The notes: a model not told the origin generated them from the sequence alone. A stretch of 61,107 nt of DNA from Candidatus Hydrogenedens sp. (GCA_049968235.1 JBMFRC010000018.1:1-61107); one strand, 5' to 3'; positions 1 through 61,107 are shown, counted from the first letter of the stretch. A program made the numbers and translations.

Positions 1-332
1 ACAAGCATCTCGCTTGTGATTGTAAAATACAGACAGAATACCTGTACTACATTCAGAAAGTTAGATATTTTACCCACAAGAATATAGACTTTTTGGGACT
101 GATGAGGGTAAATTTGTATCCTGGAGGACAGGTAAATGAATTGCAATCTCCACAGTGTATTTTTTTGTCAAAAAGTATTTTTTAGGGGATAGAGATGCTA
201 TGACTTTTCGTGACGAATAGAAAAAAAGATAAAAGTGTTTTCCTAAATTCTATTGAATTTATCGCAATGGGAATGCTTGCATTTTTCTTTGTATTCGCGT
301 GCTGACCCATGATTCGGATGATAATTAGTTCT

Positions 333-552
333 GTGTATATATTTCTGCTTCTTGAAAAATTTTCAAAATATAAACCATATTTATTTAACAGTTGATGATA
401 CTTAATTGTGTATATATTTCCTCTTCTCACTTTATTATAGATATTAAATATAATTTTGTTTTATCGGGTTGTTTTTTGAGGTATAATAGAGTGTAGAAAG
501 GAAAGCAAGGTGCTTTATAATAGAGATAATCTATATTTGTGTATAAAATTTG
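333..552. promoter_or_regulatory. Repeated 14-nt motif TGTGTATATATTTC (333-346 and 408-421) plus variant TGTGTATAAAATTT (539-552) upstream of the two-component operon; candidate operator or promoter elements
   Basis: Exact 14-mer seen twice, 75 bp apart, in a 585-bp AT-rich non-coding leader, with a third near-copy 34 bp upstream of the response-regulator ATG. Confidence 0.3.
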
Positions 553-585
553 AGTAATGGCAAACATTAAAAATGGAGATTAATT

Positions 586-1203
586 ATGAGAGGGCGAGTA
601 TTTACGACGGGCGAAGTGGCTACTATTTGTGGTGTATCTTCTGATACTGTTTCACGTTGGTTTGATATGGGACAAATAGAAGGCTACCGGTTGGGACCGG
701 GTGGTGACCGTCGTATCCCGTATGAAAGTTTACGTAAATTTATGCTGGCACATGGTATTCCTCTGGAGCGATTGGAAACAAATGAAACAAAGATATTGAT
801 AGTAGATGATGACCCCTTCTATCTGGATATTATACCGGATGCAATTGCTCGTAAAACAGACAAGAATAAAGAAATGATTGTTCTTACTGCATCTACAGGT
901 TTTGATGCAGGAGCCCTTATTGTGGAACATAATCCCAATCTTGTAATTATGGATATTCATCTATCTGATATTGATGGGCGGAAGGTATGCGAACGGTTAA
1001 AAAGCCGTCATGAAACAAAGTATGCCCGTGTTTTAGGGATTTCAGGATTATTGCAAGAGGATGAAATTGGAAAACTTAAAGAGTATGGTTTTGATGATTT
1101 CTTAAAGAAACCTTTTTCTCTGGATGTTTTAGTGGAAAAGGTTTTTCGTTTACTTGCTTTACCTTCGGGAAGTGTAAGTCGACCTAAAAATACGGGATTT
1201 TAA
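586..1203 (+). CDS. Response regulator: N-terminal excisionase/MerR-type helix-turn-helix DNA-binding domain plus C-terminal receiver domain
   Basis: N-terminus TGEVATICGVSSDTVSRWFDMGQIEGYRLG resembles the excisionase-family HTH. Receiver-domain motifs KILIVDDDPFY and phospho-acceptor context LVIMDIHLSDIDG are present. GGAG Shine-Dalgarno 8 nt upstream. Confidence 0.8.
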   Translation: MRGRVFTTGEVATICGVSSDTVSRWFDMGQIEGYRLGPGGDRRIPYESLRKFMLAHGIPLERLETNETKILIVDDDPFYLDIIPDAIARKTDKNKEMIVLTASTGFDAGALIVEHNPNLVIMDIHLSDIDGRKVCERLKSRHETKYARVLGISGLLQEDEIGKLKEYGFDDFLKKPFSLDVLVEKVFRLLALPSGSVSRPKNTGF

Positions 1204-1266
1204 TATAACTATTTTTTAAACAATTATTTAAGGGGTTTTTATTGTATGTTGTCAGGGTGATTTGAA

Positions 1267-3387
1267 ATGAAATTATCAACATACAAAATAGTTCTTATTT
1301 ATCTTATCTTTGCAGGGTTGTGGATTGCGTTATCGGATGAAATTCTCCATTGGTTTGTTACAGACAGTGATTTGTTAACAAAGGCACAATCTATAAAAGG
1401 ATTTGCTTTTGTCTTTGTTACAGGGTTATTACTCTATTTTCTTGTATTCAGTTATGTTTATGCTTTAAAAAATTCCTACCAGCAAGAGCAAAAAGAACGG
1501 GAAGAACGGGAATCGGTCTGGCGTTGTTCTTCAGATGGAATTCTTGGTTTATTTACAGATGGAACAATATTTTCTGCAAATGAGCAAGCCATACACTGGT
1601 TGGATGTCGTGCTTCCTACGGAGAAAAAGTTCTGGGATATTTTTGAATACCCTTATTGTGAACAAATAAAAAATGGAATTAAAGAACTTATAGATATAGA
1701 CAAATCGGATTTTGTCTTTTCTGTTTATGGAAGACTACAGAAAAAAGAATCGGATTATTGGTTTGAAATAAGGATGAATAAAGCAAGTTATGATACATAT
1801 GATTTTATAGTGGCAACTTTACATAACATTACTGAGAAAATACAGCATGAAAAAGAAGTGGAGTTGTTTAAGGTAAGTTTTGAACAAATGGATGTTGGTA
1901 TTGCCTTAGCAAGAAGGAGTGGTAAACTTATTTTTGTAAATGAGAAATTACCAAAGTTACTAAGTAAGAAGAAAGAAAGACTGGAGACATACAAAGATTG
2001 TTTATGTACTCCTTGTGAAAAATCAGATTCTTGTTTCCAGAGTCTTGAAGAAACTTTAGATAAAGGTAAGGTCTGGCATAAAATATGTGAATTAAAAGAT
2101 GAAGACTACAATTTTATTTATCGCTCTATGGATGTTTGTCCCGTATCCTATAAAGATGAGCATTTTGTTGTTACGATAATGAAAGATATAACACAGCAGG
2201 TATTGGCTGAAAAACGATTATCTCAGCAATACCGTATGGAGGCGTTGGGTTATTTAGCCAGTGGTATAGCACATGATTTTAATAATATATTAGGTGCTAT
2301 TTTAGGGCATGTAGACCTGATTCTGGGTGAGTATCATGACCACAGAAATCTGATAGAAGAAATAGAAATAATCCGTCGTGCTGTTTTAAGAGGCAGAGAT
2401 ATGACCAGTCAGGTCGTATCTATTTCGCGTGAAAATGGAGGAGACCAAGTACCTATTGATATTAATATTGTTATTAATGAAGTATTAACCCTTATAAAAC
2501 CGAAAATAAGTACCCGTATAAAAATAGATTTGGATGTTGATAAAGAACTACCCAAAGTTCTTGCATCTCCCGGGAAAATAAATCAAATTCTTTTAAACTT
2601 ATGCCTGAATGCGTGTCAGGCTATGATTCAGGGGGGCACGTTAGTAATCAAAGTAGAAGTTATTAATGCAGATGAGACATTATTAGCAAGGCATCCGGAA
2701 TTAGTGCCAGGAAAATACATACGTATTGTCTTAAGCGATTCAGGTCAGGGAATTGACCCGGAAGTAATGGAACATATTTTTGAACCATTTTTTACTACAC
2801 GAAGAGGAAAAGGAGGTTCCGGAATCGGTTTATATGTAGTTCGGAGTCTGGTAACCAGTTTGGGTGGAGGTATCTCAGTATATAGCGATCCGGGGAAAGG
2901 TACGCGGTTTTGTGTGTATCTACCTGTTTATTCAGGAGATAGTGAGTCAAAGCCTTTATCTATTCCCCATGAAGAAGAGATTCCCAGGGGAAAAGAAAAA
3001 ATACTCATTGTAGATGATGAACCTATGTTAGCAGGAATTATTGGTCGATTACTGATAAAATTAGGCTATCAGGTTCGTATTGTAAATAATCCCAAAGTGG
3101 CAAAAGAATTGATAGAGCAGGGTCTTATTTCAGGTTATGATTTAGCTATTATTGATAATATTATGCCTGAAATTACAGGGGAAGATATTATACTCTGTTT
3201 GCAAGAAAAGGGCTTTAAAATACCTGTTGTTCTTACCAGTGGAATGGTGAATGAAGAAATTATTGAGAAAGGAAACAGATTAAATGTGTCTGCAATTCTT
3301 GAAAAGCCCTGTACATTTGCTTCTTTAGGAAAACTGGTGCGAAAAGTCCTTGATGAAAACTTTGCAAAAGAGGATATGAAAAAGTGA
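1267..3387 (+). CDS. Hybrid sensor histidine kinase (2 TM, PAS-like region, HisKA, HATPase_c, C-terminal receiver)
   Basis: H-box GIAHDFNNILGAILGHVDLI. ATPase N/G boxes (LLNLCLNACQAM, GSGIGLYVVRSLV). C-terminal receiver KILIVDDEPML...LAIIDNIMPEITG. Confidence 0.85.
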   Translation: MKLSTYKIVLIYLIFAGLWIALSDEILHWFVTDSDLLTKAQSIKGFAFVFVTGLLLYFLVFSYVYALKNSYQQEQKEREERESVWRCSSDGILGLFTDGTIFSANEQAIHWLDVVLPTEKKFWDIFEYPYCEQIKNGIKELIDIDKSDFVFSVYGRLQKKESDYWFEIRMNKASYDTYDFIVATLHNITEKIQHEKEVELFKVSFEQMDVGIALARRSGKLIFVNEKLPKLLSKKKERLETYKDCLCTPCEKSDSCFQSLEETLDKGKVWHKICELKDEDYNFIYRSMDVCPVSYKDEHFVVTIMKDITQQVLAEKRLSQQYRMEALGYLASGIAHDFNNILGAILGHVDLILGEYHDHRNLIEEIEIIRRAVLRGRDMTSQVVSISRENGGDQVPIDINIVINEVLTLIKPKISTRIKIDLDVDKELPKVLASPGKINQILLNLCLNACQAMIQGGTLVIKVEVINADETLLARHPELVPGKYIRIVLSDSGQGIDPEVMEHIFEPFFTTRRGKGGSGIGLYVVRSLVTSLGGGISVYSDPGKGTRFCVYLPVYSGDSESKPLSIPHEEEIPRGKEKILIVDDEPMLAGIIGRLLIKLGYQVRIVNNPKVAKELIEQGLISGYDLAIIDNIMPEITGEDIILCLQEKGFKIPVVLTSGMVNEEIIEKGNRLNVSAILEKPCTFASLGKLVRKVLDENFAKEDMKK

Positions 3388-3863
3388 AAGAAAAAGTCAT
3401 TTTTCTAGTACAACATGGAGAAGCGGTAGATAAAAAAGTTAATGTTGAAAGACCTCTTACAGATTTAGGGCGAAAAACGATTTTTCAAATGGGTAGTTTT
3501 TTGGTTTCACGAAATATTAAGATAGATGCGATATGGCATAGCCCTAAACTACGAGCCCGTGAAACTGCAGAAATTCTGGCTTCCTGCTTGAAGTTAGAAA
3601 AATTACTCTATTCATACAAAGAGTTGGAACCGGAAGAACCTGTAAAAAAAACAGTGAGATTAATACAACAAGTAGAAGAGCAAAGCATCATGTTGGTAGG
3701 ACATTTACCACATTTATCACAATTGGCAGGACTTTTATTAACGGGTGATGAGAAGAATGAAGTAATAGCCTTTGAAAAAGGGAGTGTGGTTTGTTTGAAC
3801 TATCAAGATATTGGTTTAAGTGTGATTCGCTGGTTTTTAGTTCCATCATTATTTCTACATTGA
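3384..3863 (+). CDS. SixA-like phosphohistidine phosphatase (histidine phosphatase superfamily), GTG start overlapping the kinase stop (GTGA)
   Basis: VIFLVQHGEAV...RPLTDLGR...VGHLPHLSQL matches the SixA branch-1 histidine phosphatase pattern, but with QHG in place of the canonical RHG. Confidence 0.65.
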   Translation: MKEKVIFLVQHGEAVDKKVNVERPLTDLGRKTIFQMGSFLVSRNIKIDAIWHSPKLRARETAEILASCLKLEKLLYSYKELEPEEPVKKTVRLIQQVEEQSIMLVGHLPHLSQLAGLLLTGDEKNEVIAFEKGSVVCLNYQDIGLSVIRWFLVPSLFLH

Positions 3864-4065
3864 CTTTATAGTCTCTGGTTCAAATATTTGTTAATGGTAA
3901 TTGTCATATTTTCTATTTTAATAGTATTTTAAATTTGATTTGATATATAAAAATCCTTTTGCTACACTTATTAATCTTTATTTCAAAGTAAAAAAATAAT
4001 AAGAAAGGGTACAGCAATGAAAAAAAGAGAAGTTTTTTTTCAGTATTTTAATTGGTTTATCTGTA

Positions 4066-5553
4066 GTGATGTTATCAACCGGATTGATGGCAGAATTACA
4101 GAATGTAGAGGTTGGTGGTTCTATTCGTATCCGTGGAAATTATATCAGTAATCTTTTCAACGATTTTGCGGGACCTATGCCTTCGGTTCAATCGCGATGG
4201 TCTCCTGTATCTGTAATAAGGCGTCCTATCGGTAATCTTTTAGGACCCGGTGTAAATAGTATTTTTTCATGGGATAACGACCAGAGTGATTTATCTTTTG
4301 TAGAGCAGAGGACACGGTTGCATGTAAAAGCGGATTTTACAGAAGAGGTAAGTACCTTTATTGAATTAGATTCTTATGATGTCTGGGGAGAAGACTTCTG
4401 TTCTCAGAACTACATTACGGGAGTAGATGCTCGTCAAAATTCGATTGATGATGTAGAAATTTTCCAGGCATATATTGAAGTAGATAAGATGTGGGGAACC
4501 CCATTACAACTTCGTGTAGGACGCCAGGAATTATCTTTTGGCAGTCAGTTTTTAGTAGGTCCTCGCGACTTTGCATTCTTCTGGACGGGGATTTCATTTG
4601 ATGCCATACGATTGACCTATAAAGCAGATGTATTTACGATTGATGCATGGGCTTCCAAATTATTTGAGGCAATGTCTGACTTTGCCGAAAATGATATTAA
4701 CTTTTATGGAATATACGCATCATGCACAGCAGTAGAAAATGTTACTTTTGATGTTTACTGGATGTTGTTAGAAGATGACCGACCTATTCCTAATGATTTT
4801 CCGAGTATCTGGGGTAGAGGAGATTATGATAATACAATGCTTCATACCGTAGGTATTCGTTCTGCTGGCAAATATGAATCGTTTGATTTTGATGCGGAAG
4901 TTGCCTATCAATTTGGTGAAGCGGATGCTATTGGGAAATTGTTCCGCGTAGGTCCCTGGGGCGATAATGATGCGGAATTTGATAATTGGGCTTTGAAATT
5001 AGATTTGGGCTATACATTTGATTTCTGGCGTCAACCGCGTGTATTCGCCGGATTCCGTTACTTTAGTGGTGAAGATAACCGCGATATTTCGTTCTGGGAC
5101 TTCATTAATCCGTTTTATGAACCGACCGCGAGTGTAAGTTTCAATCGTTTATTTTCCAATGAAATTGCCGGTGGTTTTACAGATTTGAATAATGATTTAT
5201 CCAATGCGTGGTGGGTGCGTGTTGGAACAAATACCAGTATAACCGATAAACTTAGAGGGATTTTCTGTGTAGTTTATTATGAAACAGCCGATGAATTTGA
5301 AAGACCTGTTTTATCACCATTATTCCCATGGTGGACAAAGAAGAACGATTCATACTTAGGAACAGAGGCTTTAATGTTCCTTGAATACCAATACTCGGAA
5401 GATTTAGTACTTGAAGCCGGCTGGTCTCATATTTTTGTGGGCGAAGGTTTAACTGACGGACAATTTATTCGATGGAATGGTTTGTTGTATAGTGGCGGTT
5501 CTGATGATAATGATGCAGATTATGTATATGCTGGCTGTAAGATTTATTTCTGA
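4066..5553 (+). CDS. Outer-membrane beta-barrel protein (porin/alginate-export-like); the annotated GTG start lacks a signal peptide, and the likely true start is the ATG at 4017 in the -1 frame across an A7 tract
   Basis: C-terminal aromatic residue (…GCKIYF) typical of outer-membrane barrels, with alternating amphipathic beta-strand pattern. Upstream in-frame peptide KKEKFFFSILIGLSVVMLSTGLMA is signal-peptide-like but has no start codon. Confidence 0.6.
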   Translation: MMLSTGLMAELQNVEVGGSIRIRGNYISNLFNDFAGPMPSVQSRWSPVSVIRRPIGNLLGPGVNSIFSWDNDQSDLSFVEQRTRLHVKADFTEEVSTFIELDSYDVWGEDFCSQNYITGVDARQNSIDDVEIFQAYIEVDKMWGTPLQLRVGRQELSFGSQFLVGPRDFAFFWTGISFDAIRLTYKADVFTIDAWASKLFEAMSDFAENDINFYGIYASCTAVENVTFDVYWMLLEDDRPIPNDFPSIWGRGDYDNTMLHTVGIRSAGKYESFDFDAEVAYQFGEADAIGKLFRVGPWGDNDAEFDNWALKLDLGYTFDFWRQPRVFAGFRYFSGEDNRDISFWDFINPFYEPTASVSFNRLFSNEIAGGFTDLNNDLSNAWWVRVGTNTSITDKLRGIFCVVYYETADEFERPVLSPLFPWWTKKNDSYLGTEALMFLEYQYSEDLVLEAGWSHIFVGEGLTDGQFIRWNGLLYSGGSDDNDADYVYAGCKIYF

Positions 5554-5578
5554 TTACTATTTGATGTAATGGAAAACA

Positions 5579-5615
5579 GATAGGGAAGACATGTTTTGTC
5601 TTCCCTATCTTATTA
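5579..5615 (+). terminator. Rho-independent terminator after the outer-membrane protein gene
   Basis: Perfect 12-13 bp stem GATAGGGAAGAC(A)/(T)GTCTTCCCTATC with a 5-7 nt loop, followed by a T-rich tract (CTTATTATGG). The exact stem length was counted by eye. Confidence 0.6.
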
Positions 5616-5703
5616 TGGTAAGGGTGTAAATTGTTTTTGGTATAATAGTCCCGTCCATTTGAAAAATAATAGCGAATCGCATTTGTGAAGTGTCGTATAA
5701 GTT

Positions 5704-6255
5704 ATGAAAAAGATAGGTATTTTTGCAGGTTCCAGTGATTTATCCATACCTTTTTTTAAAGAAGAAGTGGAACGGTTAGCAGATCTACTGGCTGAAAAAG
5801 GCTATCAAATTGTATATGGTGCCGGGAAAGTGGGTCTAATGGGGGTGTTATCACAGAGATATTATGCACATAAAGGCATGTTAATTGGTGTAGTTCCACA
5901 TTACTTAAATCGTTCCGAACTTGTTTTTGAATATTGTAACGAGTTGATAGTTACGAAAGACCTTCATGATCGGAAAGAAACGATGGAAAATCTTTCCGAT
6001 GCTTTTATTGTTCTACCGGGGGGAATCGGGACAATGGATGAATTTTTGAATGTTCTTGCTTCCAAACAATTGAAATACCATAACAAACCTTTATTTCTGC
6101 TCAATATAGATAATTTTTTTGAATTTGTGCGTGATATGATAGAAACGATGTTTAACCATCGCTTCATTCATGATGGGCATAAACATCTTTATCAATGTAT
6201 GAATACACCGGAAGAACTGGTAGAAAAATTGGAGCAGAGTTTCTCATTGTTTTAA
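5704..6255 (+). CDS. LOG-family protein (cytokinin riboside 5'-monophosphate phosphoribohydrolase / TIGR00730 family)
   Basis: Signature PGGIGTMDEF and Rossmann-like N-terminus GIFAGSS. Confidence 0.8.
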   Translation: MKKIGIFAGSSDLSIPFFKEEVERLADLLAEKGYQIVYGAGKVGLMGVLSQRYYAHKGMLIGVVPHYLNRSELVFEYCNELIVTKDLHDRKETMENLSDAFIVLPGGIGTMDEFLNVLASKQLKYHNKPLFLLNIDNFFEFVRDMIETMFNHRFIHDGHKHLYQCMNTPEELVEKLEQSFSLF

Positions 6256-6264
6256 GGAAACAGG

Positions 6265-8937
6265 ATGAATAACAGTAAATATTCCAGTTATGCGTTTCGG
6301 CTGTTGCTCTATGTAAGTTTCTTTTTATCCGGTGGTAGTGCCTTAATGTATCAAATAATATGGACAAGGCAATGTATGCTTTTATTGGGTTCAACAGCCT
6401 ATGCGGTTAGCACGGTTTTAAGTATTTTCTTTTTAGGTTTAGGACTGGGAAGTTTCTGGGGAGGAAAAATAGCAGAACGGACATCAAATCCGATGCGGTT
6501 GTATGCGGTAATTGAGTTATTTATAGGCTTCTGGGCTTTGATAGTTATTGATTTTGTGAGTAATAAAGGAGGGATTGTCATCTTACTTATGCGGTTATTC
6601 CCGGAAAGTAGATGGTTTTTGTTTTTCGTAAGAATTCTTATATCTATTTTCTGGTTTACTCTTCCCTCGTTATGTATGGGGATGACTTTCCCTCTGCTAG
6701 TTCGATATGAACAAACTATGACAGGGAAAAATAATCGATATATCTCATTCCTATATTCAATAAACACATTAGGGGCTGTTTCATCTGCTTTTCTAACAGG
6801 TTTTTTATTTATCCCTAACATTGGATATACGATGACATTTTATATTGCAATTGGGATAAATGTATGTATAAGTGTAATTGCAGGGTTAATCTCACAACTT
6901 CGAGATGCGGTTGTAATGGTGGAGAAAAAGATGAAGCAGGAATTAATAGGAATAGAAAAAAAAGTAGAAAAGAATAAACTTCAGACAAGGGTTATTTTTT
7001 TAGGATTGTTCATATCCGGTTTTGTTTGTCTTGCTTTAGAGGTGCTGTGGACACGACTTTTGATTATGATTTTTTTAGGGACAAATTATGCATATTCTTC
7101 CGTATTGATTTCCGTGCTTGCAGGAATATGTTTCGGAGCCTTATGTATCTCAATAGTTATTAGTAAATTTCCATTACGGATGTGGATATTAGGGTGGGGC
7201 TATAGTTTTACGGGTTTTGGTGTGCTTCTAACTCTCATTTTTATTTCATACCTGCCGGAATGGATGAACTATTTTTATTTTGAGGGAACAGATAGGTTTT
7301 ATTATGGAGTTTTTGGGAAATTTACACTCACTTTTTTGACCCTGCTTATTCCTATGACTGGATTTGGTTTTACCTTCCCTTATGCATTGACATTTTTACG
7401 AAATATAAGAAGAAAAAATATTTTTTCATCCATAGGGACTGCTTATGGATTAAATACGATAGGCAGTATAACAGGTTCTCTGATAGGTGGATTTGTTTTG
7501 ATACCTGTATTCGGTTGTGAAAAAGGAATTATCATGATGGGGGGCTTATTGATTTTATCTGGCTTTATCTTTGTAATTGTAGATAAGACATCTCATTGGG
7601 CTAATGCAGGCTTGATTTTTGCTTTTTTACCGATATTTTTTGTGGATAATGTAATGGAAAAGATAAATCGTTATTATTTGCCGGATAAGCATCACCTTTT
7701 GTTCTTTGCCGAAGGGACCGAAGGAACGGTGGCTGTAAGTTCCCCGGAGAAAGTAAGTCCGGAAGATGAACGAGTTCTGTGGATTAATCGGGTGCAGGCA
7801 ACAACTGCAGTGGAACGCGGAGTTCGAATGAACCGTTTTCAGGGAGTTATCCCGCAAATGTTTAATCGCAATCCTCAGCAGGTTTTATTTATGTGTTTTG
7901 GTTCGGGTATTACCTGTGGGACATTGGGTATTGGTGGTTTTGAACGTATTGATGCGGTTGAAATATCTCCGGAAGTTTTGAAGGCAGGACATTACTTTAA
8001 AGATTTAAACTGCGATGTGCTGACAATGAGTAATGTAAAAATTTATGTTGATGATGCAAGAAACTTTTTAATTCGTTCTACGAAGAAATATGATTTTATT
8101 ACTACGGAGCCAATGCCTCTGGCAATGGCAGGAGTGTCCATGTTTTATACACAGGAATTCTATCAATTTTGTTTCCAGCGACTGAATGAAGGGGGAATGA
8201 TTTCACAATGGGTGCCGTTTCATAGTTCCAGTGAGGAAATTGTTCAATCTGCAGTTTATACATTCATAAAGGTTTTTCCGTATACAGTAGGTTTATTTGT
8301 AAATGCAGATTTGTTCCTGGTAGGTTCGAACAAACCTCTTTTACTTAATCCGGAAGGACTATTACAAAAATTAGAAAGAAATACTCTATTAAAGGAAGCC
8401 CTTATTCAGGCCGGTTTTACTGATGTGGAGGAGATAATTGCATGTTTTGTCATGGACCGGGAAGGGCTGGTAAAGTTTTCAGAACGAGGACAGGTAATTA
8501 CAGACGGTTTCCCCTGGGTAGAGTTTATATCTCCTCAGTATGTATATAACCGTAAAAGTGTTCCACAAAATCTCAAACGATTAAAAGAATGTGCTTCAAA
8601 TATAGAAAATACAATTTCAATTGCTAATGGAGGAGGAATTAAAGATACCATTGTAAAGAGATATAATTCGCGATTGAAAGATTTTGATGGATTAATGTTA
8701 TATTATGAGGGTTTGTTAATTGGAGATGATGTGCGAAAGAGTTTTATTGATTCGTTGAAAATAGATGGAGATAACAAACAGGCACAATATTACTTAAGGA
8801 CTATATCTGTAACTCAGATAGAACAATATATACGTTGGGATGAAAAGGATAAAGCAAAACAAATCTTACAGGAAGTTGCTCCTTACCTCGAAGATGACTC
8901 TCGATGGCAGGAATGGAAGAGCCAGATACAGCTCTAA
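6265..8937 (+). CDS. Fused multi-TM transporter domain plus spermidine-synthase-like (polyamine aminopropyltransferase-like) C-terminal domain
   Basis: About 12 predicted TM segments in the first ~470 aa, then a methyltransferase-like region (FMCFGSGITCGTLG…DAVEISPEV…DFITTEP) typical of the fused MFS/spermidine synthase family. Confidence 0.7.
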   Translation: MNNSKYSSYAFRLLLYVSFFLSGGSALMYQIIWTRQCMLLLGSTAYAVSTVLSIFFLGLGLGSFWGGKIAERTSNPMRLYAVIELFIGFWALIVIDFVSNKGGIVILLMRLFPESRWFLFFVRILISIFWFTLPSLCMGMTFPLLVRYEQTMTGKNNRYISFLYSINTLGAVSSAFLTGFLFIPNIGYTMTFYIAIGINVCISVIAGLISQLRDAVVMVEKKMKQELIGIEKKVEKNKLQTRVIFLGLFISGFVCLALEVLWTRLLIMIFLGTNYAYSSVLISVLAGICFGALCISIVISKFPLRMWILGWGYSFTGFGVLLTLIFISYLPEWMNYFYFEGTDRFYYGVFGKFTLTFLTLLIPMTGFGFTFPYALTFLRNIRRKNIFSSIGTAYGLNTIGSITGSLIGGFVLIPVFGCEKGIIMMGGLLILSGFIFVIVDKTSHWANAGLIFAFLPIFFVDNVMEKINRYYLPDKHHLLFFAEGTEGTVAVSSPEKVSPEDERVLWINRVQATTAVERGVRMNRFQGVIPQMFNRNPQQVLFMCFGSGITCGTLGIGGFERIDAVEISPEVLKAGHYFKDLNCDVLTMSNVKIYVDDARNFLIRSTKKYDFITTEPMPLAMAGVSMFYTQEFYQFCFQRLNEGGMISQWVPFHSSSEEIVQSAVYTFIKVFPYTVGLFVNADLFLVGSNKPLLLNPEGLLQKLERNTLLKEALIQAGFTDVEEIIACFVMDREGLVKFSERGQVITDGFPWVEFISPQYVYNRKSVPQNLKRLKECASNIENTISIANGGGIKDTIVKRYNSRLKDFDGLMLYYEGLLIGDDVRKSFIDSLKIDGDNKQAQYYLRTISVTQIEQYIRWDEKDKAKQILQEVAPYLEDDSRWQEWKSQIQL

Positions 8938-9037
8938 CATCAGAGAAGGGAGGACTATATAGACTGATAGTAAGTCTGATAGTAATAAAATAAAAACTAT
9001 TTTGCGAATGGGTATTTGTGTGTGTTTACTTTGATTT

Positions 9038-12000
9038 TTATAGGTTTTTATGAAGTTTTGAAGTATTCCATGTGAGAAAGGTGGTCAGAGATATTAAAAC
9101 TATAAGGGTAATCATACCTATGGGATTTGAGATAGGAACTCCCTGAGTGTATTTTATTTCTACGGGTGTACTCATAATGGTCTCTTTTTCGTCAGAGACT
9201 TCTACCCAGTAAGTCCCCGCATCTTCAGGCGACATTGCTGTGATTATAAATTCAGGATAATCTTCGCCGATATTCTCTCCATCTTTTTTCCATTGATAAG
9301 AAATTTCGGGAATTCCACCTACTACTTCTACTCGTAATGTATATGTATCGCCATCAATGACGGTTGCATTTTCAGGTTGAAGAACGAACTGCATGTGAGG
9401 GTATATCCCCAAATTCGCATAATTGGTAAAGACAACTTCTTCTCTTGAATCACCTACCTGGCAACGATAAGAGCCGGTGTATGTGCTATCAATATTTGTA
9501 ATAGTCCATTCATTGGAATTGGGTCCTACGGGTGTTCCACCATTTTTTAGCCATTGAAAATTTAATTCTCCGATACCACCACTTACATTGAAAGATAGTG
9601 TAACAGTATCTCCAATATAATAATTTCCCCCTACAACATAGGATAGAATTTTTATCCGATTGGTTACTGTTTTGCTTTTCGGTTCAACCAAACTATTGCC
9701 CGCAGGGTCTGTTCCTGTATTCACAGTAATTGTAATATCTTCTCCATTGGTTAGATTTCCTGCGTTCCATTTTAACAGGTAATGTCCATCTTCAATTTTT
9801 TGTACAGTATCGGGAGTTGTATTCAGAGTTCCTTTTCCGGGACCGGAAAGGCTATACCTCGAAACAAGAGTCATAAGGGGTTCCATAGGTTCGGAGAAAA
9901 AGACACGAATATTTCGGAAGTCTACAACTCGAACATCCATTACATATGGGGGCACACCAATGCTGGAGCAGATAACTTTATTAAACTGTGAGTCAATCAA
10001 ATTACCGAAAGTATCGCGGACATTTTGTACTTCAATCTGTACCAAAGACCCCCCCTTCATTTCACCCGTATCCCATTCAAGAATATAAGTCATAGGTTCG
10101 GTGTCCTGAACAATGCTTGATGGATGTAAAGAAAGCGTCCCTTTTCCGGATGCTCCGGGAGGGTTACTCAATGTGTAGTTACCGATAAAGAATACAGATG
10201 AGCCCATTTCTTTACTGTAAGTTATTTTTAATGTTCGTTCATTTACTGCAGATAGGGATAAAGCACGGGGCAATATTACCTCAAAAGTATCTGAGGCAGT
10301 GTTGTTAAGAGGGTCTATGAGATTTCCTGCCAAATCCTGAACATTATTTACCTGTACGGTAACTTCCTGCCCCTCAGATATTTCTGTCCCAGTTGTCCAT
10401 GAAATGGCATAAGTCGAGGGGTATCCAGTTACTTTTTCCACAGTTGAAGGTGGATTGCCCGGAAGTGTATCTATCCACCACAAATAATTGAGAGGATTGA
10501 GGGCACTTTCATCACCGGTTTCTCTCATTGCTTCTGAAAAAATGATATGTATTAGACGAGGTCCTTTGACATCGATGGAGACTAATTGAGGGAAAAATCC
10601 ACCTAAACCACTACCTATATGTGTGGCACTATTGGGAGTGCCAATAGGATTTCCTTGTGCATCAAATACATTGTTTACTGTGATGGTTACATCTCCACCG
10701 TTTTTCATCTCGCCGGAGTTCCAATTCAGGCGAACATGCTTATTATCAAGCACAGTTACCTGTGAGGGATTTTCCGCAAGAGTCCCTTTGCCATCTCCGG
10801 ATATAATATAATTTGCAGTATCCTCCAATTCTGTTAAACGCATAGGTTCAGAAAATTCAACTTCAACTTCTAAAGGTTGTGTTACAGTTACTGAAACCAC
10901 ATAAGCGGGAGTAGCATCAATAACATGTACTAAAAAGGTTTTATCATAATGTAAACCCATCATATCCGTTGCCCATACCTGAACAGTTACATAAGGATTC
11001 TCACTTCCATTTAATGCTTCTGGTAAATCAACGACCAATTGATTTCCATCAAGACGAAAGGCGCCATTTCCATTTTGGACTAAATTTAATATATGAGGTT
11101 CCTCTGGGTCTGGGTCAACTACGGTAAATTCTGCAACAATCGTTCCTTCTTCAACATTGTCCAAAACCTCCATATCCTCCGGATCTGGGATTATATCTGT
11201 AGGGTTAAAAAATCCTTCATCTGCACCTATATCAGGCGATGCGTAAAATGGAGGTAAAGGTCTATTTTGTCCTTCAAAATCGATATTGGTTGTATCTGTT
11301 GTCCCTGAATGTCCTAATGCACCGCTACCTGTCATTAGTTTTCCTACATCATCTAATTTCGGGTCGGCATAAATCATGATTTGTTCATCCGGTGCTGATT
11401 CAAAACCACCTTTACCGTCTGCGGAATTACGGTTCCATGCTAAATTATTCCATTCAAACCCTATTTCCCAAACAGGTGTAATATTCGATGCGTTTGGAGC
11501 ATCGAATATCGTTCCAGCAGAATACAATATGTCTCCGGTCCTGCCATGAATAAGCCAATTTGTTACAGGGTTACTTTCAGGGGAGGTGAGAGTAACATGC
11601 CGCAGACGAATCGTAGCAAAGGCAGAAGGAAATAGCGTATCGCTAAAACCACGGGTATCTATATATGATGGGACACCACCTCCGTAGAATATAGTATTCG
11701 TAATGTTTAGTTCAGGACCATAATTTCCACCTATGGCACCGGATCGAAAAGTTCCAGCACCAAAGCCCCACCAGCAGGAATCCATCTCTAACACGACAGG
11801 TCCTGTTAATTCTCCGCCTAAAGAGGTAATGGCATACCCTACATACGGTCTGATTATCCCCTTTGCTCGATAAAATTTTATTGAGCCCCGCAAGATGCGA
11901 GCGTAAGTTCCGGTATTATTGGTCATACCGTCCATATCCACCCAGTATATCGGAGATGGTGTTATATCATCTGCGGTATCAAACCAATCTTCGCCTGGCT

Positions 12001-13045
12001 CTAATCCTAAAATTTCCACCCGAGCACCACTTTGTTGAAAATTAAAGGCTCGCTCTCCACACGCACCTGTAAACACAGGTTTGTATAACCGATACACATT
12101 TGGCGTAGTGTGCGTATCTTCACCTAATTTATCGAACAAATTTGCGTTATTACTTCGAAATGAACAATTATAAAAAACTACCTGCGACCCGCCATCACTT
12201 GCTGTAGGGCTATCTGCTTTTATCGCGATGGCACTGTCGGAATATGTGCTACTGCCTTCGGGGGCAAATATACATTGTTCTAAAGTCATTTTCACCACAT
12301 TTTTTAATGACAGTCGAGTTCCTCTACCCTTAGCATAACTAAAGTCTACATATCGCAATTGTGCCTCCATTATCCCTGTTCCATTCATTGGTCCTAACAC
12401 TATCAAAGGTAAAGTCTGCTCTACCTCGTCCCCTCCTAAGAACCGCACCATATAAAATTGATGCTTACTTGCGGGAATATTTTGTAAATAAATATAATTC
12501 CCGTTGGGTGCTCCTGGTGTTTCCACTGGCTCCCACACTCGCTCCTTCTTAATAAAATTTGCTTTCTCAACGATGAACACCCCATTCCCATTTATCGAAG
12601 TAGCTATCAGTGGAGAAGAATAGGAAGAATATAAAGCAATTCTGTTATATACTCCCTCGTCATAGCCGATTATCTTCAAAATCTTTCCTGTTGTCGAATT
12701 ATTACTAAATACAGGATGGTTATTGTCCGGTCGAATCTCCGGGCGAATGCCTGTGGCAGCAATTACTTCTATATCCCCGCTATCTTCCAGAACCAATTCG
12801 GGGACTTCAAAGTAAACACCTTCACTTTGACTGGGTCCTTGCCATTCTATCCGTATTGTATGATTTCCCGGATTGGTACCCGTTGCATGTGTCCATGCAT
12901 CAGATAATTGTTCAAATCCCCATTCATTGGGATTACCTGTTGAGCCATTAGGAGCACCTTCGTAAATGCGGTATAAATCTGCATGAATGTTTGAATATGA
13001 AAGGATTAAGACAAAGAATAAAACCATACCCACTCGCCAGTTCAT
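9038..13045 (-). CDS. Giant secreted surface protein (1335 aa): signal peptide, beta-helix-like region, multiple Ig-like/Big-like repeats, C-terminal TM anchor with basic tail
   Basis: N-terminal MNWRVGMVLFFVLILSYSNIHA. Repeated GG.G…YQW.K.G … G(T/S)Y…V.D modules (e.g. YTGSYRCQVGDSREEVVF; AGTYWVEVSDEKETI). C-terminus VPISNPIGMITLIVLISLTTFLTWNTSKLHKNL. Confidence 0.7.
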   Translation of the reverse strand: MNWRVGMVLFFVLILSYSNIHADLYRIYEGAPNGSTGNPNEWGFEQLSDAWTHATGTNPGNHTIRIEWQGPSQSEGVYFEVPELVLEDSGDIEVIAATGIRPEIRPDNNHPVFSNNSTTGKILKIIGYDEGVYNRIALYSSYSSPLIATSINGNGVFIVEKANFIKKERVWEPVETPGAPNGNYIYLQNIPASKHQFYMVRFLGGDEVEQTLPLIVLGPMNGTGIMEAQLRYVDFSYAKGRGTRLSLKNVVKMTLEQCIFAPEGSSTYSDSAIAIKADSPTASDGGSQVVFYNCSFRSNNANLFDKLGEDTHTTPNVYRLYKPVFTGACGERAFNFQQSGARVEILGLEPGEDWFDTADDITPSPIYWVDMDGMTNNTGTYARILRGSIKFYRAKGIIRPYVGYAITSLGGELTGPVVLEMDSCWWGFGAGTFRSGAIGGNYGPELNITNTIFYGGGVPSYIDTRGFSDTLFPSAFATIRLRHVTLTSPESNPVTNWLIHGRTGDILYSAGTIFDAPNASNITPVWEIGFEWNNLAWNRNSADGKGGFESAPDEQIMIYADPKLDDVGKLMTGSGALGHSGTTDTTNIDFEGQNRPLPPFYASPDIGADEGFFNPTDIIPDPEDMEVLDNVEEGTIVAEFTVVDPDPEEPHILNLVQNGNGAFRLDGNQLVVDLPEALNGSENPYVTVQVWATDMMGLHYDKTFLVHVIDATPAYVVSVTVTQPLEVEVEFSEPMRLTELEDTANYIISGDGKGTLAENPSQVTVLDNKHVRLNWNSGEMKNGGDVTITVNNVFDAQGNPIGTPNSATHIGSGLGGFFPQLVSIDVKGPRLIHIIFSEAMRETGDESALNPLNYLWWIDTLPGNPPSTVEKVTGYPSTYAISWTTGTEISEGQEVTVQVNNVQDLAGNLIDPLNNTASDTFEVILPRALSLSAVNERTLKITYSKEMGSSVFFIGNYTLSNPPGASGKGTLSLHPSSIVQDTEPMTYILEWDTGEMKGGSLVQIEVQNVRDTFGNLIDSQFNKVICSSIGVPPYVMDVRVVDFRNIRVFFSEPMEPLMTLVSRYSLSGPGKGTLNTTPDTVQKIEDGHYLLKWNAGNLTNGEDITITVNTGTDPAGNSLVEPKSKTVTNRIKILSYVVGGNYYIGDTVTLSFNVSGGIGELNFQWLKNGGTPVGPNSNEWTITNIDSTYTGSYRCQVGDSREEVVFTNYANLGIYPHMQFVLQPENATVIDGDTYTLRVEVVGGIPEISYQWKKDGENIGEDYPEFIITAMSPEDAGTYWVEVSDEKETIMSTPVEIKYTQGVPISNPIGMITLIVLISLTTFLTWNTSKLHKNL

Positions 13046-13186
13046 AATGAGTCTCCAATACGAACAATATGTTATAATTTTTATTTATTAACATTATTAT
13101 AAATTATTATAACAGAAATCACACAAATATAATACCATATTTTATAGTTTCTTTGCGTAATAAACGGATAATAAAAAGGATTGGAT

Positions 13187-14491
13187 ATGTTGGTTAAAAT
13201 TCCTTCACTTGGAGAATGTAATATTATTTCTCCTTTACAAAAATTTCATTCGGAACAGGACAGAGGAAATTTACTTTTTACCGATGATAATACATTTATC
13301 TCTCATTCAATAGAGATAAATAAACAAGGGGAATATTTAGAAACAGATATGAAATATTTTGAGAAAGCGGGACCGCGTAAAAAAATATTTTTTCAACCGG
13401 AGAGGACAATTGCGGGTATAGTAACTTGTGGAGGTATTTGTCCTGGATTAAACAATGTAATTCGTTCCTTAGTGGTGGAATTGTGGTTTCATTATGGAAT
13501 CCGGAAGATATGGGGTTTTCGCTATGGATATGAAGGATTAAATCCGGAAAAAAATTTACCACCACTTCAACTCGACCCCGAAATTGTAGATGAAATACAT
13601 GATGAAGGTGGGACGATATTAGGCACATCGAGGGGACCACAGGACCCCGAAAAAATGGTGTCTTGTTTGCGTTCTCTGGGCGTCAATTTACTTTTTTGCG
13701 TGGGAGGGGATGGGACTCATCGAGGAGCCTATCAATTATTCTGTGTATTGGAAAAGAAATCATATCCCATTTCCATAATAGGGATTCCCAAAACTATAGA
13801 TAACGATATTTTATATACATCTCGGACTTTTGGTTTTAATACCGCTATTGAGGAAGCAAGAAAAGTCCTTATTTGTGCACATACAGAAGCAAAGTCTGTC
13901 CGATATGGGATAGGTTTGGTTAAGTTAATGGGTAGAGATTCGGGGTTTGTTACTGCCTATTCTGCCCTTGCAAGCCAGTTGGTTAATTATGCAATTATTC
14001 CGGAGGTGCCAGTGTCACTTTATGGTGAAAATGGTTTTTTACCCTGGCTTGAAGAGAGGATTCTGACAAGAGAGCATGCCCTTATTGCTGTTGCGGAAGG
14101 GGCAGGTGCGGAATGGATGAAAGAAGGAAAAGAGCAAAGGGATGCCTCAGGAAATGTTATACACCCTGACCCGGGTAAATTTTTGAGAGATACAATTATA
14201 AATTATTTTGGCAAGAAACAAGTTCCTATTCAGATGAAATATTTTGACCCGAGTTATTTAATACGCAGTGTTCCTGCAAATGCAGAAGATTCTGCTTTTT
14301 GTGATGCATTGGCTCGAAATGCTGTGCATGCAGGTATGACAGGACGCACAGGTTTAACTATTGGCTATATACACAATCAATTTGTGCACATTCCTATCGA
14401 GATGGTTATTTCAGGACGTAAGAAAATAGACCCCAACGGGTCCTTATGGCAAACTGTTCTTGCCAGTACCGGTCAACCTATCCCAGAATGA
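13187..14491 (+). CDS. pfk: 6-phosphofructokinase, long form (ATP- or PPi-dependent, PfkA family)
   Basis: GGICPGLNNVIR and GGDGT motifs; length and N-terminal extension fit long-form PFKs. The ATG at 13187 is preferred over the upstream TTG and has an AAAGGA Shine-Dalgarno. Confidence 0.8.
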   Translation: MLVKIPSLGECNIISPLQKFHSEQDRGNLLFTDDNTFISHSIEINKQGEYLETDMKYFEKAGPRKKIFFQPERTIAGIVTCGGICPGLNNVIRSLVVELWFHYGIRKIWGFRYGYEGLNPEKNLPPLQLDPEIVDEIHDEGGTILGTSRGPQDPEKMVSCLRSLGVNLLFCVGGDGTHRGAYQLFCVLEKKSYPISIIGIPKTIDNDILYTSRTFGFNTAIEEARKVLICAHTEAKSVRYGIGLVKLMGRDSGFVTAYSALASQLVNYAIIPEVPVSLYGENGFLPWLEERILTREHALIAVAEGAGAEWMKEGKEQRDASGNVIHPDPGKFLRDTIINYFGKKQVPIQMKYFDPSYLIRSVPANAEDSAFCDALARNAVHAGMTGRTGLTIGYIHNQFVHIPIEMVISGRKKIDPNGSLWQTVLASTGQPIPE

Positions 14492-14606
14492 AACACGAGA
14501 CTTTTATTATTTGAAAATATGTAAATATTTTAAAAGAAATTATGAATTAACAAGTATGATAGAATAATTAAAACGCAGTTAATACTCATGATATACTGAG
14601 GATAAT

Positions 14607-15893
14607 ATGAGAAAATCGTCACAGTTATCTTTATGGCAAGAGGAAAAAATCCTTCAGAATAAAGAGTCTTTGTTTAGTCCTATTAAAAATAAAAAAGTGC
14701 CAATACTTTTCAGAGAAACTATACCGGAAATACCTTCGACTACTTATGGTTCCTTTGGGATTTATAAATATCCGGCGAAATTTATTCCTCAGGTAATAGC
14801 ATTTATCTTAAAGGAATACACAAAACCTGGAATGGAAGTTTTTGACCCTTTTGCAGGCTATGGCACAGTGGGAGTTGTATCAAGAATTTATGGGAATCCA
14901 TATGAATTGTGGGACTTAAACCCCCTTATAAATACGATTCATAATACTGCGAGAATGGAATATCCCAAAGTTAACTTATGCGAACTTTTAAATGAAATTA
15001 AAAACTCAAAAAAAGAATTTATTCCCAATTGGTCTAATTTGAACTACTGGTTCCCCGAGGAATTCCTCTATGTATTATCAACATCATGGGGTTTTATTTA
15101 TTCTTTAGAGGAAAAGTTGAAATACTTGTTTCTTATCCCTTTATTAAAAGTTACGAAGTATTTTTCTTATGCAGATGAGAAGGTGCATAAGTTATATAAA
15201 TCGAAGCATTCTAAACAAAAGATAACGGAATTAGTAAAGAAGGATTGGAAAACGATTTTTTATAATATGCTTGAAAAAGAAGTAGGAAAGTTACAAAGAA
15301 GACTTTTTGAAAATCAATTATTAAAACCACAAAATATAAAATATAGAATAAGGTCAGGGATTGACACCTTAAAAGAAGAATTGGATAACGAAGTGGATGT
15401 CTTAATTACCTCTCCCCCTTATTTACAAGCACAAGAATATATTCGTTCAACGAAATTAGAACTTTTTTGGCTTGGTTATGATGAAACATATATTAAAGAA
15501 TTAAGCAAAAAAGAAATTCCTTATTGTACGGTTCCGGAGATTGACATTCATTCGCAAACATTTTATAAATATAGAGAACAAATAAAAGAGCACCATTTAT
15601 TATTGTTATACGACCGTTATTTTCATGGAATATTAGGTACTTTTTCTCGATTAGGAAATAAAGTTAAAAACTATATGTGTATTTTTGTAGGACCTGCGAA
15701 AATCCGGACGACCTCCATACCGATTGACGATATTATAATTGAGCATTTAGAGAAGATGGGGTGGCATCACGAGATAACCTATGTTGATAGAATTGTTTCG
15801 CGGGTAATGTTCGAGTCGAAAATAAATCCTGCTTCGGGAGAAGAGGATAGCAGAATAAAAACCGAACATTTGATAATTCTAAAGAGAGGTTAA
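14607..15893 (+). CDS. DNA amino-methyltransferase (N6-adenine or N4-cytosine), alpha-like motif order (motif I, long spacer, motif IV)
   Basis: Motif I FDPFAGYGTVG at about residue 80; motif IV DVLITSPPYLQAQEY at about residue 270. Confidence 0.75.
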   Translation: MRKSSQLSLWQEEKILQNKESLFSPIKNKKVPILFRETIPEIPSTTYGSFGIYKYPAKFIPQVIAFILKEYTKPGMEVFDPFAGYGTVGVVSRIYGNPYELWDLNPLINTIHNTARMEYPKVNLCELLNEIKNSKKEFIPNWSNLNYWFPEEFLYVLSTSWGFIYSLEEKLKYLFLIPLLKVTKYFSYADEKVHKLYKSKHSKQKITELVKKDWKTIFYNMLEKEVGKLQRRLFENQLLKPQNIKYRIRSGIDTLKEELDNEVDVLITSPPYLQAQEYIRSTKLELFWLGYDETYIKELSKKEIPYCTVPEIDIHSQTFYKYREQIKEHHLLLLYDRYFHGILGTFSRLGNKVKNYMCIFVGPAKIRTTSIPIDDIIIEHLEKMGWHHEITYVDRIVSRVMFESKINPASGEEDSRIKTEHLIILKRG

Positions 15894-15896
15894 TAT

Positions 15897-16877
15897 ATGA
15901 TACCCATAAAAAAGGGGGATATTAAAAACAGTGCAAAATTTAAAACCGTATTATCCACTTTGATTAGAGAACAACAGGAAATTATTTTTAATGAGAGTAA
16001 AATGTATTTTGAATTTGACGAATTGGGGGATTTATTACTTTCTGCTTGCAGAATGAATGATTTTGACATAGTTTTTTCCGAAGGGAAAAGAACTTTCTTA
16101 AATAACAAGAATCTTTTATCATGGATTTATGAAAAGATCATTCCTAATACGGTTATAGTTAGAATTGATGATGAAGATATTATTAGATTACTGTTATTTA
16201 GTATGGAAATTACATATCAAATGTTTTTGGGGGGAACAAGAGCAACGACAACCGCAAAAGGTTTTCGAGAAAGACGAAGAACATTTGAATCTATTCTGGT
16301 TGACCAATTTACAGGGAAATTAGGTGAAGTTATGCTTAAAAAATTTTTGGAGAAGAATTTTGTAGGGAAAAAGGTTGAACTGGATTGGGAAATATCGAGA
16401 CAGATAGAGAAATACAGAACAGATATTGTAAATTCAGAGAAAAAAATAAGTATCAAATCGTCGCCATCTTTAGGGGGGATATGGGCGGAAGCGGATATAG
16501 GTTATGATTATGGAATTATGGTGAAATGTTCTGTCCCTCAGCAGCCTATTTTGCAATTTTTCGTTGAAGTTTGTGGTTTTACAAGGCTTTTAAATTTTGC
16601 TGAGGATAAAATTCCTTCTTCGGATACCTTGTTTAGTAAATACTTAAATAATATGAGGGAGAGAGTAAAAAAATACAAATGTGGCGAAATACAAACCGAC
16701 CTAAAGGCTATTATTTGTGGATATTTTAATACAAAGAATTTTATGCCTGTTGAGCAAGGTATTGAACTACCTTATTTAGGAGTTATAAGAGAAAAAAGAT
16801 ATTTAACGCCTATAAATACATTGAAATGGCGAAAAGAGGAATGGAAAGAATTTTTTATTGAAGCGAAAATTAGATAG
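15897..16877 (+). CDS. Hypothetical protein, candidate cognate restriction endonuclease (no recognisable family)
   Basis: Starts 3 nt after the methyltransferase stop on the same strand. Low GC like the methyltransferase. Possible degenerate PD-(D/E)xK-like segment (DFDIVFSEGK), not confirmed. Confidence 0.3.
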   Translation: MIPIKKGDIKNSAKFKTVLSTLIREQQEIIFNESKMYFEFDELGDLLLSACRMNDFDIVFSEGKRTFLNNKNLLSWIYEKIIPNTVIVRIDDEDIIRLLLFSMEITYQMFLGGTRATTTAKGFRERRRTFESILVDQFTGKLGEVMLKKFLEKNFVGKKVELDWEISRQIEKYRTDIVNSEKKISIKSSPSLGGIWAEADIGYDYGIMVKCSVPQQPILQFFVEVCGFTRLLNFAEDKIPSSDTLFSKYLNNMRERVKKYKCGEIQTDLKAIICGYFNTKNFMPVEQGIELPYLGVIREKRYLTPINTLKWRKEEWKEFFIEAKIR

Positions 16878-16990
16878 AGAAATGATAATGAAATTTTGTT
16901 TTAAAAGGTTAATCTGATTTTCTATTAATATTTATTTTTTTACTATAAACAATATTTGAATTGTAATCTAAATTGTAAGAGGGTAGTTTT

Positions 16991-17383
16991 ATGAATGAAT
17001 ATTATCAGCAGTTAATTAAGCCTTCATGGTCACCACCCGCATGGGTATTTGGTCCTGTATGGACTGTGTTGTATATGATTATTTTTCTTTCTTATGGGAT
17101 AACATTCTGGATGGTGATTACTAAAAAGGTCCCAGTTTATATTTTGCTTCCTTTTGTATTAAATCTTATATTCAACTTTTTGTTTACACCGATTCAATTT
17201 GGATTGCGGAATAATTTTCTTGCAAGTATAGATATTCTGTGCGTATTGATGACTATCCTTGCTACAATCATTTTTATATACCCCTATAGTAAGTGGATTG
17301 CATTTCTTCAAATTCCTTATCTATTATGGGTGAGTTTTGCCACAGTTTTACAATTGACCATAACTTACCTTAACTGGAAGTAA
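16991..17383 (+). CDS. tspO: TspO/MBR tryptophan-rich sensory protein (short, 130 aa)
   Basis: KPSWSPPAWVFGPVWTVLY signature and W-rich TM helices. Confidence 0.8.
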   Translation: MNEYYQQLIKPSWSPPAWVFGPVWTVLYMIIFLSYGITFWMVITKKVPVYILLPFVLNLIFNFLFTPIQFGLRNNFLASIDILCVLMTILATIIFIYPYSKWIAFLQIPYLLWVSFATVLQLTITYLNWK

Positions 17384-17400
17384 TTTTATTTTTAGTGATA

Positions 17401-18804
17401 TTAATATCTATTCAATTTCTGTGTTGCTTTCTTAAATAAAAACCGGGTTCGTTCCGATTCATCGTGGTGATTAACTATGGGTGCGGGATAATTAATCCGT
17501 GGATAGTCCTTGTAAAACATATCCCATTGATGTATATGGTCAGAAGGCACACTTATTAATTCAGGTATCCATTTTTTTATGTATTCTGTTTCAGGGTCAA
17601 ATTTTTTTGATTGTAACCACGGGTTAAAAATTCGGAAATAAGGTTGTGCATCACAGCCGGTTCCTGCTACCCATTGCCAGTTTCCATTATTGACAGAAGG
17701 GTCATAGTCAATTAATTTTGTTGCAAAATATTTTTCACCCCATAACCAATCGATGTGCAAATCCTTTGTAAGAAAAGAACCTACAATCAATCGGGCACGG
17801 TTATGTAGCCAACCAGTTGTTTTTAATTCTCGCATTCCAGCATCTACAATTGGGAATCCTGTCATGCCCTCGGTCCATAAATTGAAAATAGTCTCATCTC
17901 TGTTCCACCATATATCCTGAAAAACTCTGTTAAAAGGTTTCCCAAATACATGGGGAAAATAAAATGCGATAATGGTGAAAAAGTCTCGCCAATATAATTG
18001 ACGGAGTATGGGTTCAGGGTCTGGATTGTCATTTTGTATTGCATGAAAGACTTCCCTGGGAGATAAACACCCAAATTTCAAGTAAGGCGATAGAAAGGTA
18101 TTTGCCTCCTTTATTAAAATATCTCTTTGTATCCTGTAGTTATGTAAAGTGCATGCCCTTTTCAATATTTTCAGACCTTCTTTTCGCCCACCTTTTAATC
18201 GAACTTTTTCATTTTTATCGGGCAAAAACTGCAACGATTTAATTTCTGTAATTTCTCCAGGAATATACCCTTGATAGTATTGTATATCTATTACTTTTTG
18301 CGGTTTATTAACAGGTATAGTCATTGCCTTTTTGTAAAAATGCGAAAAAACAATGATGGGAGTTTTTCTGTCACTCAGGGTATCTTCGGGCTGGGTTAAC
18401 AAAACATCATTCAGAGAATAAAATGTAATATTATGTTTTTTACAAAAATTGCTTATATCCTCATCGCGTTTTTTTGAGAAAGGAGTATAATCTCTATTTA
18501 TAAATAGCGCATCAAAAGGAATTTGTTTAAAAATCTTGAACAATACTTCCTCAGGTTTACCATAAAATAGGTATAATTTCCCTCCATTGTTAAGCAATTC
18601 TTTCTGGAGGTCCAATATGCTTTCCACCATAAATTGGACTGTAAAATTTCCACGATATGGATTGTTTTCTATCTGTTGAGGGTCAAAGATAAAACAAGGA
18701 AGAATTTGTTGACATACCTTTGCTCCATATACAAGAGCAGAATTATCCACTACTCTTAAATCCCTACGAAAAATAAATAAGCCCAAAGAATGTTTTTTAT
18801 TCAT
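17401..18804 (-). CDS. phr: Deoxyribodipyrimidine photolyase / cryptochrome family
   Basis: N-terminal LFIFRRDLRVVDNSAL and FAD-binding region WRDFF…GWLHNRARLIVGSFL. Confidence 0.85.
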   Translation of the reverse strand: MNKKHSLGLFIFRRDLRVVDNSALVYGAKVCQQILPCFIFDPQQIENNPYRGNFTVQFMVESILDLQKELLNNGGKLYLFYGKPEEVLFKIFKQIPFDALFINRDYTPFSKKRDEDISNFCKKHNITFYSLNDVLLTQPEDTLSDRKTPIIVFSHFYKKAMTIPVNKPQKVIDIQYYQGYIPGEITEIKSLQFLPDKNEKVRLKGGRKEGLKILKRACTLHNYRIQRDILIKEANTFLSPYLKFGCLSPREVFHAIQNDNPDPEPILRQLYWRDFFTIIAFYFPHVFGKPFNRVFQDIWWNRDETIFNLWTEGMTGFPIVDAGMRELKTTGWLHNRARLIVGSFLTKDLHIDWLWGEKYFATKLIDYDPSVNNGNWQWVAGTGCDAQPYFRIFNPWLQSKKFDPETEYIKKWIPELISVPSDHIHQWDMFYKDYPRINYPAPIVNHHDESERTRFLFKKATQKLNRY

Positions 18805-18897
18805 ATCACCTGTTATGTGTAGTAGTTTTGCAAAAATATTTGTTTATTAGTGTATAATTCATTATTCATATTACACAATACACGAGGGAAATTGAAA

Positions 18898-20520
18898 ATG
18901 CGTCGTGGTCCTGTAAAAGAATTAGGTTGGGGTAGTCGTTTTGGTTTGATTATGGCGATGGCGGGAAATGCAGTGGGTCTGGGTAATTTTCTTCGTTTTC
19001 CGGGACAAGCAGCACCCTATGGCGGTGCTTTTATGGTTCCTTACTTTTTGGCACTTGTGCTGATAGGTATCCCGTTAGCATGGATAGAATGGAGTATTGG
19101 CAGGAGGGGAGGTGCATACAAGCATGGAACGACACCGGGAATGTTCTATCGGCTCTGGAAACATCCTATATCAAAATATCTTGGTATCTTCGGAATACTT
19201 CTCCCTGCAATGGTCGGTATTTATTATATTTATATTGAGTCATGGGCGTTGGGCTATGCATGGCAAATGGCGGCAGGAATGCTTCGCGGGAAACACACAT
19301 ACGAAGAGATGAAAATGTCTTTTGGTTCGTATGTCGGAACTGCCAATGCGGGTTTAATTAGTTTCAGTAGTGTTTCATATACTTTTTTTCTAATTGCATT
19401 TCTAATAAATATTTTCGTTTTGGGACGAGGTATTGCAAAAGGTATAGAGATTGTAGCAAAGTATTGCATGCCTGTTTTGATAATATTGGGAATGATACTG
19501 GCAGTTCGCGTTTTAACTTTGCCACCCCGTGGAGAAAGTCAAACAGTGAGCCATGGCTTAGCCCAGATATGGCGATTAAGCCCACAGGATTTTCAAACTT
19601 TGATGCGTCCTCATGTATGGATTGCAGCAACAGGGCAGATATTCTTTACACTCAGTGTCGGTCTGGGAATGGTCCACACTTATGCTAGTTATCTCAAGAA
19701 AAAACATGACTTAACATTAAATGGGCTTACTGCCTGTGTGATCAATGAATTTGTTGAGGTTGTGTTAGGGGGGTCGATAGTTATCCCTGCGGCAGTGGTT
19801 TTTTTTGGTGTTGAAAGAGCCCGGGAAATTGTATCGACCGATGGAACTTTTGCAATTGGTTTCTATGCCCTACCACTTATATTTGAACAAATTCCTTATG
19901 GTGAAATTTTTGGTGTAATGTGGTTTTTCTTGCTTTTCCTTGCAGGTCTTACATCCAGTATGGCAATGTTTACCCCTTTACTTGTATTCCTGGAAGACGA
20001 ATTGCAAATAGACCGCAGGGTAGGGGTACTTCTTGTAGCATTTTTTGCGTTTATAATGATGCAACCTGTCATTTTATTCAATCATCATAAGGTTCTTGAT
20101 GAACTGGATTATTGGATGGGCACTTTTGGTCTGGTATTGTTTGTTGCGATAGAAACGGTTGTATTTTCATGGATATTCGGTATTGATAAAGGCTGGGAGG
20201 AGTTGCACATGGGAGCTGAATTAAAAATCCCAGGAATTTATTACTATATTATGAAGTACATTACCCCTGTTTTTTCAGTGGGTCTTGTAGTATGGTTTTG
20301 TTATGATGGGTTATTAGAAAAGATTACAATGCAAAATGTCCCTGCTGAAGACGTTCCGTATATATGGCTGGCTCGTATTATGATACTCATGACGACTTCT
20401 TTCCTTATGTGGGGCGTGTGGTATGCGTGGCAAACACATCCAAAATTTTTTGAAGATGATGAAGGAAGTAATTCCCAAAATTCTAATGATATGAAAAATA
20501 TTGAGGGTTCAATATCATGA
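18898..20520 (+). CDS. Sodium-dependent transporter, neurotransmitter:sodium symporter (NSS/SNF) family
   Basis: WGSRFGLIMAMAGNAVGLGNFLRFP signature. Start moved to the ATG at 18898 (MRRGPV…), which has a GAGGG Shine-Dalgarno; the upstream in-frame extension has no homology value. Confidence 0.85.
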   Translation: MRRGPVKELGWGSRFGLIMAMAGNAVGLGNFLRFPGQAAPYGGAFMVPYFLALVLIGIPLAWIEWSIGRRGGAYKHGTTPGMFYRLWKHPISKYLGIFGILLPAMVGIYYIYIESWALGYAWQMAAGMLRGKHTYEEMKMSFGSYVGTANAGLISFSSVSYTFFLIAFLINIFVLGRGIAKGIEIVAKYCMPVLIILGMILAVRVLTLPPRGESQTVSHGLAQIWRLSPQDFQTLMRPHVWIAATGQIFFTLSVGLGMVHTYASYLKKKHDLTLNGLTACVINEFVEVVLGGSIVIPAAVVFFGVERAREIVSTDGTFAIGFYALPLIFEQIPYGEIFGVMWFFLLFLAGLTSSMAMFTPLLVFLEDELQIDRRVGVLLVAFFAFIMMQPVILFNHHKVLDELDYWMGTFGLVLFVAIETVVFSWIFGIDKGWEELHMGAELKIPGIYYYIMKYITPVFSVGLVVWFCYDGLLEKITMQNVPAEDVPYIWLARIMILMTTSFLMWGVWYAWQTHPKFFEDDEGSNSQNSNDMKNIEGSIS

Positions 20521-20651
20521 TGACCTGGTACTCCTATTTATATATGTTTACAGTATGGGCGATTATTGTGGGATTAAATATTTATTGTTTTTATAGAGTT
20601 CTAACTAGTAAAAATATTATTACTCACGATGATGAGGAAGAGAATCGGTAA
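20517..20651 (+). CDS. 44-aa single-TM micro-protein overlapping the NSS stop (ATGA); candidate NSS small subunit (MetS-like)
   Basis: Translation MMTWYSYLYMFTVWAIIVGLNIYCFYRVLTSKNIITHDDEEENR: one hydrophobic helix plus an acidic tail. GAGGG 11-15 nt upstream. It is below the 60-aa cutoff of the ORF track. Confidence 0.4.
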   Translation: MMTWYSYLYMFTVWAIIVGLNIYCFYRVLTSKNIITHDDEEENR

Positions 20652-20702
20652 GTTATTGAACAATTATTTGAGAGGGACGGTTTATTAATATTTGAGATGG
20701 TG

Positions 20703-22442
20703 TTATTCCCAACGCGGGGTGATACTCTCACCGTAAGAAATAGGCGCTTCTACTTCGGGCAGTTTCACTTCAATTTCCAGGTTATCCAATAATGAACCTT
20801 CTGCTAAATAGAGGTCAATCAGAGCCTTTTCATACGAAATTTGTGCTTGCAGTTCCATCGTTTTTGCCATTGTATAATCTGTTTGCACCTGCAATACACG
20901 CCAACTTGTGCTTATCCCTAAACGAAGTCGTTTTTCTTCTGCAATAACATTGGCTTCTTGTAGTTTTCTTGCCTGACGATTACTTTCCACAAGAATGCGA
21001 TTGGTTTCTACATTCCGAATAGCGAGGTGCACGCCCATCATAATGGATTGTTCTATTTTCTTTTTGCGTTCTTCCATTTCTCGTTTGGTAAGTCGGGCTC
21101 TCTGAAAGGCTCCTCTACCCGCACGATTTCCAATAGGGATAGTGGCTTTTATACCATACGTATAATAAGTTTCATCATCATCACGAATGCCATAAAACAT
21201 TTTTGTAAGAGAACGGTCTCTCCCTCCCTGACCATAACTGCCGATTATATCCAATTGAGGGAGCATCTCATTTTTTGCCTGTAACATCTGAATGTCTGCA
21301 ATATCTATTTGTAAATCTGCCATTGCAATTTCCGGTCTATTTTTTAGTGCTTTTTCGACAGACTGGTCAAGATCAGGAGCAAGTTTTGAAAGGTCAAAGT
21401 TCTCATTTTCAAAACTATGGGGTCGGTCAGTAGGGATAATGAGAACTTTGGAGAACATATTTTCTTCTCTTAACATAAGTAAGTTTTTCAACATATCTGA
21501 AGCACTTTCTAACTGTGCTTGTGCGGCAACCAATTCACTTTGTCGTGTTGCAACCCCTGCTTTTGCCTGTAATACTTCTATGTCGGCAGCAGTTCCTATT
21601 TCTCTGCGTTTTTCACTAATAGATAAAAGTCGTTCTGCATTTGCTAGTGCTTCTTCTCGCACCTTCACATTTTCCATTGCCCCGACCAAATCCCAATAGG
21701 CTTTTATAATCTCATTTACGGTGTTCATAACAGTCATTTTTAATTGGTTTTCTCCAATTTTTTCGGATTTCTTTGCCATTTCCAATCGTGCAGTGTTTAC
21801 TTTGATGCCAAATCCTCGTAATAGGGGCTGGGTCAATGTAAATAAGAGTTGACCACTATAATCTTTTGTGAAATTGGAGAAGGAAGTCTCTTCAATACTT
21901 GTGTTAAAACTAACTGCATATTGAGTTCCTAACTTGAGCTTTCCCCCTAAACTTGATTCAAAGGTAGTTTGTTTTGTATCAAAACTGCTTACACCTGCGT
22001 ATGCCCGAATTTGTTGGCTTGCAAGGATAGATGCGTAGTTATGTTGGAGTGATGTTTGTAAAAATGGGTCAAACATTCCTTTCGCTGTTAATTGGTCTGC
22101 CTGTGCTTTTTTTGGTTCTAACCCACTGACGATAATATCCGGGTTTTGTTTCAATGCCATTTCTATACACTCCTGTAAAGACATACGTAATGCCGAATTA
22201 GGACCCCGTCGTTCTTCTGTTACCTTACGGAGTGCATCTAAGTCAATTAAATCTACGGATATTTCTTTTTTTAAATTTAGCTCCGTATTTCCTGATGATG
22301 TATCTTCAATAGCGTTCGGTTCGTTAATCGAATCTATTGTTTGTGTTTTAGCCGTATCCTGGGAGAAAACCGGATAGGTTAGCAGTAGGAAAACAATAAT
22401 GGGCATAAAAAACAAATAAATTTTTCTTTTTATCATAAACAT
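20703..22442 (-). CDS. TolC-family outer-membrane efflux protein (outer-membrane factor)
   Basis: Signal peptide plus tandem coiled-coil/barrel repeats with LSISEKRREIGTAADIEVLQAKAGVATRQSELVAAQAQLE, typical of this family. Confidence 0.8.
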   Translation of the reverse strand: MFMIKRKIYLFFMPIIVFLLLTYPVFSQDTAKTQTIDSINEPNAIEDTSSGNTELNLKKEISVDLIDLDALRKVTEERRGPNSALRMSLQECIEMALKQNPDIIVSGLEPKKAQADQLTAKGMFDPFLQTSLQHNYASILASQQIRAYAGVSSFDTKQTTFESSLGGKLKLGTQYAVSFNTSIEETSFSNFTKDYSGQLLFTLTQPLLRGFGIKVNTARLEMAKKSEKIGENQLKMTVMNTVNEIIKAYWDLVGAMENVKVREEALANAERLLSISEKRREIGTAADIEVLQAKAGVATRQSELVAAQAQLESASDMLKNLLMLREENMFSKVLIIPTDRPHSFENENFDLSKLAPDLDQSVEKALKNRPEIAMADLQIDIADIQMLQAKNEMLPQLDIIGSYGQGGRDRSLTKMFYGIRDDDETYYTYGIKATIPIGNRAGRGAFQRARLTKREMEERKKKIEQSIMMGVHLAIRNVETNRILVESNRQARKLQEANVIAEEKRLRLGISTSWRVLQVQTDYTMAKTMELQAQISYEKALIDLYLAEGSLLDNLEIEVKLPEVEAPISYGESITPRWE

Positions 22443-22663
22443 TTCCTCTTGTTTTTTATAAAGATTATAAATTGTTTGCTTTACAAAAATAAAAGATATG
22501 CTAAAATATAATTAAAATTTCTATCAGTGTAATAAAGAAAGGTATCACATTCAAAACGATAGACTCTTATTTTATTATGATAAAATAAAATCAAGTTATG
22601 TAATTATTACAAAATATTCTGGCAAATAGGATATAGAGAATCTGTTCGGTTTACATATATGTT

Positions 22664-23719
22664 ATGAAAATTGATAATCCAAAAATGAAAGTTTTAATTT
22701 TGTGGGGGGTAGTCCTTGTTAGTTTTGTGCTTTTTTGGATTTGCCACACTTATATTACTAATTATCAGAATTTCATTGAGCCTCAGAATTATTTATTACG
22801 AGCAGAATACTATTTACAGAATGGAAACAAAGATAAGGCTTTACATGAACTTGAATTTGGAATGAATACTTTTAGACCTGTGAGTTCTGAAGCACTGCTT
22901 TGTCTTATGAAAATAAAAAAAGGTATTTTGGATAAAAATGAATATAACGAATTAGAGAAGAAACATCAAATAATCGTAACTCTTGAGAATTGCACTTCTT
23001 CTGAAAATTTGCAATTAGATACTAAACTATTGAATACATCCGGAATTTCTTTACCTACATTGTCAAAACCCACTCAATCCATGGTTCTGTCTATGTGGAA
23101 ATTATTAACACGAAGTACTCTGAAATGTATGCAAAATGGAAATCTATCATGGAAACAAATATTGAACTTTTTATACTACTCTGGAGGTATTTTCTACCTT
23201 AACTCTAACATTGGTGATACAGGGTTTGTGATTGATGATGATGTTTTTGTAATCAGTGAAGGAAGCGAAGAGGGTAGTGGAGCACAAATATGGTTTCAAG
23301 GAAGAAATTTTGGGGGACATCGGAGAGGTTTTTATGTGTTGATATTAACTCCGCCTCCATGTAAAGTATATCGCTCTGACCGATTTGATGTTTGGGATAA
23401 CTATAACGAATCCATCAGGATGACCCGTTTTCTGGAAGAAGTTCCTGAAGGATATATAGGTATTTTTGCTGTGGCAGATGAGGCATCGGAAAATATGACA
23501 GAGGAATTGGAACGGATGCTTTTTTCTTTTGGTTTTGCCCCAAAAACCTATGTCCGAAGAGAAATGAAATTTTTTGGATATGGCTATGCCTTTTCGGGTA
23601 TCGGAGTAAAAGGAGCAGTTTCAGGAACGGCAATTCAAAACTGGGCTGAATATGACCCTTCAAAGAAAAAAATTCCATGGACTGTTTGTGGTGTGATGAG
23701 AGGGGAAAAGAAGCAATGA
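22664..23719 (+). CDS. Signal-anchored protein with TPR-like region and C-terminal ILEI/FAM3 (PANDER-like) domain
   Basis: N-terminal TM VLILWGVVLVSFVLFWI. The C-terminal ~110 aa (RRGFYVLIL…FDVWDN…PEGYIGIFAVADEASENMTEELERMLFSFGF…FFGYGYAFSG) follows the ILEI-domain pattern as I remember it from FAM3C. Confidence 0.45.
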   Translation: MKIDNPKMKVLILWGVVLVSFVLFWICHTYITNYQNFIEPQNYLLRAEYYLQNGNKDKALHELEFGMNTFRPVSSEALLCLMKIKKGILDKNEYNELEKKHQIIVTLENCTSSENLQLDTKLLNTSGISLPTLSKPTQSMVLSMWKLLTRSTLKCMQNGNLSWKQILNFLYYSGGIFYLNSNIGDTGFVIDDDVFVISEGSEEGSGAQIWFQGRNFGGHRRGFYVLILTPPPCKVYRSDRFDVWDNYNESIRMTRFLEEVPEGYIGIFAVADEASENMTEELERMLFSFGFAPKTYVRREMKFFGYGYAFSGIGVKGAVSGTAIQNWAEYDPSKKKIPWTVCGVMRGEKKQ

Positions 23720-24786
23720 ATTATCAGGAATGGTCATACATAACAGTCTGTATAATTGCGTTTGTTACAACTTTATTACTTGTTCCTGTTTTTCGCTGGG
23801 TTGCTATAAAATTAGGTGTCGTGGATATGCCTGACCAGAAGAGAAAAGTTCATAAAAAGCCGATACCTTATTTGGGAGGTATGGCTTTTTACATATCTTT
23901 TTTAGTGGCATGTTGTTTTATCGAGTGGAGGTATCCTCAATATTTTGATGAGAAACTTACTATCATTGCGGTTGTGGGTACTGTGATTGTATTAATGGGT
24001 TTGTTAGATGATTTAGTATCCATACCTGCAAGCAGAAAATTGGTTTTTGAAATACTTTTAGGTGTTATACTTTATTATTGGGGTTTTAAAACGACGACCA
24101 TAGCCCATCCTTTAGGTGGTGTGTGGAATGTAGGTTTGCTTGCATTATTAATAACACCCTTATGGATAGTGGGTGTTATGAATGCTATAAATTTCTCAGA
24201 CGGTCTGGATGGGCTTGCCAGTGGTCAGGTAGCTATTTGTTCTGCAACTATATTTGCCATATCTTACTATAATGGACAGATATTCAGTTGCCTGGTAATG
24301 AGTATTTTATTGGGTTGTACCCTTGCCTTTTTAGTCTATAATTCTCATCCGGCATCTGTATTTATGGGTGACACGGGAGCCTTGTTTTTAGGTTTTGTTT
24401 TAGGATGTGCGACATTGGTAGAAAGAAAAAAAGGTGTTACCATAGTTGCTTTAACTGTGCCGATGGTAGTGCTTGCAGTTCCGTTTTTAGATACCTTTTT
24501 AAGTTTTTTGCGAAGGATGCAGAGAGCTAGCAGGGGTGAGTTTTTTATGCCCGACCGTGACCATCTTCATCATCGGTTACTCAAATTGGGGTTATCCCAA
24601 CGACAGGTCGTTTTTTCTTTATATTATTTTTCTGTATGCATGGGTTTCCTTGCGTTTATAACCTCCCTTATTCCAACTCAATATACATTTCTGGTTCTTT
24701 TCCTTGTTTGTATGTTAATTGGAATGGGTGTCCTTCTTCTTCATTTTATAGAAAGTATTATAGAAAAGAAAGAAGAACAGAAATAG
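23716..24786 (+). CDS. Polyprenyl-phosphate N-acetylhexosamine-1-phosphate transferase (MraY/WecA family, glycosyltransferase family 4)
   Basis: 10-11 TM segments; MNAINFSDGLDGLASG motif. Start set at MNYQEW, overlapping the upstream stop by ATGA. Confidence 0.85.
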   Translation: MNYQEWSYITVCIIAFVTTLLLVPVFRWVAIKLGVVDMPDQKRKVHKKPIPYLGGMAFYISFLVACCFIEWRYPQYFDEKLTIIAVVGTVIVLMGLLDDLVSIPASRKLVFEILLGVILYYWGFKTTTIAHPLGGVWNVGLLALLITPLWIVGVMNAINFSDGLDGLASGQVAICSATIFAISYYNGQIFSCLVMSILLGCTLAFLVYNSHPASVFMGDTGALFLGFVLGCATLVERKKGVTIVALTVPMVVLAVPFLDTFLSFLRRMQRASRGEFFMPDRDHLHHRLLKLGLSQRQVVFSLYYFSVCMGFLAFITSLIPTQYTFLVLFLVCMLIGMGVLLLHFIESIIEKKEEQK

Positions 24787-24808
24787 ACAATAGGATTTCC
24801 AATGACTA

Positions 24809-24830
24809 TTTCAAAATTCAGAATTTTGAA
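24809..24830. terminator. Perfect 10-bp inverted repeat TTCAAAATTC-A-GAATTTTGAA between convergent genes; candidate bidirectional terminator
   Basis: The palindrome sits in the 80-bp gap between the WecA-like gene's stop and the DapA-family gene's stop. The stem is AT-rich, so the hairpin is only moderately stable. Confidence 0.35.
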
Positions 24831-24866
24831 CTGTGATTTCAACCCTATGATGGTATTATTAGAAAA

Positions 24867-25763
24867 TTAGATTAGGTTAAGACTTTTCATTGTTTTTTCT
24901 AATAATTGGATTTCCGATTTGGAAAGTTCGCGATGTGGAGGCCGAACAAATCCAGCATCAATCCCCCTTAGTTTTAATGCATGTTTGAATATAGCTATGT
25001 TTTTACCATATTGCAGAACCTGGCATAGTTTTGTTAATTGAGATTGATAAATCCATGCTTCCGGTAACTTGCGTTTTATCACATTTTCATAAACACCCAG
25101 ATAGATTTCCGGGGCGACATTGGAAGTACCAGAAACAGCCGCCTGAACCCCTGCTAAGAAAGCCTGATAACCATATTCATCTACTCCATTTATTACGGTG
25201 AAAGATGTCGGTTTTTGAATGAGTAATTCGGAGAGGTTAACCATATTTCCTGTGCTGTCTTTTATACCCACAATATTTCTATGTTTTTGGGCTAACTTAA
25301 TGATGAGTGAGTTAGGTAGGAAGTTTCTTGCACAGGATGGGATGTTATAAAGCAGTATGGGTATCTTAGGGAATTCAGAGGCAATAGTGGAGAAATATTT
25401 ATACAAAGCATCTTCATCATAATAATAATATCCCGGTGCAACGATACCCACAGCATAAGCGTTCTTTTCAACTGCATGAGCAGTAAGTTCTATGGTTGAA
25501 TGTAAATCAAAAGTTCCCGTGTGAGGAATTACCATTATCTTTTTGTGAACATATTTTAGGACACTTTCCAAAAGTTCCTTTCTTTCCTCAACAGACATTA
25601 CAAGTCCTTCACCGGTAGTGCCTCCAACAAATAGTCCGTGAACACCCTTTTCTTGAAGGAAGTGGATAAGTTTTTGTAATCTGGAATGGTCGATTTCTTT
25701 ACCTCCTTTGGTAAAAGGGGTTAGGTTTGCACAAATAATACCACGTATGTTTTTTTGTTCCAT
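24867..25763 (-). CDS. DapA/NAL-family class I aldolase (4-hydroxy-tetrahydrodipicolinate synthase / N-acetylneuraminate-lyase family)
   Basis: GLFVGGTTGEG and Schiff-base lysine context VGIKDSTG. Confidence 0.75.
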   Translation of the reverse strand: MEQKNIRGIICANLTPFTKGGKEIDHSRLQKLIHFLQEKGVHGLFVGGTTGEGLVMSVEERKELLESVLKYVHKKIMVIPHTGTFDLHSTIELTAHAVEKNAYAVGIVAPGYYYYDEDALYKYFSTIASEFPKIPILLYNIPSCARNFLPNSLIIKLAQKHRNIVGIKDSTGNMVNLSELLIQKPTSFTVINGVDEYGYQAFLAGVQAAVSGTSNVAPEIYLGVYENVIKRKLPEAWIYQSQLTKLCQVLQYGKNIAIFKHALKLRGIDAGFVRPPHRELSKSEIQLLEKTMKSLNLI

Positions 25764-25800
25764 TGTTGCTTCCTTTATAAATTCCGTTTATATAGTTTAT

Positions 25801-27180
25801 TCAGGGATACCTGTTCGGTCCCCATGATTTCGTATCTAACTGCTGTTTTTGAATAACAAGAGAATATGGGTCAATATCATTATTTACAAGAACGCCGGGT
25901 CCGATACATGAATATGCACCTATACGCACTCCTGGCATAAACATAACATTTACCCCTGTTCGGCAATAATCGCCAAGATATGTCAAATTTCCATGATAGG
26001 GGGGAATTTCCTGTCGTTGTTTACAGCGGATTTCTTTTATTTTATCATCAAACCTCCATGTAGCACTAATGGTTCCTGCTCCAATATCAACATGCGAACC
26101 TATTATACCTGAAATACAGCAGGTATGAACCATAAATACAGTGTCTAATGTGATACCGTAAAATTCTGCATTATGAAGTATTTGATTATACTCACCTATG
26201 ACTGAATTTTTATGAATTTTTGCAAATTCAGAAATATTTGTATTCGTGTTTACAAAAATATTTTCTTCAAGGAGTGCTCCACTGCTAATGTGACTATTTG
26301 TTCCAAGAATAAGATTTCCTTTTATGATAGTTCCTTTCTCAATTCTCCCGCCTTCATATATCCATAACTTTGCATTAGAGGAGATATCTGCTTCATTACT
26401 TACAAATGCGGATTTCTCTATAATGGAGCATTCCACATTTTCAAACACATCTGATAATGCTTTTTGGTTTGCTTCTAAGAAATCCCATGGATGATCAATA
26501 TCGACTATAAAATTATCAGCACATATACAAGACACTTCGCACTTCTTCTCCAGCATTACATCAATAGCAGAGACAAGGTTCCCTTCAGGAACAGGCATTG
26601 CCCCCAGAGGGGCAGAACGGACAATTCCGGGCTCACAGTCGAAGATTTCTTTTAATGATTTTGTTCTACCTATAAGAACCCCACAAAACCAGAATTCGGA
26701 GTTCTGTCTATCGAATAACAAATTATTTAGTTTATTGTCCATTCCTTTTTCTATAAATGTTGTATGCAGAGGGCATGGTTTTTGATTAGAGACTAAAATT
26801 GAAAATTCATTATTTTGTGCCCGATGTGTCTTTATGAAATGTGATAGGTTTCCTTGGTTAGTAACAATATCCCCATGAAGTATGATAGTTTCAGATGAAG
26901 AAGATGTCCCTAAAATAGAACGTATTACATCCGCAGGTGTGACATCATCTTTACTTCTCAGGAAAGATAATCCGCTAATGTCGTGTAAAGCATGCCGAAC
27001 ACTTTGTTCGAGATATCCTGTTGTTACAGTAATATCTTCAATTCCCGTTTCTTTTAATTGTAGAACAAGCCTTCGGATTATGGGTGTATTTAATATAGGT
27101 AGCGTTACTTTATTTCTAACCGTCGAGAAAGGGAAAATCCCCTCTCCACAGCCAGCAGTAAGGATAATTGCAGAAATCAT
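25801..27180 (-). CDS. Bifunctional-type sugar-phosphate nucleotidyltransferase with C-terminal left-handed beta-helix (hexapeptide acyltransferase) domain, GlmU-like architecture
   Basis: N-terminal MISAIILTAGCGEGIFPFSTVRNKVTLPI (NTP_transferase G-loop); C-terminal hexapeptide repeats (IGAYSCIGPGVLVNN etc.). Confidence 0.7.
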   Translation of the reverse strand: MISAIILTAGCGEGIFPFSTVRNKVTLPILNTPIIRRLVLQLKETGIEDITVTTGYLEQSVRHALHDISGLSFLRSKDDVTPADVIRSILGTSSSSETIILHGDIVTNQGNLSHFIKTHRAQNNEFSILVSNQKPCPLHTTFIEKGMDNKLNNLLFDRQNSEFWFCGVLIGRTKSLKEIFDCEPGIVRSAPLGAMPVPEGNLVSAIDVMLEKKCEVSCICADNFIVDIDHPWDFLEANQKALSDVFENVECSIIEKSAFVSNEADISSNAKLWIYEGGRIEKGTIIKGNLILGTNSHISSGALLEENIFVNTNTNISEFAKIHKNSVIGEYNQILHNAEFYGITLDTVFMVHTCCISGIIGSHVDIGAGTISATWRFDDKIKEIRCKQRQEIPPYHGNLTYLGDYCRTGVNVMFMPGVRIGAYSCIGPGVLVNNDIDPYSLVIQKQQLDTKSWGPNRYP

Positions 27181-27256
27181 TGCGAATCTTTCTTTTGTAT
27201 AGGAAATGTAATGCCTTTTAAATTAAAACAAAATTCTTTGTAGTTTCAATTTGTAT

Positions 27257-28207
27257 TTATTGCTTGGCATATTTAAAGAAATTCCAGATGATTTGCGACG
27301 CGTTGGGTTCCGGTGCTGTAGGTCCGATGATAAATTGAGGATAGAAGTTTTTTGTACCGGGCCAGGTGTGTCCACCCCCGATGATTTTATATAGAAAAAC
27401 TGGTGGGTCACAGTTGTAATTAATTACTTCTGTGGAAAAGGTGTCATTTGGGTTAGTATCAGGAAGTTGAGTAATAATGGTTTCTCCCGAGTATCCATAT
27501 TGCTTTGCCCACCATTCTGCATTGTCCTCTGCAGATAAAAACACAGGTCTTCTACCCGGTCCGGCATTTGTTTCACCTCCATTAAAAGGAACTACGGGGT
27601 CTGCTGTTCCGTGGATGATTAAAACGGGGATATTTCTTTGCGGTTTTCTTTCTTCTGCATAATTTCGTGTCATACTGCCCATTACAGGAGCAATGCCCGC
27701 CAGAGTCCTGGAATAACATGCAAACGCCTGTATCATCATTCCACCTGCAGAGGCACCTGTTGCAAAAATTTTATTCTGTTGAATGGGATATTTTGACAGT
27801 AAATTATCAATAAGCACTTCAAGAAATCGTGTATCTCTATTGGGTAATGGGTCTGTTTTCCATATTCGCCATTTCCCTTGAGGGTAAACCACAATAAAAT
27901 TTTCTTTATCGGCGAGTTGGTTAAATCGTGTTAGTTTTTCCATACCTCGTGCTGTATCGCTGAATTGATGTAAAGCGATGAGTAAAGGAACAGGGGTTGT
28001 AGGGTCCAAATTCGGAGGGGTATGCAAACGGTAATATCGTGTTTCACCATCAACCGTTATTTTTGAATAACCTGCATAACAGGAAGTAAACAAAAAAATA
28101 ATCAGTATAGGTAGAAGGATGAATGTTATTCCTGAAATAACAAATAACCTTTTTTTCTTTTCTATCACAGTTTTCTGTCCTTTTTGAAACATATCGTTCC
28201 CAATCAA
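27257..28207 (-). CDS. Membrane-anchored alpha/beta-hydrolase esterase (PHB-depolymerase/LpqC-like family)
   Basis: N-terminal TM, then LLIALHQFSDTARGMEKL…NFIVVYPQG and nucleophile elbow GASAGG. Confidence 0.65.
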   Translation of the reverse strand: MIGNDMFQKGQKTVIEKKKRLFVISGITFILLPILIIFLFTSCYAGYSKITVDGETRYYRLHTPPNLDPTTPVPLLIALHQFSDTARGMEKLTRFNQLADKENFIVVYPQGKWRIWKTDPLPNRDTRFLEVLIDNLLSKYPIQQNKIFATGASAGGMMIQAFACYSRTLAGIAPVMGSMTRNYAEERKPQRNIPVLIIHGTADPVVPFNGGETNAGPGRRPVFLSAEDNAEWWAKQYGYSGETIITQLPDTNPNDTFSTEVINYNCDPPVFLYKIIGGGHTWPGTKNFYPQFIIGPTAPEPNASQIIWNFFKYAKQ

Positions 28208-28269
28208 TGTTATAAAAAAAGTATAATATATACAGTAACGAAACAGATAGTTTTATAGAAAGATAACAA

Positions 28270-29310
28270 ATGGAACCTTCTTTATATTCTGTGAATTTAA
28301 CGCGAGTAAATCAGCCAGGAAAAGTATGCCTTGAACTAAAAGGTTCTATCCTTATAATTCATAAGGAAAATTGGGTATCTAAATATTCGCTATATGTCCC
28401 TATCGAAGTTGTGAATATCGAAGAGGAGAAACATCGGAATTATAGGAAATTATGGGAAAGTATTCTTGGATTTATGTTAGCGTTTCTTCTATGTCTGCCC
28501 TTAAGTTTATGGTTTATATACAAACCCTTGTTTTATCCATACGACCTTCTTTGGGCTATTCCATTAATAGCTTTGTTCCTCTTTACATTAATGGTGGGCT
28601 TTTCGGGATTTTTTCGGTTTATTAAATTATATCCGGCAATTAGCCTGATTTTTCATCATCGTTCACAAATGATGAAGATGTCATTCTGGGTGAAACCCGA
28701 TATTCGGATGGCACTGGAAAAGTTAATAGCACGTATACATGAGTTAAAAAAGATATTGGAAACAGAAGGTTATATTCCATTAAAAGTATGTCCGATGTGG
28801 TTTCATTCCAAGCCATATCGTAAGTCTCTGGTAATGGGTTTTGCAGTAAGTTTTGTCCTATTCTGTATTATCACGGTAATTGTTGTTTGGCAGGTAGCAG
28901 GAGAATATGGGGAAAAAATATGGTGGGCATATAGCATTCTTCCTTTTCCGCCATTCATATCTGTTATTGGTGAGTATATTCGGAGAAAGTTCCTATGGGG
29001 GGTGCCTAAAGGTTTCAAAAAAGTGCGAAATGCCTTTGAAAAAGAAAATTATTCATCTGCTATTACGGAACTTCAAGAATTATTAAAAGAACAACCCGAT
29101 TTAGGAATGGCTCGTTTTTTATTAATACAGCTTTTGACCGAGAAAGGGGAGTATGACAACGCACTGAAACACTGTGAGGAATTTTATTTTCAGGAACCTT
29201 CATTAGCGACAGAAATGAAAACAACTATATGGTGGTTACGTTGTGTTCAGGAGCGAATGGAACATTTGACCGAGAAATCGCAGGATACAAAGAACATGGT
29301 TGAGGAATAG
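28270..29310 (+). CDS. Hypothetical polytopic membrane protein with C-terminal TPR-like helix pair
   Basis: About 4 TM segments and a C-terminal AITELQELLKEQPDLGMARFLLIQLLTEKGEYDNALKHCEEF. Confidence 0.4.
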   Translation: MEPSLYSVNLTRVNQPGKVCLELKGSILIIHKENWVSKYSLYVPIEVVNIEEEKHRNYRKLWESILGFMLAFLLCLPLSLWFIYKPLFYPYDLLWAIPLIALFLFTLMVGFSGFFRFIKLYPAISLIFHHRSQMMKMSFWVKPDIRMALEKLIARIHELKKILETEGYIPLKVCPMWFHSKPYRKSLVMGFAVSFVLFCIITVIVVWQVAGEYGEKIWWAYSILPFPPFISVIGEYIRRKFLWGVPKGFKKVRNAFEKENYSSAITELQELLKEQPDLGMARFLLIQLLTEKGEYDNALKHCEEFYFQEPSLATEMKTTIWWLRCVQERMEHLTEKSQDTKNMVEE

Positions 29311-29414
29311 AAAATAAAGAGAGAAAACCTCCCTTCGATATAATATATTTACCCGATGAACTGAATTTTTGATAAAATTTATTAAAATTATAGATATTAT
29401 TTTAAGGAGTCTTT

Positions 29415-30266
29415 ATGAAAAAAATTGTGATTTTTGGACATAAAGGGCAACTGGGAAGAGACCTTGTTAAATTGTTTCAATCGGAGTGTGAAGTTATTGG
29501 TTATGATTTACCTGAATTAGATATAACAAATCCGGATATTTATAAATTATTAGATGACCCTGCACCAGATTTGGTTATAAATTCATCGGCCTATACAAAT
29601 GTAGATATGGCAGAGAAGGAAATAGATAAATCGTTCCTTGTAAATGAAGTAGGAGCCCGACTGGTTGCGGATTTGGCAAATCAATGGGGAAGCCCAGTAG
29701 TTTATTACAGTACGGACTATGTTTTTGATGGAATGCAAAGGCGACCCTATCGAGAAGATGATATTCCCAACCCACTTTCCGTTTATGGTCGTTCAAAATT
29801 AGCAGGAGAAAAATCAGTTATTGATTATAATCCGAAACACTATATTTTAAGAACTGCATGGTTATATGGTCCCGGTGGAAATAATTTTATAGAAAAAATG
29901 ATTCAACGTTCACAAACAGCGGAAAAGTTAGAAATTTCCGATGATGAAATCGGCTCACCCACTTACACCTGGGACCTGGCGATAATGACAAAGAAAATTG
30001 TAGAAACGCAAAAATATGGATTGTATCACGCAGTCAATTCTGGCGAGTGTTCCCGGTATCATTGGATAAAGACATGCTTTGAATATTTAAATATTACTGT
30101 TCCTATTATACCCTGTTCCCGTGCTAAATTTGTGCTACCAGCTCCACGACCAGCTTATTCCGCCATGGATAATCGGAAAATTAGGGCAGTAATTGAATGG
30201 GAAATTCCATCATGGCGGGAATCTTTATTACACTATTTAGGAAGAAGGAGCGAGGAAATTAAATGA
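29415..30266 (+). CDS. rmlD: dTDP-4-dehydrorhamnose reductase
   Basis: MKKIVIFGHKGQLGRDL…YYSTDYVFDG…; the NAD-binding GxxGxxG and YxxxK signature are present. Confidence 0.85.
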   Translation: MKKIVIFGHKGQLGRDLVKLFQSECEVIGYDLPELDITNPDIYKLLDDPAPDLVINSSAYTNVDMAEKEIDKSFLVNEVGARLVADLANQWGSPVVYYSTDYVFDGMQRRPYREDDIPNPLSVYGRSKLAGEKSVIDYNPKHYILRTAWLYGPGGNNFIEKMIQRSQTAEKLEISDDEIGSPTYTWDLAIMTKKIVETQKYGLYHAVNSGECSRYHWIKTCFEYLNITVPIIPCSRAKFVLPAPRPAYSAMDNRKIRAVIEWEIPSWRESLLHYLGRRSEEIK

Positions 30267-31273
30267 AAAAAATACTTGTTACAGGTGGTGCTGGTTTTAT
30301 CGGGTCTGCATTTATCCGCAATATGCTGGACTGGTACCCGGATATTCATATAGTTAATCTGGATAAACTTACTTACGCGGGGAATCTGGACAACTTAAAA
30401 TCAGTAGATACTCGTCGTTATACTTTTATACATGGAGATATTGCGGATGCGGAAGTGATGCAACAGGCAATACAAGACTGTGATGCAGTCGTAAATTTTG
30501 CTGCAGAAACGCATGTGGACCGGAGTTTAATGGGTGCAAAAGATTTTCTCCGTACCAATGTGGAAGGGGTATATCAAATATTACTAAGTGCCAAGGGTAA
30601 TAATGTTAATAGGGTTCTTTTGGTCTCCACAGATGAAGTATATGGAAGTAGAGATGTCGGTTCTGCCTTAGAAACGGACACGATTTGTCCAAGAAACCCG
30701 TATAGTGCATCCAAAGCAGGAGGCGAACTTTTAGGGAAGGCATTCTTTGAATCCTTTAAATTACCTGTTCTCATTACTCGCGGATGTAATACTTATGGTC
30801 CCTATCAATATCCGGAAAAAGTTCTACCTTTATTTATTACCAATGCACTGGAAGGAAAACCATTACCTTTATATAAAGGGGGAGAATATAATATTCGCGA
30901 TTGGCTCTATGTAGATGACCATTGTCGTGCTATAGATTTTGTTTTGCGGAAAGGAACCCCCGGTGAGATTTATAATATTTCAGCAGGATTTGAAAAAGAA
31001 AATATTGAAATTACTCGAAAAGTACTTGAACTTACAGGTAAAGATGAAAGTTTAATTCAATGGGTTCCAGACCGTCCGGGTCATGATCGTAGATATTCTA
31101 TGAATTCGGACAAACTCCGTGCTTTGGGATGGGAACCAGAAGTATCATGGGAGGAGGGTATCCAGAAGACAGTTCAGTGGTATGTAGAAAATGAATGGTG
31201 GTGGCGACGGATAAAAGAAGGTGAATTTAAAAAATATTATGAAGAGCAGTATATAAAAAGGATAAACACATAA
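30263..31273 (+). CDS. rmlB: dTDP-glucose 4,6-dehydratase
   Basis: KILVTGGAGFIGS and catalytic YSASKAG; 4-bp overlap with rmlD. Confidence 0.9.
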   Translation: MKKILVTGGAGFIGSAFIRNMLDWYPDIHIVNLDKLTYAGNLDNLKSVDTRRYTFIHGDIADAEVMQQAIQDCDAVVNFAAETHVDRSLMGAKDFLRTNVEGVYQILLSAKGNNVNRVLLVSTDEVYGSRDVGSALETDTICPRNPYSASKAGGELLGKAFFESFKLPVLITRGCNTYGPYQYPEKVLPLFITNALEGKPLPLYKGGEYNIRDWLYVDDHCRAIDFVLRKGTPGEIYNISAGFEKENIEITRKVLELTGKDESLIQWVPDRPGHDRRYSMNSDKLRALGWEPEVSWEEGIQKTVQWYVENEWWWRRIKEGEFKKYYEEQYIKRINT

Positions 31274-31290
31274 ATAGAGGAGATTTTATT

Positions 31291-31500
31291 ATGGAACAAA
31301 AGTGCAAGAATCAAGAACATAATCAGTCTTTTTGTTCATGTAGTTATCCCGGTTGTCCAAGACATGCGGTATGTTGTGAATGTCTTCAATATCATCTAAA
31401 AAAACGGCAATTGCCCGGTTGTTGTTTTCCCCCGGATGCAGAAAAAACTTATGACCGTTCTTTTGAGGCATTTGCTCGTGCCTGGGGGTTATCAAAATAA
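31291..31500 (+). CDS. Small cysteine-rich protein (69 aa, 7 Cys), function unknown
   Basis: CSCSYPGCPRHAVCCECLQYH…PGCCFPP; pattern CxC-x3-C-x6-CC-x-C-x(12)-CC. Confidence 0.4.
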   Translation: MEQKCKNQEHNQSFCSCSYPGCPRHAVCCECLQYHLKKRQLPGCCFPPDAEKTYDRSFEAFARAWGLSK

Positions 31501-31518
31501 ATCGAAGCGAATAAAAAT

Positions 31519-32478
31519 ATGATGAAGAATAAATTCTTTGAAACATTAAAAAAACAAAAGAAGAAAATTGTTGTTGTCGGGAGTGCTAATGTAGATATTG
31601 TTGCCAGAGTACCCCGTTTACCGAAAGAAGGGGAATCATTTCGAGGAGAGTCTTTGTCCATTGTTTTCGGAGGCAAAGGAGCCAATCAGGCAGTTTCACT
31701 TGCGAGATTAGGTGCTGACATAAACTTTATAAGTTGTGTAGGAAAAGACCATTTTGGGATGAGTATGAAAAAAAGTTTTAAAAATGAAGGGATACCCATA
31801 AATACTATAAAAGAGACTTCAGATGCTTTTTCTGGAACTGCATTAATTTTTGTGGATAAAGAAGGGAAAAATAGTATTGTTGTAATTGCAGGGGCAAATC
31901 ATGAATTGAAGCCTGAAGATATAATAAAGCAGGAGAAGATATTTCAGAAAGGGGATATATTGTTGACACAATTAGAATTGCTCCCCGAAACTATCGAAAC
32001 TGCCTTAATATTAGCCAAAAAGAATGGTATGATAACCATTGTGGATGCTGGACCTCCACGAAATATCTCGGAATACATTTTCCCCTACATTGATGTAATA
32101 TCCCCCAATGAGACAGAAACTGAATTTTTAACAGGTATAAACCCCTCAAAACCCGAGAACAGATTGAAATGTGCTGATAAGTTATTGAAGATGGGTGTAC
32201 AATCTGTTGTCCTTAAATTAGGTTCTCAGGGTTGTTATTATAACGATGATGATTTTGAGATTTATGTCCCCAGTTATAAAGTTTCTGTTGTGGATACTAC
32301 CGCAGCAGGAGATGCCTTTACTTCGGCTCTGGCTTTTGCATGGGGACAGGCAGAGATTGATAATGTATTAGATTTTGCCAATGCTGTCGGTGCATTAGCC
32401 TGTACAAAGTTCGGTGCACAACCTTCCATGCCTTATTTAGATGAAGTGCAAAAGTTCATGAAAAAAAATAAAAAATAG
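31519..32478 (+). CDS. rbsK: Ribokinase / PfkB-family sugar kinase
   Basis: GGKGANQA and DTTAAGDAF signature motifs. Confidence 0.75.
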   Translation: MMKNKFFETLKKQKKKIVVVGSANVDIVARVPRLPKEGESFRGESLSIVFGGKGANQAVSLARLGADINFISCVGKDHFGMSMKKSFKNEGIPINTIKETSDAFSGTALIFVDKEGKNSIVVIAGANHELKPEDIIKQEKIFQKGDILLTQLELLPETIETALILAKKNGMITIVDAGPPRNISEYIFPYIDVISPNETETEFLTGINPSKPENRLKCADKLLKMGVQSVVLKLGSQGCYYNDDDFEIYVPSYKVSVVDTTAAGDAFTSALAFAWGQAEIDNVLDFANAVGALACTKFGAQPSMPYLDEVQKFMKKNKK

Positions 32479-32497
32479 AAGTAAAAGAGCAATCCCC

Positions 32498-33205
32498 ATG
32501 GATGAAAATAAGATAAATTTAGATAAAGTGAAGTATTCTGCATCGGTAATGTGTCTTGACCTCGGACGGTTAGAAGAGGAATTTCATCTTGTTCAAAAAA
32601 TAGGTATTGATGAACTCCATTTTGACATAATGGATGGGACCTTTGTCCCAAATTTAACATTAGGGTTTGATTTTATATCTTTAGCCCGTAAATGTTGTAA
32701 ATTGCCCTGTTGGGCACATTTAATGATTGAGAGACCAGAACGGTATATAAAACGGTTGGTAGATATTGGTTGTAAAGGTATTATCGTGCATGTGGAGTCC
32801 TGCTTACATGCACATCGCACAGTTAAACAGATTCGCGAGTATGGACTTTCGCCCGGAATAGCCGTAAACCCGATGACCCCCTTAGAAGAATTGGAATATC
32901 TCCTGCCGGAAGTTGACCGTGTGTTAATTATGGCTGTGGACCCGGGATATGCGGGACAAAAAATAATTCCCCAAACTTTTGAACGAGTTCAAATTCTTTC
33001 ACGAAAAATACAGTATCATAAATACCCGGTTGATATTGAGATTGATGGAAACATTACTATAAAAAACTGTGCTAAATTTATTCGTTTGGGTGGAAATGTC
33101 TTTGTGTTAGGTTCATCCAGTATCTTTTTCGGTACTACACGGAATTATGAGGAGAGTTATACTAACTTTAAAAAAGAAGTAGCCAGACAAGTTCACACTG
33201 TATAA
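32498..33205 (+). CDS. rpe: Ribulose-phosphate 3-epimerase family (Rpe / allulose-6-P epimerase-like)
   Basis: MCLDLGRLEEE…HFDIMDGTFVPNLTLG…MAVDPGYAGQ. Confidence 0.75.
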   Translation: MDENKINLDKVKYSASVMCLDLGRLEEEFHLVQKIGIDELHFDIMDGTFVPNLTLGFDFISLARKCCKLPCWAHLMIERPERYIKRLVDIGCKGIIVHVESCLHAHRTVKQIREYGLSPGIAVNPMTPLEELEYLLPEVDRVLIMAVDPGYAGQKIIPQTFERVQILSRKIQYHKYPVDIEIDGNITIKNCAKFIRLGGNVFVLGSSSIFFGTTRNYEESYTNFKKEVARQVHTV

Positions 33206-33215
33206 TAGATGAATC

Positions 33216-34178
33216 CTATTTTACTTTTGTTCTTCTCTCTTTCAACTCACGCCAGGTGGTTAATATGATTTTCTCATCTTCTAAAAATTTCTTAAATTTA
33301 GGGTTCATCATTATTAAGTAATCCCCTTTTCGTGTAACAGAAGATTGAGTAAAGTATGGGAACTCTTCAGTAGGTATAGCACAGTGTAAAATTACTTCTG
33401 TAATACCGGGTTTCATTTCATGAAGGGCTTTTGTCAATTGTTCAAACTTATCTTCTGTTTTCCAATCATAAGTAGATGTTAAAACATCATCCACAAGAGG
33501 CAATCCACCTTCCCAGATTTTTTTAGCCCACGAATAAATGACTTCTTTGGGCATAGGTAATTCCTGTTGTAAATATTGCATATGCCCTCCCGGGAAAAGT
33601 ATGGGAATTTGTTTCTCTATGCCTAAATTAATGTATTTTTCTATAAATTGAGGAGTTGCAAATAATGTCCCCATGTGCGAATCTAAATGAGTAGGTTTTA
33701 TCCCCATTTTTTCTGCAAGAGATAATTGAGCACGAATTTCTCTATCCACTTCATCAGGCGAAGCATTCATTACTACATCTTTAACATCACCCCACATATA
33801 ACCTGATGCATCTACTAATCCGGGAACTTGTTGAAAACCAGAAACCGGTCCCCAACGATAATTATCCCACTCAGAAGTTAAAGTCAGGTGAAGTCCCGCA
33901 TCCCAGTGTGGGTTTTTCTTCCATTCCTTGACAAATTGATCTACCCAAGCACAGGGCATCATAATGCTACAAGAAGTTGCCACTCCTTTCGTAAATGTTT
34001 CAAAAACTGCATGATTGGCTCCATAGCATAATCCCGCATCATCGATATGAAAGATAACCACACGATTTCCTTTTTCCCAGCCTAATCGTTCTGCGTAAGT
34101 TTGTTCTTCTTCTGAAAATGTATTGATAGCAAATAACGCAACTAACATCAACGAAAAGAAAAATAAATTTTTGTTCAT
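33216..34178 (-). CDS. Secreted YdjC/ChbG-family carbohydrate deacetylase
   Basis: Signal peptide; HIDDAGLCYGANHAV metal-binding D-x-G…N motif characteristic of YdjC. Confidence 0.6.
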   Translation of the reverse strand: MNKNLFFFSLMLVALFAINTFSEEEQTYAERLGWEKGNRVVIFHIDDAGLCYGANHAVFETFTKGVATSCSIMMPCAWVDQFVKEWKKNPHWDAGLHLTLTSEWDNYRWGPVSGFQQVPGLVDASGYMWGDVKDVVMNASPDEVDREIRAQLSLAEKMGIKPTHLDSHMGTLFATPQFIEKYINLGIEKQIPILFPGGHMQYLQQELPMPKEVIYSWAKKIWEGGLPLVDDVLTSTYDWKTEDKFEQLTKALHEMKPGITEVILHCAIPTEEFPYFTQSSVTRKGDYLIMMNPKFKKFLEDEKIILTTWRELKERRTKVK

Positions 34179-34338
34179 AAAAATACCCTTTCTCTATTGA
34201 AAAACACATGACAAAAGTAGGAAAATATTAAAAATATTATACTTGTTATAAACAAAAAAATAAAATTGTAATTATTATAATGGATAAGACTATAAAATTA
34301 TATATAATGTTAGGCGAAATTGATAAGGTATTAATTTC

Positions 34339-35097
34339 ATGAGAAAAACTTTGCAAGACTATAATGTCTCACCCGGTTCGAAAATAGATGCAGATGCGGT
34401 ATGTGTGCAATGTGGTACTGTTAATCCGGAAGGAACTTTAATTTGCAGAACTTGTGGCAATAATCTGCGGGACCAGCGTAGATTGCGATTGCAAGCGGAA
34501 GAGCAGTTGCTTGTGGGTGGAGAAAATTTACCTAATCCACGAAAGATAGTCCTGGGAATTATTGCGGTGATTGGGACGATACTTATTATTATTGCGGGAA
34601 TTAATGCGGATAGAATTATGCTATGGTTGGTAAGTAGTGGTAATGAATATTCTACAGAAAACCCATGGTCGGGAGAATTGGGCAAACAACTATCTATTAT
34701 GGCAGAAGATTTAAAATTACAGGTTTTGGCGAGCAATCAGATTTATAATGCAATACGACAACCTATAAATGCAGAAAATCCGGAGGGTATTTTTGTCATT
34801 GCAGTTCGTAATGCGGAAGAAGATATCGTGCCGGTAGGTAAAGCATTAGTTAAAAGTAGGGGAGATGATTATTTATTTACTGCATTACTTGATAATGGGG
34901 CTCAGGTAAGAGGTATTGCACAAAGGCAGGAGCAGAAATTGGTTGCCTATTGGGATAAAGCATCATGTGAGTGGAACGGACAAAAAGGTTCTGCCTCTGG
35001 AATTGTTTCCAAAAGAGATGATGGCAGGTATGAGGGATACGGAGGAACAGATTTGACCAACGAAAACTTCGGGTTTTATGCTTTTAAGTTGCCCTAA
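34339..35097 (+). CDS. Hypothetical zinc-ribbon, single-TM protein
   Basis: CVQCGTVNPEGTLICRTCGNNL (CxxC…CxxC) followed by a TM IVLGIIAVIGTILIIIAGI. Confidence 0.4.
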   Translation: MRKTLQDYNVSPGSKIDADAVCVQCGTVNPEGTLICRTCGNNLRDQRRLRLQAEEQLLVGGENLPNPRKIVLGIIAVIGTILIIIAGINADRIMLWLVSSGNEYSTENPWSGELGKQLSIMAEDLKLQVLASNQIYNAIRQPINAENPEGIFVIAVRNAEEDIVPVGKALVKSRGDDYLFTALLDNGAQVRGIAQRQEQKLVAYWDKASCEWNGQKGSASGIVSKRDDGRYEGYGGTDLTNENFGFYAFKLP

Positions 35098-35166
35098 TTT
35101 TTTGTTCCTCTATAATTTTCATTCAAATCTAACTTATCTTTACATTAATAATGAAGGATTTATTTT

Positions 35167-36084
35167 ATGTTTAAAATCTTTTCAAATCTTAAACAAAAAC
35201 TACAGAAAACAAGAAGTGCTTTAACGGATGGTATAAAAAATCTTTTTTCTTTATATCCAAAGATTAATGATGATGTTTATAATTCTCTGGAAGAGTTACT
35301 TATTGAGGCAGATTTAGGGGTAAATACAAGTCTGTTTTTTATAGAGCGATTAAAAGAAGAGGTAAAAAAACAGGGGATAACAGAAGCGGAACAGATTATG
35401 CCTTTATTGAAGGCAATTATGCTGGAGATATTGAAAACAGGTGAACATAAAATAAATTGGGATGCAGAACCGCAACCCCACGTTACTTTAATCGTCGGTG
35501 TAAATGGTTCTGGAAAAACAACTACTGCAGGGAAGATTTCTGCTCAATTGGTAAAAGAAAATAAGAAGGTAATTTTAGCCGCAGGAGATACTTTCCGTGC
35601 AGCTGCTGGGGAACAATTAGAAATATGGAGTAAACGTAGTGGAGCGGACTTAATACGACATCAGGAAGGAGCAGACCCCGCAGCCGTAGCGTATGATGCT
35701 GTAGATGCAGGGATTGCTCGGAAGGCACAAAATGTAATTATTGATACCGCAGGAAGATTGCATACGAAAGTAAATCTAATGGAAGAACTTAAAAAAGTCT
35801 ATCGTGTTATAAAGAAACGGATGCCCGAAGCCCCTCATGAAGTTCTTTTGGTCCTTGATGCTACAACAGGACAGAATGCCTTACAACAGGCACGTATTTT
35901 TACAGAGGCTCTAAATATCACAGGGATTGTTCTTACCAAATTAGATGGCACAGCAAAAGGAGGAATGATATTCGGAATTCAAAAGGAGTTAAATATACCT
36001 ATAAAATTAATCGGAGTTGGAGAAGGTGTTGAAGATTTACAACCTTTTGACCCTAATTCATTTGTTGATGCTTTGTTCAATTAA
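35167..36084 (+). CDS. ftsY: Signal recognition particle receptor FtsY
   Basis: GVNGSGKTTT, DTAGR and TKLDGTAKGG GTPase motifs. Confidence 0.9.
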   Translation: MFKIFSNLKQKLQKTRSALTDGIKNLFSLYPKINDDVYNSLEELLIEADLGVNTSLFFIERLKEEVKKQGITEAEQIMPLLKAIMLEILKTGEHKINWDAEPQPHVTLIVGVNGSGKTTTAGKISAQLVKENKKVILAAGDTFRAAAGEQLEIWSKRSGADLIRHQEGADPAAVAYDAVDAGIARKAQNVIIDTAGRLHTKVNLMEELKKVYRVIKKRMPEAPHEVLLVLDATTGQNALQQARIFTEALNITGIVLTKLDGTAKGGMIFGIQKELNIPIKLIGVGEGVEDLQPFDPNSFVDALFN

Positions 36085-36093
36085 TAACATGAA

Positions 36094-36738
36094 TTGATTA
36101 TGGAATCCTATCAAAACGACATTTATAATCTTGCTACTGAAATACAAAAATGCCGATTTTGTGATAAAAACCTGCCCTACGGTGCCAATCCTGTTTTGCA
36201 TGTAGGAGATAGATTATCGCCAATACTTATTGTGGGTCAAGCACCGGGTTTGAAAGTACATAAAACAGGATTACCATGGAATGACCCCAGTGGTGATAAA
36301 CTTCGTTCCTGGTTAAATGTTTCCCGGGAACAATTTTATAATACCCGCTATTTTACAATTATTCCTACAGGATTTTGTTATCCCGGACGTGATATGCGAG
36401 GTGGTGATTTACCACCAAGGAAAGAATGTGTGGATTTATGGTGGAATAAACTATTGCCATTAACATATCATTTTGAACTTATCCTGTTAGTGGGTCGTTA
36501 TGCTCAACAATTATTCCTGAAAGAAAAATTGCCTTCCACTTTAGCAGAGACCATTCAATTATGGAAAAAATTTTACCCACCTATAATTGTCTGTCCCCAT
36601 CCTTCTTTTCGTAATAATCTTTGGCTTAAGAAAAACATAAAATTTATCAAGGAAGTTGTTCCTTTTATCCAGAAGAAAGTTCATTCATTGATACAAAAAA
36701 TAGATGCGGGACAATTTGAATTCTTAGATAAAAAGTGA
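36094..36738 (+). CDS. Uracil-DNA glycosylase superfamily protein (family 4/5-like)
   Basis: CRFCDK…GANPVL…ILIVGQAPG motif A and C-terminal HPS motif (CPHPSFRN). Confidence 0.7.
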   Translation: MIMESYQNDIYNLATEIQKCRFCDKNLPYGANPVLHVGDRLSPILIVGQAPGLKVHKTGLPWNDPSGDKLRSWLNVSREQFYNTRYFTIIPTGFCYPGRDMRGGDLPPRKECVDLWWNKLLPLTYHFELILLVGRYAQQLFLKEKLPSTLAETIQLWKKFYPPIIVCPHPSFRNNLWLKKNIKFIKEVVPFIQKKVHSLIQKIDAGQFEFLDKK

Positions 36739-36806
36739 TATAAATTAATATGTTCCTAATACAATGAAAAGCATAAAACTTAAACTTAATTGAGAAAGGG
36801 CGAAAT

Positions 36807-37238
36807 ATGAAGAAAAAATTATCCCAGTTCACTGTGGTAATGGCGACCATTTGTATATCTCTTATTGTACTTGGCTGTCAAACCGCAAAGAAAGTATCTC
36901 CTGAAGAAGCAGTAACGGCTCAAGTTAACAAATTTGCAGAAGCGATGAAAGCCAAAAATCTGGATGGCATTATGGCCGTCTTCTCTGAAAAATTTGAACA
37001 CTATGAATGGGGTGATAAAGCAGGTGCACGCGAATTCTTACAACAGGCTATAGATGTAGGCTATTTAGATGGGTTAGAGATTGATTTAAGCAAAATTCAA
37101 ATTAAATTAGAAGGTTCAACCGCCACTGTGTATCCAATAGATATTAAAGGGAATTTTGGTTCTACTACGGTTGAGTTGGTTTTCACCAATGAAAATGGTA
37201 ATTGGCTGGTTACAGGTTTAGACGCAAGCGATATATAA
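36807..37238 (+). CDS. Lipoprotein, NTF2-like/SnoaL-like fold candidate
   Basis: Lipobox LIVLGC after an N-terminal hydrophobic core; no further motifs. Confidence 0.45.
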   Translation: MKKKLSQFTVVMATICISLIVLGCQTAKKVSPEEAVTAQVNKFAEAMKAKNLDGIMAVFSEKFEHYEWGDKAGAREFLQQAIDVGYLDGLEIDLSKIQIKLEGSTATVYPIDIKGNFGSTTVELVFTNENGNWLVTGLDASDI

Positions 37239-37406
37239 TTGCACAAACTATTCCGGTAGATTAAATTACAAAGTTGTTTTTATCCAAAAGATAGAGGGAC
37301 TACGGCATTCAGGTGGAGTGTCGTAGTTCTATTTTTTATAATGTTAATAAACAAAATGATTTCCGGTGTCCCATATTATTTATCGCATGCATAAAGGAGT
37401 AAAGAA

Positions 37407-38795
37407 GTGAATAATCAGGAGAAGGTTTACTTTTACATTAACGAACATTGGTCTCGATTTGTGGAGGATTTGAAGGAGTTTGTATCTATACCTTCCATAT
37501 CCACTTTGCCGAATTATAAAGACGATGTTTTGCGGACCGCACAATGGCTGGAACGATATTTTCAAAAACTGAATTTTAATCGTGTTGAAATAATAGAAAC
37601 CGAAGGACATCCGTTTGTTTTTGCCGAATATAAAGGACCCAATCCTCTTCTTACACTCCTTATCTATGGACACTATGATGTGCAACCCGTTGACCCCGAA
37701 GATGAATGGGATACAAACCCTTTCCAGCCTGTAATCAAAGGAGAATGTATGTATGGAAGGGGTGTATCGGACATGAAAGCCCAATTGCTTGCACAGATGT
37801 TTGCAACACAAGCATGGTTAGAAAACAATTCACTTCCAATCCACTTAAAATACATCATTGAAGGGGAAGAAGAAATTGGCTCACCCAATATGCAGAACTT
37901 TTTATTAAAGTATAAAGATTTGTTAAAGGCAGATGTCGCTGTCAACTGTGATGCAGGTATTTTTGCTCCAGACATCCCTTCTATTACTTATGGTCTTCGT
38001 GGACTTGCCTATTTTGAATTGGAATTAAAAGGACCAAAACAGGATTTACACAGTGGTTTATATGGAGGGACTATACGGAATCCGATACATGTCTTATGCG
38101 AATTAATTGCGAAAATGCATAATGAAAATGGCGAAGTAACACTTCCTCATTTCTATGATAAGGTAAAACCTTTAACAGAGGAGGAACGAGGCTTATTATC
38201 TCAAATACCTCATTCAGACGAGGAATGGAAAAACATAGTAGGGATGTCAAAACTTTATGGAGAAGCAGGATATAGCACAATAGAACGCGTAGGAGCAAGG
38301 CCTACGCTGGAAATTAATGGAATTATTGGAGGTTTCACAGGAGAAGGAGCAAAGACAGTATTACCATCAAAAGCAAGAGTTAAAATTTCTATGCGGTTAG
38401 TTCCGGACCAGGAACCGGAAAAGATAGAAGAATACCTTCGAGAATTCCTGCAACAGTATTGTCCCCCGGAAATAGAGTGGAAACTATCACTTCATTCTTG
38501 TGCTCCACCCGCATTAATGAACTTAAAATCTCCTTATATGCAATCTGCAATAAGCGCATTAACTAAAGAATTTGGACATGTGCCTCTCTTCCGAAGAGAA
38601 GGTGGAAGTGTCCCTGTTGTTGCATGGTTACAAAAAATTCTTGGACTGGACTCGATTATGTTAGGTTTTGCATTGCCCGACGATGGAATACATGGTCCTA
38701 ATGAGCATCAAAATTTACCATTATTAAAGAAAGGTGTCCATGTTCACTGTCGTTTCTATGAAGAATTATTAAAGGATAAGTCTTGCAAAAAATGA
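37407..38795 (+). CDS. M20-family metallopeptidase (dipeptidase, DapE/ArgE-like)
   Basis: IYGHYDVQP…GRGVSDMKA…EGEEEIGS metal-binding motifs; GTG start with AAAGGAG Shine-Dalgarno. Confidence 0.8.
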   Translation: MNNQEKVYFYINEHWSRFVEDLKEFVSIPSISTLPNYKDDVLRTAQWLERYFQKLNFNRVEIIETEGHPFVFAEYKGPNPLLTLLIYGHYDVQPVDPEDEWDTNPFQPVIKGECMYGRGVSDMKAQLLAQMFATQAWLENNSLPIHLKYIIEGEEEIGSPNMQNFLLKYKDLLKADVAVNCDAGIFAPDIPSITYGLRGLAYFELELKGPKQDLHSGLYGGTIRNPIHVLCELIAKMHNENGEVTLPHFYDKVKPLTEEERGLLSQIPHSDEEWKNIVGMSKLYGEAGYSTIERVGARPTLEINGIIGGFTGEGAKTVLPSKARVKISMRLVPDQEPEKIEEYLREFLQQYCPPEIEWKLSLHSCAPPALMNLKSPYMQSAISALTKEFGHVPLFRREGGSVPVVAWLQKILGLDSIMLGFALPDDGIHGPNEHQNLPLLKKGVHVHCRFYEELLKDKSCKK

Positions 38796-39976
38796 AATCC
38801 GGAAAAACCATTACAATTTGTGCTGTTCCCATTGGCAGGGAAAAGCCTATAATATGCTCGATAAAAGATGGAGTTATCACGCGAATAAAAGAAAATTCAA
38901 AAGGGAACTCCATTGATATGGGTAATGAAGAAACGATAATTGCTCCTTTGCTTTTTGATATACAGGTAAATGGAGGGTTTGGGATTAGTGTTCAGGATGA
39001 AAATTTAACCGAAGATAAGCTACTGAAACTTTCTGAAAAATTATTTCAATTAGGAATTGTTCGTTGGGTTCCTACTATCGTTTCAAACTCTATTGAAAAG
39101 ACAGAATTCCTTTGCGAAGTTATTGGAAATAGCCTGAAAAAAAATAAAGAATTATCCTTTTTTATTCCTGGAATACATCTGGAAGGTCCCTGGATTTCGC
39201 CGGAAGAGGGTCCTCGCGGAGCACATGCAAAAGAATATATAAGGCCTCCATCGGTAAAAGAATTTGAAAAATACCATAAATTAGCGAACGGTAAAATCCT
39301 TTATGTTACATTAGCACCTGAAGTCCCGAAAGCGATTCCATTTATACGATATTTAGTTTCCAGAGGGGTTCATGTATCTTTAGGGCATCATAATGCGAGT
39401 CTGGCTATTATGCAATCTGCGGTTGAGGCAGGGGCTACTCTTTGTACTCACATTGGTAATGGCATTCAAAATTACATTCATCGACACAATAACCCCATCT
39501 GGTATTCCCTATCAGAAGATAAGTTATCAGTTTCTGTTATTGCAGATGGGCATCACTTACCTCCAATAGTACTTAAAATTATTGCCCGATGTAAAAAGCC
39601 CAATAATGTAATCCTTGTCTCTGATGCTACCCGATTTATGGGAATGCCACCAGGAGTGTATCGGGAATTCGGTTCTGAGGTAGAACACAAAAAGGATGGA
39701 AAACTTTGCTTAAAAGGAACTCCATATCTTGCAGGAAGTGCATCATCCTTACTGGATTGTATTCCTATCTGGCAGAAGAATACATCATATTCATGGAATA
39801 AGTGCATTAAATGTGCATCATCTATCCCTGCAAAACTACTAAAAATAAAAATGCCACCTTTCCGTTTGTATAAAGGAGCAAAAGCAAACTTTATATGTGT
39901 TAAAATTAATAGAGAAAAGAGCAAATTGCTCCCTATCGGCGTATTTTGTAATGCTAAAAATTTCTTGTATATGTAA
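38792..39976 (+). CDS. nagA: N-acetylglucosamine-6-phosphate deacetylase
   Basis: DIQVNGGFGI and GIHLEGPWIS motifs. Start set to the ATG overlapping the M20 stop (ATGA) rather than the upstream TTG. Confidence 0.7.
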   Translation: MKSGKTITICAVPIGREKPIICSIKDGVITRIKENSKGNSIDMGNEETIIAPLLFDIQVNGGFGISVQDENLTEDKLLKLSEKLFQLGIVRWVPTIVSNSIEKTEFLCEVIGNSLKKNKELSFFIPGIHLEGPWISPEEGPRGAHAKEYIRPPSVKEFEKYHKLANGKILYVTLAPEVPKAIPFIRYLVSRGVHVSLGHHNASLAIMQSAVEAGATLCTHIGNGIQNYIHRHNNPIWYSLSEDKLSVSVIADGHHLPPIVLKIIARCKKPNNVILVSDATRFMGMPPGVYREFGSEVEHKKDGKLCLKGTPYLAGSASSLLDCIPIWQKNTSYSWNKCIKCASSIPAKLLKIKMPPFRLYKGAKANFICVKINREKSKLLPIGVFCNAKNFLYM

Positions 39977-40071
39977 AAACAAGGTTCTAAATGGAACTTA
40001 TTGTTATAAAATAAGTATTCTATATATAAAAAAGAGTTACAATAAATTAAACATGAGTTGGGAGAGTAGCA

Positions 40072-41760
40072 GTGCCCAAAGCCTATCTGGTTAAAGAGGA
40101 TGATGGAGAAAAATTCCCGGTTCATTCTCATTTAATCATAGGAAGAACAAAAGAGTGTAATATTGTAATTGAAGACCCCGCAGTGTCCCGTAAGCATTTT
40201 GAACTTGTCAGGAGTGAGGATAGTTATAAATGGAAGGATATGGGTAGTACCAATGGGACATTCGTTAATGGACAGAAAATGTTATCAGGTGAATTACATT
40301 CCGGGGATATGATTCAAATAGGGAAGACCCTTTTCCGATTTGAAATAGAGGAAAATAGTAAACCGACAAGAACCTCAGAAACGATAGGAGAAAAAGAAGA
40401 ACAACATTCTATTGTTGCACATTCTTTCCTTAGTATGGATGAAACTACGGTTTCTCCCGGGAAAGAACAACACGCAACCCTATTATTGGAGACCCTATGT
40501 AAGGTAATTAATGACATTTCTACCAATTTTGACCTTTGTGAATTACAAAATAAAATTATGGAAGCGACTTCCCATGTAATCCCTATAGACCATGGTGCTA
40601 TTCTGATTACTGACGAAGAAGGGAAAATACTTCCCTGTCCACAATGTTCCCGGGTACACCAATGGGAGGGAGGGCATCTGGTTGCTGTTCCTGTAAATCG
40701 CGTTCGTATCAGTAATACCATTATTTATAAGGTGGTGAAGGAACGACAGAGTTTGCTTTATCAGGACATTATGGACAATGATGACTTAAAGAGGGCAGTG
40801 AGTATTATTTCATTAAATGTGCAATCGGTTATTTGTGTTCCACTTCGTGCCAAAGAAAAAGTATTAGGCTTACTTTATATGGATACGGTCTCGGATAAAA
40901 ACCGATATTCGGCAGAAGAATTACTACTTGCTTCCGCAGTTGGAAATGCTTCCGGGTTAGCAATCGAAAATGTGAATATTTATCAGGAATTAATTGAAAA
41001 ATATAGGATGGAACAAGAACTACAAACAGCAGCAACAATTCAGCAGGGTTTCCTATTCAATAATTGGAGTTCTATTCCTAAAAATTGTGATATATTTGCC
41101 CAGACTTTTCCAGCAAAAGTAGTTGGGGGCGATTTCTTTGATGTAATATTGCTTCCCGAGAATCGTTTAGGTTTTATAGTAGGGGATGTTTCGGGCAAAG
41201 GAATGCCAGCTTCCCTTGCTATGGTGCGATTACTTACAGAATTTCGTATACAAGCCCAGCGACTATTATCACAAATAGAAGTACTTAAGGTCCTTAATGA
41301 AGACCTGTTCGAATATGGGCAACAAGGAATGTTTTGTTCCTTGTGTTATGTTGTCGTTAATCTAAAGACAGGCGAAGTTACCGCTGTAAATGCAGGGCAT
41401 CTACCCGTTTTATGGTGGCAAAATCATAAAACCGAATATTGTTTCCATCCATCAGGTCCTCCCTTAGGGGTTTTACCGAATACTGTATGGAAGGAAGAAA
41501 AAGACATCTTATCTAAGGAAGATGCCCTTATCATATTTACAGATGGAATTATTGAAGCCCGAAAAGAAGCCAATGATAAAGAAATAACAGATAGAGAATT
41601 TGGGATTGACAGATTAAAAAAGACTATCGAAAATTTACATTTTGAAAATGCAGAGAAGGCGGTTCAGAGTATCTTACAAAAAGTACAGAAATATACCGAA
41701 CCCAATCTTCCTCATGACGATTGCACACTATTACTATTCCGGTGGTTAAATCATGCGTGA
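40072..41760 (+). CDS. FHA-GAF-PP2C (SpoIIE/RsbU-type) serine phosphatase
   Basis: FHA domain GRTKECNIVIEDPAVSRKHFEL…STNGTFVNG; central GAF; PP2C GDVSGKGMPASLAM…DGIIEA. GTG start with GGAGAG Shine-Dalgarno. Confidence 0.8.
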   Translation: MPKAYLVKEDDGEKFPVHSHLIIGRTKECNIVIEDPAVSRKHFELVRSEDSYKWKDMGSTNGTFVNGQKMLSGELHSGDMIQIGKTLFRFEIEENSKPTRTSETIGEKEEQHSIVAHSFLSMDETTVSPGKEQHATLLLETLCKVINDISTNFDLCELQNKIMEATSHVIPIDHGAILITDEEGKILPCPQCSRVHQWEGGHLVAVPVNRVRISNTIIYKVVKERQSLLYQDIMDNDDLKRAVSIISLNVQSVICVPLRAKEKVLGLLYMDTVSDKNRYSAEELLLASAVGNASGLAIENVNIYQELIEKYRMEQELQTAATIQQGFLFNNWSSIPKNCDIFAQTFPAKVVGGDFFDVILLPENRLGFIVGDVSGKGMPASLAMVRLLTEFRIQAQRLLSQIEVLKVLNEDLFEYGQQGMFCSLCYVVVNLKTGEVTAVNAGHLPVLWWQNHKTEYCFHPSGPPLGVLPNTVWKEEKDILSKEDALIIFTDGIIEARKEANDKEITDREFGIDRLKKTIENLHFENAEKAVQSILQKVQKYTEPNLPHDDCTLLLFRWLNHA

Positions 41761-42190
41761 TGACTTTACAATTACTTTTCGTTCACATCCAAAACTATTA
41801 AAGCCTGTTCGGGCTTTAGTTCGTAATTACCTTGAGATGGCTCGTTTTTCACAGGATAAGATTGAGGATATTGTTTTAGGACTGGATGAAGCCTGTACAA
41901 ATTGTATTCGACATGCGTATCATGGGGCAAAGTCAGGAATTATTCAGTTATCCGCACGATTAGGAACGGTATGGCTGGAATTTGAATTACAGGATTGCGG
42001 AACATGTCCCCCTAAAGATTTTTTGCTTAGAGAAAAAAGAAAAAATATAACGTCTGAGAATCTAAAACCTCATGGACTCGGACTTATTATATTAAAAAGA
42101 GCCTTTGATGAAGTTTCTTTTCACATAAACGAGAATGGTGAAAACTGTTTGATATTAAGAGCACGAAGAAAAGCATTCAGGAAAGGTTAA
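41753..42190 (+). CDS. Anti-sigma-factor-type serine kinase (RsbW/SpoIIAB-like HATPase)
   Basis: LDEACTNCIRHAY N-box and G-box HGLGLIILKRAF; overlaps the phosphatase gene by 8 nt. Confidence 0.75.
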   Translation: MRDDFTITFRSHPKLLKPVRALVRNYLEMARFSQDKIEDIVLGLDEACTNCIRHAYHGAKSGIIQLSARLGTVWLEFELQDCGTCPPKDFLLREKRKNITSENLKPHGLGLIILKRAFDEVSFHINENGENCLILRARRKAFRKG

Positions 42191-42193
42191 CTA

Positions 42194-42517
42194 ATGTCGA
42201 TTGATATTCACACAATAGAAAAGGATGGAAATTATAAAATTCAGGTGTCCGGTCAGGTAGATTTGTATACATCTCCCAATCTGAGGAAAGCCATTCTGGA
42301 GTCTGTCGATAAATCAAAAGGTTCGGTTATTGTACAACTATCCCATGTAGAATATATGGATTCTTCCGGAGTTGCCACATTGGTAGAAGGACTTCGTTCT
42401 GCCACAAAACAAAAGAAATCATTCCAACTTTTATCCCCTTCTCATGCAGTTCGGAAAGTATTAAATCTATCGCGATTGGAAACGGTATTCACAGTCACAG
42501 AAAGTGATGAAGAATGA
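42194..42517 (+). CDS. STAS-domain protein (anti-sigma-factor antagonist type; positioned like MlaB)
   Basis: VEYMDSSGVATLVE with the conserved phosphorylatable Ser in DSSG; 107 aa. Confidence 0.8.
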   Translation: MSIDIHTIEKDGNYKIQVSGQVDLYTSPNLRKAILESVDKSKGSVIVQLSHVEYMDSSGVATLVEGLRSATKQKKSFQLLSPSHAVRKVLNLSRLETVFTVTESDEE

Positions 42518-43311
42518 TTAAGTATTTTTTGGGCAGTATAGGTCGAACTTTCTTAAATATTTTACATTCTGGACTTGTCGTTTGTGTTTTAATTATGGAT
42601 ACATTGAATTGGTTATTTTTGCAACCTGTATTAGGTCGAGGGTTAAGGTGGCGTAGTGCAGTGGAACATTTTGTAGAATATGGATTTCACTCAATACCAA
42701 TAGTCGGTTTAATTTCTTTACTGGTTGGGGTTATTATGGGGATGCAATCTGCATATACATTACAACAATGGGGTGCTACGATATTTATGGCAAATCTGGT
42801 AGGAATTTCAGCATTACGAGAATTAGCACCGTTAATGTCTGCCATTCTTATTACAGGGCGGAGTGGTTCCGCGATTACTGCCGAAATAGGAACTATGAAA
42901 GTTTCAGAAGAAGTCGATGCTCTAATGGTGATGGGACTGAACCCTGTTAAATTTTTAGTTGTCCCAAAGTTTTTAGGGATGGTAATTGCTGTTCCCTGTG
43001 TTACAGTGCTTTCGATGGCTATAATGATTGGAGGGGGATTTATCGTAGCGGTGGGTATTCTCGGTATTGATTTCTGGGCATACTTCGACCAGACCGCAAG
43101 TGCTTTAGTTCCTAAAGATTTATTTTCGGGTATGGTCAAGAGCGTATTTTTCGGCTTAACTATTTGTTGGGTCGGTATCTATCGTGGTTTTCAGGTCGAA
43201 GGAAGTGCGGAAAGTGTCGGTAAAATGACCACTTCTTCCGTTGTTACTTCTATTTTTACCATAATAATTGTAGATTTAGTCTGGACAGCCTTATTTTACT
43301 TTACGGAATGA
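42514..43311 (+). CDS. mlaE: MlaE-family ABC transporter permease
   Basis: About 5 TM segments with the MlaE-type EVDALMVMGLNPVKFLVVPKFLG segment; ATGA overlap with the STAS gene. Confidence 0.8.
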   Translation: MIKYFLGSIGRTFLNILHSGLVVCVLIMDTLNWLFLQPVLGRGLRWRSAVEHFVEYGFHSIPIVGLISLLVGVIMGMQSAYTLQQWGATIFMANLVGISALRELAPLMSAILITGRSGSAITAEIGTMKVSEEVDALMVMGLNPVKFLVVPKFLGMVIAVPCVTVLSMAIMIGGGFIVAVGILGIDFWAYFDQTASALVPKDLFSGMVKSVFFGLTICWVGIYRGFQVEGSAESVGKMTTSSVVTSIFTIIIVDLVWTALFYFTE

Positions 43312-44114
43312 TGAATAACAATAACAATGAATATATAATTGAAGTAGAGAACCTTGTCGTTCAGTATGGAACAAGGCGGGTTCTGGATAATATCTCTTTT
43401 AAAGTAAAAAAAGGAGAGATATTTGTTATTTTAGGGGGAAGTGGATGTGGCAAAAGCACTCTTTTACGGACACTGGTAGGTCTAATTCGTCCCCACTCCG
43501 GAAAAATTATAATGTTTGGCAAAGATGTTACTACAATGAGCACTCAGGAACAAATAGAACTTCGCAAACGGATAGGTATGTGTTTCCAGAATTCCGCTTT
43601 ATTTAATTCTATGACTGTGGGTGAAAATGTCGCCTTACCATTAAAGGAACATACCCGTCTTGCGGAATCGACCATCGATATTATGACACAAATTAAATTA
43701 GATCTGGTGGGACTGGGTGGTTGCGCAAATCTGTATCCATCACAATTAAGTGGTGGAATGAAAAAAAGAGCCGGTATTGCACGGGCTATGGCTTTAGACC
43801 CGGAAATTATATTTTATGACGAACCCTCCTCCGGTCTTGACCCTATCGTTGCTGCGGGTTTAGACTATCTTATCCGAAAGATGCAGAATACCTTTAATTT
43901 AACCAGTGTCGTGGTTACTCACGATTTGGAAAGTGTTCAAATTATTGCAGACCGAGTTTGTCTATTGCATGCAGGAAAAATCGTTGCAATTGGCGATTTA
44001 AAGGAAATGGAATTAAATACCGATTCCTATCTCCGCCAATTTTTTACACGAACACCGACTCCGGAAGAAAATCAATCTCCTTCCACAATTTTAGATTCTT
44101 TTGAAGATATGTAA
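43308..44114 (+). CDS. mlaF: MlaF-type ABC transporter ATP-binding protein
   Basis: Walker A GGSGCGKST, signature LSGGMKKR, Walker B IIFYDEPSSGLD. Confidence 0.85.
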   Translation: MMNNNNNEYIIEVENLVVQYGTRRVLDNISFKVKKGEIFVILGGSGCGKSTLLRTLVGLIRPHSGKIIMFGKDVTTMSTQEQIELRKRIGMCFQNSALFNSMTVGENVALPLKEHTRLAESTIDIMTQIKLDLVGLGGCANLYPSQLSGGMKKRAGIARAMALDPEIIFYDEPSSGLDPIVAAGLDYLIRKMQNTFNLTSVVVTHDLESVQIIADRVCLLHAGKIVAIGDLKEMELNTDSYLRQFFTRTPTPEENQSPSTILDSFEDM

Positions 44115-44148
44115 TAATAAAACAAATAAAAAGATATGGTGGTTTAAG

Positions 44149-45180
44149 ATGAATTCAAAAGCGAGTGAATTTACAAAAAAGGAAATCATTGCGGGCTTCT
44201 TCATCCTGATTAGCATTGTTGTCCTTGTGTCTTTTATCCTTTTGGTGCGGGGTTATCGCCCAAATGCAGGAACAAAAATCTATTACGCCAAATTTAAAAA
44301 TACATTAGGTTTGGACCGCGGTGCAGATGTGCGTTTTGGTGGGTTAAAAATTGGGAAAGTTACGGATATTTATCCCGATAGAGAGGACCCAAGTCAGGTG
44401 TGTGTTAAATTATCTATATCTCCAGAGATTGTCTTAAATCAAAAATGTATTGCCACAGTAGAGCAAGTTTCTCTAACCTCAGCGAGGCACCTTGAAATTT
44501 CAACAGGAGAAGCAAATGCCCCTAAGTTAGAAGATGGAAGTATAATACCTTCTATAAACAAAACGGGTAGTTTGGTAGAACTCCCTGATTTTTCAAGCAC
44601 AATTAAAAAAGTGGAGAAACTTTTAGATGATTTGACAGATTTTTTGGGTATGGATGAACTCCATAAGGCAGAAGCGACAAAAGAAACCAAAGCACGAGTT
44701 ACCGAACTGACTCAACAAATCAGTGGAACTTTAGAAAAGGGCACTGATTTTATTGAAGAACTTAATAGCCTGGTCAAAGAACAAAAACCCCAAATTGCAG
44801 ATATTTTGAAAAACATTAATGATATAGAAAAAGATACAAAAAAAGTTGTAGAACAGGTAAATACGATAATTTCAGAAAATCGAGGCTCGATACATGACTC
44901 ATTGACATCCGTAAAAGATATTATGGCAAAGGTAAAATCCATATCAGATAATAGTGCAGATGATTTAGAAAAAATATTAAATAATATAGAAAAGATTACG
45001 GGAAATGTGGATAATTTGTCCTCCGAAGCAAAAAATTGGATGAGTAAAAATAAAAGAAATATTGATGAACTTATTCTGGATATTAAAGAAACCATTCGTA
45101 ATTTGCGTCTACTGTCTCAAACTTTAGCAGAACAACCTCAATCTATACTTACAGGGAAAGTCCCGGGAGGTAAAAAATAG
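44149..45180 (+). CDS. mlaD: MlaD/MCE-domain protein with long C-terminal coiled coil
   Basis: N-terminal TM IIAGFFILISIVVLVSFI, then MCE domain (YYAKFKNTLGLDRGADVRFGGLKIGKV). The alternative start at 44101 would overlap mlaF. Confidence 0.75.
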   Translation: MNSKASEFTKKEIIAGFFILISIVVLVSFILLVRGYRPNAGTKIYYAKFKNTLGLDRGADVRFGGLKIGKVTDIYPDREDPSQVCVKLSISPEIVLNQKCIATVEQVSLTSARHLEISTGEANAPKLEDGSIIPSINKTGSLVELPDFSSTIKKVEKLLDDLTDFLGMDELHKAEATKETKARVTELTQQISGTLEKGTDFIEELNSLVKEQKPQIADILKNINDIEKDTKKVVEQVNTIISENRGSIHDSLTSVKDIMAKVKSISDNSADDLEKILNNIEKITGNVDNLSSEAKNWMSKNKRNIDELILDIKETIRNLRLLSQTLAEQPQSILTGKVPGGKK

Positions 45181-45181
45181 A

Positions 45182-45784
45182 ATGTTTTTTTCTCTTCTTT
45201 ATACAAAAATTCATCGACAGGAAAGTATATATCTTTTAGGTTGCATTTGTATTGTAGTCATTTTTTCTGGTTGTATATCAGGACCCTCTTTGCATTATTA
45301 CACTCTGGAAAATACAATTAAACCTATAGAGGATACATCTCCGCTATGTATTCAGGTAGCAAGTATCCGTTTAGCAGAGTCACTAAAACGAAAAGAGATA
45401 ATGGTCCGGAAAAATTCAGTTCAGGTGGATTATTACTCTGTTCATCTATGGGCTTCGAGTTTAGAGGAATTAATAACAAATAAAATAAATCAGACTTTTT
45501 TGTGTTATCAATCTGAAAAAAAATTACCGGATTATTATTTACATATTGATGTACTTAATTTTGAAGAAGTTGAAACATCGAATTCCCCTATTGCGTATGT
45601 TAAATATGTTGTCCAATTTTTAAATCCGGGGAATATGGAAGTTTTAGCCCAAAAGATTTATTCCATAGAAAAAGAATCTACCAGTAAAGGTGTCCCTGAA
45701 TTGGTAAAAACTTTTTCAAGTTGTGTTGATGAAATAATAAATAAAATATATGCAGATGCCAGGAATATTAATAAACCCGAATAG
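45182..45784 (+). CDS. ABC-transport auxiliary lipoprotein (DUF330-like) of the Mla/MCE operon
   Basis: Lipobox IFSGC; about 200 aa, sited directly after the MCE gene as in many mce loci. Confidence 0.5.
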   Translation: MFFSLLYTKIHRQESIYLLGCICIVVIFSGCISGPSLHYYTLENTIKPIEDTSPLCIQVASIRLAESLKRKEIMVRKNSVQVDYYSVHLWASSLEELITNKINQTFLCYQSEKKLPDYYLHIDVLNFEEVETSNSPIAYVKYVVQFLNPGNMEVLAQKIYSIEKESTSKGVPELVKTFSSCVDEIINKIYADARNINKPE

Positions 45785-45801
45785 AAGGAATTTTTTCATC
45801 C

Positions 45802-46593
45802 ATGCCACGAATAGATATGGATGATTTTTTAAGTGATTATGAAAGGGCTGTTTGTTACTTTACACTACCCAAATTAGTGTATCACATTAGTCCCATTAGT
45901 ATATTTATTTACTTTATATGTGTTATTTTTGCTTTTTCATTAACCTTCTGGGGATTGATTTTAGAAAATCAACAACTTTCATATCTAGGAACATTTATAT
46001 TAATTATCGTTACATTATCCGGTTTTATCTTATTCACAGGGAGAACCTTGATAAGTGAATTCCGATGGCGAAAATGTCTTGCAGAAGCACATGGTTCTGC
46101 TTCAGAAGAATCCTTAGACCTGCCAGACCCTTTTGAAAATCATGAACTTTACCTTATTCCAGTAAAAGAAAGAGAAAGTATGTTATTTCCCTGCGTGAAT
46201 CGTGCCGGAGAAATTCAATATTTTGTCGAGAAAAAAAATCAGGGTTGGCTTGTAAAAGATGCTTTGGGAAATGAGATATGTAGAATTTTCAGGAAATGTA
46301 GTTGGTTCTCTATTGCACTTACATCAAAAGTACCTAAAATAATTGATATCCAGAAAGATAGCCAGCGAATTGCACATATCAACCCCCGATTCTCCTTATT
46401 TAGTTCCGTATATATAGTGACCCTTTTTGAGAAGGATAATGAAACCTATCAAATTCTACAGTCCGGTATTTTTAACCGTGGCGAATTGGTAGGGAGAATT
46501 TATCAAGTTCGTAATCACTTATATCTTGATATTAAAAAAGACCATTTTAATCTCGGATTGTTAGCCTTCTTTATCAGTTGCCAGGACTATTAA
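45802..46593 (+). CDS. Hypothetical 2-TM membrane protein
   Basis: ORF with two hydrophobic helices; no recognisable motif. Confidence 0.35.
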   Translation: MPRIDMDDFLSDYERAVCYFTLPKLVYHISPISIFIYFICVIFAFSLTFWGLILENQQLSYLGTFILIIVTLSGFILFTGRTLISEFRWRKCLAEAHGSASEESLDLPDPFENHELYLIPVKERESMLFPCVNRAGEIQYFVEKKNQGWLVKDALGNEICRIFRKCSWFSIALTSKVPKIIDIQKDSQRIAHINPRFSLFSSVYIVTLFEKDNETYQILQSGIFNRGELVGRIYQVRNHLYLDIKKDHFNLGLLAFFISCQDY

Positions 46594-46627
46594 TTGGTAT
46601 AGTCAATAAGTCAACAAATAAGGAGGA

Positions 46628-47977
46628 ATGTATATGAAAAATCACCATACATTGTCAAGAAGAGAGTTTATTAAAACTGCATCCATCATTCCACCTTCCC
46701 TATCCATAGGTATCCTGTTAAATCAGACGCAACATATAAAAGAAAAAGCAAGAATTGGAGTTGTAGGAGTAGGTAATCGAGGCCACTTCTTAGTTGATTT
46801 ACTAACGCAATGTTCTGATGTTGAAATACGGGCTATTGCGGACATAAAAAAAGAACATGCAGAACGAACAAAATCATTGTGTGCGCAGAGACAAAATTTT
46901 GTTCCGGAGATTTACACAAAAGGAGAAACAGACTTTGAAAAATTGGTGAAGCGAGAAGATATTGATTGTGTCTTGTGTGCTACTTCGTGGGAATGGCATA
47001 CACCGGTGGCTTTATCCGCTATGAAGGCGGGAAAACTGACTGCCCTTGAAGTCCCACCTGCAACAACACTCAAGGAGTGTCGAGCATTAATTGAGACTTC
47101 AGAGAAACAAAAGTATCCTTGTTTTATATTGGAAAATGTATGTTACTTTAAAGAACCATTAACGATTCTTCGAATGATACGAGAAGGTTATTTTGGTGAA
47201 GTGGTTTTTGCAGAAGGTGGATACCAGCATGATTGCCGATTCCTGTTAGCGGATGAGACGGGTAAATTAAATTGGCGTGGTAAAGGAATTATTAACAGAG
47301 TAGGCAACACTTACCCTACTCATCCTATAGGACCTATTTCCCAATGGTTTAATATAAATCGGTGAGACCGTTTTATTTCCTTGTATAGTGTTTCAACTCC
47401 TTCTTTAGGTATCCATGAATATTTTGTAAAAAAATATGAACCGGAACATGAGCTATCAAAAATGAAGATAAAACATGGCGATATAAATACCACGATACTA
47501 CAGACATTTTTAGGTAAGACCATTACCTTATATCACGATACATCATTACCACGACCCTATGACTCTATTTTTAGAGTTCAGGGAACAAAAGGGATTTATT
47601 TTGGCTCTTTACAAAAAATATATTTGGAAGATGTAAGTCCGCAAAAAGATACCTGGGAAGATTTTGAACCATATACAAAAAAATATGCCCATCCAATTTG
47701 GTCTGCTTATGAATCAGCAGGGGGTTCTACTGCGGGGCATGGATTAGGTGATTTCATTACTGTGCGAGAATTGGTTCGTGCTATTCGAACAGGAGAAACA
47801 TCTCTTCCGGATGTTTATGATTCGGCTACATGGTCGGCTATTATTGAACTATCAGAGCAATCCGCTTCTGCTGGTGGAAAGAAAGTCGATTTTCCTGATT
47901 TCACAAATGGGCGTTGGAAAACCAATCAACCCATCCCTGTTATTCAATTACCCCAACAATGGCTTGCTTCTTGTTGA
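46628..47977 (+). pseudogene. Gfo/Idh/MocA-family NAD-dependent oxidoreductase with Tat signal (GH109-like), interrupted by a single in-frame TGA at 47363-47365
   Basis: Tat motif SRREFIK; RIGVVGVGNRGHF Rossmann region. The ORF track gives two pieces (46628-47365 and 47381-47977) in the same frame, 753 nt apart; the C-terminal domain continues directly after the stop. Confidence 0.6.
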
Positions 47978-48048
47978 ACTTAAAACATACACAAGGCAAA
48001 AATAAAAATATATCTGCTGTCCCACAGGTGCAAAGTATTTCCTGCAAA

Positions 48049-48198
48049 TTAATCTTCTTTTGAGGAAAGTGTTTCATCCGATTTTAACGCAAGTAACATC
48101 TCTTTTATATCGAAAACACCACGCACACCTACATAAAAGGTCATCGTAAAATACCAAACAACACAAAACATTACAAGGAGTAGCCAGAAATAAGACAT
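48049..48198 (-). CDS. 49-aa single-TM micro-ORF, in the same frame as the SSS transporter and 5 codons after its TAA stop
   Basis: MSYFWLLLVMFCVVWYFTMTFYVGVRGVFDIKEMLLALKSDETLSSKED (hand-translated reverse complement). AAAGGA 9-14 nt upstream of the ATG. Confidence 0.35.
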   Translation of the reverse strand: MSYFWLLLVMFCVVWYFTMTFYVGVRGVFDIKEMLLALKSDETLSSKED

Positions 48199-48213
48199 AT
48201 AACAAAATCCTTT

Positions 48214-49716
48214 TTAATAAGAAGGTTGTTTCTTGTTTACTATAAATTTTTTGAGTAACGAACCAATAATCATTGCAGTACCAGAAGCCAGATAAGAGGC
48301 AATCCCTGATTTGTAGGGACCAACATGTTGTGCCCATTCAGCAGTTGCAGGAAGTTGTTGTAAAACCAGAAAGCCAATGGGGAAAAGGGCTCCTAAAATA
48401 ATAGCGCCCATAGCCCCCCAATTATTGGCATCTTTCCAGTAACAGCAGGCAATTAACAAAACAGACATACTGGATAAGTAAATAGTTCCCGTTACCCCCA
48501 GATAGTCCCATAAATTTCCTTTCAGAGGATACCATAATCCGTAAAATAGCAAGAACATTCCAATACATCCCACAATAAAACGATTTATGAGGACACCTTT
48601 CTTTTCTGACCACTGTTTCTTTCTACGGAAAGGAGCCAGAATATCGTTATAAATAACACCGCCCCATGTCAGCATATAAGCAGAATCCGTGGACATATCC
48701 GCAGCAAGCATTCCCGCTATCAAAATTCCCATCATACCTGTAGGTAAGAATATACTTAAAAACTTTGGCATGGCATAAAGCGTGTTTCCTCCAATTTGTT
48801 CAGGTGTTAAGGTGGCTAATGCTGCAATTCCCCATAATCCGGGGATAAGAAACCGTGCTGTAAAAAAGAAACTTGTATGCATGTAAATCTGTTTGCCCGT
48901 TTTGGTGCTTTTTGCCGAAAGAATCCGTTGAATAACTGCTTGCCATGTCAACACAACAGCAAACTGTAAACATAAATTAAACAATACAAATTCCCATCCG
49001 CGTTCCATTAAAAAAGGATTAAACCCTGCAGGTCCATGATGTTTTTGCACCGCTTCTATCAAAGGTGTCCAGCCAATTTTTGCAAAGATTAAGACCGTAA
49101 CCACCAGCATACTTAAACTCATGATGATAAATTGTAGAAAGTCAGTTACAAGCACAGAAAGCATTCCGCCGAGGACGGTATAGAGAGCAACAATGACGAG
49201 TAGAATTGTCATCATTATTTCAAGATGATATGATTGGGCAAAGGCTTGTGGGTCAAATCCAGCGGTAAGCAATAGGAATTCTCCGCCCGTTCGTAAAAAT
49301 ACACCCATATTCAATAATCCTCCGAGAACGATAACCACTCCTGCTAACCATCGGATTGTAGGACCGAATCGTTTTTCAAATAATTCTGGAATGGTCATTA
49401 CACCTGCGTCGCGTAAAGGCTTAATACAAAAACCTGTAAAACCAACGACAAGCATGGCTATTGTTTGTAGTATGCCCGGTGTGGCTCCTGCAAACCCCAT
49501 CTTAAAACCATTTTGGGCTGTGTACATGCAGGTAACAATTCCGAACTCCGTTGCTGCTAACGAAGCAATACCTAAATAAAGGTTCATTTCTCGCCCGGCT
49601 ACAAGATAATGTTCTACTTTCCCAACATATTTTCGAACAGCCAATCCTGCGATAATCGTTAATAGGAGATAAAGACCTACGATACCTGCATCAAGAAAGG
49701 TAAAATGACTGAGCAT
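48214..49716 (-). CDS. Sodium:solute symporter (SSS/SLC5) family transporter
   Basis: 13-14 TM segments, YLVAGR motif and conserved SSS core (GGMLSVLVTDFLQ). Confidence 0.85.
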   Translation of the reverse strand: MLSHFTFLDAGIVGLYLLLTIIAGLAVRKYVGKVEHYLVAGREMNLYLGIASLAATEFGIVTCMYTAQNGFKMGFAGATPGILQTIAMLVVGFTGFCIKPLRDAGVMTIPELFEKRFGPTIRWLAGVVIVLGGLLNMGVFLRTGGEFLLLTAGFDPQAFAQSYHLEIMMTILLVIVALYTVLGGMLSVLVTDFLQFIIMSLSMLVVTVLIFAKIGWTPLIEAVQKHHGPAGFNPFLMERGWEFVLFNLCLQFAVVLTWQAVIQRILSAKSTKTGKQIYMHTSFFFTARFLIPGLWGIAALATLTPEQIGGNTLYAMPKFLSIFLPTGMMGILIAGMLAADMSTDSAYMLTWGGVIYNDILAPFRRKKQWSEKKGVLINRFIVGCIGMFLLFYGLWYPLKGNLWDYLGVTGTIYLSSMSVLLIACCYWKDANNWGAMGAIILGALFPIGFLVLQQLPATAEWAQHVGPYKSGIASYLASGTAMIIGSLLKKFIVNKKQPSY

Positions 49717-49821
49717 AAAAATAACCCTTTATTGGTTAAAAAAGATTTACATTCCAAAAATAATAACAAAGAGAAAAGAAACTTACAAATCTTTAGAAAC
49801 AAAACTAATTTAAGTTAAATA

Positions 49822-50250
49822 TTAAGTACTAATGGACTGATTGGTATTCTTTAAACGGTTACAAAGAATATGGATAATGTTTAACAGTAAACGAACAGCT
49901 GTTTTTTTCGTTAATAATCTTTCAAAACTTGTCTCACTGAATACTAACAAGGAACTATCCATAATCGCTTTTGCCGTCGCAGACCGAGGTTGCTTTGTTA
50001 ATAAAGCCATCTCTCCAAAAATTTCTCCTTCTCCTAACTGAACAATTTCCTTCTCCCCCTGATATATCCCGATACTTCCTTGAATGATGAGATATACCTG
50101 GCTCCCGATGCTTCCCTGATAGAAAATCACCTCATCTTTTTGAAAATGGACAACCAGCCCCTGCTTCATGAGTTTATGAACTTCTTCAGGATGCAATCCC
50201 TGAAAAAGATGAGGACTAACTATTTGCTCTTCAATCTTTTTTTTATCCAT
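49822..50250 (-). CDS. Stand-alone cyclic-nucleotide-binding (CAP effector) domain protein
   Basis: GEGEIFGEMALL…RSATAKA phosphate-binding cassette; no HTH follows. Confidence 0.8.
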   Translation of the reverse strand: MDKKKIEEQIVSPHLFQGLHPEEVHKLMKQGLVVHFQKDEVIFYQGSIGSQVYLIIQGSIGIYQGEKEIVQLGEGEIFGEMALLTKQPRSATAKAIMDSSLLVFSETSFERLLTKKTAVRLLLNIIHILCNRLKNTNQSIST

Positions 50251-50273
50251 GAAAAATTGTAAGGTTTATTTAT

Positions 50274-51131
50274 TTAAATCCAATAGACGAACCGTCTGCA
50301 TGTAGGGCATGTATATAAATTGTCGGTTTCCTGTCGAACACGTTGAACAAAATCTGTATGCAGAGCCATATAACACCCGTGGCAACGGTCTCCCTCAATG
50401 GGAACAACTGCAGGGGGTTTTTTCATTTTCAACTTATCATAATGTTGTAGGGTTTTCTCTGAAATCAATGAACGAAGATTATCAATTTTCATCTGTATCT
50501 GTTTTTTACCCCGTGCATTATTTTTTAACTCTTCTTCGTGTAGTTGTAAACGGATGAGTAAATGAATTTCCGGAAAGGGTGAAGATATTGTTACAGGTTT
50601 TTCTTCATTAACAGAGATTTTCTTTTTAGGATGGATTAATTTAGAAGGCTCATCCGATTTAGTAAGAAGTTCCAATAATTTATCATAGATGGCTTTGGCT
50701 GTAGTCAGTTTCATGACTGCCTGAATATTTTCTTTTTTATGAAACACAGTAGAAATACTTGAGGCTAAACTTAAGTAAATAGAATTTTGTGTCGGCGGAT
50801 AACAAATCATAATGGCAAAGAAAACAGGTTTGCGGTCCTGAGCCACAAAATCAATTCCATCAGGAATACGAGCCACCGCTGTCATTACTTTGTTTAAATC
50901 ACGAACACTTGCATGGGGTAAAGCCAGACCATTACCGAGCCCGGTACTGTCAACCGATTCTCTTTCAATTATTGCAGATAGAATATTTACTCCTTCGGGT
51001 ATTTTATTTTCCTTTTCAATAGCATCAACTAATGAAGCGATAACTTCTTGTTTCGATTTAGGTTCAAGTGATGGGATAATTGTTTTAATGTTAAAATATT
51101 TGTCAAATTCCATATATTGTCCCTTTTTCAT
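50274..51131 (-). CDS. PTS EIIA type-2 (PtsN/EIIA-Ntr-like) domain fused to a coiled-coil and C-terminal C4 zinc ribbon (zf-RING_7/DUF164-like)
   Basis: N-terminal 150 aa with LGNGLALPHA active-site His. C-terminal CHGCYMALHTDFVQRVRQETDNLYTCPTCRRFVY matches the CxxC…CxxCgR-ILY zinc-ribbon pattern. Confidence 0.6.
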   Translation of the reverse strand: MKKGQYMEFDKYFNIKTIIPSLEPKSKQEVIASLVDAIEKENKIPEGVNILSAIIERESVDSTGLGNGLALPHASVRDLNKVMTAVARIPDGIDFVAQDRKPVFFAIMICYPPTQNSIYLSLASSISTVFHKKENIQAVMKLTTAKAIYDKLLELLTKSDEPSKLIHPKKKISVNEEKPVTISSPFPEIHLLIRLQLHEEELKNNARGKKQIQMKIDNLRSLISEKTLQHYDKLKMKKPPAVVPIEGDRCHGCYMALHTDFVQRVRQETDNLYTCPTCRRFVYWI

Positions 51132-51283
51132 AGGTTTATCTTTATCATAGATTTGTATAAATAACTATTAATATTATTATATTTTATATCAACCTATTTC
51201 CAATTGAAAGATTCTCTCCGGAATGATTCAAAAAATATACAAATAGAATAGGAATATCTCTCTCCTAAGAAATCTAATTTCTT

Positions 51284-51484
51284 TTAGACTTCGCTTTCCT
51301 GATAAAGAATAGTAACAACAATAATCGTTTCCTGGTCTCTACCATCATGTCTTATAGTAGAGCAGGGGCATTGTGTAATTTGCAGGATTTTAGGACGGGT
51401 TCGTTTTATCCAGTCATTAATTAGACTATCCATTTGGTGAAGACCTTCCACGCTCGCTTTTCCAATAAAACTCTGCACCCTCAT
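51284..51484 (-). CDS. Small hypothetical protein (66 aa), possibly Cse60/DUF2758-like
   Basis: Pattern V..F……E.L…..LIN.W…..KILQITQ…….ETIIVVTILYQE loosely matches the Cse60 small-protein pattern (from memory). Confidence 0.25.
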   Translation of the reverse strand: MRVQSFIGKASVEGLHQMDSLINDWIKRTRPKILQITQCPCSTIRHDGRDQETIIVVTILYQESEV

Positions 51485-51531
51485 AATTTATTCTCCTTTC
51501 CTATTTCTATAACTATACACTATCCTGAAAC

Positions 51532-52407
51532 CTATTTCAATACTTTTTCTACAGTTTCTTTCATAATATCTAAAGGTGCGGAGCATCCTGTCCATAATTC
51601 AAATTGTAGTACAGCCTGTTCCAGAAGCATTTCTAACCCTGTAATTATTTTACAACCTTTACTTTGGGCTTTCAGTAAGAGTTCTGTATATAAAGGACGA
51701 TATATCATGTCCAGGACTATGTGTTGGGGCGTTAATAAATCATAGGGGAAATGTAGATTTTCCTCGGAATGTCCCGTCATTCCAGCAGGTGTTCCCTGAA
51801 TAATAATTTCATGAGAACTTACATACCGGTCAAAATTCTCCTGTAAATAACCCTGTTGAAATTGAATATGAGGATAAACCGCTTTTAAATCGTTTATTAA
51901 TCGTTCCAGACGAGACGGAGTTCTTCCCAGAATAGTTATTTGTTGAGGATGGACTCTTTCTGCAAATGTGAAAGCGACTGCTCGAACAGCCCCACCTGCT
52001 CCTAAAAATAGGATTTTTTTGTTGGTTAAATCAACTCCGGCACGGTTAAAAGCATTTAACGTGCCAGTTCCATCTGTAATAGTTCCAATAAGTTTATCTC
52101 CTTCATGCGTGATTGTATTAACACTCCCAATTCTTTGAGCCACGTAGTCAATATCATCAAGAAAAGGGATAACTGCTTCTTTATGGGGAATAGTAACACT
52201 AATCCCGCGGAAATTATCCATAGCACGCATGCCCCGCAAACAAGATTCCACATCAGTAATATCAAAAGCAAGATAAACATAATTTAACCCCAAATACTGA
52301 AAACCTGCATTATGAATGGCAGGAGATAAAGAATGCCGGACAGGATGCCCTATCACAGCACACAATTTTGTATTCACATCAATATGTATCATATTCTCTT
52401 CAATCAT
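51532..52407 (-). CDS. aroE: Shikimate dehydrogenase
   Basis: SLSPAIHNAGFQYLGLNYVY and NADP-binding GAGGAVRAV. Confidence 0.85.
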   Translation of the reverse strand: MIEENMIHIDVNTKLCAVIGHPVRHSLSPAIHNAGFQYLGLNYVYLAFDITDVESCLRGMRAMDNFRGISVTIPHKEAVIPFLDDIDYVAQRIGSVNTITHEGDKLIGTITDGTGTLNAFNRAGVDLTNKKILFLGAGGAVRAVAFTFAERVHPQQITILGRTPSRLERLINDLKAVYPHIQFQQGYLQENFDRYVSSHEIIIQGTPAGMTGHSEENLHFPYDLLTPQHIVLDMIYRPLYTELLLKAQSKGCKIITGLEMLLEQAVLQFELWTGCSAPLDIMKETVEKVLK

Positions 52408-52409
52408 AC

Positions 52410-52763
52410 TTATCCTGGAGGCCAGCCCAGTTCCCTACCGCCTAATATATGTAAATGAATATGAAAAATAAGTTGTCCCCCTTGTGCATTACAACTCAAC
52501 ACATAACGGAAACCCGGCTCTGCAATTCCTTCGCGGCGAGCAATCTCATTAGCACGAAGAAGCATCTTTCCTAAAAGTGTGGTATCTTCTTCACTCGCGT
52601 CTGTAATTCGGGCAATATGTTTGCGGGGGATAAGTAATACATGTACGGGTGCTGCAGGATGTATATCGCGGAAAGCATAAAATTCATCATCCGAATACAC
52701 CTCTGTAGAAGGAATTTCCTTCCTTGCAATTTTGCAAAAAAGACAATCTTCGTTCATGAACAT
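52410..52763 (-). CDS. HIT-family (histidine triad) nucleotide hydrolase
   Basis: HIHLHILGG histidine-triad motif. Confidence 0.85.
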   Translation of the reverse strand: MFMNEDCLFCKIARKEIPSTEVYSDDEFYAFRDIHPAAPVHVLLIPRKHIARITDASEEDTTLLGKMLLRANEIARREGIAEPGFRYVLSCNAQGGQLIFHIHLHILGGRELGWPPG

Positions 52764-52811
52764 TTCTCCATCTTTTGTTAAAGTTCTTTTTTATTTTGCT
52801 AAAAAATTATG

Positions 52812-53558
52812 CTATGGGTCAAATAAGAAATCCTTTTGAGGGAATTTTTCAAATCGTTGTTGCCGTTGCATGATAAGACACGAACCTAATAAAGCAGATA
52901 ATTCACTACGGAAAATATACGGACCAAAATGTATTGCAAGTGCACCCTGTTCTCTTGCCATTGTAATTTCCGCCTCTGACAAATCACCTTCAGGACCAAT
53001 AATCAATCCGCAGTTTGACACAATATTAATCTGTTCGATAGAAATCGAAGAAGATTGTATCACAGCCATTAAAAGTGTACCCTGAAAATCCTTTATGGCT
53101 GTTTCTAAGTTTTTATATATACTTAAAGCAGGAAACCATTCCCTTCCTGTGGTTTTACATGCTTGTATTATCCACTTTTTCCCCTTTTCCAATGAACGAA
53201 GTGGACGCGTAGAATGTTCCGCCTGGAAAAATCGAAACTCTGAAATACCTAATTCGGTCCCATAATTAATGATGGTCTCTATTGCATTATCACGGTGAAG
53301 ATAGCCCACAATAAGAGAAAGTTTTTTTTCTTCAGGAGGGGTATATTTATACTTCTTTATCCTGGCTATAAGTTTATCTTTAAAAATATTAACTACTTCA
53401 CCGAGCCACTTTCCCCCCATGCCATCAATAAATGCAATAGGCTCACCGATTTTTATCCTGACAACACGAATAGCATGATGGGCTTCTTCTCCTTGTAATA
53501 TTACTTCGCCTTCTTGAGGTGTCGTTGAAGGAACAACAAAGTAGAACAAATGAGGCAT
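52812..53558 (-). CDS. rsmE: 16S rRNA (uracil1498-N3)-methyltransferase RsmE family
   Basis: N-terminal PUA-like region plus the SPOUT C-terminal IGPEGDLSEAE motif. Confidence 0.75.
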   Translation of the reverse strand: MPHLFYFVVPSTTPQEGEVILQGEEAHHAIRVVRIKIGEPIAFIDGMGGKWLGEVVNIFKDKLIARIKKYKYTPPEEKKLSLIVGYLHRDNAIETIINYGTELGISEFRFFQAEHSTRPLRSLEKGKKWIIQACKTTGREWFPALSIYKNLETAIKDFQGTLLMAVIQSSSISIEQINIVSNCGLIIGPEGDLSEAEITMAREQGALAIHFGPYIFRSELSALLGSCLIMQRQQRFEKFPQKDFLFDP

Positions 53559-53650
53559 ATATATAAATCCTTCCTATATATTGTTAATTTTTCATATTTT
53601 AAGAGTGTATGTTAAAATGTTGCTGAACTCAAAGTTGGGGAGTAATTATT

Positions 53651-54781
53651 ATGAGTAAAGATATGAGAAAAAATGACCTGAAATCAATGTATCGAACCAA
53701 AGTAGAAGGTTCCTTCCCGGAATCCATAGATATTATGGGAAAACAATGGGTCAAAGTAGAAGACCTGCGTTATGGAACCAATCCACATCAACCATCTGCT
53801 TTTTATCGTCCTGTTCAAGGAGATAAAGTATTTTTAGGAGCCTATCGAATATTAAAAACAGGGAAAAGCGGATTATCGCAGACTAATTTAGAAGATCTCC
53901 ATCATGCTTTTGGTATTCTAAAATTCTTAAATAAGCCGGCTTGTGCGGTGATGAAACACTGTAATCCCTCTGGTGTCGCTATACAACAAGAAGGGCAAAC
54001 ACTGGCAGATGTATACCGTCGTGCCCGCGATGCAGACCCTCAGGCAGCATTTGGAGGAGTTGTTGCTTTTAATACAGAAGTAGATGAAGCAACAGCAGAT
54101 GAAATTATGCAAACAGTTATTGAAGGGGTTTCTGCTCCCTGTTTTACAGATGAAGCGTTATCTGTTTTTAATAATTTTGAAAAATATAAGCGAAACAAAG
54201 AGATACGGATAATACAGGTTCCTCCTCTGGACCGTTTGCCTAAATATGTAGGTGATAATGTTTATACATGGGAAATGAAGGTATTTGATGATGGTAGTAT
54301 TGTTTTAGCACAACCCTACCTGACGAAGATAAAAAGTTCTGCAGACTTCATAATAGCCAGCACAGAACATCCTAAAAAAGGGAAAATTGAAAGCACAGTT
54401 AAACCCTCCCCGAGAGAATTAGAGGACCTTTTATTTGCCTGGTATGTGAACATTCATGTTCGTTCCAATGGTGTTGTAATCGTGAAAAATGGGCAAACAC
54501 TTGCAGTTGGCACAGGACAGCAGGACCGTGTCGGTGCCGTTGAACAAGCAATTGAAAAGGTTCAAAAGAAATATAAAGGGAATGAAACATTCGAAGGAGC
54601 GGTTCTCGCCTCAGATGGTTTTTTCCCATTTCCAGACGCCGTTGAAACCGCTATTCGCGTAGGTATAACTGCATTTCTTCAACCCGGAGGCAGTGTAAGT
54701 GATTATGATGTAATCGAAACTGCAAATAAAGCCGGAGTAGCGATGTTATTCACGGGTGAACGCTGTTTCTCCCATCACTAA
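53651..54781 (+). CDS. Stand-alone AICAR formyltransferase domain protein (PurH-like, lacking the MGS/IMP-cyclohydrolase domain)
   Basis: LRYGTNPHQ signature of the PurH AICARFT domain; 376 aa, with no N-terminal MGS-like domain. Confidence 0.65.
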   Translation: MSKDMRKNDLKSMYRTKVEGSFPESIDIMGKQWVKVEDLRYGTNPHQPSAFYRPVQGDKVFLGAYRILKTGKSGLSQTNLEDLHHAFGILKFLNKPACAVMKHCNPSGVAIQQEGQTLADVYRRARDADPQAAFGGVVAFNTEVDEATADEIMQTVIEGVSAPCFTDEALSVFNNFEKYKRNKEIRIIQVPPLDRLPKYVGDNVYTWEMKVFDDGSIVLAQPYLTKIKSSADFIIASTEHPKKGKIESTVKPSPRELEDLLFAWYVNIHVRSNGVVIVKNGQTLAVGTGQQDRVGAVEQAIEKVQKKYKGNETFEGAVLASDGFFPFPDAVETAIRVGITAFLQPGGSVSDYDVIETANKAGVAMLFTGERCFSHH

Positions 54782-54785
54782 GTTT

Positions 54786-55901
54786 TTATAAATCACCTAA
54801 TAATCGCACATATTTGAAATCATCAACATTAATATGACCCCAGGCGTCCATACTGTCATCAATTATCTCAATTTCGGCATCTTTTCCCTTGAACTCAGTA
54901 ACATCCCAAAACACAGGTCGCATATCTTCACGGTTCTCGGTATTTTTCACAGACCTTACTACTTTCCCGTCCACATGAAGACGAACATCTAATCCAGAAA
55001 CTTTGCCTCCACCTAAAAGAAACCGAATAGCATAACCGCGTATCTTAAAAGGTTCAGAACGCAAAGAACCAAAAGCCACATCTTTCCTTACCATTCCGGG
55101 TTCTTCGTTCGGTTTTCCTTGATATAATTCATAGGTTCCTATCCAATATTTTCCCTGATGATTGGAGTGTTTCCCTGCTTCTCGTGCAGAAGGATTGTCT
55201 CCTAATGTGGGTTGTCTTTCAAAAGCGGAACCTTGTGCTTTCCAGTGTTCAAGATTGCCCATTTCAAAATCGCTGTTAGGAAATAGTAACATATTGTCCG
55301 GTACCAAATATCCGCGAAAATCATCTACATTAATACACCCCCATGCTCCTTTATCATTGTCTATAATTGAGATTATTGCAGGTTGGTTAAGAAACTCTTT
55401 TACATCCCAAAATTCCCTGCTCAAAAGGGGATGATTCTGTCCGTATGTCTCTCGAACCACCTGCCCATTTACGATAAGGCGAACTGCTGTAGTTTTTTTT
55501 GCCCCACCACTTATAAGAAATCCAATATATGGAGTTCCAATAGTAAATGTTCGGGAGATTAACTCTCCAACTGCATCATTCTTCTGGACATCACCGACTT
55601 TTTGTCCTGGCAGTCCTTGATAATTTTCGTAAGAACCTACCCACCAGAAACCTTGTGGAAGAGCACATTTAGGAGATTCTCGAGCAAGAACATTATCTCC
55701 ATAGGTGGGTTGATTTAAAAATGCCTTTCCAAAAGCGCGCCAATTATCCAGATTTCCATGTTCAAAATCGCTATTCGGGAAAAGAAGTTTTGCTTTTTTA
55801 GAAAATTTTGGGATAGCGGAGGGCTGAGAATAAGTATAAAAGGAAGAGAACAAAAAGATAACTAATAGAAAAGCATACATCGGAAATTTTATATTTTTCA
55901 T
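54786..55901 (-). CDS. Secreted protein made of two tandem ~160-aa homologous modules (jelly-roll/carbohydrate-binding-like?)
   Basis: Signal peptide. LLFPNSDFEHGNLDNWRAFGKAF…QPTYGDN…INVDDF is repeated as LLFPNSDFEMGNLEHWKAQGSAF…QPTLGDN…INVDDF. Confidence 0.45.
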   Translation of the reverse strand: MKNIKFPMYAFLLVIFLFSSFYTYSQPSAIPKFSKKAKLLFPNSDFEHGNLDNWRAFGKAFLNQPTYGDNVLARESPKCALPQGFWWVGSYENYQGLPGQKVGDVQKNDAVGELISRTFTIGTPYIGFLISGGAKKTTAVRLIVNGQVVRETYGQNHPLLSREFWDVKEFLNQPAIISIIDNDKGAWGCINVDDFRGYLVPDNMLLFPNSDFEMGNLEHWKAQGSAFERQPTLGDNPSAREAGKHSNHQGKYWIGTYELYQGKPNEEPGMVRKDVAFGSLRSEPFKIRGYAIRFLLGGGKVSGLDVRLHVDGKVVRSVKNTENREDMRPVFWDVTEFKGKDAEIEIIDDSMDAWGHINVDDFKYVRLLGDL

Positions 55902-56217
55902 ATATAATTACCTTATTAATTAGTTTTTATTATAAACAATTTTATACTAAAAACTTTATCTTCAAAACAAAAATATTAATTCTCCTTATCCTCTTACTAT
56001 GCAGTGAATTAGAGAATTAATAAATGAAAACTTACAATATATGAAATATTTATACGAATTAAATGTATTTAGTTATTAGAATAAACAATATAAAGATAAA
56101 AATAGAGAACGACGATATATAAGGATTAAGTCTATTTTAAAATTTATAAAAGAAATATGTATACTATAAAAATCTGCCTTACAATAAAGATTAAACTTTG
56201 ATTAAGGGTAGAAAGGG

Positions 56218-57066
56218 TTGGAAGACAAGGATATCATAAAAAATCCTTTAATAGAAAAAGGGTTATATACATATATTGCGGAAATTTCAAAAATTCCTCT
56301 TCTAAGCGCAGAAGAAGAGAGACGATTGGCTTTCTGTATTCAAAAGGGGGATGGAAAAGCACGACGCAAACTTATTTTATCCAATCTTCGTTTAGTTGTC
56401 AGTATTGCAAAGAAATATATTTATTATGGTGTGTCCTTTTTAGACTTGATAGAAGAAGGGAATATCGGACTGATGAAAGCCGTTGAGAATTTCGACCCAC
56501 GACGCGGAACAAAATTCTCAACATATGCTACATGGTGGATCCGTCAGGCAATCACAAGAGCACTTTCCAATCAAAGTCGAACAGTTCGTGTCCCGGTTTA
56601 TTTAAATGAAAGTTTAGCGAGATACCGAAAAGCATTGGAAGAACATTATATAAAAACAGGTTCATACCCAACTGTTCAAGAAATATCAAAACTCTTAAAA
56701 ATAACTCTTGATGAAGCGGAACAACTTCAGGTTTATCTCGATTCTGTGATGTCCTTTGATTTCGTTCAAACAATTGATGTTAGTGAAGAATCATCATCAA
56801 TTATCCGGTCTAACGCCGCATTAAGGACAGATAGTTTCGTCCAGGATGTAGAAAAAGAACATGACCTTGAATTTCTTATCAGTCTTTTACCTGAAACCGA
56901 AGCAAAGGTTATTCGTTACCGTTATGGACTCGTTGATGGGAGACCTTATACATTGGCAGAAACAGGCAAAGTATTAAATATGACGCGTGAACGGGTTCGA
57001 CAACTTGAACGATTGGCTTTGCGATTTTTGCGTCAATATGTTGAAGAACATAAAGAACTTTTTTAA
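56218..57066 (+). CDS. Sigma-70 family RNA polymerase sigma factor (regions 2-4 only)
   Basis: Region 2 ([16 protein letters not shown]; [17 protein letters not shown]) and region 4 HTH ([23 protein letters not shown]). TTG start after a ~315-bp AT-rich leader. Confidence 0.8.
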
Positions 57067-57091
57067 CAGGAACATTAAAGGAAAGAAGATT

Positions 57092-57613
57092 ATGGATTTA
57101 AGGAATATTATAAGAAATGTCCCCGATTTTCCTAAGCCGGGAATTCAATTTAAGGATATTACCACACTTCTACTTAACCCCCAGGCATTCCAATACACAA
57201 TCCATTGCTTTGTTGAGCGTTATAAACCTTTGAATATAGATGCTGTTGTTGCCGTAGAATCCAGAGGATTTATCTTCGGTTCTGTGATTGCATACAATCT
57301 AAAATGTCCTTTAGTTTTAACTCGAAAAAAAGGCAAACTTCCTGCGGAAAAGATTAGTGAAAGTTTTGCACTGGAATATGGTTGGGACACCATCGAGATG
57401 CATATAGATGCCCTCAAAGAAGGACAGAAAGTAGTGATTATTGATGATTTACTTGCAACGGGAGGAACGGTATCAGCGGTAGTAAAATTAGTAGAACAAT
57501 TAAAGGCAATTCCTATAGAAGCCGGTTTTGTCATTGAACTACCAGCACTCAAAGGACGAAAAATACTCCAGCCCCTATCCGTTTTTTCTTTAATCCAATT
57601 CGAAGACATTTAA
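57092..57613 (+). CDS. apt: Adenine phosphoribosyltransferase
   Basis: MDLRNIIRNVPDFPKPGIQFKDIT and PRPP motif VVIIDDLLATGGT. Start moved to the internal ATG, which has an AAAGGAAAG Shine-Dalgarno. Confidence 0.9.
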   Translation: MDLRNIIRNVPDFPKPGIQFKDITTLLLNPQAFQYTIHCFVERYKPLNIDAVVAVESRGFIFGSVIAYNLKCPLVLTRKKGKLPAEKISESFALEYGWDTIEMHIDALKEGQKVVIIDDLLATGGTVSAVVKLVEQLKAIPIEAGFVIELPALKGRKILQPLSVFSLIQFEDI

Positions 57614-57710
57614 TTGTGAACACACATCTTTAAATCACAACAAAGACCATATAATTCATTGTAAATATCAAGGGTATCTTAATATTTTAAAAAATACTAC
57701 GATAACTTGT

Positions 57711-60700
57711 TTATTGCCTTTGTAACTTTCTTTGAATTATCAAAACAGAAGATATTACACTAATTATTGTTATAAGTATTCCGAGATACCATACATTATA
57801 TGCAGGTATAGGCTTTGATACTGTAAGCAAGCAGGAATTCGATGCAATTGTTGACTTATTGTCACTTATCTCGACCCAGTAAGTACCTGTATCTTCCACT
57901 GTTGCATTGTTGATAACTAAGGAAGGAGCATCTTCTCCAACATTATATATTTCTGTACTACTATTTTTAGGTTGATATTTCCATAGATAATGAATATCTC
58001 CCAGACCTCCTGTTACTGCAACAGAAAATGTCCATGTATCTCCTTCTGTAATAGAACCTCCTTGAGGTTGGAGTGTAATAGTGATTCGTTGTCCTATCAA
58101 TACATGTGCGACATCAGAAAATAAATTGTCTTTTACATCATATACCTGAACAACATAATCTCCGGATAAGGAATCATCTAAAGGCGGAGATATATAAATG
58201 GGAGAAGTATTTTCTTCAGAGATAATCTCTCCATTTTTATACCATGCGTATCGTTTGATTCCAAAGCCATCTGTAGTTTCCACATCCAGTTCAAAATGTT
58301 CTGCTTCATCAACATACATTGTTACATCTAACGGGTGGCGAGTAATGGCAAGGTTTTCACCAGCATACACTCTACATTTATTCGATTGTAGTGATTCCCG
58401 TTCATCTTGAGAAACTATGTAGTATTCACCGTCCCGTTCTTTTGTCGGATAACCTAATTCGAGAACTGTGATATTTGTCCCTATTTTTTCGGGTCCATTT
58501 CCTTTGTCATACCACCATTGATAACTTAAGTTACCCATCCCACCTGTTAATGATACAGAAAGCGTGAGAGGTTCATTATAAGGGGCAAATACAATAGGTT
58601 CTAAATCCTCGGTATAATTCATATGCTCTGCAAAAAGAATATCAGCCGAATCCGAAACTAAAGTATTATCAGGTACCACATCCCATACCTGACAGGTATA
58701 TACTCCTGATAACTCAGGAACTAAAGGTGAGAATGTATAAGTTTGCTGATTATTTATTCCGGGAGCGGGTTCTCCATTTCGAAGCCAGAGGAATTGAATT
58801 GTTCCATACCCACCTTCTGTTTCAACAGAAACAGTATATTCACTTAATTCATCTGTATAAGCACGTATCCCTACAGGATGGTTTGTAATCGCCAATGGAT
58901 TATCGACTATGATAAGTTCAGCAAGATTGGATACCACAGTATTATATCCTGCATCCGTTATTTCAACTAAGTATAAGTCTTCGTTCGTTTCGGTAAGGTT
59001 TGATAGATAAAGTTCTTTCCCCGAAGGTTGTAAGGCAGAGTGTAATAAACCCTGTGAATTTCCATACCATTTGAAAAGTAAGGGTTGTATTCCTCCGGAT
59101 GTTTCTACTCGGAACAATACAGATTGCCCCGGATTGCGAACTGTTGATTCCGGATGTAATATAATGGTGAGTTTTTCTTGAACATGTAAATACCCTGAAG
59201 TGGATACTACCGTTGTTCCCGTGCCATCGCTATCGGTAACAGCACAACGATATAGCCCTGTATCGCTCAGTAAAATATTATTTATTGTTAGTGTATCAGT
59301 ATCTGCTCCGTTATATTTTGCTGAATTTGGTAATGCTTCACCTATATCTATTTCCCCATTATTATTTTCATCTTTAAACCATTGATAAACATATCCGGGG
59401 GAACCTCCACTGGGTAAAACCACCAATGGAACTGATACCGTGCCATCATATACCCATACCGAACAAGGCCCATGAACAGTTAATATATCCTGCACAGATA
59501 CTTCAGTACCTCCCGTTTCTACACGGCCCAAAGGTGCAATACCTATTTCATCATAAACTTCAACAGAGTAAATGCCGTTATCTTCAGGTCCCACAGGGGA
59601 AAGTAAGAAATAGGGCATATCAGGTGCAGATAAATTCATACCATTTCGTTTCCATATATAATGTAATTTCCCTTTTCCTCCTGTTGCACTGACCGAGAGA
59701 ATAAGACTATCCCCTTTGGTATATACACCACCTATAGGTGATTGAAGGATATTAACAGCGGGATAAACAACCACGACCGAAGAATTATCACTGCTTTCCG
59801 TGTGAGTGCTATCTGTAACCTCTACGGTGTAAATACCTGTGTGTGCAGTAGTAACATTGTAGATATATAAAAATGGTACAGTAGTGACTGCTATTTCCTG
59901 TCCATCCTTCAGCCAGCGATAGGATTTATTCCCTGTCCCACCGACTACCTGAGCATTTAGTGTTAAAGTGTCTCCTGCATGTATTTCTGTAGCCAGAGGG
60001 GAGATTGCAATATCCATACCAACTTTGATAGAAGCCGTTCTCGAAGATGGAATTGTTGTCGTCCATATTGCTCTATCAGGTATAGTTCCAATTAAATATG
60101 GATTTTCTCCACTTACATAAAGAACAACATCATTAGCATCGGCACCTCCATTATTAACAATAAATATCTGTTTTGCTAAATTAAATATGGAATTGCTTCC
60201 TTCTAAGACTACGAGTTCAACCAGGTCATTCCTGGGAGTAACAACCAGGCTCTTATTCCAGAAATTAGGTTCTGTAAAACCACCTGTAGCAGGACCTCCA
60301 ACTAATTGTGGAATAAGATATCCTTTTTCTGTCGGGTCATAAGGTCTCGGGGCTTGTAATACAGAAAGATTACGCGCACTACCACTAACGATATTATCCA
60401 GAAATGCTGGATTTTGGGGAGTAGTCATATTTGATATGAAAGTAAACCTTCCTCTATAAATATTATCTGTTAAAGTTGTGTAGTTATTGCAAGCAATTGA
60501 GCCTGTTCCTGCAAAGACAATAGAACCATGTAATTTAACCATTCCTGGTGTACCACGACCTCCATTACCGCCAGCACCCGATATGCCACTGGGTCCGCCC
60601 GAACCTCCTATTCCACCAGCACCACCTCTTCCTCCATTTCCTCCTCTACCACCTATAACGGTAATGGGATAACAACTCATCCCAGATAGGTACCCATATA

Positions 60701-61107
60701 TACCTGTGAGTCCCGGGGAACCATCACCACCATTTGCCCAATTATCGCCCGGGCTTATACCTGCAGAGCCAGTATTTGATGGAACAATAGGAGAGCCATT
60801 TTGAGGTGGACCTGCCGAAATATCAATAACACCTCCAAATTGCAACAGACCACGAGCAGAAAGAATAACACATCCTCCTCCATTTCCACCACCACCTCCG
60901 TTACTGCCTTTACTTGCAGTACCACCTTGTCCACCGATACCACCATTTCCTCCTGCTCCTCCTACTCCTCCTGCTCCACCATAGGCATTCTGGGATGTTC
61001 CACATTGACTACATGTATTTGTTCTTGCCATGCCACCACCTCCTCCGCTACCTCCGCTACCTCCTCCACCACCTTGTCCACCACCTTGTCCACCTCCGCC
61101 TCCACCT
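57711..61107 (-). CDS. Giant surface protein (more than 1106 aa; 5' end beyond the window): glycine-rich N-terminal region, at least 8 Ig-like repeats, C-terminal TM anchor with basic tail; paralogue of the protein at 9038-13045
   Basis: No stop between the first Met (61031) and the window edge; the reading frame continues as a Gly/Gln-rich run. Repeats carry GG.G…Y.W…G and G.Y.V.V.D modules. C-terminus KPIPAYNVWYLGILITIISVISSVLIIQRKLQRQ. Confidence 0.7.
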   Translation of the reverse strand, partial: GGGGGGQGGGQGGGGGSGGSGGGGGMARTNTCSQCGTSQNAYGGAGGVGGAGGNGGIGGQGGTASKGSNGGGGGNGGGCVILSARGLLQFGGVIDISAGPPQNGSPIVPSNTGSAGISPGDNWANGGDGSPGLTGIYGYLSGMSCYPITVIGGRGGNGGRGGAGGIGGSGGPSGISGAGGNGGRGTPGMVKLHGSIVFAGTGSIACNNYTTLTDNIYRGRFTFISNMTTPQNPAFLDNIVSGSARNLSVLQAPRPYDPTEKGYLIPQLVGGPATGGFTEPNFWNKSLVVTPRNDLVELVVLEGSNSIFNLAKQIFIVNNGGADANDVVLYVSGENPYLIGTIPDRAIWTTTIPSSRTASIKVGMDIAISPLATEIHAGDTLTLNAQVVGGTGNKSYRWLKDGQEIAVTTVPFLYIYNVTTAHTGIYTVEVTDSTHTESSDNSSVVVVYPAVNILQSPIGGVYTKGDSLILSVSATGGKGKLHYIWKRNGMNLSAPDMPYFLLSPVGPEDNGIYSVEVYDEIGIAPLGRVETGGTEVSVQDILTVHGPCSVWVYDGTVSVPLVVLPSGGSPGYVYQWFKDENNNGEIDIGEALPNSAKYNGADTDTLTINNILLSDTGLYRCAVTDSDGTGTTVVSTSGYLHVQEKLTIILHPESTVRNPGQSVLFRVETSGGIQPLLFKWYGNSQGLLHSALQPSGKELYLSNLTETNEDLYLVEITDAGYNTVVSNLAELIIVDNPLAITNHPVGIRAYTDELSEYTVSVETEGGYGTIQFLWLRNGEPAPGINNQQTYTFSPLVPELSGVYTCQVWDVVPDNTLVSDSADILFAEHMNYTEDLEPIVFAPYNEPLTLSVSLTGGMGNLSYQWWYDKGNGPEKIGTNITVLELGYPTKERDGEYYIVSQDERESLQSNKCRVYAGENLAITRHPLDVTMYVDEAEHFELDVETTDGFGIKRYAWYKNGEIISEENTSPIYISPPLDDSLSGDYVVQVYDVKDNLFSDVAHVLIGQRITITLQPQGGSITEGDTWTFSVAVTGGLGDIHYLWKYQPKNSSTEIYNVGEDAPSLVINNATVEDTGTYWVEISDNKSTIASNSCLLTVSKPIPAYNVWYLGILITIISVISSVLIIQRKLQRQ

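What the first reader, a model, noticed from the sequence alone, without database searches (positions are those of the whole stretch)
50274..51131. Novel-looking fusion: PtsN-type EIIA domain plus coiled coil plus C4 zinc ribbon (HP0958/zf-RING_7-like)
The N-terminal ~150 aa carry the EIIA-Ntr/fructose-type fold signature, with the active-site His in GNGLALPHA. The C-terminal ~35 aa, CHGCYMALHTDFVQRVRQETDNLYTCPTCRRFVY, fit the C4 zinc-ribbon found at the end of DUF164/HP0958-like coiled-coil proteins. PtsN is encoded in rpoN operons, and HP0958 is an RpoN chaperone in Helicobacter. A covalent fusion of these two sigma-54-associated modules is therefore intriguing. I have not seen this architecture described
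Basis: partly seen in the sequence, partly recalled or inferred. Interest (0 to 1): 0.6.

Follow-up and report, generated by a model that had tools for sequence, protein, structure and literature searches.

The report
PtsN-like EIIA fused to zinc ribbon
This is a real, conserved gene of Hydrogenedentota bacteria that joins a phosphate-sensing PTS regulatory domain to the zinc-ribbon end of a protein family associated with RNA polymerase; the same pairing occurs in both domain orders in several phyla, has only a generic annotation, and may link the PTS directly to the transcription machinery.

Summary
ORF 50274-51131 (-) encodes 285 aa, probably 279 from Met7. It has a PTS_EIIA_2 domain (93 bits) and a C-terminal Zn_ribbon_9 domain (30.8 bits, cut-off 29.1). 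A profile of the C-terminal 100 residues matches CT398 and HP0958 at E about 1e-14 and 1e-13. AlphaFold gives two confident domains joined by a disordered linker, and the nearest solved folds are EIIA-Ntr/PtsN.

The architecture is not rare. It was found in 80 Hydrogenedentota species genomes. It also occurs in Spirochaetota and Auribacterota. The reversed order (zinc ribbon, then EIIA) occurs in Kiritimatiellia, Lentisphaerae and Verrucomicrobiota. All copies carry generic "PTS IIA" names, and I found no paper describing the fusion.

Only the last ~90 residues of the DUF164 family are present. The long coiled coil reported to bind RpoN is missing. No rpoN, HPr or EI gene lies near the gene in about 1.1 Mb of related loci. 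The sigma-54 reading is therefore unsupported here.

Arg57, His73 and the four cysteines are invariant. In Hydrogenedentota a stand-alone cNMP-binding gene follows in about 85% of loci.

Best reading (inferred): a phospho-His-controlled adaptor that docks on the transcription machinery or on RNA through the zinc ribbon.

The parts
50274..51131 (-). Gene for the EIIA-linker-zinc-ribbon fusion protein (285 aa by the longest ORF; the likely start is the ATG at 51113, giving 279 aa)
   Evidence: ORF list. It is identical to NCBI protein P0001, 'PTS sugar transporter subunit IIA [Candidatus Hydrogenedens sp.]'. Met7 is invariant, and AAGGGA lies at 51125-51120.
50676..51098 (-). PTS_EIIA_2 domain (residues 12-152), closest to EIIA-Ntr/PtsN
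   Evidence: Pfam 93.3 bits. PDB profile hits to PtsN 4gqx, 3urr, 2a0j and 1a6j. Foldseek TM 0.86-0.90.
50913..50915 (-). Codon of His73, the predicted phospho-acceptor in GNGLALPH. Arg57 and Glu58 (codons 50958-50963) are also invariant.
   Evidence: These residues are invariant in A1, A2 and A4. The equivalent Arg, Glu, Pro and His are invariant in the reversed-order family.
50571..50657 (-). Variable linker rich in Lys, Pro and Glu (residues ~159-187), predicted to be disordered
   Evidence: No conservation in A1 or A2. pLDDT is below 50 for residues 162-185.
50421..50570 (-). Short helical module (helices 188-204, 209-221 and 225-237). It is homologous to the end of the DUF164 coiled coil plus the connecting helix.
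   Evidence: AlphaFold2 pLDDT about 90. It aligns to CT398 149-190 and HP0958 143-190. Leu195 is invariant.
50280..50408 (-). C4 zinc ribbon (residues 242-284; Cys250, Cys253, Cys275, Cys278)
   Evidence: Pfam Zn_ribbon_9. The four Cys are invariant. Profile hits to CT398, HP0958 and MSMEG_4306.
51176..51203 (-). Sigma-70-type promoter-like site (TTGGAA-16-TATAAT) in the 152-nt intergenic region upstream
   Evidence: Consensus scan, 10 of 12 matches. This is a pattern match only.
49822..50250 (-). Stand-alone cNMP-binding protein (142 aa, no DNA-binding domain), 23 nt downstream on the same strand; a probable operon partner
   Evidence: Pfam cNMP_binding 79 bits. It matches CRP positions 13-137 only. 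A homologue sits in the same position in 66 of 78 Hydrogenedentota genome loci and in L011 at 44% identity of the fusion.
51284..51484 (-). Conserved 66-aa ORF upstream on the same strand, with no known family
   Evidence: It is called as a gene in related contigs. A homologue lies within 400 nt upstream in 41 of 73 loci. There is no Pfam or NCBIfam hit.

Best explanation
Shown: the gene encodes a soluble two-domain regulator. The N-terminal EIIA domain is of the PtsN/fructose-mannitol class, and its catalytic Arg57 and phospho-acceptor His73 are invariant. A disordered linker of about 25 residues follows. The C-terminal ~100 residues form a 'mini-DUF164': a helix-turn-helix, a connecting helix and a C4 zinc ribbon. 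This part is homologous to the last ~90 residues of HP0958, CT398 and MSMEG_4306. The protein is conserved across the phylum Hydrogenedentota, where a stand-alone cNMP-binding protein gene usually follows it. The same two modules are also fused in the opposite order in PVC-group bacteria.

Inferred mechanism: the EIIA domain is the input. It is phosphorylated on His73 by an HPr/NPr-type carrier and so reports the PEP-dependent metabolic state. The zinc-ribbon module is the docking or output end. It holds the sensor on the partner that DUF164 proteins use, most likely RNA polymerase or a sigma factor, or possibly RNA. The phosphorylation state would then alter transcription or mRNA fate. In Hydrogenedentota the co-transcribed cNMP-binding protein probably adds a cyclic-nucleotide input by binding the fusion.

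The protein is not a sugar-transport component.
For: Domain identity and fold. Arg57, Glu58, Pro72, His73 and the four Cys are invariant across about 32 subfamily representatives at 21-85% identity, and the EIIA residues are invariant across 118 sequences. The equivalent residues are invariant in the reversed family. This points to selection for phospho-acceptor chemistry and for zinc binding. Fusion in both orders, EIIA then zinc ribbon and zinc ribbon then EIIA, is the classic sign that two modules work together. No EIIB or EIIC genes lie in any neighbourhood. The gene pair with the cNMP-binding protein is conserved in 66 of 78 loci, with gaps mostly of 1-190 nt. Literature on the docking module: the zinc-ribbon cysteines of HP0958 are needed for RpoN accumulation (PMC3372290). 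CT398 forms a complex with RpoN and core RNAP (as cited in PMC5947703). MSMEG_4306 co-purifies with the RNAP beta subunit and with DNA (PMC7092591). AlphaFold3 models place the zinc ribbon of ML1638 and CT398 on the beta-prime shelf and jaw (bioRxiv 10.64898/2026.07.15.738315).
Against: No EI, HPr/NPr or HprK gene was seen in the window or in about 1.1 Mb of related loci. I could not read whole Hydrogenedentota genomes, so the existence of a phosphorelay in these organisms is unproven. Docking of the zinc ribbon on RNAP rests on a preprint's structure predictions plus co-purification data from distant homologues. HP0958 has also been reported to bind mRNA (my own knowledge), so the partner could be RNA. 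The second conserved His of PtsN is an invariant Tyr119 here. The genomic context outside Hydrogenedentota is not conserved and gives no functional hint.
Confidence: 0.42

Rival explanations
1. Sigma-54-specific reading: the protein is a PtsN-coupled RpoN chaperone or regulator. It would link PTS-Ntr phosphorylation directly to sigma-54 stability or activity.
For: HP0958 and CT398 bind or stabilise RpoN. ptsN lies in rpoN operons in proteobacteria (PMC13104625). DUF164 and RpoN co-occur in many phyla, including Spirochaetes and Verrucomicrobia. One Kiritimatiellae locus with the reversed fusion has rpoN about 8 kb upstream on the same strand.
Against: The N-terminal coiled coil that carries RpoN binding in CT398 is absent; only residues equivalent to ~143-235 are present. 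No rpoN or enhancer-binding-protein motif occurs in the window or in 97 loci, apart from the non-adjacent case above. The -24/-12 promoter consensus is not enriched in the window: 1 match against 0.21 expected, and 19 of 100 shuffles do as well. DUF164 proteins also exist in Actinobacteria, which lack RpoN.
Confidence: 0.15
2. Post-transcriptional regulator: the zinc ribbon binds specific mRNAs, and the phosphorylation state of EIIA controls their stability or translation.
For: The zinc-ribbon domain of DUF164 proteins is predicted to bind nucleic acids. JGI labels some reversed-order members 'PTS IIA (Ntr-type)/predicted RNA-binding'. HP0958 has been reported to bind flaA mRNA (my own knowledge, not checked here).
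Against: No RNA-binding data exist for any fusion member. No conserved RNA element was found nearby, and Rfam gave no hit in the window. More recent evidence for the family points to RNAP.
Confidence: 0.15
3. PTS-independent sensor: the EIIA fold is used as a ligand- or protein-binding regulatory domain without phosphotransfer, and these organisms lack a PTS.
For: No PTS genes were seen in any locus. EIIA-like folds do occur in non-PTS proteins; Foldseek also hits the cytoplasmic domains of SLC4 anion exchangers. The second His of PtsN is Tyr here.
Against: Arg57, Glu58, Pro72 and His73 are invariant across all subfamilies and both domain orders. That is hard to explain without phospho-His chemistry.
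Confidence: 0.12
4. Database reading: an ordinary EIIA subunit of a sugar PTS transporter.
For: The NCBI and JGI names say so. The best NCBIfam hit is the fruA IIA domain.
Against: That hit scores 68.7 bits against a cut-off of 103.5. No EIIB or EIIC genes lie in any neighbourhood examined. The closest solved folds are the regulatory EIIA-Ntr. The protein has a fused zinc-ribbon output domain.
Confidence: 0.03

Closest known systems
EIIA-Ntr / PtsN (E. coli 1a6j, Burkholderia 3urr and 4gqx, Neisseria 2a0j)
   Same: Same fold (TM 0.86-0.90, rmsd 2.0-2.5 A). These are the best sequence-profile hits in the PDB. Arg57 and His73 are conserved, at the numbering I recall for E. coli PtsN. Both are soluble regulators rather than transport proteins.
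   Different: Scores 65 bits against the TIGR01419 cut-off of 138.7. The second conserved His is Tyr119. It carries a ~125-residue C-terminal extension. It is not in an rpoN operon.
DUF164 / COG1579 proteins: H. pylori HP0958 (FlgZ), C. trachomatis CT398 (CdsZ), M. smegmatis MSMEG_4306
   Same: The C-terminal ~90 residues are homologous: the end of the coiled coil, the connecting helix, and a CxxC-x21-CxxC zinc ribbon. As in canonical members, the zinc ribbon is at the C-terminus.
   Different: The ~140-residue antiparallel coiled-coil hairpin, which is the RpoN-binding part in CT398, is replaced by an EIIA domain and a linker. Scores 31 bits against the CdsZ cut-off of 275. There is no NIF3 (COG0327) neighbour.
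Reversed-order Zn_ribbon_9-EIIA proteins of Kiritimatiellia, Lentisphaerae and Verrucomicrobiota (e.g. P0090, P0299, P0340)
   Same: The same two modules, a similar size (271-297 aa), and the same invariant Arg/Glu, Pro/His, Tyr and four Cys. They are also uncharacterised and generically named.
   Different: The domain order is swapped, with the mini-DUF164 at the N-terminus. There is no cNMP-binding neighbour. In a crude tree their EIIA domains form a separate clade.
Wolinella succinogenes WS2117, a NIF3-DUF164 fusion
   Same: It is the only DUF164 fusion discussed in the literature I found. It shows that the module is recruited into multidomain proteins.
   Different: The partner domain is NIF3/DUF34, not EIIA, and the full coiled coil is retained according to the paper's description.

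Membership tests
Pfam PTS_EIIA_2 (PF00359) superfamily | HMM score above the gathering cut-off over the full domain | tested here: met
   93.3 bits against 27; residues 12-152 cover profile positions 2-141 of 144.
Pfam PTS_EIIA_2 (PF00359) superfamily | Active-site His in G-x-G-x-A-x-P-H and the conserved upstream Arg | tested here: met
   GNGLALPH73 and Arg57 are invariant in A1, A2 and A4.
Pfam PTS_EIIA_2 (PF00359) superfamily | EIIA mannitol/fructose/Ntr-type fold | tested here: met
   The AlphaFold2 domain has pLDDT of about 90. Foldseek TM 0.86-0.90 to EIIA-Ntr and 0.78-0.82 to EIIA-Mtl.
Pfam PTS_EIIA_2 (PF00359) superfamily | Phosphorylation by HPr/NPr | not testable with these tools
   This needs biochemistry. 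No HPr or EI gene lies in the accessible DNA.
PtsN / EIIA-Ntr equivalog (TIGR01419, NF008145) | Score above the curated equivalog cut-off | tested here: not met
   65.1 bits against 138.7, and 42.4 bits against 221.
PtsN / EIIA-Ntr equivalog (TIGR01419, NF008145) | Gene located in the rpoN-hpf-ptsN-rapZ-npr cluster | tested here: not met
   The neighbours are the HIT gene, shikimate dehydrogenase, the 66-aa ORF, the cNMP-binding gene and an SSF symporter. There is no RpoN box in the window or the loci.
PtsN / EIIA-Ntr equivalog (TIGR01419, NF008145) | Single-domain protein of about 150-165 aa | tested here: not met
   285 aa with a second folded domain.
DUF164 / COG1579 (HP0958, CT398/CdsZ, MSMEG_4306) | C-terminal Zn_ribbon_9 domain with CxxC-x18-26-CxxC | tested here: met
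   Pfam 30.8 bits against 29.1. The motif is CHGC-x21-CPTC. Module profile against CT398 E 2.7e-14 and against HP0958 E 3.1e-13.
DUF164 / COG1579 (HP0958, CT398/CdsZ, MSMEG_4306) | Long N-terminal antiparallel coiled-coil hairpin (about 130 A, two helices of about 80 residues) | tested here: not met
   Only about 50 helical residues precede the ribbon. The alignment starts at CT398 residue 149 and HP0958 residue 143. Description of the canonical structure.
DUF164 / COG1579 (HP0958, CT398/CdsZ, MSMEG_4306) | Score above the NCBIfam CdsZ equivalog cut-off | tested here: not met
   31.4 bits against 275.
DUF164 / COG1579 (HP0958, CT398/CdsZ, MSMEG_4306) | Binding to RpoN, RNA polymerase or RNA | not testable with these tools
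   Literature on canonical members only.
Sugar-PTS EIIA subunit (database annotation) | Cognate EIIB/EIIC permease genes in the same operon or fused | tested here: not met
   None within +/-10 kb in any of the loci annotated with Pfam.

The most novel reading that the evidence does not exclude
The fusion is a metabolic sensor docked on RNA polymerase. The mini-DUF164 zinc ribbon would anchor a phosphorylatable PtsN-type domain on the beta-prime jaw/shelf region, so that PTS phosphorylation state (and, in Hydrogenedentota, a cyclic nucleotide acting through the partner protein) directly tunes sigma-factor use or initiation. By Rosetta-stone logic, separate PtsN and DUF164 proteins in other bacteria would then also interact. 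That would give a physical explanation for the long-unexplained placement of ptsN in rpoN operons.
Probability: 0.18. Interest if true: 0.8.

Novelty: new variant of a known kind. Interest (0 to 1): 0.5.

Why it matters
PTS-Ntr was named for the position of ptsN beside rpoN. A recent review of PTS-Ntr mentions no zinc-ribbon or fused form of PtsN and describes no physical link to sigma-54 or RNA polymerase. DUF164 proteins are widespread, associated with RNAP or RpoN, and mechanistically obscure. A PtsN-like domain is fused to the zinc-ribbon end of DUF164 in both orders. Named members come from Hydrogenedentota, Spirochaetota, Auribacterota, Kiritimatiellia, Lentisphaerae and Verrucomicrobiota. 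That is strong comparative evidence that the two modules work together. It turns a vague association into a testable interaction hypothesis. It also shows that hundreds of database entries named 'PTS sugar transporter subunit IIA' are probably regulators, not transport components. For Hydrogenedentota it defines a phylum-wide gene pair, the EIIA-zinc-ribbon protein plus a stand-alone cNMP-binding protein, as a candidate point where signals are integrated.

Tried and rejected
- The first AlphaFold2 run used only 14 close homologues and failed on the EIIA domain (pLDDT below 50). I repeated it with 118 sequences.
I repeated it with the narrower alignment A5. That run therefore recovered essentially only Hydrogenedentota.
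- The first cluster-member look-up for the spirochaete-type proteins returned no organism names.
- The afdb50 fold library was unavailable, so I could not find cultured-organism UniProt entries with this architecture.
- Motif searches for the RpoN box, the HPr His15 loop, the EI active site, HprK and enhancer-binding-protein motifs found nothing real. The only hit was a P-loop in an ABC ATPase; one search found nothing.
- The sigma-54 promoter consensus search gave one match, which is not above chance.
- Rfam found nothing in the window.
- A neighbour-joining tree of EIIA domains put the fused EIIAs in at least four clades interleaved with stand-alone EIIAs. The tree has no support values, so it does not settle how many independent fusion events occurred.
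- A terminator-like hairpin inside the 3' end of the gene (50285-50297) was dismissed. It has a 5-bp stem and a poor T tract.
- An artefactual gene fusion or misassembly was rejected, because the ORF is intact in 97 loci from independent assemblies.

Full report
**What is at the coordinates**

The minus strand carries an intact ORF at 50274..51131 encoding 285 aa. It is identical, from Met7 on, to an NCBI protein from a Candidatus Hydrogenedens MAG. That protein's longest contig is 61,107 bp, the same length as the window, and it is named 'PTS sugar transporter subunit IIA'.

Met7 is invariant among homologues, whereas residues 1-6 vary or are absent. The ATG at 51113 has an AAGGGA element 6 nt upstream; the ATG at 51131 has none. 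The real product is therefore probably 279 aa. Residue numbers below follow the 285-aa ORF.

**Domain content**

- Pfam finds PTS_EIIA_2 at residues 12-152 (93.3 bits, cut-off 27).
- Pfam finds Zn_ribbon_9, the renamed zf-RING_7/DUF164 ribbon, at residues 249-281 (30.8 bits, cut-off 29.1).
- NCBIfam finds no family above its cut-off. PtsN scores 65 against 139, the fruA IIA domain 69 against 104, and CdsZ 31 against 275.
- A family profile matches solved EIIA-Ntr/PtsN structures over residues 10-149 and CT398 over 191-284.
- A profile of the C-terminal 100 residues alone matches CT398 149-235 (E 2.7e-14), HP0958 143-234 (E 3.1e-13) and MSMEG_4306 179-258 (E 3.4e-6).

With a 118-sequence alignment, AlphaFold2 gives mean pLDDT 85. 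The model shows:
- an EIIA domain at 1-160;
- a disordered linker at 162-185;
- three helices at 188-204, 209-221 and 225-237;
- a zinc ribbon at 242-284.

Foldseek ranks EIIA-Ntr structures first (TM 0.86-0.90) and also recovers HP0958.

Only the last ~90 residues of a DUF164 protein are present. The canonical protein has two helices of about 80 residues forming a ~130 A hairpin (PMC5947703). Here an EIIA domain and a linker replace that hairpin.

**How common the architecture is**

The first word-indexed search found only 16 relatives, all from Hydrogenedens. An exhaustive profile search of 1.84 billion cluster representatives found about 40 clusters at 50% identity that are full-length fusions of 252-292 aa. 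Pfam confirmed both domains in samples of these.

A profile of 32 of them retrieved more than 100 clusters at 90% identity carrying PF00359+PF02591. Most are 272-aa proteins, and the two with organism names are from Spirochaetota MAGs. Another subgroup includes Candidatus Auribacterota.

A scan of one genome per GTDB species with the C-terminal motif confirmed 102 loci. The 80 kept are almost all titled Hydrogenedentota. A few carry other titles, such as Nitrospirales, FCB group or Bathyarchaeia; these may be mislabelled bins, which I did not check. Every complete ORF among them has both the EIIA active-site motif and the ribbon.

The exhaustive search also exposed the reverse architecture: a short helical segment plus Zn_ribbon_9 at residues ~70-113, followed by EIIA at ~137-282. 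A profile of six such proteins returned 2,077 hits at E<=1e-25. The 120 listed all carry both domains. Named members come from Kiritimatiellia, Lentisphaerae, Verrucomicrobiota and Opitutae.

All these proteins carry only generic PTS-IIA names. Full-text searches found no paper that mentions the combination. A 2011 survey of 349 DUF164 proteins reported only three with any additional domain and named only a NIF3 fusion. A 2026 PTS-Ntr review does not mention a zinc-ribbon form.

**Conservation**

Across 32 representatives at 21-85% identity the invariant positions are Arg57, Glu58, Pro72, His73, Asp99, Leu195 and the four cysteines. Arg57, Glu58, Gly66, Pro72 and His73 remain invariant in 118 sequences. 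The equivalent Arg, Glu, Pro, His and four Cys are invariant in the reversed family.

In the alignments to Burkholderia and Neisseria PtsN, a His of those proteins aligns with Tyr119 here. I take this to be the second conserved His of PtsN, His120 in E. coli numbering (my own knowledge). The linker is not conserved.

**Genomic context**

In the window the gene is preceded by a 66-aa ORF of unknown family. A 142-aa protein follows after 23 nt. That protein consists only of a cNMP-binding domain and matches CRP positions 13-137, so it has no helix-turn-helix. A sigma-70-like promoter match lies in the 152-nt upstream gap.

The block of 66-aa ORF, fusion gene and cNMP-binding gene is retained where the flanking synteny breaks (L008). 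It is also retained in a relative with 44% identity (L011).

Across the genome loci, a cNMP-binding homologue lies directly downstream on the same strand in 57 of 78 cases by a strict test. Nine more fit once over-long ORF calls or a 285-nt gap are allowed for, giving 66 of 78. The 66-aa ORF is detectable upstream in 41 of 73.

Outside Hydrogenedentota the gene stands alone among unrelated neighbours. No EIIB or EIIC gene occurs in any neighbourhood. No RpoN box, HPr, EI, HprK or enhancer-binding-protein motif occurs in the window or in about 1.1 Mb of loci. The -24/-12 consensus is not enriched. One Kiritimatiellae locus has rpoN about 8 kb upstream, separated from the fusion by six genes. 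One Lentisphaerae locus also has a separate 151-aa EIIA next to a Na+/H+ exchanger.

**Interpretation**

Shown:
- The protein is a conserved two-domain protein with an intact phospho-acceptor site and an intact zinc site.
- Its two modules have been joined in both orders in different phyla.
- The part of DUF164 that is kept is the ribbon plus the base of the coiled coil.

Literature on canonical DUF164 proteins ties this region to RpoN accumulation. It also ties the family to complexes with RpoN-RNAP and secretion-ATPase regulators, and to co-purification with the RNAP beta subunit and DNA in mycobacteria. In AlphaFold3 models the region is tied to anchoring on the beta-prime shelf and jaw.

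Inferred: the EIIA domain is the input, phosphorylated at His73 by an HPr/NPr-type carrier. The ribbon module is the docking end on the transcription machinery or on RNA. The Hydrogenedentota-specific cNMP-binding partner adds a second input.

I give this general model about 0.4. I give the sigma-54-specific version about 0.15, because the coiled coil mapped as the RpoN-binding part is missing and no rpoN linkage is seen. The remaining weights are about 0.15 for an RNA-binding regulator, about 0.12 for a PTS-independent sensor and about 0.03 for the annotated sugar-transport role.

**Comparison, novelty and verdict**

By domain the protein belongs to the PTS_EIIA_2 superfamily and carries a genuine Zn_ribbon_9. 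It fails the tested membership criteria for PtsN proper: equivalog score, operon position and single-domain form. It also fails them for DUF164/CdsZ proper: long coiled coil and equivalog score.

It is best described as a member of an uncharacterised fusion family, a new variant built from two known kinds. The finding is real. The recurrent fusion in both orders is nevertheless a useful and apparently unpublished clue to what PtsN-type and DUF164-type proteins do together. Interest 0.5.

The main gap is that I could not read whole Hydrogenedentota genomes. Whether they encode EI, HPr, RpoN or a canonical DUF164 remains the decisive open check.

Noticed in passing
window 51284-51484 (-): A 66-aa ORF directly upstream of the fusion gene. 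It is called as a gene in all close relatives, and a homologue is detectable upstream in 41 of 73 Hydrogenedentota loci. It has no Pfam or NCBIfam match. It may be a third component of the locus.
   Followed up: partly
window 47363-47365 (+), inside 46628-47977: The GFO_IDH_MocA / Glyco_hydro_109 gene is one 447-aa ORF in relatives (L003). In the window an in-frame TGA interrupts it where the homologue has Gly (NINR*DRF against NINRGDRF). This is a nonsense mutation, a sequencing error or a pseudogene.
   Followed up: partly
L095/L096 10001-10837; L097 10001-10888; proteins P0064, P0076, P0088, P0090, P0104, P0109: An abundant reversed-order family (short helices plus Zn_ribbon_9, then EIIA) in Kiritimatiellia, Lentisphaerae and Verrucomicrobiota. 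It may explain the 'second DUF164 protein' that Pereira et al. 2011 noted in Opitutus terrae. I did not verify that.
   Followed up: partly
L097 1390-1845 (-): In the Lentisphaerae contig a separate 151-aa EIIA_2 protein sits next to a Na+/H+ exchanger gene. This recalls the regulation of the K+/H+ antiporter YcgO by PtsN in E. coli (title of PMC11808508). That genome therefore has both a stand-alone and a fused EIIA.
   Followed up: no
window ~40072-45784 (+); L003 15336-20858: By synteny with L003, a partner-switching set (FHA-GAF-SpoIIE phosphatase, HATPase_c_2 anti-sigma-type kinase, STAS protein) lies directly beside MlaE/MlaF/MlaD-type lipid-transport genes, about 5-10 kb from the fusion gene. 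I did not run Pfam on the window ORFs themselves.
   Followed up: no
L018, L029, L031, L034, L040, L041, L043, L064, L092 and others: Several contigs that carry the Hydrogenedentota-type gene are titled 'uncultured Nitrospirales/Nitrospiraceae', 'Bathyarchaeia archaeon', 'Rhodothermaeota' or 'FCB group'. These are probably mislabelled or contaminated bins.
   Followed up: no
L002 2772-4272: The SSF symporter gene downstream of the cNMP-binding gene is split into 377-aa and 119-aa ORFs in one assembly of the same organism. It is intact (500 aa) in the window and in L001.
   Followed up: no
L024, L027, L037, L039, L041, L049, L051, L054, L063, L068, L082, L093: Twelve Hydrogenedentota loci have no detectable cNMP-binding homologue downstream of the fusion, nor anywhere within about 8 kb. 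I did not check whether they form one clade or have a different partner.
   Followed up: no
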